Translations under genes and position numbers: made by a program | Shown here: in pieces, positions 1 to 64,000 of the stretch | Position numbering within the stretch: the stretch's first letter is position 1 | Layout of the letters: every line of letters starts with the position of its first letter | Source of the DNA: Trichodelitschia bisporula | Taxonomy: Eukaryota | DNA length: 64,000 nucleotides | Assembly (NCBI GenBank): GCA_010356995.1 | Contig: ML996697.1 | Coordinates: 1 to 64,000, forward strand | Direction of reading: 5' to 3' | The notes under the pieces: model-generated | Told to the model about the DNA's origin: nothing | Databases searched by the model: none | Seen by the model: the letters and a program-made list of their open reading frames with translations, nothing else

Positions 1-600
1 CTCAGCCCAGGCTAACCAAACCCAGAGGGCCAAGTCACGTCCTTCATCCTCATCACGTCCGACGACGAGCGCATCTACGGATGGCACATCCTGCCCCTGG
101 CCGCGTACGCACGGCACGCAGCGCCACTGGCGGCGAACCCGGTGCGCGAACTAGGGAACTTCAACGAGACGCTAGCGTGTAAACTCATGATGGAAGATGC
201 AGAGTTCAAGGCTATTGTCAACTGTACGCTCTCCAGCCTATCCATAATCTCCTCTAACCCCCGCACAGCCCACATTGTATGTCTCCCCGTCTCCCCAATG
301 TCCAACTCCCTCGTCACTATTTCCCTTAATTCAAACCAACCTCCTTAAACGCCAGCCACAACTCCCAAATGGACTGCTCAGCGACTTACAAACTGCTCAC
401 CTCCCTCCCAAGTACCCATGTCCTAACCCTGGCTTACCGCGGCTTCGTCCACAGCACTGGCTCCCCTCAGAAAGCGGCCTAATCACAGACGCCATCTCCC
501 TGCTGACCACGCTGCTCCTCCTTCCCCCGCACCATTCTTGTCCTCGGCCACTCGCTCGGCACGGCCGTCGCCGCTGCCGCTGCCGCCGCCGCCGCGATAG
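1..600 (+). pseudogene. ABHD12-like alpha/beta hydrolase remnant (5' part lies outside the window)
   Basis: After a gctaac..cag acceptor the frame reads GQVTSFILITSDDERIYGWHILPLAAYARH..., later HVLTLAYRGFVHSTGSP, SESGLITDAI and ILVLGHSLGTAVAA (GxSxG nucleophile elbow). The last three segments are separated by frameshifts (~465, ~530) and similarity stops abruptly at ~600. Confidence 0.7.
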
Positions 601-2808
601 GGTTGATGCCCAGGACTCTGGTACGGGATCCAGGGGTGGTAGATCTGAATCTAGATGCCCGCCTAGTGTTGGAATGCGGTGGCTGTGTTCAGCCTCACCC
701 AGTTTCAGCCACAGGGCTTGAGTATAAGTAGACTCGGGGTCCCCACGTCTTTGACAATCAAGCAACTTGTTCATGGACAGACCTTCGGTCCAACTTGTGA
801 TGCATTGATGTTTCATTGATCACACATCCCCTTTCAACAGAGGGTTAACCGTGCAGGGTACAATTGTATCATGGCCGACGTCCCCATCGCGCTGGCGGTG
901 ATGAAGGCCCTCGAGATAGCAGGTTCGGGTGAGGAGATCACGTCAATCTAGCAGCCCCACGATACCAGAAACACAGCCCGAGATCAAAGTAAACGAGTGA
1001 GCCCTAACCCAGCCTAGATATCTAGCCCGCGCCAAGGCCTTGCTCAATCATACCCCCCCTCTCATCCCGTAGATAAACCACGCTTCAAAAGCAAAGAACC
1101 TCTATCAACGCGCCTGTAGATCAAAACATGTGCCAAGCCGACCCAGTACTGCGCGATGAGGTCTTGCGAGATAAGGAAGAGCTGCGACATGATGAACGTC
1201 TCTGTCGCAGCGATCAGGCCGGCTCCATGAAATTTGAGATGAACCTCCCCCCCTACATACCACCGATTCGCCATTTGCCCCGCACTCCGCACCACCTTTG
1301 CGCCTTGAAACAGCTCCTACGCGCGCCGCACGGCGCCCGCGCTCCTAATATCTGGCGCCACGAATATCTACTGCCCGCGTGGTACGTTGCGGTCGCCAGT
1401 CAACCTAACGCCCAGCAATTACTCCTTGTGCATCCCGTCCATCCACCAGCGTGCCCGCCACGCCCACCTCGATGCCCCTCACGAGCCACGTGGGCAGTCT
1501 GCACTCGGCCAGCGCGGCCTCCTGGGCGGAGAAGGGAGTTAAATGGGCGCATCGGGCCGCAGCAGCCCGATGAACTCCTCGCCGCGGCCGTGGTAGTCGC
1601 CGGGCCCAGATGCGGCGGTACGGGCGGGATGGTGTGGAGGTCACGGCCTTTTCGGACAACGAGGCCCAGGTCGCGAACTCGAAGCCAGGTTGTAGGGCAG
1701 CTTGGGGAGGAGGTCGAGGATTTGCAGCTTGTTACGCGGGATGCGGAAGGAGGCGGTGCTCATGTCGGGTTGGGCTTTGGGAGCGAGCATTAGCGCGGCA
1801 GGGCACTGGCTCTCGGATTAAAGGTCGGGCCGATACCCACCGAGTGAGTGGATTCGGTGGCTTGATTCAATTGCGTGGCTACGTCGGAACGTGGCTACGT
1901 CGGAACGTGGCTGATCGTCACTGGCTGTACGGAGAGCCCGTCCATCATAGCCTTGCTTCCGTGTGGTATCAATCAAGGCAAAGTGATGATCGGTTGGCTG
2001 AAAGCTTTGGATCCGATTCGTGCGTCGATATAGATTTTTTTTTGCGTGCGTCCAAGGATACACGTCTGTGTTATTGGTTGAAGGAAGTTCCATGTGCTAG
2101 GCGAATAAACAAAGGCCGTGTCATGGGAGGATACCATCTCTCCCATGTCAAATCGCCACTGGCCCTGTGTGGGTCACGTGACTCGGTAAGCTTGATGCCT
2201 GATCCCTGCAATTGCAGCCCGTTTGGACTTGCAGGGGTAAGGACTTGGCGCTGGCCTGTGCGCTAGCACCCCCAGCTCCCCCACACTCCACATTCACACG
2301 CGAAACCCTTACATAGTTCTTCAAAGCTTTCAATGAATGTTATTCCACAACCAATGCTGTGCAACCAGTGATTTGTGCGCCCCTGACGCTCGGCCCCTAA
2401 CGTACGTAGTACATTAGTGGCGGCTGTGAAAACTCATGGAACCTTGGAAGGGAGGGTAGTGGGATGCTGCCTACGTACTAACCAGTCGTGCCAGTTACGT
2501 CAGCCAATCAAGCCCGCTGGTGCGGCCAGCCGTGGAACCTGTCATGGTTCTGGCCTACACGGTGTGATGCCTCAGGCCATGACGTGGTCTGGGTGGCTGC
2601 ACAGTACCAAGGTGACGTATGGGGACTAGCGCAGTCATGTGACTGGTAGATTACTTCTCCAACTCTTTATCATCGTCTCGAAGCAATCTATGGTTTTTGC
2701 ACCGCTCTTCGCTGGCACCGTGACAGATATATATGTAGTAGTACTATGGTAGGCGATACGGCAGCGCGCTACAATACTGTAAAGTGGAAAGGAAGTGGGA
2801 ATGATACG

Positions 2809-4782
2809 TTAACGGCGCAGCTCTCGCATCTGAACACGTTCCTTCCCATACTCCTCGTCCCCCTCTAATATAATTTCATGCCCATCACCCTCCCAGACTA
2901 GCATGGAAAAGAGCCCGGCTACCAGCGCTACCAGCATCGTTGCCCAAAACGCCACGCCTACGACGCCGGCATCGAGTCCCGCACCAAAGACCCACCCACC
3001 GGTTAGAGGCCCCAGCATCCGCATGCCCGACATGACACTCTGGCCCACGCCGTGAATGCTGCTCAGCACGGACGGGTGGGGACAGCAATTGTTGATCAGC
3101 ATGGTTCCAGCGGGGTTGGCAATCATACGGCCAAAGACGTGCAAGGAAAGGACGAAAAGGATCCCGGCCCATACCGCGGCGCCGCTGGCGGGAAGTGATA
3201 AGGGATTTGTGGAGGGCAGGCGTGCAAGGAAGGGCGCAAGGAAATACACGATTGGAAACAGAAACAAACTGAATCGGTAGCAGTTGACTGTGCCGAACCG
3301 CGCCTGCAGCGGCGGATAGAGAACAAACTGGACGGCAACACCGATGACGCCGACGAGGGCGTACGCGAGGCCGATGAGCGGCGGTGGGAAGCCTAGGCCG
3401 CCGGTGAAGTGGAGAAAGCCGCTGGTTTGCGAGTTGTCCGCGCGCTGCGTTGACATGAACACATACCATACTGTCTGCCATGTTCCGATGTGCATGGCCA
3501 TAAAGCCGCGGGAGGCGAGAGTGATCACCACGTTCCGAGTGAAGATACGGCGGAAGGGAAGGGTGCGGCGCAGCTTGGGTTTGCTCTTTTTGCGGTGCGC
3601 GTCGGGGTGGTTGGCGGGGACTGCTTCGGAGGGATCGGAGGAGGCCAGAAGCGAGTACTGAGATGAACCCTTGCGGCGGAAAAAGAGGCCTTTGATTGAG
3701 CGACCAGTGGCAAGGCCCCAGTCGGGCCGGTCGCGCAACATGTAGTGAGTCTATCCGGTCAGCGCCACTGGCGTCATTAGGAGCCCATGGGAACGCTCAC
3801 TTCTTGCAACCCGAGGATGACACACAAGCCGGAGCCGATGAGGAATACTGCGCTCACGAGATTGGGAAGGGCGTATGGGTACGTGATCATCCATTGGACG
3901 CCGTGCTCGCCGCCGATGAACGAGCCGGGGCCGAAGATACCAGGCCATTGGTTGATGGGATCAGAGAGTAGACCGCCTGCGTTGTTAGTCGATTCCTGGG
4001 GCTGGTGAACTCCGGGTCTTACCTATTATAGGACCAATGATGTTGCCGACATTGCCAGTCATAGGAAGCAGCATGAAGGCACGGGATTGGTATCTGGCAG
4101 AATCAGCGTCGGGCTTGAGGAAAGTTGGGGTTGGGGTTAACCTACTTGCGGTCCGAAATGATTTCATTGACCATCTGCACCGTCAGCTAGAGATGTTGCG
4201 GCCAATTCGGTCCTTACCGTCCGCATCACTCCAGTATTGCCGTTCAAGACGCCGCCGAGAGTCCGGAAGAACATGGCCATGGCAAAGCTGGTAGAAAAGC
4301 CGAAGCCGAGCGACGAGATGCCAGTCCCGATGAGCCCGATCAGCAAAATACGTTTGCGGCCGAACGTGTCCGAGTCTGCGAGCCGGCCCCACAGCATGGC
4401 CGTAAGGAACTGTGCCGCGGTGAAGCCCGTCGTCAGCAAGCCAGCCTGGTATGCAATGGTCGAGTCCGGAAGAGCGGGGTTGAAGGACTTCAGCTGGTAG
4501 AACATATAAGCGCGTAGCGAGCTCATGGTCAGCGGTTCCGACAGCCGCGCCAGCGTGAGCAGCGCGAGTTGGCTTTTGCGCGGAAGCGACATCCAGGTCA
4601 CGGGTGTGTCTTTGGGGGGTTCTGGACGGTCAGGTTGTGGACGATGGTGGGGGGCGGAACCTCATACCGATATCTTCTTGCAACGGAATGGGTGGTTCAT
4701 CCTTGAGTAGGCCGTCGAGCGAGTCGGTACTGCCAGATGGAGAGTCGTACTTCTGCTTGAGGGGTCGGCTAGATGCGTCCAT
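2809..4782 (-). CDS. MFS transporter (YCR023C/ZIFL-like, 12-TM), multi-exon
   Basis: Exons with WGRLADSDTFGRK (MFS motif A), FFRTLGGVLNGN, GNIIGPIIG and hydrophobic C-terminal helices; GT-AG introns join ORFs 4164-4601, 3985-4167, ~3790-3970 and 2809-3741; ATG at 4782. Confidence 0.9.
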
Positions 4783-5441
4783 GACGAAGGCGGCTGTGAT
4801 GGATGCGTTTACGGTGGATGTGATCTCCGCAGTTCAAGGCAGATATAGCGACCTTTAAGCTAACAACACCATGGCGCGCCACGGTGCGGATCATGTCTCC
4901 GACCAATGGGTAGACTATTTTTTGTGACTACGCAGGATTTTTCGACGTTGCATGACAGCTGCATGTAGGTGAACCGAGATAGGAAAACGAGGGTGATTGC
5001 AGATAGGGCCGCAGGAAATCGCAGGAAATCGCAGGAGATCGGGAAACTGAGTATGACTTGAACACTGAACCTTGCATTTTAGCATTAAACATCAATTCAT
5101 TCGACTACTGCGGTATGTCTGATTCTGCTTTGGAGTGATTTCGTTGCGCAGGAAGTGAGGTGCTGATCCCAGCTCGACGAGTTGACGTTGTCTCGGCATG
5201 TCGCACGCGGGCCGGTACCGGCCTGTGATCCGGCGAGAATGTAGGGTGCAACGCGGGCTGATTGGCAGTTAATTGGAGGAACCGCTTGGGACCTGTGGAT
5301 TGCGGGGTGTGATTCCGGGCTGGCAGATCGTCGGCGGGGAGACGTCACACCGGCGAAGGCAATTCCGCAAAGCCGAGCTGCACAGCTTTCGGCATACGGC
5401 ATACGGATCAAGAGCAAACACTGGAGATAGGCAGATTGACC

Positions 5442-6408
5442 TCACCCATCGCACAGTGCTGCCCAGTGCATTGCGACGATCCAAGTCTCACCAACGGCCT
5501 CTAGTTCCCACGTCGGCGACTTGATTCGCACCATGTCCCGCGCCGCAACCGCGCCGTTGCCCACGAGCAAGAGGTGTGCCTCACGACCTGCAACGCTGCC
5601 CCGCACCAGGGTCATATTGTTTCCCGCCGCGTTGCTTTCTGCCCATGCTTCCATGACGCGCACTGTCCAGCCATCGCCTTCATGGTGTCCGAGTCGGCGT
5701 GGGGGCGTTGCCGTCAGTGACTCGACCACCCACTTTCGCATCTCGTCCGCCATGCCGCCGGGCGTGTATTTGGGGCCGCGGCGGTGCGGAGAGAAGGCGT
5801 CGGGGAGGGGCTCGACAGGTTCAGGCGGGGGCGGGGGCTTGACGAAGACGGGCCGGGTGGGTTCCCCTTGAGCAGGCGATGGAAGAACGAAACGTGGAGT
5901 CTGAGGAAGCGGGGTAAAGGGCGACTGCGCGCGGGCCGGTGTTTCGGGACGTCTGAGTTCCTGCCAGAGCTGCTGTGGTGGGGGTAGACGGTGGTCTGGG
6001 TGATGATCTAAGCGATCCGAATAATGATCCGGACGATGGTCTGGATGATGGTCGAGGCGCAGACGCTTTGGGGGCGGCTCCCCAAGGCCAACGCGAAGCA
6101 TCACTTCGGCCGCGTCGTCAAAGGCTTCACCTGGTTGCCAGACCTCGCGCGGCTTTGACTTGGGCACTTCACCTTTTCCCCCGTTCCCAAGCCCATCATG
6201 TCTGTCGTCAACGTCAAAGCCGTCGAACTGAGGTGCCCGTTGTGAGAAGCGTGGCGGAGTGGAGAACTGGCGGCTGGAGCTGGACGGCCGGGACGCGAGA
6301 GACTTGAAGCGCAGAGCGGACGACGGCGTGTCCTTTTCCTTGATGACGAAGCGACGGGGGCCGGGTGTCTGGGAGCGTCAGCCTGCTAGGGACAGGAGAA
6401 ACGACCAT
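5442..6408 (-). CDS. Hypothetical Pro-rich fungal protein, divergent from separase
   Basis: The 5442-6167 frame stays open upstream to a ctgac..cag acceptor at ~6369; probable ATG micro-exon at ~6408; contains PDAFSPHRRG..Y.PGGMA.E.R.W. Start uncertain. Confidence 0.6.
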
Positions 6409-6624
6409 GCGAGAGACGAACTGATGGTGGAGGCATTGCGGTCGATGGTCGTGATGAGCGCGGGGCGCGGCGTGGCCTTTGGTGGCGGCCGTAGTTGCCC
6501 TAGCAACGCTTGGCGCGGCTTGCAGCACTTGCTAGACGCACTTTGGACATCACCACTTTGAGTACCATCACCCATGTACATTGGCTACTAATGTTTAATC
6601 GTGCATCTTTTGCTCACTTACATT

Positions 6625-9600
6625 ATGTCGCCTTCTCATATTGAAGTCGGCGCGATCAAAGACGCGCTCTCCGCGTGCAAGTGCAGCGCGACGACTGTTG
6701 CAGCGCTGCAGAAGCTGCTCGACGAACCAGCAACCGGGAAGACACCCGCGACGGCCAGGAAAACGACCGCGAGAACGACCGCAAAAACGCCTGCAAAAAC
6801 GCCCGCCAGAACTTCACGAACACCCGCACGACAAACGGGACTCAGTCCACAGGAAAAGCTGACCCTCGCGACCGAAGTCGTCAACATCTCGCTCAAGGCG
6901 CTCTCCGACGCGCCTAAAACCGCCCGCCGCCGCTCGCTCGACAAGACGTATAAGGACAAATGTACGGGGCCTGCAGCAGTGGTCGAGTGCGCGCGCCTTG
7001 CCTTTTCCTACCTCGGATCACAGCGGGACAGAGATGTCGGAATGCAGCTGGAGAATGGGATGCTAGTGCTGGCTGGCAAGTGCGTTGCTCATGGCCTGGA
7101 CGTGCTGGCGTTGAAAGAATTGCGCTCGCTGCGACGGCGCCTTTGCCAACATCTCGGGGAGGACCTCAAGGCTGAAGCGACAGCGGACATCATGGCTTTT
7201 CCAGACATCCCCACCGACAGTCCGGTGCTCCCGTTGGCCGCCAGTCTGCAGCTCACCTTTCTGAAGGCCATTGCCCTGCAACGACGAGCCAGCGTTGTAG
7301 AAAGCTGTCTAGAACACCTGCAGCCTGACACACCTTCATCACCGATCGCGCTTCTGCTCCGGCAAGCCAACTCACCGTCCGCAAAGGCCAAAGCGGCGCG
7401 CCAACTCGAATCCCTCTCGCAAACCCTCTTCTCCCTCTGCCCCAGCGTTGCTCCGGCTGACGACACACCGACGACATTTTCACCAGCGGCCGCGTTCAAG
7501 CTGCAATACCTCGCCTTTCAGGCACGTCTACGCTGGTGGAAGCTGGCTGGCCACGAGGCGAACATCGAAAAAGAGTTTTGGAACCCGCTGTCAAAGTGCC
7601 TGTCGGCGTTTTCACGACGTGCCAAGGGACCGGCTGACGACAAGTACCGGCTGGTGAACGAGACGGTGCGCGCGCTCGAAGCCGAAGTTAGGGACTCCAC
7701 TCCGCCAGCCATTCTCAAGATTCTAAGCAGCTTGGCGCATGCAGCGGGCTCGCCCGATGCGATCCGATGGACTGAAATGCTGCAGACGGCACAAATACAG
7801 AGCGGCGTTTCGGAAGCCCAGCTCGCGGCGTCGACCATCCGTATTGCCACGCTTGCGCTCGGGGGCGACAACGGAGCGGCAGAGTTGCGCACGGCATTGG
7901 ATTGCTTGTCCGGTAAAGCGCGCGGCGACTCAGCGGATCTTGACGCTTTGGTGGTGGAAGTGGCTGGGCTGCGACGGGCAGCAGTCAAGGTGTACGCCAG
8001 GGAGCGTGCAGCGGGTGGAGCGCTTTGCAAGCTGAGCCAGGACACTGTGTTTGCGTGTGTCCACTTCCTGACACGCTACATTGGGAGCGGGGACGCACGC
8101 CGCAGCGACCGTCTCCTGATCGTCAGCAAAATCGCCAAAGGGGCCATTGACTCGGTGCTACTGTGCTGTCGGCAGGCTGAGTGGGAGGTATTGGATGCGG
8201 GCTTACAGGACTGTCATTTTTTGGCGAAAGAGCTGGTGCAGTGGGCTGATGGGCCGGATGGAGCAGAGATTGAGGACGATATTCGACACACGGCGGCCAA
8301 AGTCTCCAACCTGTACTGGCTGTCCCACCAACGCGCGACGAAACCGGATCTGGCCCTTCTGGCACTACGGAAAAGCGTCGCTGTCTTGAAGGAGGAGCCC
8401 GCCGCGGAACGGCAAGCCGCCCACCTGTGCGCGAAACTGGAACGTTTGGCGGAGATCTCGCAGACGCCGAAGACACTGGGCTTGGTCACGGACGCGCTGC
8501 GTCAGGTGGTGGACGAGCACATTCAGAGCGGCACACTGCGCGCCGCCGCCGATCAGGCCGCCGCCTTGCCACTGGATGCTGGGCGGATGTTGAAGTCAGT
8601 ACGCAGTCTGGCGCTCTTGCTATGGAAACGGGATGAGCCCCATTTTGACGACTCCACGCTGCCCGACGATCATCGGGGTCTTCTGCTAGAGTGGCAATTT
8701 GAGTATGCGCTACCGGAGCTCATCAAGGCGCGGCCCGAGCAAGTCCCGGCGAGGGCAGAAAGCTTGTTCGTGGCGCTCATGGACGTGTATGCGGCAGACC
8801 GGTTTCCCGTACGGCGGCTGCGGACCGTGGTGACGGCCCTGCGGTTGCCGGAGGGATCCGTACAACTCGGCAAATGCCTCCTGGAACTCGACGCTCGCTG
8901 GACGAAGCCAGCTAAGGACAAGGGACTCGTTCGGTTCTGGGACCATCTCTCAGCATCTGCGCGAGCCCTCCGGGCACTCCGGAATCCAGTGGACATCACG
9001 GCAGCGCAGAAGGCGCTGGAGACATGGCAGGGCATCGTCGATAGCTCAGTGTCGTTGGACTCTCTACAACAACACGTGGACCCCATCGAGCCATGGGTCG
9101 CGCAGCTTAACCTTCTGGCCGACTTCTTTGCGATGCAGGGCGCCGCGCACTCGGAGCTGCGGACTCTCAACCTCCTGGTGAAGGTACTTGAGCTGCAGGA
9201 GCACAGTGCGTTGCCGGGAGTTATCACCCGGCTTGGCCTACAGTATTCACGCGCTGGGTTCACGACTAAAGCCGGCGTGTTGCTCGCCCGCGCGCAAGCG
9301 CTCCTCACCGAACCGTCTGAGGCGCGCCTGCGCTGGTGTCTCGCATACGCCGAGTACCTCCTCGACATCGGTTGTCTCGATAAGGCCGGCGCCGCACTAG
9401 AGGCCGCCGAGCAGACGGCTGTGGAAGCAGACATTGTAGGGTCGAAAACCCGTTCGACACGCACGCGCACCATCCAACTAGTTTCCGAGGCGTGTTACGT
9501 CTACTCGCGACATGCGCTCGAGACCGGTGCCGCCGACGACGCATTCCGGCTCGCCCGTGCCTGCGTCAAGCTCAACCAGCGCGCGTGGGCGAACATCGAA

Positions 9601-12158
9601 GGCCACCAGCGGCGGGCGAGTCCGGGGTCGGGCAGCGAGTCGGAGGCGGTGGTGTCGATGACGCATGATGCGCTGCAGGGGGCGGCGTTTTGGGCGTTCG
9701 TGCCGGCGCTGTTTAGGGGGTTGGCACACCTGGCGGCGATGTTTGCGCACAATGGCTTGTTCCAAGAGGCGATCTACTATGCGGAGCAGGCGAAGCGCGT
9801 GGCTGATGCTGGTGGGATAGCGCTTCGCGCGGCGAATATGGTTGATGCGCTACGTATTCGGGGAGGAGAGGGGCAGAAGGCGTGGGGTGAGCGGATTGAT
9901 GGGCGGGAGGAGGACGAGATTGAGCGTGATACCTGCGACGCTGTCGGGAAGTATCTCAACGCGGCGCTGGTGGCACGCGACTTGCGCGACTGGGAGCGGG
10001 TCAACAACGAGCTAGACGCTGCCCTCAGGATTATCGACGCCGCGCCCGGTCTGGAACGGGTTGACCTAGCCGACCAAGTGGCCGCCCTCACGATTGACAA
10101 GCCCAACGGAAGGACGACGCGAAAGGCACCCACCAAGGCAACGAAGGTCACGAAGGTCACGAAAGCCATAAAGGTGGCCCCTCGCAAGCCCGAGGAATGC
10201 AGCCGGCTGCTCGCGCTTCGCGCCCGGATCCTACGTGGCAAGGCCAACGCACTGCTCGAGCTCGGCCAAATCGATGCCGCCCACGATCTGCTCCAGCACG
10301 TCGCCCCGCCGTTCGACCGCGAGACGGCCGTGCAGCAGCAGATTGCGCAGTCGCGGCACCTCGCTCGCAAGGCGCTGAAGGAACTGGCATCCGACTTTAC
10401 GTACAGCACGCTACTTGAGTCGACTATTTCGGTGCCGGCGCTTGCCACGGACACGAGGCGGGGGCGGGCGGCTAAGTTTGCAGCTACGCTACGTGCCGCG
10501 CGTGAATGTGTCGGTAGTACTACAGCTCTCTCAACGACAACGCTGCGGGACGCCTGCCGGTCTGCGAGTTCCGCCTCCATTCTGTTGTCCGCCGCTGGGC
10601 CGGTACACCCCCTCGCAATCGCGCCATTGCTCGACCTGCCGCGTATCCACGCCAGCCAACGCGAGCTCGCCGTCGTGCGCATCGAGGAGGAGAAGCGGTC
10701 GAGCGCCGATCTGCTGAAGTGGCCGTCCGCAGGGGAAGTGCCCACGGCCGACGCCCCGTTCCAAGAGCAGTACATCGACATCATCCCGCCCGTCTGGACC
10801 GCTGTGTCGCTGTCGCTGAACGAGGCGCGCGATGAGCTCGTCGCCACACGTTACCGCGCTGGGCAGTCGCCATTTGTCCTGCGGCTGCCGATGGTGCGCC
10901 ACAACTCGCGTGACCCCGACGAGGAGCTGTTCGACTTTTGCGCTGGGAAGGCGGAGCTCACTGAGATTATTGAGCTGTCGAACTTCAGCACGCGCAACGC
11001 CCGCGACATGAGTGCTAAAGGGGCGCGTGGCGAGTGGTGGGCTGCGCGCGAGGCGCTGGACACGCGGCTGGCGGAGCTGCTGACGAGTATTGAGAACTTC
11101 TGGCTCGGCGGCTTCCGGGGGATCTTTGGGGCCCGACCGAATGCGCACGCGCTGGGGCGCTTCCAGAAGACGTTCCAGGATATTCTACACCGCAACCTGC
11201 CGCGGAAAGGAAAGGCGGCGCGGCCAGTGTTTGACCCGCGGATTTTGGAGCTGTTTGTGGCGCTGGGGACGGAGGATGACGAGCCGCTGATGGATCTGTT
11301 GTACTTCGTCGTCGATATCATGCAGTTCAGCGGCGACCGCTTCGCGTACGATGAGGTGGACTTTGATGCCGTAAGTTGATTGTGCTGCCGATGATGACGA
11401 CGCTAATATCACAGATTGCCATTGCCACCATCGATGCTATCCGCGATTATCACGATGCGGCCCCGCCACCAGAAGCCCACCACACCATCCTCATCCTCGA
11501 CAAGGACCTGCATGCGTTCCCGTGGGAGTCGCTGCCATCGCTGCGCGGCCTGAGCATCTCACGTCTGCCGTCGTTGGCCGCCCTGCGTGAGCGTATCATT
11601 GCTGCTGCACCGCCGACACCCCGCCGTGGTGCCAGCATCCTGAACCCATCGGGCGACTTGCTACAGACGCAGAAGACGCTTCAGCCATACCTACGCGGCC
11701 TCGGCCGGGAGTGGGCGCACCAGACTGCGCCGCCCTCAGAATCGGAGCTCGCGCACCTCGCCGCCGACAACGACTTGCTGCTGTACTTTGGGCACGGTTC
11801 GGGCGCACAGTTTGCCCGGCCGCGCGCGATCCGCAAGCTGGGCCGGTGCGCCACAACATGGCTGATGGGGTGTTCGAGCGCGGCAGTCACGGAGCATGGG
11901 GAGTTTGAGCCGAGTGGCATGGTGCTTGCGTATTTGGCGGCTGGGGCGCCGGCGGTGGTGGGCACGCTGTGGGATGTTACGGACCGGGACTGCGATCGTG
12001 CGGCTATTCGCTTGGGGGAGGTATGGGGGCTGTGGGACGGGACGGAGACGGGCAAGAGTCTTGTGGAGGCGGTGGTGCAGAGCCGCGATGCTTGTTATTT
12101 GCGGCATTTGAATGGGGCGGCGTTTGTTGTGTATGGTGTGCCGGTGTATCTGGGGTGA
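6625..12158 (+). CDS. ESP1: Separase (peptidase C50; Esp1/Cut1/BimB)
   Basis: ~1830 aa after removing intron 11371-11414 (gtaagt..ctaat..cag); C-terminal motifs WW..R..LD, FPWESLP, SRLPS, LNPSGDL, YFGHGSG (catalytic His), LMGCSS (catalytic Cys), GTLWDVTD.D.D. Confidence 0.96.
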
Positions 12159-12528
12159 TTCCTTGACGTCATTTGTAGACAAGGCTGGGGTTCGGGATGG
12201 AGTTTGGAGCTCGGAGCGATGTCGCTGAACGACGAGGGACAACGGGCGACATTAGAACTAGAGCCGGCAAGTGTAGGCCCAATTGTAAATATCAGGACTT
12301 CCATTTTTCCGTGTTGTCACCGGTAAATGCGGGGTTAATGCAAGGCACCGGTTTCTCCTGCCGATCGATTGTCGTTCCGGGGGGTCCCTAACTGACGTCA
12401 TGCACCTGTATATGAGAGCCGCATCCGCACTTCCCACCCAACTCTACATCAGCCTAGCACCAAAAACTCCTCATTGAGCCAATTACTCCATAAACCCACT
12501 CCAACCAAACCCCCACAATCAAACCACC

Positions 12529-13047
12529 ATGGCCGAGCAAGACACATACACCAAGAACATCGGCTCCGCCGTGCACAAAGCCGCCGACGCCGCCGCCAAC
12601 GCCCTCAACATCGGCACCTCGGGCCTTGGGCACGACGGCACTGCGCGCCTCCACGCCGCTCCCCGCGCCGAACAGGAAGTCCTCGGATCGCACTTTAACA
12701 CCGGCACCACCTTCAACCCGGGCGCCGGGGTCAAGCAAGCGGTCGAAAACGCTGCGTCCGGGCTGCGGGCTGAGCAGGACGTGCATCAGAGCCATTTCGG
12801 GATGGGTCACGATGGGCAAGGACGGATGAAGGAGTTTGCGGCGCATAAGGGGATGGGTGCTGAGCAGGTGAGTTGACCTTAGGGTTAGGGTTAGGGTTTG
12901 TGGCATGGGCTGACTGGGTAGGATCGGTATGAGAGCCATTTTGGGGCTGGGAGGGTGGAGGAGGGGATCAAGAATAAGGTGAATAAGATGGGTGGGGCTT
13001 TGCAGGATAGCGTTGAGAGCAATAAGGGTGCGTCACATATGGGTTAA
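12529..13047 (+). CDS. Small hydrophilic Gly/Ala/His-rich repeat protein (hydrophilin/LEA-like), 154 aa
   Basis: Good start context accaccATGG; intron 12868-12921 (gtgagt..ctgac..tag); exon 2 ends TAA at 13047; recurring AEQ[DE]xxxSHFxxG motif. Confidence 0.75.
12879..12896 (+). repeat. (TTAGGG)3 telomere-like repeat inside an intron
   Basis: ttagggttagggttaggg read directly from the sequence. Confidence 0.9.
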
Positions 13048-13608
13048 GCTGATGTTGGCTGGGACAGTGCTGTGGAGTGCGGATGTTATGTCTCTGATGT
13101 AGGGTACATCGTGGAGGCGTCAGCTGAAAGCCACAGAAGGCTCAGCATGTCGGACTAATGAACTGCTTTGACACTGTTTTTCGAAGCCGTACTGGTCTCT
13201 GTTCGCTTGCTTCATGATGTGGCCGTCCCGGTCGAGGAGTGAGGTCTGACAACACCTATGCCCACAGAATTAAATGTCCGCATCTGAGCTTGTCCGTTGC
13301 ATCGATATCGCTTTGAATCCGACATATGCCTCCTCTCTGCAGTTTGGAACTCCGGCAATGCAGTGTTCATTCTCCCAGTCCCCTTCTTTCCTCGAAAGGA
13401 CGTCTCGTTGGTACTACCACTAAATGCTCTCCGCTACTGAAGTGGTTGGCTCACAACAACGGATGATATTCTCCGGCAGTCAAAATTAAAGAATTAGCAA
13501 GAAGAAGGCAGTCAGCCTCCGGCCGTTCACTAAGTCGCGATCTTTCAAAGTCTTTCTTCCGAAGCTAAAAAAGCCTCGAGGACTCAACTGCTCGCCTCAA
13601 TCCCTCGT

Positions 13609-14925
13609 CTACGTCTTCATCTTGACCCACACACCCACAAACCCACCACCCACCACCCTCTCCCCCACCTTCGGCCGGCAAACCACAACCTCCCTTCCCA
13701 CCTCTCGCCGCACCGGCGCAGCCCGCACATCCCACTCGCGCCCCGCGCTCATGCCCGACGCAAGCTCCACCACCCGCTCTAGCACGAGCGGCAGTTTCTG
13801 CGCCCGCACGGCTTCGACGCATGCCACGATTTGCGTGACGCTGGGGCAGAAGACCACGACGCGGCCGCCGACGCAGACGGTGCGAGATATGAGCGGGAGG
13901 GCGGCGTCGGAGCCGGGGAAGTCGAGGGTTGCGTGGGCGATGAACGGGGTCGGGTCGGTGCGGGGTTCTGGGGGTGAGGGCGTTGATGATTGAGTTACTT
14001 CTGGGATTGCGTCGAGAGTCGCTTCGGGAGTGGACTCTGGCGTGACTTCGGGAGAGACTTCGGGAGTGGATTCGGGAGTGGGATCGGGAATGATGTTGAC
14101 GGGAACTTCAGGAGGTACTGCGGGAGAAGCCTCTCGAGGAACCTTAGAGGGGCTCTCAGGGGCATCCCCGTCGGAAACGGCCGGGGCAAATCCCCGCGAC
14201 TCCAGAAATGAACCCAGGTCTGAGATGTGGAAATCGACGTGGCCATAGTACAATCCGCGCCTAAAGCCGCGTACTATCTTCTGCGCCGCCCGTGAGTGCG
14301 CCGCTGCCACGTCGAGTGTGTGGATCACAGCCCGGCGCCTTGACTTCCAAGCGGCGAAGGCTTCCGCCGCGGCTACAGTCTCTGCATCTACCTCTGGCGC
14401 ATCGGCAGATCCACGGTCAGATGTACTTCTCCGCGGACGTTCAGCTGGTAGTGGAGGTGCAGGCTCGTTAGCGGCGTGGATGGCGCGCGCGAGATTCAGC
14501 GTCAAGGAGCCGTGCCCGGTGCCGACTTCGAGAATTTCCAGCGGATCGTCGTCGGTGCCGGGTGGTGTGACGTGGATGTCGAGCAGGCTGACGATCAGGT
14601 TTGCGTCGCCGGGGTAGATGGGTGTCACGCAGCGCGGAGTGAGGGTTATGTAGTCGGCGAGAGTGGGTTCGAATACTCGGTACACGGCTCGCTTGGTTGA
14701 TTGCACCGTTTCGCGCGGTGTCAGACCGATGATGGAGGAATGTGAAATGGTGCCGCCGTGATGATCGATCTTGCCGTCGGCGGCTAGCGGCTTCGTGAGG
14801 ATGCCGTCCTGGATGGAGGTCGCGTTGTATGGCCGGAGTACCACGATGTCGCCTTCGCGGATGCGGCCGTAGAAGCGCCGATGGAGCCGGGAGAGCGAAC
14901 AGCACGAGAAGGCCGATCGCTTCAT
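13609..14925 (-). CDS. TRM61: tRNA (adenine-58 N1) methyltransferase catalytic subunit, Trm61/TRMT61B-like, probably mitochondrial
   Basis: Motifs PTL.DY....PR..TPIYP.D, LEVGTGHGSLT (SAM-binding), LDFP and FCPSVTQ; Arg/Ser-rich presequence-like N-terminus. Confidence 0.88.
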   Translation of the reverse strand: MKRSAFSCCSLSRLHRRFYGRIREGDIVVLRPYNATSIQDGILTKPLAADGKIDHHGGTISHSSIIGLTPRETVQSTKRAVYRVFEPTLADYITLTPRCVTPIYPGDANLIVSLLDIHVTPPGTDDDPLEILEVGTGHGSLTLNLARAIHAANEPAPPLPAERPRRSTSDRGSADAPEVDAETVAAAEAFAAWKSRRRAVIHTLDVAAAHSRAAQKIVRGFRRGLYYGHVDFHISDLGSFLESRGFAPAVSDGDAPESPSKVPREASPAVPPEVPVNIIPDPTPESTPEVSPEVTPESTPEATLDAIPEVTQSSTPSPPEPRTDPTPFIAHATLDFPGSDAALPLISRTVCVGGRVVVFCPSVTQIVACVEAVRAQKLPLVLERVVELASGMSAGREWDVRAAPVRREVGREVVVCRPKVGERVVGGGFVGVWVKMKT

Positions 14926-15225
14926 TATATACTGATTAGAGGCTGTGACACTTGAGCTCAGCTAAACGAAAGGTGAAATTTCAATTCGCATCTCGATCGA
15001 GCCGTCTGTTCAGTCGTCTCGTTTTTATATTCTGCCTTAAGGCCTGAGGCGCCAAAAGCCACACAGAGCAAGCGATCCCTGTCAGCCACAGCCAAGACCA
15101 GCAAACGGCATCCCCATCTCATTTCCATCCCCGTTGCCATCCCCACACTATCGTCACTTTACGGCAGCATCAGTATGGCTGGCTGCTCATATTCGACAAC
15201 CTGACATCATGACGCGCAGAATAGT

Positions 15226-16988
15226 ATGACCACTCCCCCTTTAACCCCGCCCCAACTAATCCCCCAGGTACGCACCGCGCTACAACTCGCCCTCCTTACA
15301 TCCCTCCTCTTCATCTCCGTCTGGCTCCTCGACTCCCGCTACCGCGTACTCCCCCAAACCATCCACAACCATCTCCCCATCCACCACCCCGGCCTCGTCG
15401 TAACCGACGTCGTGGTCCGCACATGCCGCTTCGGCGCCTGCGCCGTTGATCCCTCCTGGTCCCGCGTCGACAAAGACCTCTACCTGGGCAGCGCGTGGAT
15501 CACAAAGGCTTACGTCGATGTGCAACGCAAGCGCGAGCAGGACCTCACCCCGACGGACCGCGTCGTCGTCGACGTGCGCGTCGGCCGCCTCAACCCCGCA
15601 GCCAGCGACCCGCCGGCCAAGGACGAGAAGTGGGAGTCCCGGCAGGCGGGCTTGTGGGTCAAGCGCTCGGCGCGCCGTAGCGACTCCGACTCCGCACGCG
15701 CCGTCACCGCTGTCGATGTGCTCTTCGGCGCGGATGCGGTTGACCCGCGCCCCGGGTGGGAGATGAAGGATAGGCCGCTGGTGGACGGCGGCGGCGCGAT
15801 TGGCCCGCGGATTACGATTCGACGCGGCACGCCGGCGAAGGTGGAAAAAGTGGTGCCGCGAGTGCGGAAGGACGGGAAGTTCAAAATATTGCAGGTGTCG
15901 GATCTGCACCTTAGCACGGGAGTGGGTGTCTGCCGCGACCCTGTGCCAGCGAACGGCAAGTGCGAAGCTGACCCCCGCACGCTTGAGTTCGTGGGCCGGA
16001 TCCTGGATACGGAGAAACCGGACTTTGTGGTCCTGTCGGGCGATCAGGTCAACGGCGAGACCGCGCCGGACTCGCAGACGGTTCGTTATAATCGCAGGAG
16101 GTGACTACAGGGTATAGAAGCTAACGAGATAAGGCTATTCTGAAATTCGCCGAGCTCTTCATCAGCCGCAAGATCCCCTACGCAACAATACCCGGCAACC
16201 ACGATGACGAGGGTTCGCTGACGCGGGCCGCGTCGACAGAGCTACTCACAACACTACCATACTCCCTTACCGAAGCCGGACCGAACACCATCCCCGGCGT
16301 CGGCAACTACTACATCCAGGTGCTCGCACACAGCGGGCATCACGCCGCCCTAACCCTCTACTTCCTCGACACCCACGCCTACTCCCCCGACGAGAAGAAA
16401 TATCACGGCTACGACTGGATCAAGCCCGAGCAGATCCGGTGGTTCAAGGACACGGCCCGCGCGCTCAAGGCCGATAACGCCAAATACTCGCACATCCACC
16501 TCGACATGGCCTTCATCCACATCCCGCTGCCCGAGTACCGCGACGGCGGGAAACTCGTCGGCGAGCGAAGAGAGGGCGTCACTGCCCCGGCATACAACTC
16601 CGGCTTCCGCGACGCGCTCGTCGACGTCGGCGTCCCGGTGGTTAGCTGCGGGCACGACCACGCCAACGACTACTGCCTTCTGTCTGAGCCGGACACGGCT
16701 GGTGGCAAGAAGGATGCGGCGAAGCGCGCCGAGCCCGACCTGGCAGAGGGCGGGGAGGAGGCTGTGAAGCCGAAGCACACGCGCAACGACAAGATCTGGA
16801 TGTGTTATGCGGGTGGGTCGGGGTTCGGTGGGTATGGCGGTTATGGGGGGTATGTGCGGCGGGTGCGCGTGTTCGAGCTTGATGCGCACGAGGCGCGAAT
16901 TTCGACGTGGAAGCGCGTGGAGTGGGGGGATACGGAACGGCGGGTGGATGAGCAGGTCATCGTGGATGGGGGGAGGGTGGTGGGGTAA
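15226..16988 (+). CDS. DCR2: Calcineurin-like metallophosphoesterase, Dcr2 family
   Basis: Motifs FKILQVSDLH, VVLSGDQVNG, GNHDDEG, AFIHIPLPEY, CGHDHANDYC and GGSGFGGYGGY; N-terminal TM segment; intron ~16081-16133. Confidence 0.9.
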
Positions 16989-19900
16989 GCGATTGATTCT
17001 TTTGGTAGCGGAATTGTGGCAGGCGTTTTTTTTTGGTGGGTGAGGAAATGGTGCCTGGGGGTGTTGAATCACTGGATTATGGAAGCGGGTGTACGGTCTC
17101 ACTCGCTCTGGACGCGAGCCTGGGTTGCAAATTCGTACGGAACGTATGTCATTCTGTTTGTCAAGTCTGAATGCGGGAGACGTGGCAACCGGACACGCAG
17201 GCACGGAGCCTCCACCCAGCAACAGAGGCGAAAGCACGTGATGTCCCCTCGGCCTCGGACTCCTCGCCGCCAGCCTCGTAAAAGCAACCGCGCATCCCTT
17301 CCGCAACCAGCAACCAGCAGCCCAGGATGCGGATACCAGCCCGTTTCGGAGCCACGCAACCCGTCCTCGGCACCGTTGCCGTGCCCATGCGGGGTCCAGC
17401 GCGTTGCGATCCAGCCAGCCACACGCATGCTGGCTGCTGGCTGCTGCGCTGTTCGCCGTATGAGGACGGAGGTTGCTACGGAATGAGCGCGGGGTTTACG
17501 ACACTCTGGCGGCAGCGCCGGATGAGGTGTTTGTGTTTGCGCATCGGACGAATATGTGCAGTGGGTGCACGGACTTGCGGGCGTGCTCCCTGGGGGGGAT
17601 CGGCGGGCTGGTTCTGGACGGGGGCGGCGGATCGGGAGGGGTGAGGCGGGACGGGAGATCATGGTAAGCTCCCGCGCTTAGGCGTATCGCACCGGATAGA
17701 GGGACATTATGGCAACACCGGGCTTGTATCACGTCGAGATGTGTTCTACGGCTTGCGGGCTGCTGCCATTGAGGGAACTGGTTATCTTCTTCACGCTTGA
17801 TACTGCCTGTTCTCCGTCTACGCCGCTGACAGGATACTCAGGCTCGGTAGGGGAGGGAGGCATCACATTCATTCGGATAGCACTTTGGTGGTGAGTTGGC
17901 TAATGGGTGGGATGTTCAGTGTTCGAGGGCGGATAGGCGCGGCGCCGGCGGGGATTTTGGGAAGGGATCGCTGGTGCGGGAGATATCTGACTGGGGCTGC
18001 GGACGTGGGCTGTTACGGTGAGGCGCGGGAGAAGGTGAAGGCTTTCGACGTTGGAAGCTGAAGGTTCGGATTTGGATACGGGTGCGGAGCAGATTGGGAC
18101 GGCAGGGAGAGATGGATTGGGACGTTACCCTGGGCTTTCGGTGGCATCATCCTGGTTACCTATGCGTTACATGAAGCAGCATGCTCGACAAGCGAGTGGC
18201 GATGGGCGCAGGCTGCGGTATCTGAGACATGCGGGGCCTCGAGGAGGATGGTGTTTCGTCGAACGGGGCGGGAGATGGGCGGTTCCGCGCGTTAAAGGTG
18301 CAGTGAGCGGGCGCGGGCGCGGCTCTGCAGGGTGAGTGTTTGCAAGGTGGGGGACCGGGAACCGGGTTGAGGGCTGGCCTGCTGGAGGATGCGGCTAGAT
18401 GGAGCTGGACGTTCTAGCGGGTGGGATGGGCAGTTATTCCGGAGTTCGAGGCTATCGGACGGGTTATCAGATAACCTCACTTCACAGCTGGCTGGGGAGG
18501 GGGATGGGGAGCAGAGATGCGGAGATGGATGGATATATCGGTCCACCGCGGTCGGCGCATGGGGTTTTGGATAGCCGATATGGTACTCGATTGAGATGGG
18601 GCTTGTGTTGCGCTATGGCGGTTGATGAACGGCCGGGGAATTTGCAATTGGACGGAGGGAGGCCCGGTGTGGTTGGTAGGTCGGAGGTTTTGAGATTGAA
18701 GAGCCGCTGGCTTTTTTTGTGGCTAGAGCGGGGGAGAGGGAGGGGTGGTGGAGTGGAGGGGTTGAAGCAATGAAGAGAACGGAGACTCCCGTGATAAGTT
18801 CAACGCGAGAGAGAGAGAGTACCGGTAGTGAGAGAGAGTCGAGATGTGGCTGGGAATGATGACAGTGGAGATGAGACGAGGCTGGCCCGGGCGACTCTTT
18901 GGTGAGAGTGTTCCTGGGCCTTGCCAGGTGACTGATAGGGGATAGTGTGGGGGGCCTCACCGCTTTCGGGTTAGGATGGGGGAATTATTGGTGGGATCTC
19001 GGTACGCGAGAGACGTGGAATGGGACGATGGGAGCCTATGATTCATCCAGAGGTGGGTAGGGGGGTTGCTTCGTTGGGAAGGATGCCTTGCTTATCAGGT
19101 TCGAGACGCGCGTTCGAAGCCAGCTGCGACGCGTCAAAGAAATGCCGACATGGAAGAGGATAAGATGCACTATGCAACTGCGTGTCTCTCCTCTGCAGCA
19201 ACTTGCGACGTACAAGTTGCTCCGTACCCTTGAGATATTTGCGGATTGCCGATTCTTCGGAATTCACATTGCGGGTCCAGCCCTTCCCCTTTGGGATCGC
19301 TTTTCTCTCGTCACTCGGCTGCTTTCTGTCGTCAGTTCTCGCCCGTTTTCCATCGAGCGTCATGAACGACCAAGCGAACAGGTCAAGGCATACTGTCAGC
19401 CAGCCTGGAATCCGGCCGAGAAGATCAAAGAAAAGTTGCCCGTATCGCAGCCAGCCATGGTTCCATCGCTCTCCCGGCCGGTGGCGCCGTGTGGTGCAGA
19501 TTGCCGCTTTACCGTGGACCGTTTGGCTGGGCGTGCATCACTTCGCAGGTTGCTTGTGCAGTTTGCAGTTTACGGCGGAGAGAGAGTGCGCTCAGAGTGG
19601 AAGAGACGGAGTCCGGCGGGGATTTTCATGACCGCTTTTGGCACCGATGTTAGAGGATCCTTGGAGCAATTCTCCCTCTTTGTCTCTGCAGCCTCGTCAT
19701 TCAGCTCCCATCTGTTCCACCGTGGTCCACTTTCCATCCAGGTATTTCCCAGGAAGATGGGCGACGATGGGGCTAGCTTCTGTTACACTAAGGCGTGATG
19801 CTGTACAGCAGCTACAGCAGCTATCTTGCCGCCGTACCGTATCTTCACAATCCCGAGTCAACGACTCAACTCCACTCCCACTCCACCACCCATTGAAGCA

Positions 19901-20608
19901 GCAATCATCGCTATGCCCTGTCAATCAAGCACACAATCAATCAGTCAATTGCAACTGGGTGGTGGCCTGTCGTCATGACTCTCTCTACTCTCTCCAAAGT
20001 ACCAAAGAACGCCCGTGTTTGAGCCCACCAGCCCTCACCAGCCCACCAGCCCACAACGCCTCAAACTTATCCGCCCAGCCCCGCGCCCGGCACACCCAGA
20101 GGCCCGACGCCGCCCGCCGACGACGCCGCCGACGCCGCTCATCTGTCTGTGAGGTGTTTGAGTTCCCTGCATAGCACGCAGATGGGAGGGTGTAGGGGAA
20201 TCAACTGCGGGTGCTTCGGTAAAGCAAGAGAACAGCAGAGACTGAAGCCTGTTTCGCTGTCAACTCGTGCTGCCGGCGTGCATCTCTGCTGCTTGCTGCG
20301 TGTACGGCGTGTGGATGTGGGAGCTGCTTGCTGGCTGATGCCACTCCCGACCTCCTACAGTACTGTGTACCCTCCTCCACAACTTCCCGTGCGTGCCGAT
20401 GTTGGCTGGCGGCTGCATGGTTGGATGTGCTGTTAGACTTTTTTTTTTCTTCCTTAAACTTACTCGGACACACTTCAACGTCCATTCCCCCCATATAACC
20501 GCCGAACGTGCCGCTCCCGCGTGTGTCTGAGCTGGTATGGTGGAGAAGTTGGCATCTCTTCCCTTCAACCCCCCATGATCTTCAACCCACATCCCCATAC
20601 AGCAACCC

Positions 20609-23581
20609 ATGATGATCCACGCCCAGGCTCATCAGCTAGGCGGGTCTAGCTCTGGCCTTCCCTCTGGCTCCTCAGTCCATGCTAGTCCAGGACCCGTACC
20701 AAAGCGCCACCGATGGACCATCGCGCTGCACAGCTCTCTGGAGTCGTATCACCCCGACGGCACCGCTGCTCTCGTTCAGGCTGCCCACGCCGCCGCCGCC
20801 GCTCCCCTCCTCACGTCCTCTGTGCAACATTCCACGCTGCTCGGCAACGGCACCGGCGGTAGCACCACCCTCCACAACAATAACACCTCCTCCCTTCAGC
20901 GCTCCCGAGCCCGCGTTCGCCCCGTCTCCGCCGCCGTCTCTGCTCCACACTCGCGCGTCACCAGTCCCGAATCCTCCCCCGAGCGTCCTCAGTCTGAAGG
21001 CACCTCTACCCTTCAGCGTGCTGCTACATTTTCGCGCCAGTTGTCCGGCCGCTCGCGCAAGCTGCCTACCATCATGGAGACGAAGAATACGACGTCAATT
21101 GAGAGTCTCCGAACCCGAATGCGGACGGGCGCCGTGCGTCGATGGGATGGGAGAGTGAGGGCAGTTGATGCGTGGGATGGTCTGCGACGGGTGGGTCCTT
21201 TCCTGAAGCTGATGTTGAACTTGCATTGAGCATTGAGCTTGTGTGCTTGAGCTTGTGTGCTTATGCTGACCAAGGCTAACTATCCCCAGGATCCTGAGCT
21301 GTGGTTCGCCAATGGCAATTGCTACGTCCATCTCTATGCCCGCGGCCAGTCGCGTCGTGGCCCGTCCTTCCGCGTACCACTTCGCGCGCTGCAGGACGCA
21401 CGCTTCGACCGCATCTTCAGCCTCTTCTACGCCCAGGCGACGAAAGAGGTCAACAGCTTCAACCCCACAAACCCAGGCGTCATTGAGCTCTTCATCCCAC
21501 CACCCGATAACCTCACCAAAGACGCCGCTTTCGCGTGGCACCTCACGACACGAAACTTCTTCGCCTTTCTCTTCGGCAAGCCGCTCGTCGGCAGTCTGCT
21601 CGGCCGCGCCATGGTCGATTTGCAGGACCGTCTGCAGCTGCTGCGGCCGGATGCGGCGAGGAACCAGCGTGAGGTGATGGCGTATCTCGAGGGCATGGGA
21701 TATCTCGAGTTCGTCCACTGTCCCGAGTACGCTTTGGCGTTGCTGCACTACGCCGAGAACTTCCGCATCGGAGATCTTTGGATTGATGCTTTTGTGCACT
21801 GCGTCGGCATGAACGACCTCATCGAGTCAAACTCGCAGCTTCAGGCCGTTTCGCCGGGGACCAGGACCCTCGTCGCGCGGGCGTATGCGGAGATGGACCT
21901 GCATCTGACCGGCGTGACCAAGGCCCTGAGCAACTTCCTCGAGGAGGACTTCGGCCCGACGTACCTGGGCCTTAGCCACGGCGCTCGCGCCCACCTCGAG
22001 CGCTTCCGCTCGTTTCTTCATTCCTTTTACGTCGAGAAATTCGGCTACTGGCCCCCTCCCGCGGGAAGTACCTTCTCCAAGGCCCTCTACCGCTCCATGT
22101 ACTTCGACTTCCGCAGCCTCTACGACTACCTCGTCGACCTCGACTCCACCGACTCCTTGCAAGACCAAAAGCCCGCATCAGGCGGTATCTGCGTGCTACA
22201 AAACGTTCAGGCCTTCGATAGACGCCACCACTACGTCCCCCTCCCGCACCCCAACCCCCTCCTCCCAGACACATCCGACACGCCCAAAGGCCCAGCCCCC
22301 CGCACGCTCATCGGCCTGCGCATGCCCCGCGGCCCCTCCCGCTCAGAGCGCTACGTCAACGCGCGCGACGCCCTCCTCGCCGCGGCAAACAGCCACGACC
22401 TCGCTACCGCCAATGCTCCGCTCGTCAAGGCATACCGGCGCTTCGAGCGCGACTGCACGCGCCAGCCGGAGGAGAAGGTGTCTATTGCTGATGCGCGCAA
22501 GGTGCGCTGGATACTCATCTACGGGAGTTTGCAGATGCTAGTGTCCGTTATTCGCGCGCCGAAGGAGGTGAGAGATACGGAGTCCGCGAGTTATCCGCTT
22601 TGCGCGCTCGTCGCGAATCTCCCGCCCTGGCTTGAGGTGCCCGATGAGCCGGCCACGCCGCTGCGCAGCAGTCCCGTCGTTGAGCCGCTTGAGGCGCCTG
22701 GCCCGCCTGTGCCGGCCGTCGCTATTCAGCCGGACTGCGACACAGAGGCCTTCCCGCGCCCTTCTGAGTCACACCACCAGTCCGCGTCATCAAATCCACA
22801 CCGCGTCAGCGCGCTCTTCCGCAATACCTCCCTGCGCAGCGTCAAAGCGCTCTCCTTTTCTGGCTTCGTGGCAAGACCTAAGCCCGCTTCTGCACCGGTG
22901 AGGCCTGCGGGGCCTAATTTCTGCGAGATTTTGGTGCAGGGGTATGGGAACGGGCTGAATCCCGCTGTTGTGGGCGGGGCGGAGATGGAGCAGCGCCAGA
23001 ATGCTGTTGAGCTGCCTACGCCCGGGCCCAGTGCGCCAGGGAGTCCCAAGAAGTTCGATGAGAAGAAGTTCGATGAGCCGATGCCGGTTGAGTTGCCGGC
23101 CAGTGTGCCGACGGAATTGCCGGCTGCTGTACCGCGGATGGGGCCCGTGCGGCCCGTGCATCCGCCTCGCACGTCCAGTTTACGGGCGACGAGGCCGGGG
23201 AGTCGTGGGGTTAGTCGGCCGGGCTCGCGGGGGACGTCGAGGCCGGGATCGCGGAGTGGTGTGCCTTCCGTTCCCGTGGTGCCGGCCCCGACGCAGGTGC
23301 ATGAGATGGAGGCGGAGGGGCGGACGCGGACCCCGATTTTGGACGCGATGGATGTGGATAAGGTGCATGATCCGGTGCCGGGCTTGGAGGAGGGCGGGCA
23401 TGATAGTCCAAGTGAGGGGAGTGGGGAGGAGCCGCGGACACCGGTTTGGAGTCGGGAGGGGACGCCGCCTTTGGCGGGTAATGGGGTGGTGGGTATTGGG
23501 GTTACGAAGGGGGGGAAGAAGATTAGGCGGAGTTTGAGGGGGAGTTTGAGGAGGTTGGGGGGGAAGGAGGTTAGGGTTTGA
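20609..23581 (+). CDS. Conserved fungal protein of unknown function (DUF8004-like) with Pro/Ser-rich tails
   Basis: Exon 1 ends RRWDG..WDGLRR; intron 21191-21289; exon 2 begins DPELWF..GNCYVHLYARGQSRRGPSF and contains TRNFFA, DAFVHCVGM, YVEKFGYWPP and ARKVRW. Confidence 0.8.
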
Positions 23582-23931
23582 TGGCATTCACTGGTATTTC
23601 TTTGGTACGGTTTTTTTGGGGGGAGGGGGTTTTGCTTTGCTTGGAGCGCGGCGTTGGGATGGTGTTTGGCTTGCTTCGCTTTTTGATGGGTAAAAGTCGG
23701 CGTTTCGGGCGTGGTGTGGTGTGGTGTGTGGGTGTGTGATACCATCGTTAAGACGCCTTTTTTTGAAACGGGATCGGGCTGGTCTGGACTGGATAGGGGT
23801 TAGCTAACGCGGACGCGGGATATGTAGATCGAGCGTAGGGGATGAATGCATGGCAGCTCGCGATCTTGAGTTGTGCTTGGTGTTTGGTGCTCTGTCTCGT
23901 GAAGTCATCATATCCTATTCCGGAGGAATTG

Positions 23932-24222
23932 CTTACCCGGTACTCAATTGGCTACCCGGTACTCAGTACTTAGCTTACTACCCCGCCCTCCGACAGCTAC
24001 CCAGCCTTTAGACATCTACCCGGCGCTGAGACAGCTACCAGGCACGTAGACAGCTACCCGGCATTTGGGCAGCTACCCGGAACTTAAGCAGTTACCCGGT
24101 ACTTGCCTAGCTACCCAGCACCCCACCGGCTACCCGGCACTTATAGAGCTACCCGCTACTGACTTAGCTACCCGGCACTTACACAGCTACCCCGAACTGA
24201 GACAGTTACCCGGTACTTAAAC
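23932..24222. repeat. Minisatellite, ~15 degenerate 19-20 bp units (consensus ~GACAGCTACCCGGCACTTA), with two detached copies at ~24430 and ~24458
   Basis: Consecutive units such as gacagctacccagccttta, gacatctacccggcgctga, gacagctaccaggcacgta, gacagctacccggcatttg and ggcagctacccggaactta. Confidence 0.9.
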
Positions 24223-24636
24223 GGTGTCATGGTCTCAGCACGCCAGGCCCTGCCAGTGTGTTGCTGAACCATACCACGTGATGCAGCCACTCGGTGCCAA
24301 GCCCAGGGTCCACTGCCACCCCACACCTGCATTTCAGTTTTAGACCTTTCACGTTTCCTCTTCATAGCAGTATTTTCAGTCATACACGCATTCAGTGCAT
24401 TCGATGTCCCAGACGTTGCCCGTGACAAACAGTTACCCGACACTTATGTAGTACACGACTACCCGGTACCTACGCTGTCGCCGGCTTCAGGAAGAGTTTC
24501 TGCACTTGATGTCGCTTGGGTGTGAATTGGAATGGATTGTAAATTGCACCTTTGCCTTTTGTGTCCGGCGTACATGGTAGAACTCTAGAGGAGGAGGAGA
24601 GAAAGTAGCAGAGAGCAGGGACTATCATGTGATTCG

Positions 24637-24726
24637 GCGGCTTTAGCTCAGTTGGGAGAGCGTCAGACTGAAGTGTACTTCGGTCCAGGCATCTGAAGGT
24701 CACCCGTTCGATCCGGGTAAGCCGCA
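24637..24726 (+). tRNA. tRNA-Phe (GAA) with a 17-nt intron (24674-24690)
   Basis: Acceptor stem GCGGCTT/AAGCCGC+A, A-box TAGCTCAGTTGG, anticodon arm tcaga-CT-GAA-G..A-tctga, T-loop GTTCGATCC, followed by an oligo-T Pol III terminator. Confidence 0.95.
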
Positions 24727-26154
24727 TTTTTTGCAATCTTTTTGCCTTCTGGCAATCCGTGCTTGGGAGGGCGGGAAGAGCGGGGGAAGCGGGTGTTTGG
24801 GGAGCGTGGGGGTTTGGGGATATAGGGCTGTGACGGATTGGTGGAGGGATTGATGAACGAATTTTTGACGGGATGAACAGATGCTCGGACAGGCCGTTTG
24901 GGGGTGGACGGTCCATTTTGATAACCTTATAACCACCGCACGGCGTAAGTACGTGGGACGAGGATACTCCCGGGGACGAAGATAGCGAGTGAGATGCGAT
25001 GCACTCGGACGGTCGAAAGCTGATGACCCGCGATAAGCACTACGCGACGAGACGTATTCGCCACGAGTTGTCGTGTTCTGCGGAACATGATCGCTGGGGA
25101 TACTGGGGATGCTGACGCGACTGAGTCGTTGAAACGGCCAAAGCTGGCGATATGCATGCCCAGACTGAGATTGAGATCAAACCTGGTTGGTGGGTTTTCC
25201 GCGATGCTGGGCTGTTGTTTGATGCTTGTCCGGTAGGGATGATGACGATGTTAGCGATTGGGAGGAGACTAATCTAGTGGGGATGATGCACTTCTGGTAC
25301 GATAGTTAGCTTTTGGGATCTGTGCGCGGCATAGGAAAGTAGATAGAGTACTCTATCGTCCCCCTTTACCGAATGCACTCAGCGGCACGGTTCGGCCGGG
25401 AAGCAGGCGGTTCTGGTTCGATATCAAACGGCCGAGTCGGCCTTATTCCACAGTCACAGCAACCGGGTCATTCCAAAAGTTTAGATATATCGCCATGATA
25501 TAGCAAGTGCCGCAAGCTATTCTCAAGAAAGGCTAGTACTAGTTGCTGTTCAACGGTCGACGGTATCAAAGGGAAGACGAGACGATATATATACATCCGT
25601 AATATGGTATCGTTCGACTGACAGCGAGGCTGTTGCTCGTCGGACGGGAATTCTTTCTTTTCCTTTGCTTCCCACACGTGGGGAAATCGAGTTCTAGTTC
25701 TAAGCCGCCGTCACCGTACTCTTCCCATCTTCAAACTCAACTCGAAGCTCATCACTTATCCTCCACCATAAATCGCCAAAAAAGGAACCTCTATTCCCAA
25801 ACCCGCTACGTATCTCAGCATCTCAGCGCAGTCTCTTCGCCCTACGGAACGAACGGTGCCAGCCCGCCGCAAACGACCTTCGAATGCTTCATCGGTCCAT
25901 ACCCACATCAGTATCACCGCAACTCACAGTCAGCCGCCAACCTCACCTCCACCGCAGAGCCCCGATTCACACCCGCGCATCTCTATCAAATAACCTTTGG
26001 GCAGCCGCGAAGGCATCTCAGTAACGCACGCACTCAGGGGCTCCCACCGATAGCGGCACGAGTCAGACGCCACACCGCACGCGTAATCTTCAATCCATCT
26101 TTCGATTATATATTCCCCCTCCGCCTACCACCCGCCCCGTCAAAAACCACAGCC

Positions 26155-26754
26155 ATGTCCCGCCTCGCACCCCTCCTCCTCGCCCTCCGCCGTCTCCCCA
26201 GCAAAACACCCCCCCAGCACCACCCCCTCCCCCCACCCCCTCCCGTGCCGTCCTCCTCCTCCCCGAACTCCTCGAGCAAATCCTCCTCTTCCTCCCCCCG
26301 CGCCGCGCGCTCACCCTCCAGCACGTATGCACAACCTGGCGCGACGTCGTGCTCTCCTCGCCGCGGCTGCAGTGCGGGTTGTTCATGCGCCCTACTACGC
26401 CGGGTGCGTGCGCTGCGGTATGAGAGTGGGGAGAAGATTGCGCTGAGTCGGGCTGCTAGGTCTAGGTTTCGAAAGACGGAGGCGTCGTGTCTGCAGATGC
26501 AGCTTGCTGATCCGCCGGTTAAGTCGGTGGTTGTGCGGTTGTCAGACGACGGGCGCATGAGGGCGCACTTCGCGGACGTGGACGGCGTGCGCATGGGGCC
26601 GGTGCTCGAGGCAGTAAAGCCGCTATTGACGCATATCAATTAGCAGGTCCTGCATTTCAGCAGGGACGACCGATTCGTGGATCCCGAGAGGCGCAATGTG
26701 ATTGAGATTGAGTTTTATGGGGACAGCGATGGTGGGTTTGTGAAATGGCTTTGA
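26155..26754 (+). pseudogene. Disrupted F-box gene paralogue (copy 1)
   Basis: Starts MSRLAPLLLALRR; the F-box segment (AVLLLPELLEQILLFLP...VCTTW) is out of frame; the frame is restored for MQLADPPVKSV...HFADVDGVR; in-frame TAG at 26641, with homologous EFYGDSDGG beyond it. Confidence 0.8.
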
Positions 26755-26790
26755 GCGCTAAGAGGCTGATGGGATTAGAATGATCAGGTA

Positions 26791-26831
26791 ATCTGAAGGT
26801 CACCCGTTCGATCCAGGCAAGCCGCATTTTT
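26791..26831 (+). pseudogene. Duplicated 3' exon of tRNA-Phe (B-box and oligo-T retained, no 5' half)
   Basis: atctgaaggtcacccgttcgatccaggcaagccgcattttt matches 24691-24731 with 2 substitutions. Confidence 0.9.
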
Positions 26832-28494
26832 GTGGCGACTACTTGGGCTGGTGGATTGTCTTGTCCGGCGGGTGTTTGCCTGGCGGCATCGGATGTTTGT
26901 AGTACGTGGGGATTTTGGGTTTGAAGGGCCGCAGTCGGGTTGATAGACGGATCACGGGACGGATTACGGGACGACTTGATGGTAATATACCTGCCGACCA
27001 GATTCTTAGACAGTTCATTTTGATATGATAGCCGTATGGCGTAAGCTGAGGAGCGAGGATACTCCTGGAGGACGGATATAGGATGAGGTGAGCTGCGAAG
27101 CGGGCGACATGGAAAATGCTCCCGTCCAGCGGGATGTACAAACCGTGAGCGGACACCAGCCTGACTCTCGCGATATAACTCGCCGGGAGTCGTTGCTCTA
27201 TTCCACGGAACATCATCGCTTGAGATACTGGGGATAATGAGTCGTTGAAACGGCCAAGGCTGTAGATTCGCCTGCCCAGGCCAAGGTTGGCTGTCAACCT
27301 GGTTGGTGGGTTTTCCGGGGTGGTGGGATAGTGAGGAGGGGTTTGGCGGAGGTTGTTATTATTTGATGCTTGCTGGTCGGGATGATGACGATGTCAGTGC
27401 GATTGTGAGGACTGGAACTAGTCTACGAGTAGTGCGGATGATGCACGTCTGGTACGATGGTTAGCTTTATGCCTGTGCTCGGCATGGCGAAGCTGAACCC
27501 CCTTTACCACCCTCTCACCAATGCCATTCGGCCGGGAAGCGCGCAATGTCGGTCCGATATCAAAGGCCGAGTCCGCTTCGGCCTTACTCGGCCGTTACAG
27601 AATCCGGAGAATTCCAAAAGCTAAACATATCCCACCTAATATGGTAAGGGCCGTCGTGAACTGGCCTTAAGAAAGGCTAGTGCTAGTTGCGGGACAACGG
27701 TCGACGGTGTCAACGGGGGGAAGAGGGGGTATATATGCTATTATATCGCTCAACTGACAGCGGTACCGCATGTAGGTGCGCGGGGTTGTTCGCCCGTAAT
27801 GCTTTGCTTTTCCTCCCTTGCGTGGGGGGGGGTTTTGAGTTGCTAGCCGCGTTCAGTGCCTTTGAAATTCAAAATTCGGACTGGACATCAGTTCCAAACC
27901 CATCACTCTTTGCCGGCATCGTAATTCGCGAAAACAAACCCCCTATCCCCTCTCCCAAGCCCGCTACCGTACTGCACGACATGTCGGAGTCATCCCCGCC
28001 CACCGTATGCACGAACAGACATACCCGCATCCCCGACCCGAATCCTTCAGCCCACATCGCCCCCCAAGAAGCGCGACTCGCCCATTCTCGTACGGTGTCG
28101 AACATCGATATGTATCACCACGACTCGCCCCAACGGCCGTGCCCCTGCTGTCGCCTCAGTAACCCACGCAACGACACAGCGCAGGGACCCCGCCCAGCCC
28201 GCCCAGTACCACGAGTCAGCCGCCCCTGCCTTCTCGCAATCTTCCATGCATCCTTCTAGAAGAACTGTCAAGATGCGCCATCAGCCTTGGAGTGTTTGGA
28301 ATGGCGATGTTGGGCAGGTTGCGCGATTCAGTGCGGTAGGGCGGCGGATTATGTAGGTGCCCTGAGGGTAGGTTGGCAGACATGCTACGTGCGAGCTTGG
28401 GGCAGCGTCATAGTTCCGCGGGAGAGAGCTCGAGCGGGCGGTATATAGTTCTATCCACCCCCCGCCCCTCCTCTTCTCGGTATATCGAACGGCA

Positions 28495-29157
28495 ATGTCC
28501 CGCCTCAAACCCCTCCTCCTCGCCCTCCGCCGCCGCCCCAAAACACCCCCCCCAGCATACACAACAGCGTCCCACGCCGTCCTCCTCCTCCCTGAACTCC
28601 TGGAGCTCATCCTCCTCGCCCTCCCTCCGCGCCGCGCACTCATCCTCCAGCGCGTATGCACCACCTGGCGCGCCGTGCTGTCCTCTTCGCCTTCCCTCCA
28701 ACGGGTGCTTTTCCTGCGCCCCACGGCGCCGTGCCGCTTCAGTTTTGTCTCCCGCGGGGAGGCGCCGCGCGTGAATCACTTGCTGGATACAGTGCTCGCG
28801 CGGTCAGGCCTGGTGCCCAAGCCCGGCGCCGAGGGATGGACGCCCTGCGCCGCGGGGCCGCACGTGCGCGCGCGCCGGTACGCGCTGGCGGAGACGAGGG
28901 AGTTAAATCGAGCGCTTGTCCGCCGCACCAGCGCGTCGTTCCGGGACATGCAGCTCGCGGACCCACCCGTCAAATCGGTGCGGGTGCGGATAAGCGGGGA
29001 GCGCGAGGGACTGCACTTTGCTGATGTGGAGGGGGTGAGGGTGGGGCCGGTGCGGGATGCGGTGGGGGAGTTGTTGGTGCGGATTATGCTGAAATGGGAT
29101 TGGGAGGGGAGGTATGGGGTTGTTGTGGAGTTTTATGGGGATCGGGATGGTGGGTGA
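28495..29157 (+). CDS. F-box domain protein, 220 aa (copy 2, intact)
   Basis: VLLLPELLELILLALP..LILQRVCTTWRAVL..SP.LQR.LFL is a typical fungal F-box; upstream TATA-like gtatatag at ~28441. Confidence 0.85.
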   Translation: MSRLKPLLLALRRRPKTPPPAYTTASHAVLLLPELLELILLALPPRRALILQRVCTTWRAVLSSSPSLQRVLFLRPTAPCRFSFVSRGEAPRVNHLLDTVLARSGLVPKPGAEGWTPCAAGPHVRARRYALAETRELNRALVRRTSASFRDMQLADPPVKSVRVRISGEREGLHFADVEGVRVGPVRDAVGELLVRIMLKWDWEGRYGVVVEFYGDRDGG

Positions 29158-29198
29158 TATTGGTATTTTGCAGTGTGTGGGCTGACGAGACAGGGTGA

Positions 29199-30350
29199 TC
29201 AGGACCGGCTGTTTCTGGAGCGCTTTTCGGCGCGCGGACTCGCGGTGCTGCCGCGCCGCTTGGGTGCGCGCGTGCCCGTCATTTCGACGTCGGTGTCTGC
29301 GGGGCGCCATTGCTTTACGGTCCCGTCTTCGCCGCAGGAGAAAATGGCAGCCTCGGACGCGAAGATATCGCGCACGATCTCGCCCCCGTGGGCGCCGACC
29401 AGGCGGCGCGTTTTCTTGGGGCGGAAGGACCAGGCATCTTCGCGCTTCTTGAGGGGGATGAGCTCGACGAGGGGATCGGCGGAGTGCCGCCCGACGGCCA
29501 GGAACGGGTGCCGCGTGGAATACGCCCCGATAGCGTACTCGCAATTCAGAGGCTCGCGCACGTCACCGAAGTGCGTGGGCTGCGGGTCCGCGGCGTCGAG
29601 GTCGGGGCTTTGGAGGGCGTACAGCGAGAACGTCTCATCCGTACCGAGGCCGTAGATATCCCCCCCAATCAAACCGGCGTGGTGGAGGGCAGAGCGGTGA
29701 TTCACAACCTGGAACACCGCATCGTCCTCCTCCGCCACCGCCGTGTCAAAAATGTTGATAAGCCCATCCGTGCTCGCGCTCAGCAGCAGCGTCTCCGACC
29801 CCGCATTTGGCACAAACCGCAGCTCCGTAATCGTATCCGTGTGACTCTCCTCATAAATCAACCGCGGCGCGTCCGGCTTGCGCGCATCCCACCCCAGCAC
29901 CCGCACATCCCCCGGCCCATTGCCCTCCAACTCCGTCCCCGCGACCACAGTGTGCAGCCCATAGTCCGCCGCCAGCGCAGACAGGGCCTCGCGCTTCGGA
30001 TTGCGGAATTCGAGGGCCGCGCAGCGGGAGCGCAGATCCCAGCCGCGGACGCGACCGTCGCGGCCTGCGGTTAGGAAGATGTTGGCGTCGGCGGCGGTGG
30101 GGGCGAAGCGCGTGAGGCAGGTTACGCTGGTGTGGATGTTGGCGTAGACGCCGTCGGGGCGGAGGGCGAGGGTCTCCGGGTCGAAGATGCGGAGGGAGTT
30201 GTCGGAGCTTATTACGGCGAGGCGGGAGGTGGGGGTGAGGGAGTGGGCGTCGGTGCGGGGAGAGACTTGGGGAGCGGTGGTGGCGAAGGTGTAGATGTAG
30301 GAGTCGGGGGGGAGATGGAGGTCGGAGGAGGCTGTTTGGTGGTACTCCAT
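29199..30350 (-). CDS. WD40-repeat protein, WDR89-like
   Basis: Motifs TAGRDG.VRGWDLR, ESHTDTITELRF, LLSASTDGLINIFD, AHGGEIVR and SCGEDG.VKQW. Confidence 0.85.
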   Translation of the reverse strand: MEYHQTASSDLHLPPDSYIYTFATTAPQVSPRTDAHSLTPTSRLAVISSDNSLRIFDPETLALRPDGVYANIHTSVTCLTRFAPTAADANIFLTAGRDGRVRGWDLRSRCAALEFRNPKREALSALAADYGLHTVVAGTELEGNGPGDVRVLGWDARKPDAPRLIYEESHTDTITELRFVPNAGSETLLLSASTDGLINIFDTAVAEEDDAVFQVVNHRSALHHAGLIGGDIYGLGTDETFSLYALQSPDLDAADPQPTHFGDVREPLNCEYAIGAYSTRHPFLAVGRHSADPLVELIPLKKREDAWSFRPKKTRRLVGAHGGEIVRDIFASEAAIFSCGEDGTVKQWRPADTDVEMTGTRAPKRRGSTASPRAEKRSRNSRS

Positions 30351-30536
30351 GGCGGCATAGAGCGAAGTGAGTGACGTGAGTTGGGTGACGGTTGAGCTGC
30401 GAAAAGTTGCGATAAAAGTTCACGATGTGTGGCTAGGATGTGGCTTGCGGCGGGATAACATTAATCCGGTCAGGCTGACTTCCTCCTGCCGGAGCTCTAC
30501 AAAGTTCCCCGCATCACCAACCGACGGCGCACCACC

Positions 30537-32003
30537 ATGGACGATCCCGAGCAATCGCAGCTCTTCCTCGAGCGCCTGGCCGACAACAAACCCGTTGTTA
30601 AAGGTACGCCAGCTAGCTTAGAAGCGGCGCAGCTGCTGACCGCCAGAACTCCCCAAGCTCGATCTCGAGACGATTGCTGCGAACTATGCGGGCCCAGTCC
30701 GCATCCTCAGGCTCGAATGCATCGCCAATACCTCTCCCATCCTCTCCCGCGAGGCCTTCCGGCTCGCCATCCTGCAGGCGCGTGAGGGCATGAATGTGCC
30801 GCTCTACCTGCAGCTCGTAGGCCAGTTCGCCAAGCTGGACCCCACGCACGAGCTCGCGACGGTGGACACGGCGTGGGTAGAGGAGCGGCGCAAGAAGATC
30901 AAGAGCGAGGGCGACACACTCGAGGCGGAACTCAAAGCGTACAAGAACAACCTCATCAAGGAGAGCATCCGCATGGCCAACGAGGACCTGGGCAATTTCT
31001 ACCTTTCGACTGGCAGCCTAACCGAGGCGTACCAGTCCTTCCATCGCATGCGCGAGTTCTGCACCACGAGCAAGCACATTGCTGAAATGGCTATGAAGAT
31101 GATATACGTGGCTATCCTGCAGCGGAATTGGTCGGCGGTTAACACCCACCGTGCGAAGATCTTAGGCTTGCCGCTCAAGGACGACGAGCGGGCCAAGTAC
31201 GAACCAGTACTGCAGGCATGTCTGGGGCTATCGAAAATGGCCCGCGGCGAATATCATCTCGCCTCCGAGGCCTTCCGTCAGGTGGGCCAGGCGTACACTG
31301 TGGCCGAGCCTTTGGGTGGTATCACATTCCAGACACACGTCCTGACACCCAACGACGTGGCCATATACGGCACTTTGTGCGCGCTGTGGAGATTTTCACG
31401 CGACAGCCTGCGGAGATCCATGTTGGAAAATCCCAAATTCCGGCCGTTGCTGGAGCTAGAGCCGCAGCTGCGGCGCGCAATGACCCAGATCACCATGTGC
31501 AAGTACAGCGCGGGGCTGGCGATTATTGACAGCTACATGCCCGACTTCATGCTGGACATGTACCTGCAACCTCACGCGAAAGACATCTACGACGGGATGC
31601 GGCAGGCGTGCATCACGGAGTGGACGGCTGCGTTCAGCGTCGTCACGCTCGACGAGCTGGCATCCGTATTCCCGCCGCGCGACCGCACCCTCGTGGAGGA
31701 GATCGAGGCGATGATTGAAGATGATGCACTCAACCTTATGAGGATTGACCTTGTCGACCGGGTATGCACGTCTCTTGTGGTTATGCTTCTACTAACCATT
31801 AACAGACGCTTGTGTGGGGGCATGGGGGGCATAACTCCACGATGGGCAGTGCCCGCCGTTGCCGCCATATCAGCCTTCAGCGCTCTATCGGCGAGGCGAA
31901 GAAGGCAGAGCACGAGCTGCGCCTACGCCTGCTCCGTCTCAACATGCAAGCGGCGGATCTGGTGCTGAAGGGTAGTCCGAACCCTATACGCAAGCAGAAT
32001 TAG
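30537..32003 (+). CDS. CSN1: COP9 signalosome subunit 1 (CSN1/GPS1; RPN7 and PCI domains)
   Basis: Motifs PKLDLE...ANY.G, LE.ELK.YKNNLIKESIRMA.EDLG, RMREFCT and NDVAIYG.LCAL; introns ~30604-30646 and ~31762-31806. Confidence 0.9.
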
Positions 32004-32152
32004 CTGTTCGATTGACGACGGAAGATCATGAGCAGATCACGGAGGCATGAGTAGATGAGGCGTTTGGAGTGCGGCATCAAATAGACGGAAACCATTATCC
32101 CACAGAAATCAAATTACAAACTTTTAACTACGGACCGTACTAGTTCTGGCAT

Positions 32153-33667
32153 CTAGACACCGCCTTTCTCCGGCGGCGACGCTGCCCGCTCAGCCTGCAT
32201 GCTCATGCGCTGCTCAAACCCCATCTCCGTCTTCGCCACCAGCTCCGCGCGGATCCTTGTCTCCGACCGCTGCGCCCACACCGGATACGCGCTCTGCGAC
32301 AACGGGAACAGCACCCTGTTCGCAGGATGGCGTATATACGCCGCAGCACGGGGCCGGCGGCGCGCCGCAATGATATCGATTTCGACGGCGATTTGCTGGC
32401 AGAAGTGGTCGAGCGGCAAGTCGTTGACGTCGTTGCCGAAGGGATTCTCGATCTCGCGGCCGATGAGCAGGATGCCGAGGATTATGTAGGCGGCGATTAC
32501 GCTCCCTGGGATCGTGACCCAGCCGAGGGCTTTGTAGAGTTGGAAGGGGAGGGAGAGGATGTAGACCCAGGTTACTTGCGCGATGGATATGGAGTAGGCG
32601 ACGGGGAGGGGGGTGTTGAGGATGCGGTCTGTGCCGGTGAGGACGTCGTTTAGGGCGGCGATGTTGTTGTCTGTGGGTTCGCGGTCAGTCAGATCATAAA
32701 ATTAAGAGAAGCAACTTACAAGCAAGCGTCAGATGCATCGGCGTCTTCAACTGCCCATTCTCCACCACCTCATCCATGTAACTTGCAAGGTAACTCAAAA
32801 TCTCCAACGGCAAGTTCCCCAGCGGCTTCTTACTCCGCTTAATAACCTTCCGCGGATTCGACTCCGCAAACGACACACCCAAATACTCGCCAATTGCCTT
32901 AACGCTGCTCTTCCGCGGCGGATCACACGAGCCTGGTTCCGTGGCCGACTGCGCAAACGTCTCAAGATGCTGCACTAGGCCCTCGAGATCGTCGTACCCG
33001 GTGTACGGCTCAAAGCGCAGGCGATGCTTCAGCGCGACCGCAAACGCAACGATCAGATTCAGGCCCGTCATTTTCGCCAGCAGGTCCTCCTTGCGCTGCT
33101 CCTCGCGCTCCGCGGTGTGGATCCAGATAACCCGGGCCAGCGCGTGCGACGCCGTCATGAGCTGGGTCCAGAACTTGCGGCCCTCGTTGTAGCGCTCATA
33201 CGCGGTCGAAGAACGAAACGACAGGCCCAAACCGACCACGAAGCCTAGGACGGTGAGGAGCAGGCTGTTGATGCCTAGGTTGAAGACGAAGGTGCTGATG
33301 CAGGTTATGGCAGTCGACCAGCCGGCGACGAAGATCAGGGGCAGGATCATCTCGGGGAGGATGCTGCCGTGCATTTGCATGAAGATGGGCCATTTGGAGT
33401 GCTTGCTTGTGTCGCGGGGACCGACCTGTCATCGGTTTAGAGGGGGAGAGGCAGGGGGAGAGGAGGGAGGGGTGGACTTACGAAGTAGTCGTCGACGTCG
33501 AGACTTGTGTTTTTGCGGCTCCAGGGGTGGGTGCCGCGGACGGGGGACGGGGGGCTGTCGTCGAAGTGCACCTTGTCGGAATCGCTGGAGGCGCGCGGTG
33601 TCTTCTGCGGCGTGAGAGGGGCCTTCGGGGCCGCGACATTGACCTCTGCGTGAGCTTCTTCGCCCAT
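32153..33667 (-). CDS. Bestrophin/UPF0187 family channel protein
   Basis: LLTVLGFVVGLGLSFRSSTAYERY.EGRK.W, NLPLEIL, then RILNTPLPVAYSI and IGREIENPFGNDVNDLPLD in the last exon; introns ~33427-33481 and ~32671-32719. Confidence 0.9.
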
Positions 33668-34955
33668 TGTGACGGTATTTGCTGTACACGAGATCTAATT
33701 GTAAAGGTGAAAGCAAAGAGGGACAATTGCAAAGAAGTGGACCAGCCACAAGAAAAGGCGCTAGATGACGAGGGAGTGCGTGAGTGAAAGAGTGGGTGAG
33801 CAAAACAATTGAGCTTACGCAGGACGCAAACGCGAAGCTCCACGATATATATTCACCCGTTCGTACCATCACCCTGCCAAGGGCGCCGCCAGGGGGCGCT
33901 CCGACCCGCGCCCAGTCCTAGGTGGGCAAGGCAGGGCCAGTGGGGGCCAATGATGAGCGCTAGGAGCACGAGACAAGAGCCGGGGCGAGGGCGGACCCGC
34001 CTGGGCGAGGCTTGGGAGAGGCTGGCTCGGGTTTCATCTCCTGAGTCTTGGGAGTTTCGTTTCGCGTGCTTATGCGTATATTTGCTTGTCAGGGGGACTT
34101 CTGGGAGTCAACGAGTTCATTTTGCGGGGACACTTTTACGCAAGACGGTCTGAGGACGCGCTCATGCGAGGAGTGGGACGCGGGTTCAGGCTGCGATCTC
34201 GCGAGATGTTAGACTTGACGCCGGCTGTGCGTTGGTGCGTTGGAAGCTCGGTTCACTGGAGGCCTGGACGCTGAGATCAGCGCGAGGGACGGCCTGGAGC
34301 TTTGGCGAGTGTTTCTTGGAGACCCACTTCTATTTCGGGTACCACGAACAGGATGCCGAGCCGGAGAGATTGGGGGGAGTGGAGGAGAAGGAATTGGTGA
34401 TGCACGACACTGCAATGGGGAGAATTTGGGGGCCCTATCTGACTGTACCTGAGCAGCGCGTCGTTCAGCTCCGGACGCTTTACTGAGCTGAGTGTGCCGA
34501 TTAAAAATCTCGGCCGTCCTCGTATCCAGTCTGGCAGTGCATCGGATCCCAGTCAAGCTTGGTGTTTCTTGATGTACAAATCCTGGTTCTCATCTCCGGC
34601 GACCGGGCCGCTTCGTGGCTCGGCAAAAGGGCCGCCCCGAACCACGTTTCGACGACCGTTGATCGTCACAGAGCACGCGATAATGGGACGTCGTTAATTT
34701 AAAGCTTCAACTACCCCGCAAAACCCCAACGTTCGAGATCACCAGAAACATCACCATTACAACCGCAGTACCCCTCCGTAGGCCAATGGCGTCTGGTGTG
34801 CGACCTGCACGCCGTTCTTCCGGGATGATCGTCGCGTTCCCGCCAAGCACGCAGCCGAAATCGGCAGACATCGGCCTGCGAAGCCGACATCAAGACTCGC
34901 CGCCCGCCGATGCCTTCTCTTAACATCTCGACCTTGCCTTGTCACCACCGCCCTA

Positions 34956-36612
34956 ATGTTCGGCTCCATGCCGAAGTTCGCGGGCCTCCCGCGGCCAGAC
35001 GACGCCGAGTACGCACTCCTCAGCAAAACAGAAGCAGATGCCAGCGCCGCCGCCCTCGAAGATGTCCCCCTCTCCGCCGCCTCCGAGGCACGGCTGGTGC
35101 GCCGCATCGACCAGCGCATAATGCCATGCCTAATCGCCATGATCGTACTCAACTACCTCGACCGCAACGCTTTGGCCAATGCGCGGGTGCAAGGCATAGA
35201 GGCGGCGCTGGGGATGAGCGGGCTGGAGTTTAATATCGCGATATCCGTGTTCTTTATCGGGTATATCGGATTGCAGGTCCCGTCGAATTTGCTCCTGACC
35301 CGCGTGAGGCCGAGTGTGTACCTGGTGAGTGCATGGGCGTGGTGGGTGTGTGTTCGCCATAGCTGACGAGCTGGCAGCCCGGGTGCATGATCGCGTGGGG
35401 CCTGCTCTCCGGCATGAGCGCCTTTGTGCACGGCTTTAAGGGCCTGATAACCGTGCGATTCTTCCTCGGCATGGTAGAAGCGTAGGTCCACCGCCCTCGC
35501 GCTCAACGAGGCTGAGACAACCAGACCCTTTTTCCCCGGCGCGCTTTTCCTGCTTTCATCGTGGTACACGCGCGAGGAGCTCGCGCTGCGCACGTCGATC
35601 CTGTACTCCGGCAGCTTGGTCTCCGGCGCGTTTGGCGGGTTCGTGGGCGCGGGGATCGAGGCGAATCTGGATGGTGTGTGGGGCGTGGCGAGTTGGCGGT
35701 GGTTGTTTATTGTTGAGGCGATGTGCACCGTAGGGCTGGCTGTTGGAGCGCTGTAAGCCACCCCGTATATGGCAGACAAAAACTGACGAGCAGCTTCATC
35801 CTCCCCGACTACCCACACACAACAAAATTCCTCTCCCCCGACGAACGCACCATCGCCACCTCCCGCATCCAATCCCACAGCGGCTTCGCCGACCGCAAAC
35901 ACGGCTCTCTCCTCACCGGCCTCAAAGCCGCTTTAACAGACTACAAAGTCTGGCTCCTCGCCCTCATCATCGTAACCAAAACCAGCGCCGGCGCCGTCAC
36001 GTCCTTCATCCCCACCCTCGTAGCGACTTTCGGGTTCAGCCGCGTTTCCACGCTCCTCCTCGTCGCACCGCCGTATCTGTTTGCCGCGCTCGTAGCGCTG
36101 GGCGTTTCGTACATGAGTGATCGCAGGGGCGAGCGGGCGTACCATATTGTTATTCCTATGCTAGGTGCGACGGTCGGGTTTGCGGTGGCGGGGAGCACGA
36201 TGGGCTTGGGCGTGCGGTACGTTTCGCTCTTCCTCATGCTCGCGGGGGTGTACGGGAGCTACAACGTCGCTTTGGCGTGGATCTCTTCCACCGTAAGTGG
36301 GTCCCGGAGTCAAGGCTGGACATAGGCGAGTTCTAACGGTGGCAGCTCCCGCACCCGGTGGAAAAGCGCTCGGCTGCGATCGCGATTATCAATACGGTGG
36401 GTAATATGGCGCAGATTTGGTCGCCGTTTTTTTACGCGCAGGGGTACGCGCCGCGGTATGGGTTGGCGATGGGGGCGAATACGCTTTTTTGCCTGGCGTG
36501 TATTGTTGCGACGCTCGTGTTGAGGCGGTGTTTGGTGAGGGAGAATGGGAGGTTGGTGGTTGAGGCTGCGGCGGGGGGGAGGGGGGTGGTTGGGTTTAGA
36601 TATGTGCTTTGA
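34956..36612 (+). CDS. MFS transporter, anion:cation symporter (allantoate/nicotinate permease) family
   Basis: Motifs LVRRID.RIMP, LNYLDRNALANAR, QVPSN, RFFLG.VEAPFFPG..F.LS.WYTR.ELA.R, WRWLF..E and LPDYP; four introns. Confidence 0.92.
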
Positions 36613-36650
36613 GGGGGGGGTGGGTGGGGTGAGGCTGTGATATGCGACTT

Positions 36651-36713
36651 ATGCGGGATGATAACTGGATGCGGGATGATAACAGGATGCGGGATGATAA
36701 CTGGATGACGGAT
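36651..36713. repeat. 18-bp tandem repeat (atgcgggatgataactgg), ~3.5 copies, in the 3' flank
   Basis: Read directly from the sequence. Confidence 0.85.
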
Positions 36714-37011
36714 GAAAATGGATGCCTTGGGATACGAGCTGATGATAAAGAGTAATAGATACCATGGCAACGATGCTTCCTTAAGCTTCTCAGTCCAATG
36801 ATGTCAAAGATGGCATGCCGACTCCGTCGAGGAGATACTATTCAGATGCTCTGGCCAGTATCAATACGACGGCAGACTTCCAGTCTACCACAACAGCATA
36901 TGGTGCTCAATTGGCCCAGACCGAGACAACAACACCTCAAATTCCTCACCATACAGGAGTTGAACCGAGCCCGCACCCGACGAACGGCTTTCAAGACTCA
37001 ATTCCCCTATC

Positions 37012-37668
37012 CTACAAAAATCTCGCCGGCCGCGTCTTCTCCCCCCCCGTCTGAACCTGCACCTTCTCCGGATCCAAATCCTCCAACGTCCTTTCCACAT
37101 CCCTCGCAATCCCCTCCTCACCCGCCTTCCTCGCCGCCCTCCTCCGCTTCCTCGACTGCACACTCTGATCCGCCTCCACATACCCGAGCACTACGCCGCA
37201 ATTAGCACCATCTCTCCCCCCATTATCAGCCCACTTACCCTCCGCCCACTCCCTCTCCCCCACCGGATCCCCCGCCCCAAGCGCCCTCCCCACATCCACC
37301 TCCTCCCCCCTCATAACCCGTCCAATCGTTTCACGGAGCAGCCATATCTTCGCATCCGCGGCCCGTGTGTATGCCACCGTGTCGTTGCGCAGCTGCAGCG
37401 TGTTGATCGCTTGGCTACCGACTAGCATACCGAGGAGGATTATTGTGCTGTAGGGGTTGGAGAGGAAGTTGCGGAGCATGCTCGGTCGGGGGGTGTGTGG
37501 CGTTGGCGTGGAGCGCCGGAGGGCTTTGGGGATGAGGGATGTCCAGAGGGAGGGTTGGACGACGCGGGGGAGCTTTTCGGTGGAAACGTGCCGGGTAGAG
37601 GCCCATGTTAAGGTGCGCAAAGGCGCAGGGCCGGCAAGGAAGCCCGCCGGGCGCAGGAGATGTGACAT
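37012..37668 (-). CDS. DUF5321-like probable mitochondrial membrane protein
   Basis: Presequence-like N-terminus, PS.W.SLIPK, NP....ILLGMLVGSQAI (TM), LLRE.I.RV.RGEEVDV...LG.GD...E.EW; a 48-nt intron at ~37191-37238. Confidence 0.7.
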   Translation of the reverse strand: MSHLLRPAGFLAGPAPLRTLTWASTRHVSTEKLPRVVQPSLWTSLIPKALRRSTPTPHTPRPSMLRNFLSNPYSTIILLGMLVGSQAINTLQLRNDTVAYTRAADAKIWLLRETIGRVMRGEEVDVGRALGAGDPVGEREWAEGKWADNGGRDGANCGVVLGYVEADQSVQSRKRRRAARKAGEEGIARDVERTLEDLDPEKVQVQTGGEKTRPARFL

Positions 37669-38175
37669 TTTGAGTTGTGGTGGTTGAGTTGCGGACGGAG
37701 GTGTGGCTGCTGAGCTAATCGGGATATTTTTTCAGGCAGCAGGGCATCGTAAGGCATAAAGCGCACGTGCCATCAGCCGTGCCAGCCTTGTCTTCCCCGC
37801 CGGCATCGATATTGCGTGCAATTTAGAGTTGGACTTGTCAGATTTACTTCAACTGAAGAGTACTGCTTTCACATCCTCATTTTGACGTCAGAACCATGGA
37901 GTGGGGAAGGTGCCAATGATCTACAAGTCAGAACAGTCGGAATTCGGATCCCAAAGGATCAACGCAAAAACCACTTTTCTCCTCTTTCACGGACTCCCTC
38001 GTCTGCGCTGTGGCAAAACGCGGGGAATAAATGACTCCGCTTCGAATTTAGATGAACTGGCCCCTCCGCGAACGAGGAATACTATGCGTGATGACCGCCT
38101 CCAACTCTTGACCCGAATTGGCTCCGCCAACACAATCTCCGCATCACCACCCTCGTTCAACCTCCCCAAACCACA

Positions 38176-39074
38176 ATGGTCCACCCCCAAGGAACCAAAG
38201 AAGGCCCATACACACGACTAGACGACCTCCCCACACCCGATGAGTTCGAAGAAGTCAACCTGCCGCCCCGACGGCCTTCAACCCGCTACCGCACGCTCTT
38301 CTTCGTCTCCATCGGCGTGTGGATCCTCTCGCTCCTGCTCATAATGGTAAACTACCGCCATCCGCGGCGCGCGCTGCCGTCGCAGGATATGTACCCAAAA
38401 AGTGCGTTACTGTTTAACGTTACCGGTTGCGCTCCATCTAACAAGGCAGTCCCAATGCGCGTCGTGACGTTCGACCCAGACCCAGCGTTTGACGGCGATC
38501 CACTGGCGTCGGAGCACAACGCGTGGACAGACCTAATTCCACGTACGTTACTGTCTGCTCATCAGCATTTACTGACTCCCGTAGCCGGCCGCGGGCACAT
38601 CGTCGTCCAGAACCCCGCGTCGTGGAATCTGTCCGGCGGATACCCACTCGACGACGAGTGGGGCCCACAAGCCGAAGAATACGCCATCTCGGTATTCCAC
38701 CAGCTGCACTGCCTGGTACATCCCCTCCCCCACCAACAACGCCATTTCTAACCCCACAGGCATCACTTAAATCCGCGCTCCTCGCGCTGCGCAACCCCCC
38801 CAACCCACTGAAGAAGGTAGGGGGCATGCCCGACGCACCGGAGCCTTCGGAACCGTTCCACCTCGACCACTGCTTCGATTATCTGCGGCAGGCGGTGATG
38901 TGCTCCGGGGACACGGCGCTGGAGAAGGCGATGGTTGTGGATGGGGAGCGGAGGAGGGAGGTGCTCGGGTGGGGGGTGGAGCATGAGTGTCGGGACTATG
39001 AGGCGATTTTTAAGTTTGCGAGGGAGAGAAGGAGTCGGGATTCGTTTGGGATTAAGGGGCCGGGGCATCAATGA
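38176..39074 (+). CDS. DUF3328/UstYa-like oxidase
   Basis: N-terminal TM anchor, W..LIP.GRG, and twin HxxHC motifs (VFHQLHCL and HLDHCFDYLRQAVMCSGD), then GWG.EH.CRDYE; three short introns. Confidence 0.92.
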
Positions 39075-39688
39075 GGGGGCCTTTGGGTTGTTTGTGGTTG
39101 AATATTTGAAGGGTATTGGCGTATGATAGGAAACTGCTCGTTGTGTCGCCAGCTCAGCCTTGTCAATTCCGCGGAGAACCGTCGTGGGCATCCGGAGGAA
39201 GTTGCTGATGCCGTGCAGAGAATGGGCGTTTATCAGAAAACTACATTGGCACCGTAATATCCGTGTGCTCGCCTTTGTCGAAGGACACTGCCTAGTTGGT
39301 CGAAGAACCGAGTCCGGAGATAGTAGGAAAATATCGAATGATGGTCGTACCTTAAGATTAAGACGTGATGGAGACATGTGGAATCGAGAGATCATTGACT
39401 TGGAGTCTGAGTTCTGAGTCTGTACGGATGGGATACAAGCTTCCTACCGCTCAAATGGGTGAATCTGTTCTGGCGTCTGCATCTTACTTCTCCCAAAGCA
39501 ATGAAGTAATGAGTATCATCTTCCCGTCTACCGGGATTACATTTACTGCGCAGCTCCGCGGACCCGCAGTTGAAGTGCCAAAAAAAGCAATTCAAGGCCA
39601 AGGAAGTGGAGATCGCGGCCCGGAACGTCAACCCGACCGGACCACGCCGAGCAAGGATGTCACGGAGCACCCCACAACCCCAACCACC

Positions 39689-40344
39689 ATGGACGGCGAC
39701 ATCCCCACAGTCAACATCCTGCTCCTCGGCGACGAGGAAGTAGGCAAGTCGACCTTCCTCTCGTACGTGCGCCCTCCTCTCCCCATCCCACAACTAACCC
39801 CGCCTCCAGCCGCCTCACCCTCGGCGCCCACACCCAGCCCCAACCCGACGATGTCCCGCCCCCCTACGCCCTCCCGCGCCTGCGCGACGAAGACCAGCCC
39901 TTCCTCTTCGACATCAGCATGTACAACCGGCCGTACCGCTTCCAAGTGTACGACACGGCGTGTCCGACGAGCTACACTTTGCTGCGGCCGGATTTCCTGA
40001 TCCTGTGCTTCGATATCTCGCGGCGGGAGACGATGAATTCATTGCCGAGTCGGTGGCGGCGCGTGGTTGAGGGGCATTTTAATCATGATGAGAGTATTCC
40101 GGTCATGGTGTTGGGGTTGAAGCGCGATTTGCGGCGCGAGTGGATGGACGATCAGCGGGAGAGCGTCATGCCGCAGGAGGGACTGCGCATTGCGCAGGAG
40201 ATGCGCTGCGATCGGTATGCTGAGTGCAGCGCTTTGACTGGCGAGTTGTGTCGGCAGGTGCTTGAGGATGTGGCGCGGACGGCGGCCAAGACGACGACGG
40301 ATAAGGGTGGGCGGAGTCAGGATGAGAGCTGCGCGGTAATGTAG
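39689..40344 (+). CDS. Atypical Rho-family small GTPase with CAAX box
   Basis: G1 GDEEVGKS, G3-like YDTACP, G4 GLKRDLR, G5 YAECSALTG, C-terminal CAVM; intron 39763-39809. Confidence 0.85.
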
Positions 40345-40825
40345 TGGGATGGGATGTAAGTGCTTTTGGCGTGTTTGTTTGGCGTATGCTGAGGCTGCGA
40401 GGCTGCTGTCCTTATCGATATCGATCTCATTGACGGCTAGCCAGCCCTATGGCAGAATCTCATTGACGGTGTTCATTGAGAGCCTCATTGTCAGTTTTTC
40501 GACTACAACTCATTGACCATGGCGGCAACGGACGTTTTTCTATTCAGAGGTCAGCTCATTGACGGCTTCATTGAGCCTCGGACTTTATCAACCCCTCGAG
40601 GTTTCTTTTCTTGCAACTCTGTACAATTTCTTGACGCCCTCACTGCCAACTTGATATCATCACCGTCGGCTTCAGCATTCTTGCCACACTCTTTACCAAC
40701 TGCACATCCTCACTGTGACTTGGTATCTCGACTGCCGGCTGGTATCAACACTGTCAACTCAGTATCCAAACTGCCACCTGGGTATCTCTACCACCCTCAT
40801 CTCCTCCTCCCCTCTCTTTCGAACC

Positions 40826-41764
40826 ATGTCAACCGCAATCCATCTCGACACCATGGCATTCACCAAGCCCGCCTCGGCCCACCATCAACTCCCCTTCCCA
40901 TCCCCCTCATCTCCGGACGAAACCTACCACCCCCACCAAGAAACCTACAACCCCGCCTTCACCCCCGGCTACACCCCTTACACCATCTACCTTTCCGCAG
41001 CCCCCATCCGCCGCGACACCCGGCGCCTGCACATCACTTACGCGCACTTGATCACACTCTACGCCCTGCTTGCCATCCTCATCGGCACCATCGCCGGCCT
41101 CGCCGTCGTCGCCGCAAAACGCCCCGCCAAGGCGATCGTGTCTCAGGCCATCGCCGCACCCCCAGCGGTGCCTGCAGGATCCACACCGCCGAGCATCAAT
41201 TTCGCACCTAATATCAGTATCGACACGGGGAACGCAAACCTGGCTCAGGAGCAGGAGCAGCGGTCTTCCGCGCCGAGCACGACGTTTAGCACCGTGTACT
41301 TGGCCTCTGGGAGCGGTGGGTTTGCCGAGGCTCCGAGTGTGCAGTGGAGGAATGGGACGGTTTACCGGACTGTGATGGCGACGACTACGGGGCAGGGGAG
41401 TGCGATGCCTGTTACGGTGATGGCGACGACGACGGATGTTTCGACGGCGGAGAGGACGGCGACTGAGATTGAGGTTTCGACGAGTTTGATGACTATTGGT
41501 GGATCGACGGTTACGAGCGTTTCGATTGCGAGGACTACGGCTACGACGACTGCTATTTCGAATCAGACAACGACAACAACCGCAGTTGAAAGCACCACAT
41601 CAATAGCTACCTCCATCGCCACCTCAGCCCAAACCGCCACAACCACGCAAATAGCAACAACCCTCTCCGCACAAACAACAACCGTGCCCCCCCCCTTCAA
41701 ACCCGTCCCGCCCCTGACCCTCTCATTCACCGGCCTGCCCTTCAACCAAGGCGGATCATCCTAG
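40826..41764 (+). CDS. Single-pass membrane protein with Thr/Ser-rich (mucin-like) C-terminus
   Basis: Hydrophobic stretch LITLYALLAILIGTIAGLAVVAA followed by a long Thr-rich region. Confidence 0.7.
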   Translation: MSTAIHLDTMAFTKPASAHHQLPFPSPSSPDETYHPHQETYNPAFTPGYTPYTIYLSAAPIRRDTRRLHITYAHLITLYALLAILIGTIAGLAVVAAKRPAKAIVSQAIAAPPAVPAGSTPPSINFAPNISIDTGNANLAQEQEQRSSAPSTTFSTVYLASGSGGFAEAPSVQWRNGTVYRTVMATTTGQGSAMPVTVMATTTDVSTAERTATEIEVSTSLMTIGGSTVTSVSIARTTATTTAISNQTTTTTAVESTTSIATSIATSAQTATTTQIATTLSAQTTTVPPPFKPVPPLTLSFTGLPFNQGGSS

Positions 41765-43493
41765 ATCCGTCAGCCCCTGGGGGGGTGGAGGGAGGGTCCG
41801 TTTCTAACCGCCCAGGCACGCCGCGTGCCTGACCGCGCGTTCATCGCAAGGCTGGAAGAAACCGAAGGCAGATGACTGTAGTGATATTGCGGCGAATGAG
41901 CGGACACGAGACACATGTACCTAATAGAACTTGGTAGAACTATCAACTAAATCTCTCCCGAAATCCCCTGTTCCTGTGCAACAATCGTAATCCCACCGCC
42001 CTCGTGCCTAGCAATCCGGGTAACCAACCCTCCGCGACATGCCCACGGCCTCGCCGATCCGCCCAGTTCCCGTCAAACCTCCAAGGTCCAAGGTCCACGG
42101 ACACATTAATGACCGTGCCGCGATGGAAATAGCATCACGAGCTATATCACGGCATATTATCCCCCAGGCTCGCCCGTGCGCTTAATCTGTTCAGCGCGGC
42201 GCCATTTGCGCTTGATTAAACGCGCGTGCGCGTGCCCGTCCAGCCCGCCATGCGCTTGGCTAGCAAGCGGTAATGAGGGGAAATTTTTGCGCGGGAGGAT
42301 TGGGAGGTGTGATAGGAGGGGAGTTTCGCCGCGCAGCTAAGGATTCGATGGGATTCTGAGCTGGTTTCTGGGGGCTTCGTCATCGCCGAGGCGGACGGGT
42401 AAGATGGGATCACAATCCATTGATGCCGTTATTTGTGTAATGTGTTTCAATTGATGTGCTAGAGACTTGGTCGCGGTGTGTCTATTTCGATGCCGGCACA
42501 CAGTCGCGCTCAGTACGCACAGCAAGCGTTCCAGCCTCGTCGCCCGTCGGCCTCAACCCACAGCATCTCCGGCTCACAACCTCTCCCCGGCCGGCAACTT
42601 CATCGGCCGGGTCCGCTGGAGAATTATCTCTGTCACGCGTGAAGCCGGTAAAAAAGCCGCCTCTCGGTGGCGGGAAAGCATATATGCGGTTTATTAAGAA
42701 CGGTGGAACGGGATAGATTGAGCGTGGGACGGGATTAATTAGTCCCACTGGCTGATTGGCGGAGCGGGCGAGGCTGAGAGGCCGGGGGGTTTAGGATTTT
42801 CCAGTACGATCAAGATACTTGGCTACGCCGTGAGATTTTCCCAAGGCATTGGGTATGCGGTTCTTGGGGCGTGAATGCATAATGGATTTTTTTGCGGCGC
42901 ATGAAGGAGTGGAGAGGATGGGTATACGTGTGGTGGGCAGATCGAACAGGGCTACTTAGATGAGACGCGCGGGTGCGGGCCTGGCCTCGACGGCGTGAGG
43001 GGTTGATTGCGGGTGGTGGCGCGGGATTGATCCGTCCAACGGTATTTACTTGGGAGTGAGTGGTGAGTGGGTGTGCGTGTGGTGTGGTGGCTTTTGCCCT
43101 GGGGTCAATATCGAGGTTCTATTTCTCCGCAATCCGTGGTGGTGGGTTGCTAAGAATAGAGGAGGTGGAGGGGGGAAGGGTGAGGTCTGTTCGTTTCTTA
43201 AGCGGGAGGAGGGCGCTGTGGGTTATTAAGACCGCAGGACGGACGACATCATCACCAGAACCATCGCCATTGAGACATCGAGCCTTCGTTCATCAACATC
43301 ATCACCCATCAACGAACCACTGCGTCTACTGCTTGTCCACAGCACAAAGGCACCGCATCATCCTCCTCGCCCCTCTCCATCAATCTCCATCCATCTCCAA
43401 CACTCTGCATATCAACCGCGCCGCAATCTCCACGGCCCATCTCCCTCCGCATCACCAAACCATTCGCCACCTCACCAACACCACAAAACCACA

Positions 43494-43948
43494 ATGAAGT
43501 TCATCATGAAGCTCATCCTCCTCCTCACGAGCATCATGCTCGCCGCGGCCGCCGTAAGCATCCCACCCACCACCCTCCTTCCCATCATCCTCACCCATCT
43601 CACCATCCTCCCCCATCTCTCCATCTCACCATCTCACCATCTCACCATCTCACCATCTCATCACTCTCACCACCGCCCTCCTTCCCATCATCTTCACCAC
43701 CGCTAACCACAAAGCCACAGGCCCTCCCCCCAACTCCCGTCTCCGCCTCCGCCCTCTCCAGCGACCAATCCATGCCCGCCATGCAAGGCGGCTGCCACAT
43801 CGAATGCGGCTGCTCGGGCGGACTGAGCAAGAACGGGTGCCGCTGCCCGCGCCCCGACCCCAAGCAATGCCCCAAGTTCCGCTACGTGTACATCGACGGC
43901 AGCGTCAGCCCGTGGACGGACGCCGATGTCAAGGTTGCGGCTATGTGA
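43494..43948 (+). CDS. Small secreted cysteine-rich protein, 95 aa
   Basis: Signal peptide MKFIMKLILLLTSIMLAAAA; intron 43554-43720 (gtaagc..ctaac..cag, containing catctcac repeats); exon 2 contains GCHIECGCSGGLSKNGCRCPRPDPKQC. Confidence 0.8.
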
Positions 43949-44151
43949 GGCGAGCGAAGTGGGCCGAACGCAGGAAGGGAGCAGATTGTCAGCCCAGGGG
44001 ATGGGGGCCGATGTGTATATAACCGTACGTGTGGGTGTGGGGGGGGGAAGGGGTAACTGTGTGAGTAAAGGCGTTGGGAGCGACATCAGGCGTCAGTCAC
44101 GCACGACATTGGTCGGGGCAGCGAATATCCAAAATGCAATATTGTTACATA

Positions 44152-44894
44152 CTACCGGTGCAGCCACCCTTTGCCATTAGGCACGTACGCGTGGCTCTCC
44201 ATCTGCTTCACATCTTCCTTGCTCGCCATCCAGAAGTCCACGAAATCCGGGCGGCGCTGGAAGGCCTCGTACGCGGCCCGGGTTTTGAACCGCGCGTAGA
44301 TGCGCGCGCTCACATCGTCGTCGAGGCTTGCGAAGGACATGAGCGTGAGGACATCAGGGCTGCCGGCTTCGGCGGCGGCGAGGACGGTGTTGAAGCGGGA
44401 GAGGATGGCGGAGCGGGCTGAGGGGGAGGCGGACAGGATGCGGATGTCTTGCATGAGTTCGCACTCTGTCTTGTCGCCGGGCTTGTCGATGAAGCCGCCG
44501 CTGAGGGAGTAGTGCATCAGGTCCAGGCCCGTGGACATGGTGGATGGGATCTTTTTCAGGAAGCCTTGCATGGCGGCGGAGTTGAAGTGCGTTTCGTACA
44601 GATCCTGTCTTGGTTAGGGGGTTGTGAATGGGGGCAGGGGACGTACCTCGCGCTTGCCGTAGACTTCGAAGGCGAACATGGAGATTGTGGCGTCCATGTC
44701 ATCTTTGTACTCGAAGGGGATGCCGAAGTAGTACGTCTCCGTTGTGTGCTCCTCGTTGAAAACGTGGACGGCGAGTTCGTCGTAGGCGGCTTGCCACTGG
44801 GGATTGTGAGCTTGATTCCTACTGGAGAGGGATGACTTACGTCCGCATAGCGGCCGGCGACGAAGTTGCACTGCGCAAAGAGGTAGAAGCCCAT
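44152..44894 (-). CDS. ABM-like (dimeric alpha+beta barrel) two-domain protein
   Basis: Motifs YDELA..V...E.TT..YYFG.P, FEVY and HF.S.AM..FL; second repeat with YARF..R.AYE; ends NGKGWLHR; two introns. Confidence 0.7.
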
Positions 44895-45314
44895 GATGAA
44901 GTCGTTCAGCTTTGGGCCGTCCTCCAGAAGACAGCCTCGCCCTCAGCCCTTATATCGCCCCGTTCGGGATCCCTTCTCCACGCCAGGGCGCGGCGCTCCA
45001 TCACTGCCCTTCCAATACCATTCCACATTCCCACCAAATTCCGCTCCACTCGACCCTATGACCGATCCTATGATCCGCTAAGTGATGCTCTGTCATCGCG
45101 TGCGGAAAACCATCCCCGCCTTTTCCGGCCCGCCAAGCCACCCCTCCACCCCTCCACCATCGCGATGATCTCACGCCTCACAACAAACACCCCGCCGGCT
45201 CACCAACTCCGCCGCCACAACCTTTCGATCCACGCGCCGTAGGAAACGCTATAAAACATCCACCACAAGCGCAATGCAGCTACATCTCCCCCACAGACCG
45301 TACCGGCATCCGAA

Positions 45315-46280
45315 ATGGCTCCCGCAGAACAGAAAGTTGCCATCGTAACCGGCGCGTCGGTAGGCCCCACCACCCCACTACCCCGCTTACGCGCGCTAAC
45401 ACCCACAGTCCGGCATGGGCGAAGCCCTCGCGCGCAACCTCGTCCAGGCGGACTGGCTCGTCGCGCTCGCCGATCTTCAGCGGAACGAAGCCCTCGAAGC
45501 CGAGTTAGGCGCATCCGCTGCCTTCTTCCAAACCAACGTCGCGTCCTACGAGTCGCAAGCAAAGACATTCAGCGCAGTGTGGGCAAAATGGGGGCGTATC
45601 GACGCACTCTGCGCAAACGCCGGCATCGTGGACCGGAGCAGCATTTACGTCTTCGGGCACAAAGGAAAGGATGAAGTCCCCCCCGCCCCGGATCTGAGCT
45701 GCACGGACGTAGACTGGAAAGGCGTGGTGTACGGCACACAGCTCGCGGTGCACTTCATGCGGAAGAACAAGACCCCTGGGGGGAAGATCGTGTGCACAGC
45801 AAGCGTGTCCGCGATATACCCGCACGAGACATACCCCGAGTACGCTGGGGCTAAAGCCGCGGTTTTGAACTTCGTGCGCGGGAGTGGGAGGGTGCTCAGG
45901 ATCAAGGAGAATATCCGTATTAATGTCGTGCTGCCGGGGATTGTGCATACCAAGATCATTCCGCCGGAGATGGTTGCTGCGGTGCAGCCGGAGTTGTATG
46001 TCGTCCCCTTCCCCGGTTTTGAGAGGAGTGTTGGGCCAGGCTAATGTCGTTGGGCAGTTTGACGCCAGTGGAGAGCATCGTGCGCGCATATCGCACATTC
46101 CTGGACGACGACACGGGCTTGTCCGGCGAGGCAATCGAATGCTCAGTCAACGAACACATCTTCGTCCCGCGGCCGGAGTACCTGAATGGCGCGGCGAGCA
46201 AGCGCGCGTGCACGGTGTGGGACCCGCTGTTCAAGATGTACCACGGCGAAGGATCGGAGCTGCCGGATGCGATCCCATAG
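45315..46280 (+). CDS. Short-chain dehydrogenase/reductase (15-hydroxyprostaglandin dehydrogenase-like)
   Basis: VAIVTGAS.GMG, ANAGI, YAGAK (YxxxK) and INVVLPG; two introns. Confidence 0.9.
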
Positions 46281-46596
46281 TAAGTGCAAAGGCTACGGTG
46301 TAAAGTGAAGATTGAGGAAAGACGAGGAAAGGAAGAGAATCGAGAGGCTCTCCAGAATATATATACGATGTCCTACGGTGCTCCTTCCTTTTACCATTCG
46401 CACGCCATCGATGCCTGCCTACTGCCCCGATCCCTCATGCACCCATATCACAAAGTCACCCTCGCAGCCGCAAATTATTCAAAAATCCAACGCTGCATTC
46501 ATTAGGTATTATGTACATCGTATCCTCGATCGCGTGCGGGTCGCCCCACCCGCCGCGCTCGCCGCCCCAAACCCCACCCTCCCAAACACCCCCCAT

Positions 46597-47509
46597 CTAC
46601 CCCCGCCCATTCCACGCAGGCTGCCCAGAAGCATCCCCCGCCAGCGCATTAAACGCCCGCGTCCGCGGTGTGATAGGACTCTTCATCCCCCCCGCCGTCC
46701 CTGGCGTCGGTGGCACCCTCAACATCTCCCACTGCTGCGGACTCGTAAGCTCGCCGTACCCCGCCTGCGCCGCCTTGCCATGCACGCTTTCCTCGTCGTC
46801 GTCCAGCCGGCGGGCTGGGGCGAAGAGCATGGAATGGATGGCGAAGAGGATGTTGGTGGCGAAGAGAGCGCTGGGGGGGTGGGTTAGTTGGGTAAGGGAT
46901 ATGGGGGAGGGGGGACGTACACCATGAACACGGTCACGTAAAATGCGGCCTTGGCTTGCTTGCAGTACCCGACGTTGTCCGGCGACGCGAGGCTGCAGCT
47001 GCGCGTGATGTACCACGGCGGACCGGTGTTCTGGTGCGCGGGGTCGATGGTATCCGGCGCGGTCTGGGCGCGCAGACTGAATGCGTACACCGCGCACAGC
47101 ACGCCGTTCACCAGCACGCTCAGCGCGGGGTAAAACACGCGCAGCGGGACCGTGACGCATTTTACCAGCCATAGAAACACGCTTAGGACCGAGATTGTGA
47201 GGTTGAACTTGGTGACACTGCCGGGTTGGTTAGTAAGGTAGGGTAGGGAAGGGGGTTACGCAAGACGCACAAGCTGCTCCACACCAGCGGGATCTTGACG
47301 GGCTGGTAGTTCGCCGCCGCGTACAAAGGCGTGCTGGGATCGCTGTTCCAGCCGTGCAGTGCGCCGTCGCGCCAGAGCTTGGTGCGGTAGGTATCTGGGT
47401 CTGCGATGCCGAAGAGCGCGAGCGCGGCGACGGTGAGGGGGAGTTCGAGGACTGTAAGCACGATGATGGCTTTCGGAAACCTCCACCTCAACAATCCGAA
47501 GCGGAACAT
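46597..47509 (-). CDS. Hypothetical multi-pass fungal membrane protein
   Basis: LELPLTVAALALFGIA.PD.YRT.LW.DG...G.NS.P, PWYITRSC and YC.QAKAAF; Pro-rich PxTP tail; two introns. Confidence 0.75.
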
Positions 47510-48280
47510 CGCGAGTGCAGTGAGATGCGAAAATGGCGCAAGGTGCCGGGTAATCGATCGATTGCGCAGATAAGCCTTGATAGCGGGCGCCCGAGCGTCG
47601 TCCCGCTTCTCGTCCTCTTCTTTCCTATTCCGATCTCTTTCTCTTGTCGACGTAGATGCCTTCACTATCCGCTCCGTCCGTCTCGTGGTCGTGCAAGATA
47701 CTCCGTACACAGGGCTCGTCTGTTCTCGTCTCGCACCCCCCGCAGAGGCGGTCTCCCACTCTTTAACCCGCTGCCGCCCCCCCTGCACGCTCCCGCGGTC
47801 CGTGCGCGTGTGCTCGCGGGCCGCCCGCGGTAAGTGGCCGGCTTGGGCGGGGCTAGCGGGGATGATGGGGCCGTGGCTTGCGGCGTGGGCGAATAGCGTG
47901 CGGGGTGCGGTGTGGGCGGGGTGATGGGCTTTGCGGGGATTGGTGGGGGAGTTTGGGAGGTGTGATTGGGGGAGGGTGTTGGGAGGGAAGGCCGGGCTGC
48001 TGGGGAGAGGGGAGTTGGCCGGCTGGCCGGGGAGACGAGGGCGGGCGAGTCGTGAGCAGTGAGGATATGCGATGCATATGGGCCGTCACATTCGAGCGCG
48101 CGTCCACTTGCCATGCATGAGCGGGGGAGGAGGGGAAGCTGGGACAAGGTCACGTTGCTAGCGTCCATCATGGCGTTAAGCGCCGTGGCTTTTCCACCAC
48201 CCCAGCGCTTAAGCGGCACCTCCCGCCAGCGCTTCCCCTTTCACGCCTAACCCCGATCGCGCGTCCAATAGCATCACCAA

Positions 48281-49179
48281 TCACCACCATTTCTCGCAGT
48301 GCACGGCCCCGGTCCGGTCCCGCAGTTGTTCAACCGCATCGTCTGTCATGTCGGGCGGGCCGCATACGAAGGCCGTGGTGTGCGGGCCGGACGCTCCTAA
48401 CACTTCGGCGAAATCGGATGAGGTGAGACGGCGCGTGTGCACCGCGATGTCCGGGCCGTGATCGAGCGGCGGCGCCGGGGATGTAAGGAAGAGGTGCACC
48501 CTCAAGTCCGGGCGGCGGGCGCGCAGGCCAAGCAGCCGGGAGAGGAAGAGGATTTGCGAGCCCGGCGGCGGGGCTTTGGTCGTGTACATGAAGTCGAGCG
48601 CCTCGAGCGGCGTCTCAGTCTCGACGACGTGCGCGAGCATCGAGATTAGCGGGCTGCGCGGCGCGTCAATACGAGTACCGCACTCCCGGCTGCAAGCAAG
48701 TGGACGTACTTAATGCCGACCCCGCCCGCGACGAACAGCGCGCGTTGTATACCTTCGCGCGGCCAGACGAAGTCCCCGCCGACGCGCACGCGCAGCTGCG
48801 AGCCCAGGATCTGCTCCTCTCGCCGCCAGAGCCATGCCGCGGGCGGGTTATCGCTTGCCTGGACTGCGAGCTCGATATGCCCACCCGCGACGCTGGACGC
48901 GGTGGGTGTGGATGTGATGGTGAAGCCGCCGGGCTTGGGGAGGGAGGGGATGTGCACGTCGAGCCATTGGCCTGGGAGGAAGGTGATTGGATGTTGGGTG
49001 CGGAGGGTGAGGATGCGGATTGTGGGGTTTGGGGTGGTTATTGTGGTGAGGGTTACGGGGTGGAGGGTTGGGGAGCGGGATTGGGCGGCGGTGCGCTCGG
49101 TGTGGGTTGTGCTTGACATTGTGATTACGCGGCGGGTAGGCTTGGAAAGAGGCACGAGAGGCTGGATACGCCGAAGCAT
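48281..49179 (-). CDS. FAD/NAD-binding oxidoreductase, OXNAD1-like (ferredoxin-reductase fold)
   Basis: FLPGQWLDV, GGFTITS.P, VRVGGDF, FVAGGVGI(N)P, VCGPP.M and terminal EKWW; one intron. Confidence 0.9.
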
Positions 49180-49955
49180 GGCGATGGTCAGTCGGTCTGC
49201 ATGTCGGGATAGAGCTTATGTCGGGTTGGGCCGAGCGTGCCGACAGTGACCACGAGAAGCCGGTTTTTTACCGCCGAAGCGAGTCGGGTCCCAGTTTCCT
49301 CAGCAAATTGCAATGATTTTCCTGCCAACGCGCACGTTTGGCAACATAGAACCCTCCGCAAACAGGCGTGGTGTAAATACCTAGGTAGCTTCTAGAGAAA
49401 CTGGAGAAAACAACTCCATAACACTTTGACGGCGTTTAATGCGGTAATGCGTGGGGCGTATAGCGGCCGTTACTATTGGCTAGAGTACCTAGCCTGGCAA
49501 GGGGAGCCTTGCATCAAGTCCTTCGGCGTATCTTCAACGACTAGTCCTGGTTGCAAGCTTTGGAGCAGTGAACTTCGGATGAACATCTATACATATTTGG
49601 AGACCTGGCTGTCGGAAGACCCTCACGATGGAAGCAATGGTTGTGAGCGAGCGTCTTGGTATCGGACAAACCTTTGCCAAGCATGGTTGTCGAATGCTCC
49701 TTCCTCCGGGAGTTTCTCACCAACGTCATCCACATTGACCAACTCCACCTGCACTCATACACAGACTTCGCCTGTTCGCACGATTTCTCTGCAACTCGCA
49801 ACTTTTCCTTTCGACTGCAACCTCCTTTCCTCGATTGCTCGACGCACTGATTTCGCACCCGCCTCTCTAATCACCACCGAACCACTTCTCCACCTGTGAC
49901 ATCGCCCACTTCACTCCGATCAGCTGCCTGTCATGTCTTGCTGCCGCTGAACGAC

Positions 49956-52227
49956 ATGGCGGGGGACTCGCTGGATCCCAAGAGACGCTGTCTTAGGCCG
50001 GTGCGCACGTTGGAAGAAGTTGATGAGGACATCCAACTGCTCGAGGAGGGTAAGCGACTATTATCGGAGGAGGCGGAGGCGGCTGGGGACTCACCGGGTT
50101 CTTAAGACCGACGTGAACAAATCGAAGAGAGGAAGCAACGACTTGACCATGGCCTCGTACTAATGCGAGAGGAAACCCGACAAATTGAAGAGGCGGCCCG
50201 ACGAATGCAAGAGGAGAACCGCCGACTTGAAGAGAAGAGAAGACCCGAAGACATCAAGAGCTGACCCGGAAAACGACACTGTTGGAATATCTCAACGCTT
50301 GCCATATCCATCAATTCTCTGCACTCGCCATTAGAAAACGGCCAGCATGGATACCAAAAAAACCTGAGAACGCCGTCGATAACTTGCGACCTGGAAAGAT
50401 AGTCATGTGGAAGGATTTTCACGCAAGCCAAAACACCCATTTGGAAAACTATTACGGAGTCAGATTTCATGACAAAGCGACTTTTCCCATCACTCCATTG
50501 TTTAGACTTTGAGGAGGAATGGAAGCGAGTGGGATCGATCTATTCCGAACACAATCTGACCACGTTTACATGGAGAGCAGTGGAAGGTCCTGTCGATGAA
50601 ATGATCGACGAGCTCTACGATGATTTCGAACTTCAAAGCAAGTTCAATCTCAAAGGAGAAATCCGGAGAGACAACCATAGCGAAAGTCTTGTTCCAGACT
50701 CCCCGTCGCCGGACCCGAGAACTCAGCGTCCTGGAGCCTATCAATTTTGCGCGTACAACACTCCGCGCGAGACAGAGGACGCACATCATCGAGTTCCCGC
50801 ATTTTTCCTGGAGTACAGAGCCTCGCAGGAACTGCCTCTTGCGTGCATCTATGCAGGCCTTGAAGGCATCAATGATACGGATTTGGACGAGGTCGTCTCC
50901 GACCAGAACCCCAAGACTCCCCAGGATAAATGCAGACAACTTATCGCTGCAATGTTTACTGACGCCTTCTCTTACATGACCTTCGCTGGGTTAGGTGTAC
51001 GTCTACATCTGCACTGGCGAAGCTTTCATCTTTCTAAGGATACCGGAGGATCCGAGTACTCTTCGCTACTACCTTTCCGTCCCAAAAGGTGATGTAGGTA
51101 ACAAGACTGGATGGGATCCGAAGATGGACGGAAACAATCGGCTGCATCTTACCGTCGTAGCCCAGCTGCTCGCTTTTACCCTTCGAGCATTTCAGACAAA
51201 GCCGCGCAGCCAACAATGGCGCAATTCTGCGATAGCTCGGCTAAAGACCTGGGACGCTAAGACTGACTTAGCGACTTTCGAATTCTTTCTCAATCATGAA
51301 TTGCCGCCCTCGGATTATCGACCCATACACCAGGGCATTTTGCCCCACGCGTCGCCTATCCGGCTTCGGTCTCAGGGACCAGCACATTCGCCGACCTCCC
51401 CACAACGTCCGTTAGGCGACAATCAACCCGACGGCGAGAAAGATTTCAATCCAGTCACCTCAGGCCGTCCACCTCTGCACCAGCCCTCCCAGTCTCAAAC
51501 TCAATGCTCCCAAGCTCAGGACATGCCTGAAACTAGGACTCATGGTGAAAGCTGGCAGTATTGCACCCACAGTTGCCTTCGTGGCCTGGTCGATGGACTT
51601 CCGCTTGACATGGCATGCCCTAATGTCAGAAAACATGGCGATCAACCTCATCATCAGCTTGATGAGCGCACTCTTCTCGAGCACATGCGGGAGCAACTTG
51701 CTCGGGACCCGGATACTGATTTTTTACCCACTTGGCCGTCCAGGATCCAGCTGTGTTCCCTTCAGAGCCAGGTTGTCATCCCACGGGTACACGTTCATTG
51801 CGAAGTGCACCCCTCAGGACTTTGACTCTTGCGCTATGAATGAGGGAAGCATCTATATGGAGCTTGATTCCATTCAGGGTATTCACATACCAATCTACAT
51901 TGGGCGCATGGAATTCGTCACACCCCATCACTACGAAGGAATCGCAGACCTCATTTATGCGACCTTTTACAGTTACGGAGGATCTTGCATTTCCATAGAT
52001 ACCGGCGACAGGAAAGCATGATTCAAAAAGTCGAAACTGCGGTGCGAGCGATCCATAAACGGCGCGTGCTCCACAGAGACCTCGCGTTTCGCAATATCCT
52101 CCTCGACGCGACGACTGGACAGGTAATGTTGATTGACTTCGAACGTGCAGTGACGGGGGCAACTCGGGTTGCGCGTACGAGGGAGTTCGAATCGATAAGG
52201 AAGTATTGGGATAAGCTCTTCTCATGA
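49956..52227 (+). pseudogene. Spok-family (spore killer-like) nuclease-kinase gene, multiply frameshifted
   Basis: Collinear fragments: E/R-rich coiled coil; TRKTTLLEYLNACH; AVEGPV..MIDEL; AYQFCAY...LEYRAS (degenerate PD-(D/E)xK); FSYM...G.../YICTGEAFIFL; Cys cluster YCTHSC-x13-CPNVRKH; kinase GYTFIAK, E..IY..L..IQG..IP, VLHRDLAFRNIL and IDFERA. No introns evident; one stop and ~5 frameshifts. Confidence 0.85.
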
Positions 52228-52674
52228 GGAATCGCTCAGTGGACGGGGGAGAGCAGTGACGGCAGGTTTTTAGAGGGGTTTTAGCGGCTTAATAGGCAAT
52301 TCACGGCTTCAACCTCGCTCACAATGATGTGATGTCTACGTTCAGCGATCTGTCAGCGTCTGCTCCATCCAAAGTTCTTCGCCTTGATAGACAAGGCAGG
52401 AGCGTTGCTATGAGGGAAGATGCATATGATGTAATGTGCGCGTGACGGGAGGAAGGAACATCGGAGGACATTGCCACATCATGTCTTTAGTCTCGAGTGT
52501 CTCTCTCTTCTCTTCTCTCTTTGTCTTTCATCAAACTTTCACTTCACACCGTAGCTATTGCACGTTGTCAGGCCTACGCTTCCATTAGCCTTTCTCACGG
52601 CCGCGAATCGGAAGCATTTCGTGCTAACTCATTCCGTGTCGAAACCCATCAAAGTCATAATCGTCAGATTCCCC

Positions 52675-53523
52675 TCACACAATCTCCTCAACCTCCTTCT
52701 CTTTCCCCACCATCAAACAGTAATCCACCAACGTAGCCAAAAGCACCACCCCCGTCGCCGCCCACGGTCCCCACTGATCAAAACTCCCCCGACTAACTTC
52801 CTCAGGTAGCCCCTCTAACCACCGCTCATGCACCCCAACAAACCCCCAAAACACAACAACACTCACAACCACCGCCGCCCTCTCCAACCCTCGCAGTACC
52901 CTCATCCTCATACCGACCTCCGCCTCCTCACTCCCAACCGCAGTCTCCACCCGCGGTCGTACACACGCCCACGCCCCGAACGCAGCCATAACCAGCGCCG
53001 CAATGTCAAATGCATGCACGAGCCGCGGCCGGGAAGGGCGAATCTCCGCTGCCACCGCGCCGTGATTGCCCTTCATGCCTAGCCGTGCGTCCGCGCACCG
53101 CTCCCCCGCTCTGTCCTCCACGCGCCACTCCTGCGCCGCGTACGCGCAACACGCGCCCGCAAGAATGAGCAGGCCCCACACGCGGACCAGCGGTCTTGCG
53201 CGGCTGCCTCGCAGTACGGGCGCCCAGCCGAGCAGAAGCGGCAGGGCACACGCGGACGCGCCGAGGACCTCCCATGCCGCGAAGATGTCGAGGTCTTTGG
53301 CGGGGATGGAGCCCGGATGGCGGGCGATGGCGAGGAGGGCAAAGGCCTGCAGCGCGATGACAGCGGTGCGGGTTAAAGATGCAGCGAGGGCGGCACGCGT
53401 GGCCCAGTTGCTGCTAGGGCCGTGGAGGGTGAAGATGAGGAGGGTGAGGGTGTTGAGGCGCGGGAGGATGGAGTGGGTGGGCGAGAGAGGGTAGATGCAG
53501 GGCATTCTTGTTGGAGTGTGCAT
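52675..53523 (-). CDS. Hypothetical multi-pass membrane protein
   Basis: 282-aa ORF with several hydrophobic helices, YPLS..H..LPR at the N-terminus and FDQWGPW near the C-terminus. Confidence 0.65.
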   Translation of the reverse strand: MHTPTRMPCIYPLSPTHSILPRLNTLTLLIFTLHGPSSNWATRAALAASLTRTAVIALQAFALLAIARHPGSIPAKDLDIFAAWEVLGASACALPLLLGWAPVLRGSRARPLVRVWGLLILAGACCAYAAQEWRVEDRAGERCADARLGMKGNHGAVAAEIRPSRPRLVHAFDIAALVMAAFGAWACVRPRVETAVGSEEAEVGMRMRVLRGLERAAVVVSVVVFWGFVGVHERWLEGLPEEVSRGSFDQWGPWAATGVVLLATLVDYCLMVGKEKEVEEIV

Positions 53524-54885
53524 GGAATTCTGAGGTTGGGTGGGTGACGCGCTTTATATCTGTCTCCTTTTGCGCGGGATACGATGTGGCGTCGGGCAGA
53601 GTAGGAGTGCCTTGCGCCACGAGGCGTGTGGGCTGAATAAATTTTGCAACGGCGATAGGGGAGAGGCGTGAAGTTTGTGGCGGCGCATGAGACTGTGCGC
53701 AAGGCTGACCTGTGAAGATATTTAGCAGTTCGCGCTTTCATGTGAAAATGGTGGAGCTGGTCGGCCACGCCTCAAAATGGTCGATCACTGTTGCCTACAG
53801 AGCAGAAGGATTCGACACGTGTCAAGATTACTGGAAAGCATACTCTTGCCCGATGGAAATCACCATCGCATCTCCTTCGAATCCACATGGATCCGATCTT
53901 CACCAAGAGATGTAGTTTCGACTGCTGCCTTGTATTTGTCTAGTTGCCGTTTGTGGCATGGCGGGACGTTAGGTCTCGGCGTACATTAACCGGCCACGAC
54001 ACGAAATGTAATTGACCATCTCATCTACCAAAAGAGCTCCCGTCCCAGAGAATACAGGCAGCAGATTCCTGAGCATGCTGTGCCGTTACTGAATGTACCC
54101 CACGCTGATGGCGCGGTTGTCGAGCGGCCTAGCGTGCCGCAGGATCGAGGCATCGTTCGAACCGGCCACCCTAAAAAGTCACGGCCACCGTCCCCAGGCA
54201 TCTTTGCAGACAAGTACGGCCGCGACTTCTTTTGGTGGCCCGTGGAACTACGGCTTCTCCGGTAAAGTCATATATCTTCAACATTCCGTACCACTCTCTC
54301 TTCTGGTCAGATTTTCGGCCCCAGTAAGCCATCCCTTGTCGTTCTTCAGATCTGGCCCTCTCAATCTGCAACCCCCAAAACTTTCCGCATCCCGTAGCGC
54401 CATTCTAGGGCTTGCGGCTGCTAGAACTAGATGTTCGACCGCCACATATGAGTGACCATGCAACTCTTCTGCGGCGCAAAGTCTACTGTAAGCAGTGATG
54501 AAGATCTAGGCAAGGGGCGGATTTACTGTGGGAAGGAGCAGCGGTACTCATGGAAGGAACCTTGGAGGACACAGTGGACAGTATATCTAGACGTGAGCGA
54601 CCACATCACTCGTCTCTTTCTTCTGTTCTTCGTCTTTTGCAATGCTTTCACTCTGCACTCGTTCACACTGCAGACACCCAGAAGCATGCTGCCATTAAAG
54701 AGTATCTATTCGCCGAAAACGATGCCCTTTCCGCATGAAAACTCGACGACGAATGAGGGATTTCTAGCGAAGAGGAACCCCACAATCCTCTGGACGAATC
54801 GCACACTTGCCCATATCTCCCATGTGCAGCTCAGGAGCATCAGGGTCAGAATTCATCTAATCTATATTGATCTACAGATATTGAT

Positions 54886-56804
54886 CTACGGCAGATACAA
54901 CCGGCCACCGTCGCCCTCGACGAATACGTCCCCACCTACGCACGGGTGGCACCACAGGACGTTCTTCGGGTCGTATTTGCGCTTCACGGTGAGCAGGCTC
55001 TCGTAGTGCGCGCCACCGCCGTAGAAAGTAGTTTTCCAGTCCTTCTCGTACTTTGATGCCTGCGCAGGTTAGATGTGGCTGGACGCAGGGTGTTGAGCAC
55101 GACTGACCTCGTTGATGTACGCCCCATGGTTCTCCGAGAGTGCATCCAGCGCAGGAATGTATTTGTCAACCATATCGCGGTTCAGCCGCGGCAAGTTCTG
55201 GAACGTATCATCATTCGCCATGACCAGCACATGTGTCGACGCCTTCTTCCACGCCGGATTAAGCCCGATATCATCCCACGAGCGGTTCGCATGCGCCGCG
55301 CCCGGAATATTGGGATACGGCATCAAATACGTCTTATCCGTGAGAGTCGTGCGGAGCATCTTCTCAATGGCCGGCATATTCCCCTCATTCAGCGCACTCC
55401 GCGCAAGTAACCGGCTTCCCATGCTGTACGCGAAGAATACCTGCGCCACGCCGCTGAGCCCGTTGGCTACGCCCCCCGGCACAAGATCGAGCACGCTGCT
55501 GTTGACCGGCACGGCGGACACGAAACACCCGTAGCTCTGCATGCGCGCAATGATCGGGTCGATGAATGCCTTGAGCTCGGCATCTGTCTTGCCCGGCGCT
55601 TGCAGCGTGCCCGCGTAGTTGGTCCACGTCAGCCACGGGTACCCGGACAGTCCGAAGTCGTTCATTTCCGGCGTTTTGGCGAAGAAGTAGGCCATGGCTT
55701 TGAAGAAGGGGGTGCGGTCGCGCGGGTCCGCGAGCGCGTTGATCATGATTAGCGAAGAGGGCGGCTTGGGGTATATTTTGTAGGTTACGGCGGTCACGAT
55801 GCCGTAGGTTGAGCTGCCGCCGCCGCGCAGCGCGCGGAAGAGGTCCGGGTAGGACACCTTGTTCACAATGACGGGTTCGCCGGTCGGAAGCACCACGTCG
55901 AGCTCGAGCACGTTTTCGACACCGAAGCCGTACTGGTTCGAGTACGGCCCGTGGCCACCGCCGCCCATCCACCCTCCGGCCGCGCCCACAGTCTGCTGTG
56001 TTAGCCGAGCGACGAGACTACACGGGTAGGCGACTCACCCCCTCGGCCCCACTGACCACAATGTACCCCCGCTTGACCACAATGTCGTTGACCTCGTTCC
56101 ACGTCATGCCCGCGCCGATACGAATGGCAGTCTGGTTGGCGCCGACGGAGTAATTCCCCACACTCGGCTTCCACGCATCGAACCACTGCAGGCCCTTAAG
56201 ATGTCTTGTCCATATACTTAGCGCCCCAACACCAAGATTCCTATCCCGTCAGCCTCGCTCGCCCACCCAGCATCAGGGTACTCACCGTCCCAGAAAATCA
56301 TGCCCCGTATTCTTAACCACAACCCGCACATTCCACTTCGCCGCAAACCTCAACGCAGCACTAACGTCCGCCTTCCCCTTCACCCGCACCACATACTCCG
56401 GATACCGACCGAGCGTACACCCGCCCTCCGGTCCAACCGGGTCCATCAGCCCGATGGGTGGGCACGGGTTCCCCGCCCAGAACGGCGCGCCCGTCATGCC
56501 TGGGTCGTCGCCCGTCCACGACGCGTTCCGCCACTGGAAGAGGTAGTTCAAGCATGCCGGACGGTTGTAGGCCGCGCCGTAGCACACGTGCCCTGCTGGC
56601 ACGTAGTGGATTAGGCGGCCGCCGAGCGTACTGTTCAGTGCTGTCCAGGCATCTGGCGTCGGATACCCGGGCTGGCCGGCGTACTTTAGGAAGTTAGCAA
56701 CGCAGAAGCAGGCGTGGGTAGCTGCATACGTTTTTCGCCAGTGTGCCTGCGGCGCCAGCGAGATGGGCCAGCAGCAGGATGGCGAGGAGCGGAGCACACA
56801 TCAT
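54886..56804 (-). CDS. Secreted FAD-linked oxidase (berberine-bridge enzyme/isoamyl alcohol oxidase-like)
   Basis: Signal peptide MMCAPLLAILLL, then VVKNTGHDFLGR (His for FAD), VGAAGGWMGGGGHGP, DLFRALRGGG and GAYINE, plus a C-terminal BBE segment (Y..LL.VKRKYDP.NV); four introns. Confidence 0.9.
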
Positions 56805-57134
56805 GGTGGGGTCAAGAGCAACAACGACAGCAACATCGACAACGACATCGACGGCGGGGTCACGGGCGGCGCCATGATTTTTAACACACTGATCGCATAT
56901 ATAGGGCAAAGGTTATTTGATTCTAATCGACTAGGAAGTCGGGCGTAGATGTCCGGCGCGGCGCCGTGAAACGCCAGCCCTAGCCGCGTTGGGCGGGTGT
57001 GGGGGACGGGAGACCTGGCGCAGGAAACAGTCCGCGCGCGATGCGATTCGTCGTCCCCGCGGTGCCAGGTAAATGGGCCTGCGCGCACCGCCCGTGGTAC
57101 CGTAGGCACGGCGTGCGAGAACGAAGGCGCAATA

Positions 57135-59224
57135 TCACAGCTTCGCCCGTGGTTCCGCGTTGCGGAAACGCACATAGTCGCGCAGACACGCCGGATTGGC
57201 TACCGTGCTGCTGACGCGCACGTCGGCGCCGCTGATGATTTTCTTGACTGCAATTTCGACTTTTTTGCCGTTGATGGTTACGGGGATTTCGGGAACGGGC
57301 TCGATGAAGCGGGGGACGTGCCGCGGGGAAAGGGAGGTGCGGATCGCGGACTCGATGCGTGAGCGTAGGGAGGGGGTTAGAGTGCGTCCGGGGTGCAGGC
57401 GCACGAACAGGAAGACGGTTTCGTCGCCGTCGTTGGGTCGTTTTCGGCCTACACAGAGTGTGTCGGCGATGTCGGCGCTGAAGGCAGGGGCCTCGACGAT
57501 GGAGTAGATCTCCGCGCTCCCGAAGCGGATGCCGGAGGGATTGAGCGTGCCGTCGCTGGCGGGTCAGCTGCGCACGCAAAGGAGCGGGTGACGTACCTGC
57601 GGCCGTGGATTTGGCATCCGCCCGTGGCTGGGTTGAATTGGATCCAGTCGTGCTGCGCCCACACGCTTATATTGTCAAAGCGCTCGAAATAGGCTTCGCG
57701 ATACTTTTTCCCGCCTTCGTCGCCCCAGAAGTACACGGGCATTGAGGGGAACGGTGTGCGACACACCAGCTCGCCCGGGCGCCCGGTCTGTGGGGCTAGT
57801 CAGCGCTACCGGTATATAGGACGCCGGCAACTCACATGCTTGATCGAAGCGCCCGTTTCGGCGTCCGCGACGTCGACGTCCTGCCCCAGCGCGGGCATCT
57901 GCATCTCCCCCGGGTACACGTCGCCCGCGGGATCGCTGCACACCCAGCTAGTCATGATTTCCGTCCCGCCGGCGACGCTGCTCAGATGGACTTTGCTCGG
58001 AAAAGCGGCGTAGAACCAGTGGAACTGGGCTGCGGTCAGGGTGGCGCCCGTCGTTGTCACCATGCGCAAGCTGCTGAGATCAAAATTGGAGGGGGGTATG
58101 TGCGACATCTCCAGCTCGAGGAGGTAGCGCGGCGAGGTCCCGAAGTAGGTCACGCGGTGGTGCTCGCAGATGCGCAGCTTCGTCGCCGCGTCGGGATACA
58201 GCGGCGAGCCGTCGTAGCAGATTACTGCGGCGCCGGTGGCTAAGTGACCGTTCATGATGTTCCAGAGCACCCACGACGTCGACGAGTACTGGAAGACGAT
58301 GTCCCGCGGGGTTAGCGAGTTGTGCAGCAGCGCGATCTTCTTCAGCTGGATGACGGCGCCGTGCTGGTGCACGATGCACTTCGGCGGTCCCGTCGTCCCG
58401 CTCGAGTACAGGATGACGAGCGGGTGTGAGAAGGGCACTCGCGCGTACTCGAGTTTGTCGGCCGGCGAAGCCCGGGCTAGAAAGTCATCGAGCAGCGTGT
58501 ATGGAAGACTGACGGTAGCCAGGGGCACGATGACTACCTGCGGCTTCTTCTTCAGCGCCGCGACGATCTGCACGATCTTCTCCTCCATGGACCGCCGCTT
58601 CGCCTTGAACGTCTGCGAGCTGTCCGCGAAGAAAATGGTCGGCTCGACTTGCAGCAGCCGGCTGGTGCACCCCTCGAGGCCCATGTCGGGCGATATAGAC
58701 GTAAACACCGCCCCAATCGACACCGTCGCCAGGAACAGCGCAATCGTCCAGCTCGAGTTCGACATCAGCGCCGCAACGCGGTCATTCATCTTAACCCCAC
58801 TGCGGAGCAGCGCACTGCGCGCGCGCCGCACATTCTCGCGCAAATCGTCCCAGGACCAGCGCACGCCATCGAGCTTCTCGCCCTCGCGCAGATTGATAAG
58901 CGCGGTCGTCGCGCCCTCCGGGTCGGTCAGAACATTCTCAGCGTAGTTTAGGTTTATGCCATTGAAGAAGCGCGGCACGTCTTTGATGTCCTTGTCCTCG
59001 AAGGCGCGGCCCGCGGCGAGGAAGGAGGGTGGCAGGGCGGGCTTGAGGCCTACGTACGCGTAGATGTCGAGCCAGAAGGCGTGGGGGTTGCGGATGGTCC
59101 AGCGGTGGAGGTCGTGGCTGGTTTTCAGGGCGAGGTTGAACTTGTTGTTGATGTGTAGGCGGTAGATGGAGATGGGGGTTGATTCAGGATCTTCCGGGCG
59201 CCAGAGGGGCGTGGGATGTTCCAT
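57135..59224 (-). CDS. Acetoacetyl-CoA synthetase with PTS1-like C-terminus (AKL)
   Basis: LNYAENVL, ILYSSGTTGPPKCIVH, SVAGGTEI, SDGTLNPSGIRFGSAEIY, P.TINGKKVEIAVK and VANP; two introns. Confidence 0.93.
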
Positions 59225-59626
59225 GGTGCCTGGATTCGTTCAACAGTGCGATCGGCAGTAGATTTGACGTTGAAGTCACGATGCCGGTGTTTTATGCGCG
59301 CCATGGTTGCTTATTCGGCCGATCTCGGCCGGGGTTGCTAGGAGGCGCTGATCGCGATGCGGGGTGGTGATGCGGGGAAGGTCCGTCGCCGTACCCGCTG
59401 AACTCGGACGTCAAGGCAACGGGAGCTGAGAAGCAAAGGTCGGCGTCTTTCGGCGATACAGCTAATTTCACATTCGACTTGACGCTTTTTTTGCACAACT
59501 GTTTGGGACGCCCACGCTAAACCTCATTAGGCGAAAAAGTTCGGATACTACACCCACCAAGACTTCACTTACGTAAGTTAAGATTCAGCCAATTAGACGC
59601 CTAGCGCATTCTCGCCGGGAACTCTA

Positions 59627-60016
59627 CAGTACAATAACAATTCTTCCTGTAAGGGAATTAAGCTAAATAAAGCGCTCATCTACTCGCCTCGCTGAGTCAA
59701 ATCTAATGAGCTATATATCATCTTCATTGGACTACGTCTCGCAAGTGCATCGCGATTTGCAGTTCCACCTCCAATATTTGATGGGGTCTTGACGCTTATC
59801 TGCCTAGGTAAGGCTCTGCCCCCATAACCCCCTTAACCCCCTGTTACTGCCAAGACCTTAACAACTTTTTGAAGTAGAACTTCAAATCGCGATGCACTTG
59901 TGAGACGTAGTTCAATTAAGATGATATATAGCTCATTAGGTTTGGCTCAGTGAGACAAGTAGTCTGCCGTTTTTTGCTGCTTGATGCTCCCGCAGAAAAA
60001 AAAAGTTATTGCACTG
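59627..60016. repeat. Long imperfect inverted repeat (foldback/MITE-like relic)
   Basis: 59680-59776 is an imperfect reverse complement of 59867-59962 (ctaatgagctatatatcatctt...caagtgcatcgcgatttg versus caaatcgcgatgcacttg...aagatgatatatagctcattag); weaker outer arms cagtacaataac/gttattgcactg. Confidence 0.9.
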
Positions 60017-61383
60017 CCGGATCGTATGAGTAGGGGAGTAAGGAAGCTAATCTGATTGGCTCGTTACTGTTTTAGAAAAGAAACCGTATGACTAAGTTGC
60101 TTTAGACAGGTCCCAAACTGTAACTCGCAAAAAAGTATCAAGTCGAATGTGAAAGTAGCTGTATTCCGCGCAGGCTGAAGCCGTGATAGTATGAGGGGGT
60201 GAAGCTCTAGGGCAGGAGGGAATGCTTACCGTAGTAACTGCTGAGAGAATGGAGGTGTAAACACCGCGCCAATCGGGATGATCGCGAACCACCGGGGCAG
60301 AGAGGCCTGGTGAACGTTACACTGCGCACGTTGTTCGTCCCGAAGATAAACCATGGACGACAGGGAAAGCTGGACATGCATCTATGCGTTTTGGGATTTG
60401 GTTACTTCGTCACTTCGTCACAATTGTGGTGATGGTGACTGATCGGAGCCCTCCTCATCTCACTCCTCACCTCTCGCAGATTCATCACAACGCGTCCCTA
60501 AGATTTGGCGGTGAAGTCGCGGTGTTCGGAGCAGCGACTCGCATCTCATCTCTCCGTCGCCTCGCATCGCCGAACGAGTCCTAATTTAAGATTCCCTTCT
60601 ACGCCACTCCACATTTGTGATGCCCCGCGCGGCTCCTGCAGATGGCGTAAGGTTTAAGATTACACCACCGCAGCCTAGCTGCGCTCCACCGCGATCCTCC
60701 TCGCGGCTTGCTTCTCTACGGAACTTCCCACCCCGTCCACGGCTACGCGGCCTCAAAGTATCGCACGTATAAACTTCACGTCTTATATGCCTCAACCCCA
60801 TAAGCTACGTACCCACCTCATCTCCTTCCTCCCGCATCCCTCGCCACCACCCCCCTAGACTTCTTCATCATCCGGGAATACCACCAGAAACAGTCAAACG
60901 CAAGTCCTCACTGAATCAGCCCGCAAGGCCCTCCCTGCATCGTGACCCCCATCTCCACCGAAAGGGGCTAGTGCAAGTGGCGTACGATTCAGCAATGGGC
61001 CGGAACGAAGTGCATCGGAAATTTAAGACTGCATGTGCAGTCTGCATGTTGCGCTGTTTCAAACGAGAGACCAGCGGGTGGCCAGTGGGGTTGCGAGCCG
61101 GGAATGTATGTAGTATGTAACAGACTTTCGAAGCCCGATGTCCGTTAGTAAGGATGGAGCTTGGAGGTAACCCGGCCCACGGCGAAGTTCACATGGCGAT
61201 CGGCCGCTGCCGCGGCCGTGCACACCCGCGACGGTAGGGATGGGCTAGGCTGCGTGGGCTGCGTGGGCGGGGCGCCACAAACAGACGTTGGTGTTTATAG
61301 GCGTTGTGATCGCCAGGTCCCCAGTGACCGTCTACTACCACCCTTCATGGCATCTACATAATTCTTAATACCCTTTCTCTTCA

Positions 61384-62922
61384 ATGACGGGCGCGGACGC
61401 GCATCGCCGGTATGTGCTCGGCACGGGTGTTGCGCTGGAGATAGTCTCGACGGGGTTTGTGGCCTTTTGGCTGTTTTCGAGTATTCTGGGGGCGAAGTGG
61501 AGGCCGGGGTTGGATGTGTTGCTGGTTTTGGGATGGGTACGTTGGGGTGGGAGAGTGGGGTTGTTGGGGATTGAGCTGACGGGGTAGGTGTGTGGTACGG
61601 CTGTGACTATTATTACTATCATCGGCGTGCTGAAGTACGGGCTCGATCGCAATCTGGATGACCTGTCCATCGGCCTGCGCGCCAACGCTGCCTTCGTACG
61701 TCCCTCGGGCCCCTTGAGGCCGAACTAGTTCTAACACCGACCAGATAAACTGGCTCGCCGAACCCCTTCACCTCCTCGCAACCTCCTGCGTCAAACTCGC
61801 CATCCTCCTCTTCCTCACCCGCCTCCTCGGTCCACGTCCAAACCGCCTCGCCCGCACTGGGCTCCACATCGCCATTGCCTTCACAGCGGGCTACATGGCC
61901 TCCTTCGTGATCCTCTCCTTTACATCCTGCGCGCCCCTCGTGTCGCGCTGGCAGAGCCTCGACCCGGCCTACCGTGCGAACACGCACTGCGCCAGTCTCC
62001 CCGCCATAGGCGTAGCCTCGGGTATCGCCGGCCTGGTTACGGACTTCGTACCGCTCGTCTTTCCAGCCTTGATCCTCGCGCGCTTCCGCCTGCCCTTGCG
62101 GAAGCAAGTCGAGCTCATACTCATCCTTCTCTTAAGCCTAATGTACCTCCCCCTCCCCCTCCCCCTCCCAATACCCCCCTAACCAAGGGCAGAATAATCG
62201 CCTCAGGCGCATCCCGCCTCGCACTCGCCATCCCCGCCCTCCACGCACCAACCTTCGACCCCGCGGCCGCGCGGAGGAGGCTGATTACCGAAATGTGGGA
62301 GTACCACCTCCTCCTCATCTGCGCCTGCGCTCCGCCGCTGCACGCCCTCTGCCGCATCCAGCCGGGCGAAGTAAGCGGCACCTCGTCCTTCGGTCCGCGG
62401 GGCGACACGTCGCGGAGCGTGCGCCCACCACCACCGGTGTTCACGCCGCGCTTCCCGTCCGCGGGCGTAACCATCGCCGAAGCCTACGGCGACGCGGAGA
62501 AGCCGCCGGCGAGGCGCAGCCACGAGCTGAGGCGTAGTTGGGGGGAGAGTGTGTTGAGTTGGGGGAGTAGTGGGAAGAGGGGATCTAGTGGGAAGAGGGG
62601 ATCTAGTGGGAAAAGGACGAGGCCTGTGCCCGGGGAGTTGGTGGATGTGGGCGGGTTGATTACGAGTAGCCCCGGGGAGGAGAAGGCTTGGTGTGCGCTT
62701 TGTAGGGTACGGCATACGGGACGGGAGGGGTGTGTGGGGATGAGTGGGGGGGAGTGGTGGGGGGAGGTGCAGAGGGAGTTTTGGGAGGGTGGAAGGGGGA
62801 GGAGGGAGGATAGAAGAGCACGTGGCGGGCAGGAGAGAAGAGCAGAGGGGAGGGATGGGAGAAGGTCACAAGGAGAGGCGATGAGAGGAGGGGAGAGAAA
62901 GGAGATAGGGGAGGTAATGTAA
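61384..62922 (+). CDS. PTH11-like/rhodopsin-domain integral membrane protein (no CFEM domain seen)
   Basis: Exons give GVLKYGLDR, CVKLAILLFLTRL, C.PL...W....C, TDFVPLVFP....RLPLRKQ and E..LL.ICACAP; three introns; low-complexity tail. Confidence 0.75.
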
Positions 62923-63299
62923 TAGACGTAATGCATGATGTTATGATGGATTTGCCGTGGCTGGGTAGGCGTGATGAGTACGAGTTCGGAGCAGATGATG
63001 GTCGGCTTCGGATCCTCGGTGCAGTAACCGCGTCTTCGGAAGGTACTCACAATTCGCCAATCCCATGATTCGGCAATCGCCACCACCAGTGAAGCCGCAT
63101 GTCGCGCTGGCTCCCGAACCGGCTGCCACAGATTTTGGTTCCGCTTCACTCTCGCAAGACGCCGTTCAAAGCAAGCTGCACCTCATTCAACATTATGCTA
63201 CTACGTTATGCCGCACTTTTGCAGCGCTCTGCTTTTGGTGATGGTACCAACTAGACGATGGAGCATAGACTTGATACATGTAATGGCTACGGTGTGATA

Positions 63300-64000
63300 T
63301 AAAAGTTAACAAAATCAAAGAGGTGAGAGAGGAGAGAGACGCTCGATACTGAATACAGGATGTCGCAAATGTCCTCCAATGCTCCTTCCTTCTACCATGA
63401 GTACATTACGTCATGCTCATTCCGGAGATGAGTATACTCCTTCTTGACGAAACAGTGCTCAGGCCTCGTGGCTACATCAAGGATGCATAATGGATCGCGC
63501 CCTATCGATCGCTGAATTTGTGATCTCGGCCTGAGCTCCGCACCGGCACGGGCCATCCCGTGAACCATAGCTTGACCACGTGAAATGACCCTCTCCACAG
63601 CCTTGCGGCTCCCCTCGGCTAACAGCAAAGCATCTCTCAGTCATACGGACCTGTCCTCCCAGCCCAAATGGCACTCCGCAATGCGAGCACTTATCTCCTC
63701 CTCGTACACATGCCAGTCTCCCACTCCCATTACTTCAAATTCCGGAATGTAAGCAAATGTCAAACCGAGGCCTCTGGAAAATGCTATGCTCCCAAGAGCG
63801 GCTTCATACCACTGTAAAAGATTCCTCAGCTCTGCTAGGTGGCGCTGGAGTATGTCGCTGTTTAGTAGCTCAGGATTGTGTCTATTGGTGGTAAGTATCA
63901 AACATTCTAAGTCGATCATTTGGATGGCGCGATGGGATAGTTTCTCGGTGGCGCGCCACCTCGCCTTGGGCAGGTGTGAGGGAAGCGGGGGGTAGAATTC
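63300..64000 (-). pseudogene. Possible degraded gene of unknown family
   Basis: ORFs 63641-63919 and 63392-63628 lie in one frame, separated by an in-frame TGA; protein-like composition; no family recognised. Confidence 0.35.

Follow-up and report, generated by a model that had tools for sequence, protein, structure and literature searches.

The window, meaning the whole stretch of 64,000 nucleotides of the Trichodelitschia bisporula contig ML996697.1 that was analysed, carries on its plus strand what appears to be the relic of a protein-coding gene. Reading through this relic needs the crossing of one in-frame TAA and five frame changes. In the list below, the frames are named by the start coordinate modulo 3, and the frame changes were placed by alignment to a family profile (752 positions) made from 67 full-length homologues.

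49956-52227, plus strand: the entire relic, a collinear full-length homologue of a fungal protein family of ~750 aa
49956-50102, plus strand: piece 1, frame 0; ATG at 49956 and charged N-terminal helical region
50103-50105, plus strand: in-frame TAA, within an intron-like 57-nt segment (50050-50106)
50106-50243, plus strand: piece 2, frame 0; charged helix continued, profile positions 12-45
50209-50260, plus strand: two copies, 76% alike, of a 26-nt unit, spanning the first frame change
50231-50262, plus strand: frame change from 0 to 2, by profile alignment
50246-50419, plus strand: piece 3, frame 2; TTLLEYLNACH (50273-50305) and the start of domain 1, profile positions 46-133, E 1.2e-16
50420-50438, plus strand: frame change from 2 to 0, by profile alignment
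50439-50993, plus strand: piece 4, frame 0; the remainder of domain 1 and the nuclease-like core, profile positions 12-312, E 2.8e-40
50994-50997, plus strand: frame change from 0 to 1, by profile alignment
50998-51720, plus strand: piece 5, frame 1; second half of the nuclease-like domain, variable linker and Cys cluster, profile positions 311-565, E 5.9e-74
51720-51725, plus strand: frame change from 1 to 2 within six consecutive T, with the same letters in the read-derived contigs X1, X2 and X3
51725-52012, plus strand: piece 6, frame 2; kinase N-lobe, profile positions 561-664, E 4.1e-28
52010-52018, plus strand: frame change from 2 to 1, by profile alignment
52018-52227, plus strand: piece 7, frame 1; kinase catalytic loop to the TGA at 52225-52227, profile positions 654-711, E 6.2e-17
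52072-52080, 52093-52095 and 52135-52143, plus strand: kinase motifs HRD, Asn and DFE, all retained

Translation from the ATG at 49956 stops after 49 codons. The period of the 26-nt repeat is not a multiple of three, and thus the repeat may have caused the first shift. The family-invariant residues P68 and W74 are both retained in piece 3. The stop at 50103, the TTLLEYLNACH block, the Cys motif, HRD and DFE were all found at or near the places given in an earlier note on this DNA, made from the letters alone. All five of its frameshifts are present as well, although the one put near 50465 really lies at 50420-50438, ~30-45 nt away.

What family do these pieces belong to? The five profile matches lie in order (12-312, 46-133, 311-565, 561-664 and 654-711 of 752) and together span positions 12-711, and no other match to the 67-sequence profile was found elsewhere in the 64-kb window in six frames. 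In tblastn, two full-length homologues align collinearly in three frames over residues 16-704 and 17-706, at the relic locus alone. A phmmer search with the fragment 50995-51822 against 1.84 billion representatives found 716 proteins at E<=1e-3, including 35 at E<=1e-30; the best match has an E-value of 1.6e-48 and 47% identity, and the fragment aligns to residues ~310-570 of full-length matches of ~750 aa. The relic retains 82 of the 99 columns that are at least 80% conserved, while the members average 92% (minimum 74%). Since the scaffold is so well preserved, the gene is likely to have died recently compared with the age of the family. The domain PF27653 (SPOK2_N, "Spore killer 2 N-terminal domain") is precomputed on 120/120 of the matches listed for the family profile and on 120/120 of those listed for the homologue P0248, and the homologues also have a Kdo-like kinase; the link between the relic and Spok goes via these labels on the homologues, the relic having been compared through the 67-sequence profile. 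By way of this profile, the N-terminal ~500 residues show SPOK2_N homology with E-values of 2.8e-40, 1.2e-16 and 5.9e-74. The relic bears the Spok domain order on one strand: charged helix, domain 1, nuclease-like domain 2, Cys cluster and Kdo-like kinase.

Other searches added little. An atlas look-up with the fragment 50439-50993 gave Ascomycota clusters as top matches (0.92 and 0.91) and a SPOK2_N cluster at rank 10 (0.84), a lead only. The 229-aa frame at 50403-51089, compared with longer proteins, gave 426 candidates, none of them significant. Among metagenome contigs, 105 pattern matches were obtained and 0 were upheld by tblastn, and Rfam gave 0 matches in 48500-53500. A literature search on PF27653 found nothing. 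No Podospora- or Fusarium-named sequences are among the matches listed for the family profile and P0248 searches. In the available text of PMC12693581, the InterPro entry of the Spok family is named IPR052396, and the Fig. 7 source data of Vogan 2019, as far as accessible, contain five clade II homologues of Cordyceps fumosorosea ARSEF 2679, the source of P0248.

The locus is very probably a full-length wreck, that is, a pseudogene, of a single-exon Spok-family gene composed of a SPOK2_N region and a Kdo-like kinase. The earlier note had proposed a dead Spok-type gene with the full domain architecture, and this part of its proposal is borne out by the ordered profile matches, by PF27653 on the homologues listed and by the presence of the breaks in read-derived contigs of two samples. 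A pseudogene of an ordinary protein kinase, or of an unrelated nuclease-kinase fusion that merely resembles Spok, is extremely unlikely. It is true that a Pfam scan of the relic names the kinase part alone, and nuclease-kinase architectures are widespread (Zhang et al. 2016, cited in the accessible part of PMC12693581). However, most of the signal lies in the 540 non-kinase residues, where the E-values to the family profile are 2.8e-40 and 5.9e-74. The TTLxEYLxACH block, specific to the family, and the Cys cluster with its exact spacing are part of this region, and the homologues of the relic are SPOK2_N proteins.

Are the breaks real? Logan contigs from the reads of four runs (X1 to X4), representing two samples and two studies, were compared with the window. 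Over 49800-52400, the X1 and X2 contigs (depths of 422 and 199, respectively) have 0 differences and 0 gaps; both runs belong to a single sample, perhaps that from which the window derives, and may be the assembly's own reads. The X3 contig, from the other sample and study (depth 8), has 0 differences and 0 gaps over 49800-52265, and six contig pieces of X4 have 0 differences to the window. No RNA data set was listed as containing the locus. X3 and X4 might be RNA, but their sizes are compatible with low-coverage DNA, and their cover is no guide to transcription. The contigs of X1, X2 and X3 each span all six lesions. Since the read-derived contigs agree with the window, the breaks are not assembly errors. 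A check of the reads against assembly indels had been suggested in the earlier note; the contigs of both samples carry all the breaks with 0 differences.

It is thus very unlikely that the organism has an intact gene and that the stop and the frame changes are errors of sequencing or assembly. Such errors might be suspected because the T6 homopolymer holds one shift and short runs of A or C adjoin two others, and repeatable Nanopore errors give false stops in Fusarium Spok genes, according to the available text of PMC12693581. However, the contigs of the four runs match the window at every covered base, and two of the five shifts (50231-50262 and 50994-50997) are not beside base runs longer than 3. 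The neighbouring genes are also intact, with long open frames (for instance, a separase of 1595 aa and an AMP-binding enzyme of 477 aa). Thus, the breaks are local to the relic.

It was also considered whether the gene could be functional, with splicing, frameshifting or RNA editing to overcome the interruptions. The TAA lies inside the 57-nt segment that begins with GTAAGC, contains a branch-like CTCAC and ends with AG, and the removal of this segment would keep the frame. It has been noted that apparent stops and frameshifts in some homologues may be unidentified introns (Vogan 2019, in the part available). However, the protein alignment to the family is gapless across all five frame changes, and there are zero GT dinucleotides in 50160-50280, so that no intron is possible there. 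No contig has a joint anywhere in 49800-52400, and none shows the segment 50050-50106 spliced out. Frame changes are not repairable by RNA editing. According to the accessible part of PMC12693581, the coding regions of Podospora Spok genes have no known introns and the predicted introns of Fusarium Spok genes usually mask stops. A functional gene of this kind is scarcely credible.

The residues of each domain were then compared with those of the family. In the N-terminal 96 aa, 54% of the residues are E, K, R, D or Q, and the region aligns with the N-terminal helix of the family. A crude heptad count gives hydrophobics of 0.41 at a/d positions versus 0.22 in the best register; N-terminal Pfam matches to helical families are weak (E 0.05-0.27). 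For SPOK3, the published features are a PD-(D/E)XK motif, QxxxY, C-x3-C-x13-C-x5-H and a Kdo-like kinase with a catalytic Asp, D667 (Vogan 2019, in the part available), and these features fall on invariant or near-invariant columns of the family alignment. In the relic, the nuclease Asp has become Tyr at 50739-50741 (D in 231/242 homologues), the Glu is kept at 50811-50813 (E in 234/242) and the Lys has become Arg at 50817-50819 (K in 234/242). The QxxxY motif has become DxxxY, with Q replaced by D at 50961-50963 (Q in 237/242) and Y kept at 50973-50975. Three of the five published nuclease key residues are therefore substituted, including two of the three catalytic ones, and outside the active-site block the loss of conserved nuclease-domain columns is 1/27. 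The restriction-endonuclease-like core described in the earlier note does align to the family columns, while its D, K and Q are substituted. Such changes are to be expected if the copy is dead or disarmed; they make an active killer in its final state less likely and leave the homology untouched. The assignment of a PD-(D/E)XK fold to domain 2 comes from HHpred (Vogan 2019, in the part available). A domain-2 profile (12 segments) found 0 chains among the PDB sequences at E<=10, and a whole-family profile found kinases alone, the best being CDC7 at 7e-7.

The C-x3-C-x13-C-x5-H motif lies at 51562-51636 with exact spacing; it occurs once in six frames, while 100 shuffles average 0.10 occurrences. 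All 12 conserved columns of the Cys cluster are retained. A second His follows after 4-5 residues in the relic, like the family consensus, while the published spacing in SPOK3 is 7. The kinase N-lobe has its "AK" Lys at 51803-51805 and retains K579 and E592 (P0010 numbering). Piece 7 matches Pfam Pkinase at 2.6e-9 (37.3 bits, cut-off 31.7) and Kdo at 6.9e-9 (35.9 bits, cut-off 21.3).

The relic is flanked by housekeeping genes in a gene-dense, core-like region, and neither a transposon nor a Starship captain was found among the ORFs of at least 130 aa in the window. Its GC3 is 0.54, compared with 0.63-0.84 in the neighbours, and this third-position GC hints at a foreign or mobile origin, or at a lack of adaptation to the host. 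RIP was considered and rejected as the cause of death: the TA/AT ratio is 0.53 and the (CA+TG)/(AC+GT) ratio is 1.23, the same as in the whole window. A search for a transposon or terminal repeats around the relic gave chance-level pairs alone (the best being 27 nt at 74%), and three antisense ORFs of 145-170 aa on the opposite strand match no family above chance.

As for its phylogenetic position, the relic falls within a clade of 78-85 sequences mostly from Dothideomycetes and lichen fungi, in which the sister groups are unstable. The relic sits on a terminal branch of 1.09-1.14 substitutions per site and is placed differently by FastTree and IQ-TREE. FastTree groups it with the nuclease-altered homologues P0048 and P0034 (support 0.80), while IQ-TREE sets it beside P0226, P0250, P0260 and P0242 (SH-aLRT 90.3). 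The P0048/P0034 grouping was rejected; it is not recovered by IQ-TREE, and the identity of the relic is 33% to P0048 and 37% to P0034. None of the 242 homologues compared is more than 46% identical to the relic. Judged by its sequence, the relic is an orphan in the family, with a best identity of 46%, a long terminal branch and a method-dependent place in the tree.

How does the relic compare with known Spok systems? Its likeness to Podospora SPOK1-4 was drawn from published features, not from sequence identity. Podospora Spok1-4 (Grognet 2014, Vogan 2019) have the same domain order and length class (a CDS alignment of 2334 nt versus ~750 aa), a charged helix at the N-terminus, the 5′ end being repeat-prone, the PD-(D/E)XK and QxxxY columns, a Kdo-like kinase with a catalytic Asp and the identical C-x3-C-x13-C-x5-H spacing, and in both cases the homology is readable without a coding intron. 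In contrast to Spok1-4, the relic is dead (one stop and five frame changes), its nuclease D, K and Q are replaced, and within the window it does not lie on a Spok block or an Enterprise-like element. Spok pseudogenes are reported from many genomes; like the relic, SpokPsi1 in Podospora anserina and the putative pseudogenes of this family in Fusarium and other Hypocreales have premature stops and/or frameshifts (Vogan 2019 and PMC12693581, in the parts available). SpokPsi1 lacks its 5′ end, has a transposon insertion and is subtelomeric, whereas the relic extends over the full length, ATG to stop codon, is free of insertions and of a RIP signature, and is flanked by housekeeping genes.

The nuclease changes have their own parallels. 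According to the available text of Vogan 2019, the K240A substitution in Spok3 abolishes killing and keeps resistance. Both this engineered allele and the Spok2 allele found in strain A of P. anserina, which is resistant and non-killing, combine an altered nuclease region with an intact kinase. So does the relic, which has an Arg at the K240 position of SPOK3 and keeps all key residues of the kinase. However, these two alleles are open frames that still give resistance, while the relic is not translatable through. In the accessible part of the Fusarium Spok work, conservation at the K240 position is a sign of a functional killer (PMC12693581). The FuSpoks (e.g., FOXG_14774 on a Starship) belong to the same family as the relic. 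Accessory or dispensable chromosomes and Starships are enriched in them, while the relic has lost the Lys and sits in a core-like region.

Intact Spok proteins are single polypeptides in which a PD-(D/E)XK-type nuclease kills via DNA damage and the C-terminal kinase protects the carriers. The Spok genes of Podospora have been shown to kill, and some Fusarium homologues to have toxin/antidote effects. The ancestor of the relic may have worked as a toxin-antidote gene. The present copy can give no complete Spok protein, with its early stop and then the five frame changes between conserved blocks. The substitutions in the nuclease site, beside the kept key residues of the kinase and the Cys cluster, would mean either that the toxin was disarmed first or that this site decayed fastest. 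In a "toxin first" death, the nuclease would have been disarmed while the kinase antidote was under selection, and the frame would have been broken later; from the sequence, this order of events is a tentative proposal, more doubtful than probable. Among the 242 near-full-length homologues, seven have at least two nuclease key changes with an untouched kinase; the reverse was found in one, where the aligned C-terminus is missing.

These seven homologues would also fit a different history, in which the relic descends from a member that never drove, i.e., a resistance-only or co-opted protein with an inactive nuclease, which later disappeared because it was of no use; as a label, Spok would in that case mean ancestry alone. 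Such a history is conceivable, if somewhat unlikely. The nuclease key residues are replaced in 3/5 cases versus 0/10 for the kinase and the Cys cluster (Fisher p = 0.022), although such p-values are modest and partly post hoc. The loss of 1/27 nuclease columns outside the active-site block is unlike uniform decay, and the housekeeping setting, with no transposon or Starship captain among those window ORFs, points in the same direction. As stated in the available text of Vogan 2019, most Spok relatives are very diverged, and the single-copy homologues of clade I are probably not drivers. Clade II is Podospora-like and multi-copy, and its members are likely to drive. On the other hand, the substitutions may equally postdate the frame breakage; the relic has no close relative, and the order of the two is therefore undatable. 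A shared early loss of the Asp is suggested by FastTree but not recovered by IQ-TREE.

Dead Spok copies as such are already known from Podospora and Fusarium. To these, the relic adds a read-verified fungal pseudogene of the Spok family in a core housekeeping setting. The relic shows that a Spok-family gene once entered this lineage, and it is a motive to look for intact copies in the rest of the genome and in other isolates. The loss of the nuclease site with the kinase and the Cys cluster kept, which is also seen in several intact homologues, is a testable toxin-antidote signature across hundreds of uncharacterised homologues. If the toxin was indeed lost first, this signature would be a comparative footprint of toxin-antidote Spok homologues in many Ascomycota, well beyond Podospora and Fusarium, and natural resistance-only alleles would be a regular stage in the life cycle of Spok homologues.

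The three forward frames of the window, with stops written as X, were aligned to a profile of 67 full-length homologues (690-850 aa) in order to locate the frame changes of the relic, which occupies 49956-52227 (+). With a GC content of about 0.60 and intron-containing genes, the window is nuclear DNA of fungal type. It was found that the relic lies in seven pieces across three frames (named by start coordinate modulo 3). Below, frame changes were placed by the family-profile alignment, and motifs and the terminal stop were read in the sequence.

Features of the relic
49956, + strand: ATG, opens frame 0
50103-50105, + strand: in-frame TAA stop, ends frame 0 after 49 codons; the same frame resumes beyond
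between 50231 and 50262, + strand: frame change 0 to 2
50273-50305, + strand: TTLLEYLNACH
between 50420 and 50438, + strand: frame change 2 to 0
50994-50997, + strand: frame change 0 to 1
from 51562, + strand: C-x3-C-x13-C-x5-H
51720-51725, + strand: frame change 1 to 2, in a run of six T
52010-52018, + strand: frame change 2 to 1
52072, + strand: HRD
52135, + strand: DFE
52225-52227, + strand: terminal stop

Thus, the dead Spok-type gene proposed in the earlier note is real and collinear, and is interrupted by the TAA and five frame changes. The motifs and the stop lie where that note had put them; all five frame changes also stand, but the one placed near 50465 was off by 30-45 nt. The cysteine motif occurs once in the six frames; in 100 block shuffles its mean number was 0.10. 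A full-length product is impossible, as the longest piece from the ATG has 49 codons, and none of the downstream ATG-led frames holds a whole kinase.

Do the breaks belong to the organism or to the assembly? One search of public sequencing runs revealed four with relic DNA. X1 and X2 share a sample, possibly that from which the window derives; X3 and X4 belong to a different sample and study. Read-derived contigs of these runs were compared with 49800-52400. The contigs of X1 (word depth 422) and X2 (word depth 199) cover this interval completely and the X3 contig (depth 8) covers 49800-52265, each with no gap and no differing letter, while X4 yielded six short pieces with 0 differences. No joint indicating splicing or deletion was seen in the X1-X4 contigs over this interval. 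The genes adjoining the relic have long unbroken frames. In the separase gene at 6592-12155 (+), a 1595-aa open frame and the next frame match Peptidase_C50 end to end, and thus the assembly is not generally full of frame errors. Since the read contigs of X1, X2, and X3 match the window across the lesions and the neighbors are unbroken, the lesions belong to the organism's DNA rather than to the assembly, with the provisos that the assembly may have been built from X1 and X2 themselves and that the second sample may be of the same strain.

The only in-frame stop lies inside a 57-nt segment (50050-50106) that has GTAAGC, a CTCAC branch-like site, and a terminal AG, and whose removal preserves the frame. 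Is this an intron? None of the X1-X4 contigs has the segment spliced out. According to PMC12693581, no introns are known in the coding regions of Podospora Spoks, and those predicted in Fusarium Spoks usually mask stops. Thus, the TAA was counted as a lesion. The first frame change is spanned by two copies (76% alike) of a 26-nt GA-rich unit at 50209-50260, a period that is not divisible by three. Podospora Spoks are described as having a variable-length repeat at this region (PMC6660238), and a 26-nt duplication would produce exactly the first frame shift seen. No RIP signature was found in the relic; TA/AT (0.53) and (CA+TG)/(AC+GT) (1.23) are like those of the rest of the window, and RIP was rejected as the cause of death.

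In a Pfam scan (local copy), only the last piece of the relic was named (Pkinase, 2.6e-9; Kdo, 6.9e-9; both above cut-offs). The 276-aa frame 50995-51822 was used as the query in a full HMMER search of 1.84 billion representatives. It matched 716 proteins at E<=1e-3, of which 315 reached E<=1e-10 and 35 reached E<=1e-30; the top match had an E of 1.6e-48 and 47% identity. Full-length matches are about 750 aa, and the frame corresponds to their residues ~310-570. Those named are hypothetical proteins of Ascomycota (Emydomyces testavorans, Ascosphaera aggregata, Aspergillus affinis, Pseudogymnoascus destructans, and Sporothrix epigloea among others). By tblastn, residues 16-704 and 17-706 of two full-length homologues were covered collinearly in the window. 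Five collinear family-profile matches were found in the 64-kb window, and none beyond them in all six frames.

Family-profile matches
profile 12-312, + strand: E 2.8e-40
profile 46-133, + strand: E 1.2e-16
profile 311-565, + strand: E 5.9e-74
profile 561-664, + strand: E 4.1e-28
profile 654-711 of 752, + strand: E 6.2e-17

A search with A1, an alignment of 54 full-length homologues, returned 405 proteins at E<=1e-10. Precomputed PF27653 is present on 120/120 of those listed, and on 120/120 listed relatives of P0248, a homologue from Cordyceps fumosorosea ARSEF 2679. In the protein atlas, PF27653 bears the name SPOK2_N ('Spore killer 2 N-terminal domain'). Those columns of A1 that are invariant or nearly so coincide exactly with the features described for SPOK3 by Vogan et al. 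2019 (PMC6660238), namely a PD-(D/E)XK nuclease with Asp...Glu-x-Lys, QxxxY, C-x3-C-x13-C-x5-H, and a Kdo-like kinase with a catalytic Asp. Since its homologues carry SPOK2_N and these columns, the relic is, as judged by sequence, a member of the Spok family by descent, as had been claimed. A PDB sequence search with domain 2 of the family gave 0 matches, so that the nuclease fold assignment rests on the published HHpred result. Some family members in the databases are joined to unrelated domains; two such entries, P0295 of Talaromyces stipitatus (1158 aa, fused to BCS1_N/AAA) and P0005 of Ascosphaera aggregata (1088 aa, fused to ABC/AAA-type domains), are probably merged gene models.

How well is the relic preserved? 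Translated with X at each break and aligned to A1, it retains 82/99 columns of >=80% conservation (members average 92%, minimum 74%). The columns kept are 5/5 in the N-terminal helix and TTLxEYLxACH block, 8/12 in domain 1, 29/36 in the nuclease-like domain, 2/2 in the linker, 12/12 in the Cys cluster, and 26/32 in the kinase. Six of the seven nuclease-like-domain losses (D->Y, K->R, P->S, H->Q, K->E, and Q->D) fall in the active-site blocks, outside which 1/27 conserved columns of this domain is lost. The kinase retains its Lys, Glu, His-Arg-Asp, Asn, and Asp-Phe-Glu. Of the nuclease residues named in print, 3/5 are replaced, compared with 14/94 other conserved columns (Fisher p = 0.034) and 0/10 kinase and Cys-cluster key residues (Fisher p = 0.022), both values being modest and partly post hoc. 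One replaced Lys is at the position of Spok3 K240. K240A is reported to abolish killing and retain resistance (PMC6660238), and conservation of this Lys is taken to indicate that a spok of Fusarium is functional (bioRxiv 10.64898/2026.10.04.756499).

As described in PMC6660238, a single intact Spok protein kills and protects, with the nuclease domain required for killing and the kinase for resistance. SPOK1 is reported to kill by action on DNA (PMC9972908), and Spok3 and some Fusarium homologues to have both toxin and antidote activity in yeast (PMC12693581). The residue pattern, with the nuclease site changed and the kinase key residues kept, allows two orders of events: the toxin site may have been disarmed at a time when the antidote still served a purpose, or every residue change may have followed the breaking of the frame. 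Among 242 near-full-length homologues, 18 have at least one change in the nuclease D/E/K/Q, and seven (P0048, P0077, P0087, P0089, P0096, P0097, and P0120; named examples are from Sporothrix epigloea and Trichoderma barbatum) have at least two with all five kinase key residues intact. The reverse pattern was found only in P0021 (1/242), whose C-terminus is simply unaligned. The sign test of 7 versus 1 gives p = 0.07 for a length-filtered sample and ignores phylogeny, and some of the nuclease-altered homologues may be mis-modelled pseudogenes.

No close relative of the relic was found in the collections searched (best identity 46% over 606 aligned columns), nor any relative in the scanned metagenome contigs. 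Compared with the 242 members it has a median identity of 39%, which equals that among the members themselves. The terminal branch leading to it is 1.09-1.14 substitutions per site long, while the median is 0.20. FastTree groups it with two nuclease-altered proteins (support 0.80), while IQ-TREE places it beside a Cladosporium-containing group (SH-aLRT 90.3). The partners in the FastTree grouping are only 33-37% identical to the relic, and that grouping was treated as long-branch attraction. The trees suggest that the relic lies within a clade of 78-85 sequences, with finer placement differing between the two methods.

Across the window, a survey of ORFs of >=130 aa revealed no transposon, terminal repeat, or Starship-type recombinase. 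The neighbors are separase, RPN7, a WD40 protein, bestrophin, MFS transporters, DUF5321, UstYa, a Ras-family GTPase, a short-chain dehydrogenase (SDR), an NAD-binding oxidoreductase (weak match), a FAD-binding enzyme, and an AMP-binding enzyme. At 38095-39071 (+), one frame and the frame next to it correspond to the two halves of Pfam UstYa, a mycotoxin biosynthesis protein (2e-8 and 4.7e-18), which suggests a UstYa-family gene with an intron; the SDR, FAD-binding, and AMP-binding enzymes lie within 20 kb of it. Strong local GC skew relative to the rest of the window was seen at 18001-19000 (0.436) and 23001-24000 (0.326). An inverted pair (49681-49707 and 52448-52474; 27 nt, 74% complementary) flanks the relic near-symmetrically but is weak and probably due to chance.

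The in-frame GC1/2/3 of the relic is 0.59/0.43/0.54, compared with a GC3 of 0.63-0.84 in nine neighboring frames and a GC of 0.49-0.57 in non-coding stretches. At constrained columns the protein scaffold is still 83% conserved, which makes wholesale neutral decay an unlikely source of the low GC3. The better fit would be a foreign origin, or a gene that never took on the codon usage of its host; the former is consistent with the horizontal transfer proposed for Spoks (PMC6660238).

Dead Spok copies as such are already known. PMC6660238 describes SpokPsi1 in P. anserina and Psi-marked homologues (Fig. 7), and PMC12693581 states for Fusarium that 'pseudogenized copies ... exist in many genomes'. 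The relic differs from those described in being full length, without transposons or RIP, among housekeeping genes, and in having a specifically altered nuclease site. No discussion of a toxin-first asymmetry was found in the portions of the Spok literature searched. The earlier claim that this lineage carried a Spok-family toxin-antidote gene stands as to family homology and the dead copy, while the ancestral function is what I infer: the relic's ancestor would have been a working toxin-antidote gene whose function was later lost.
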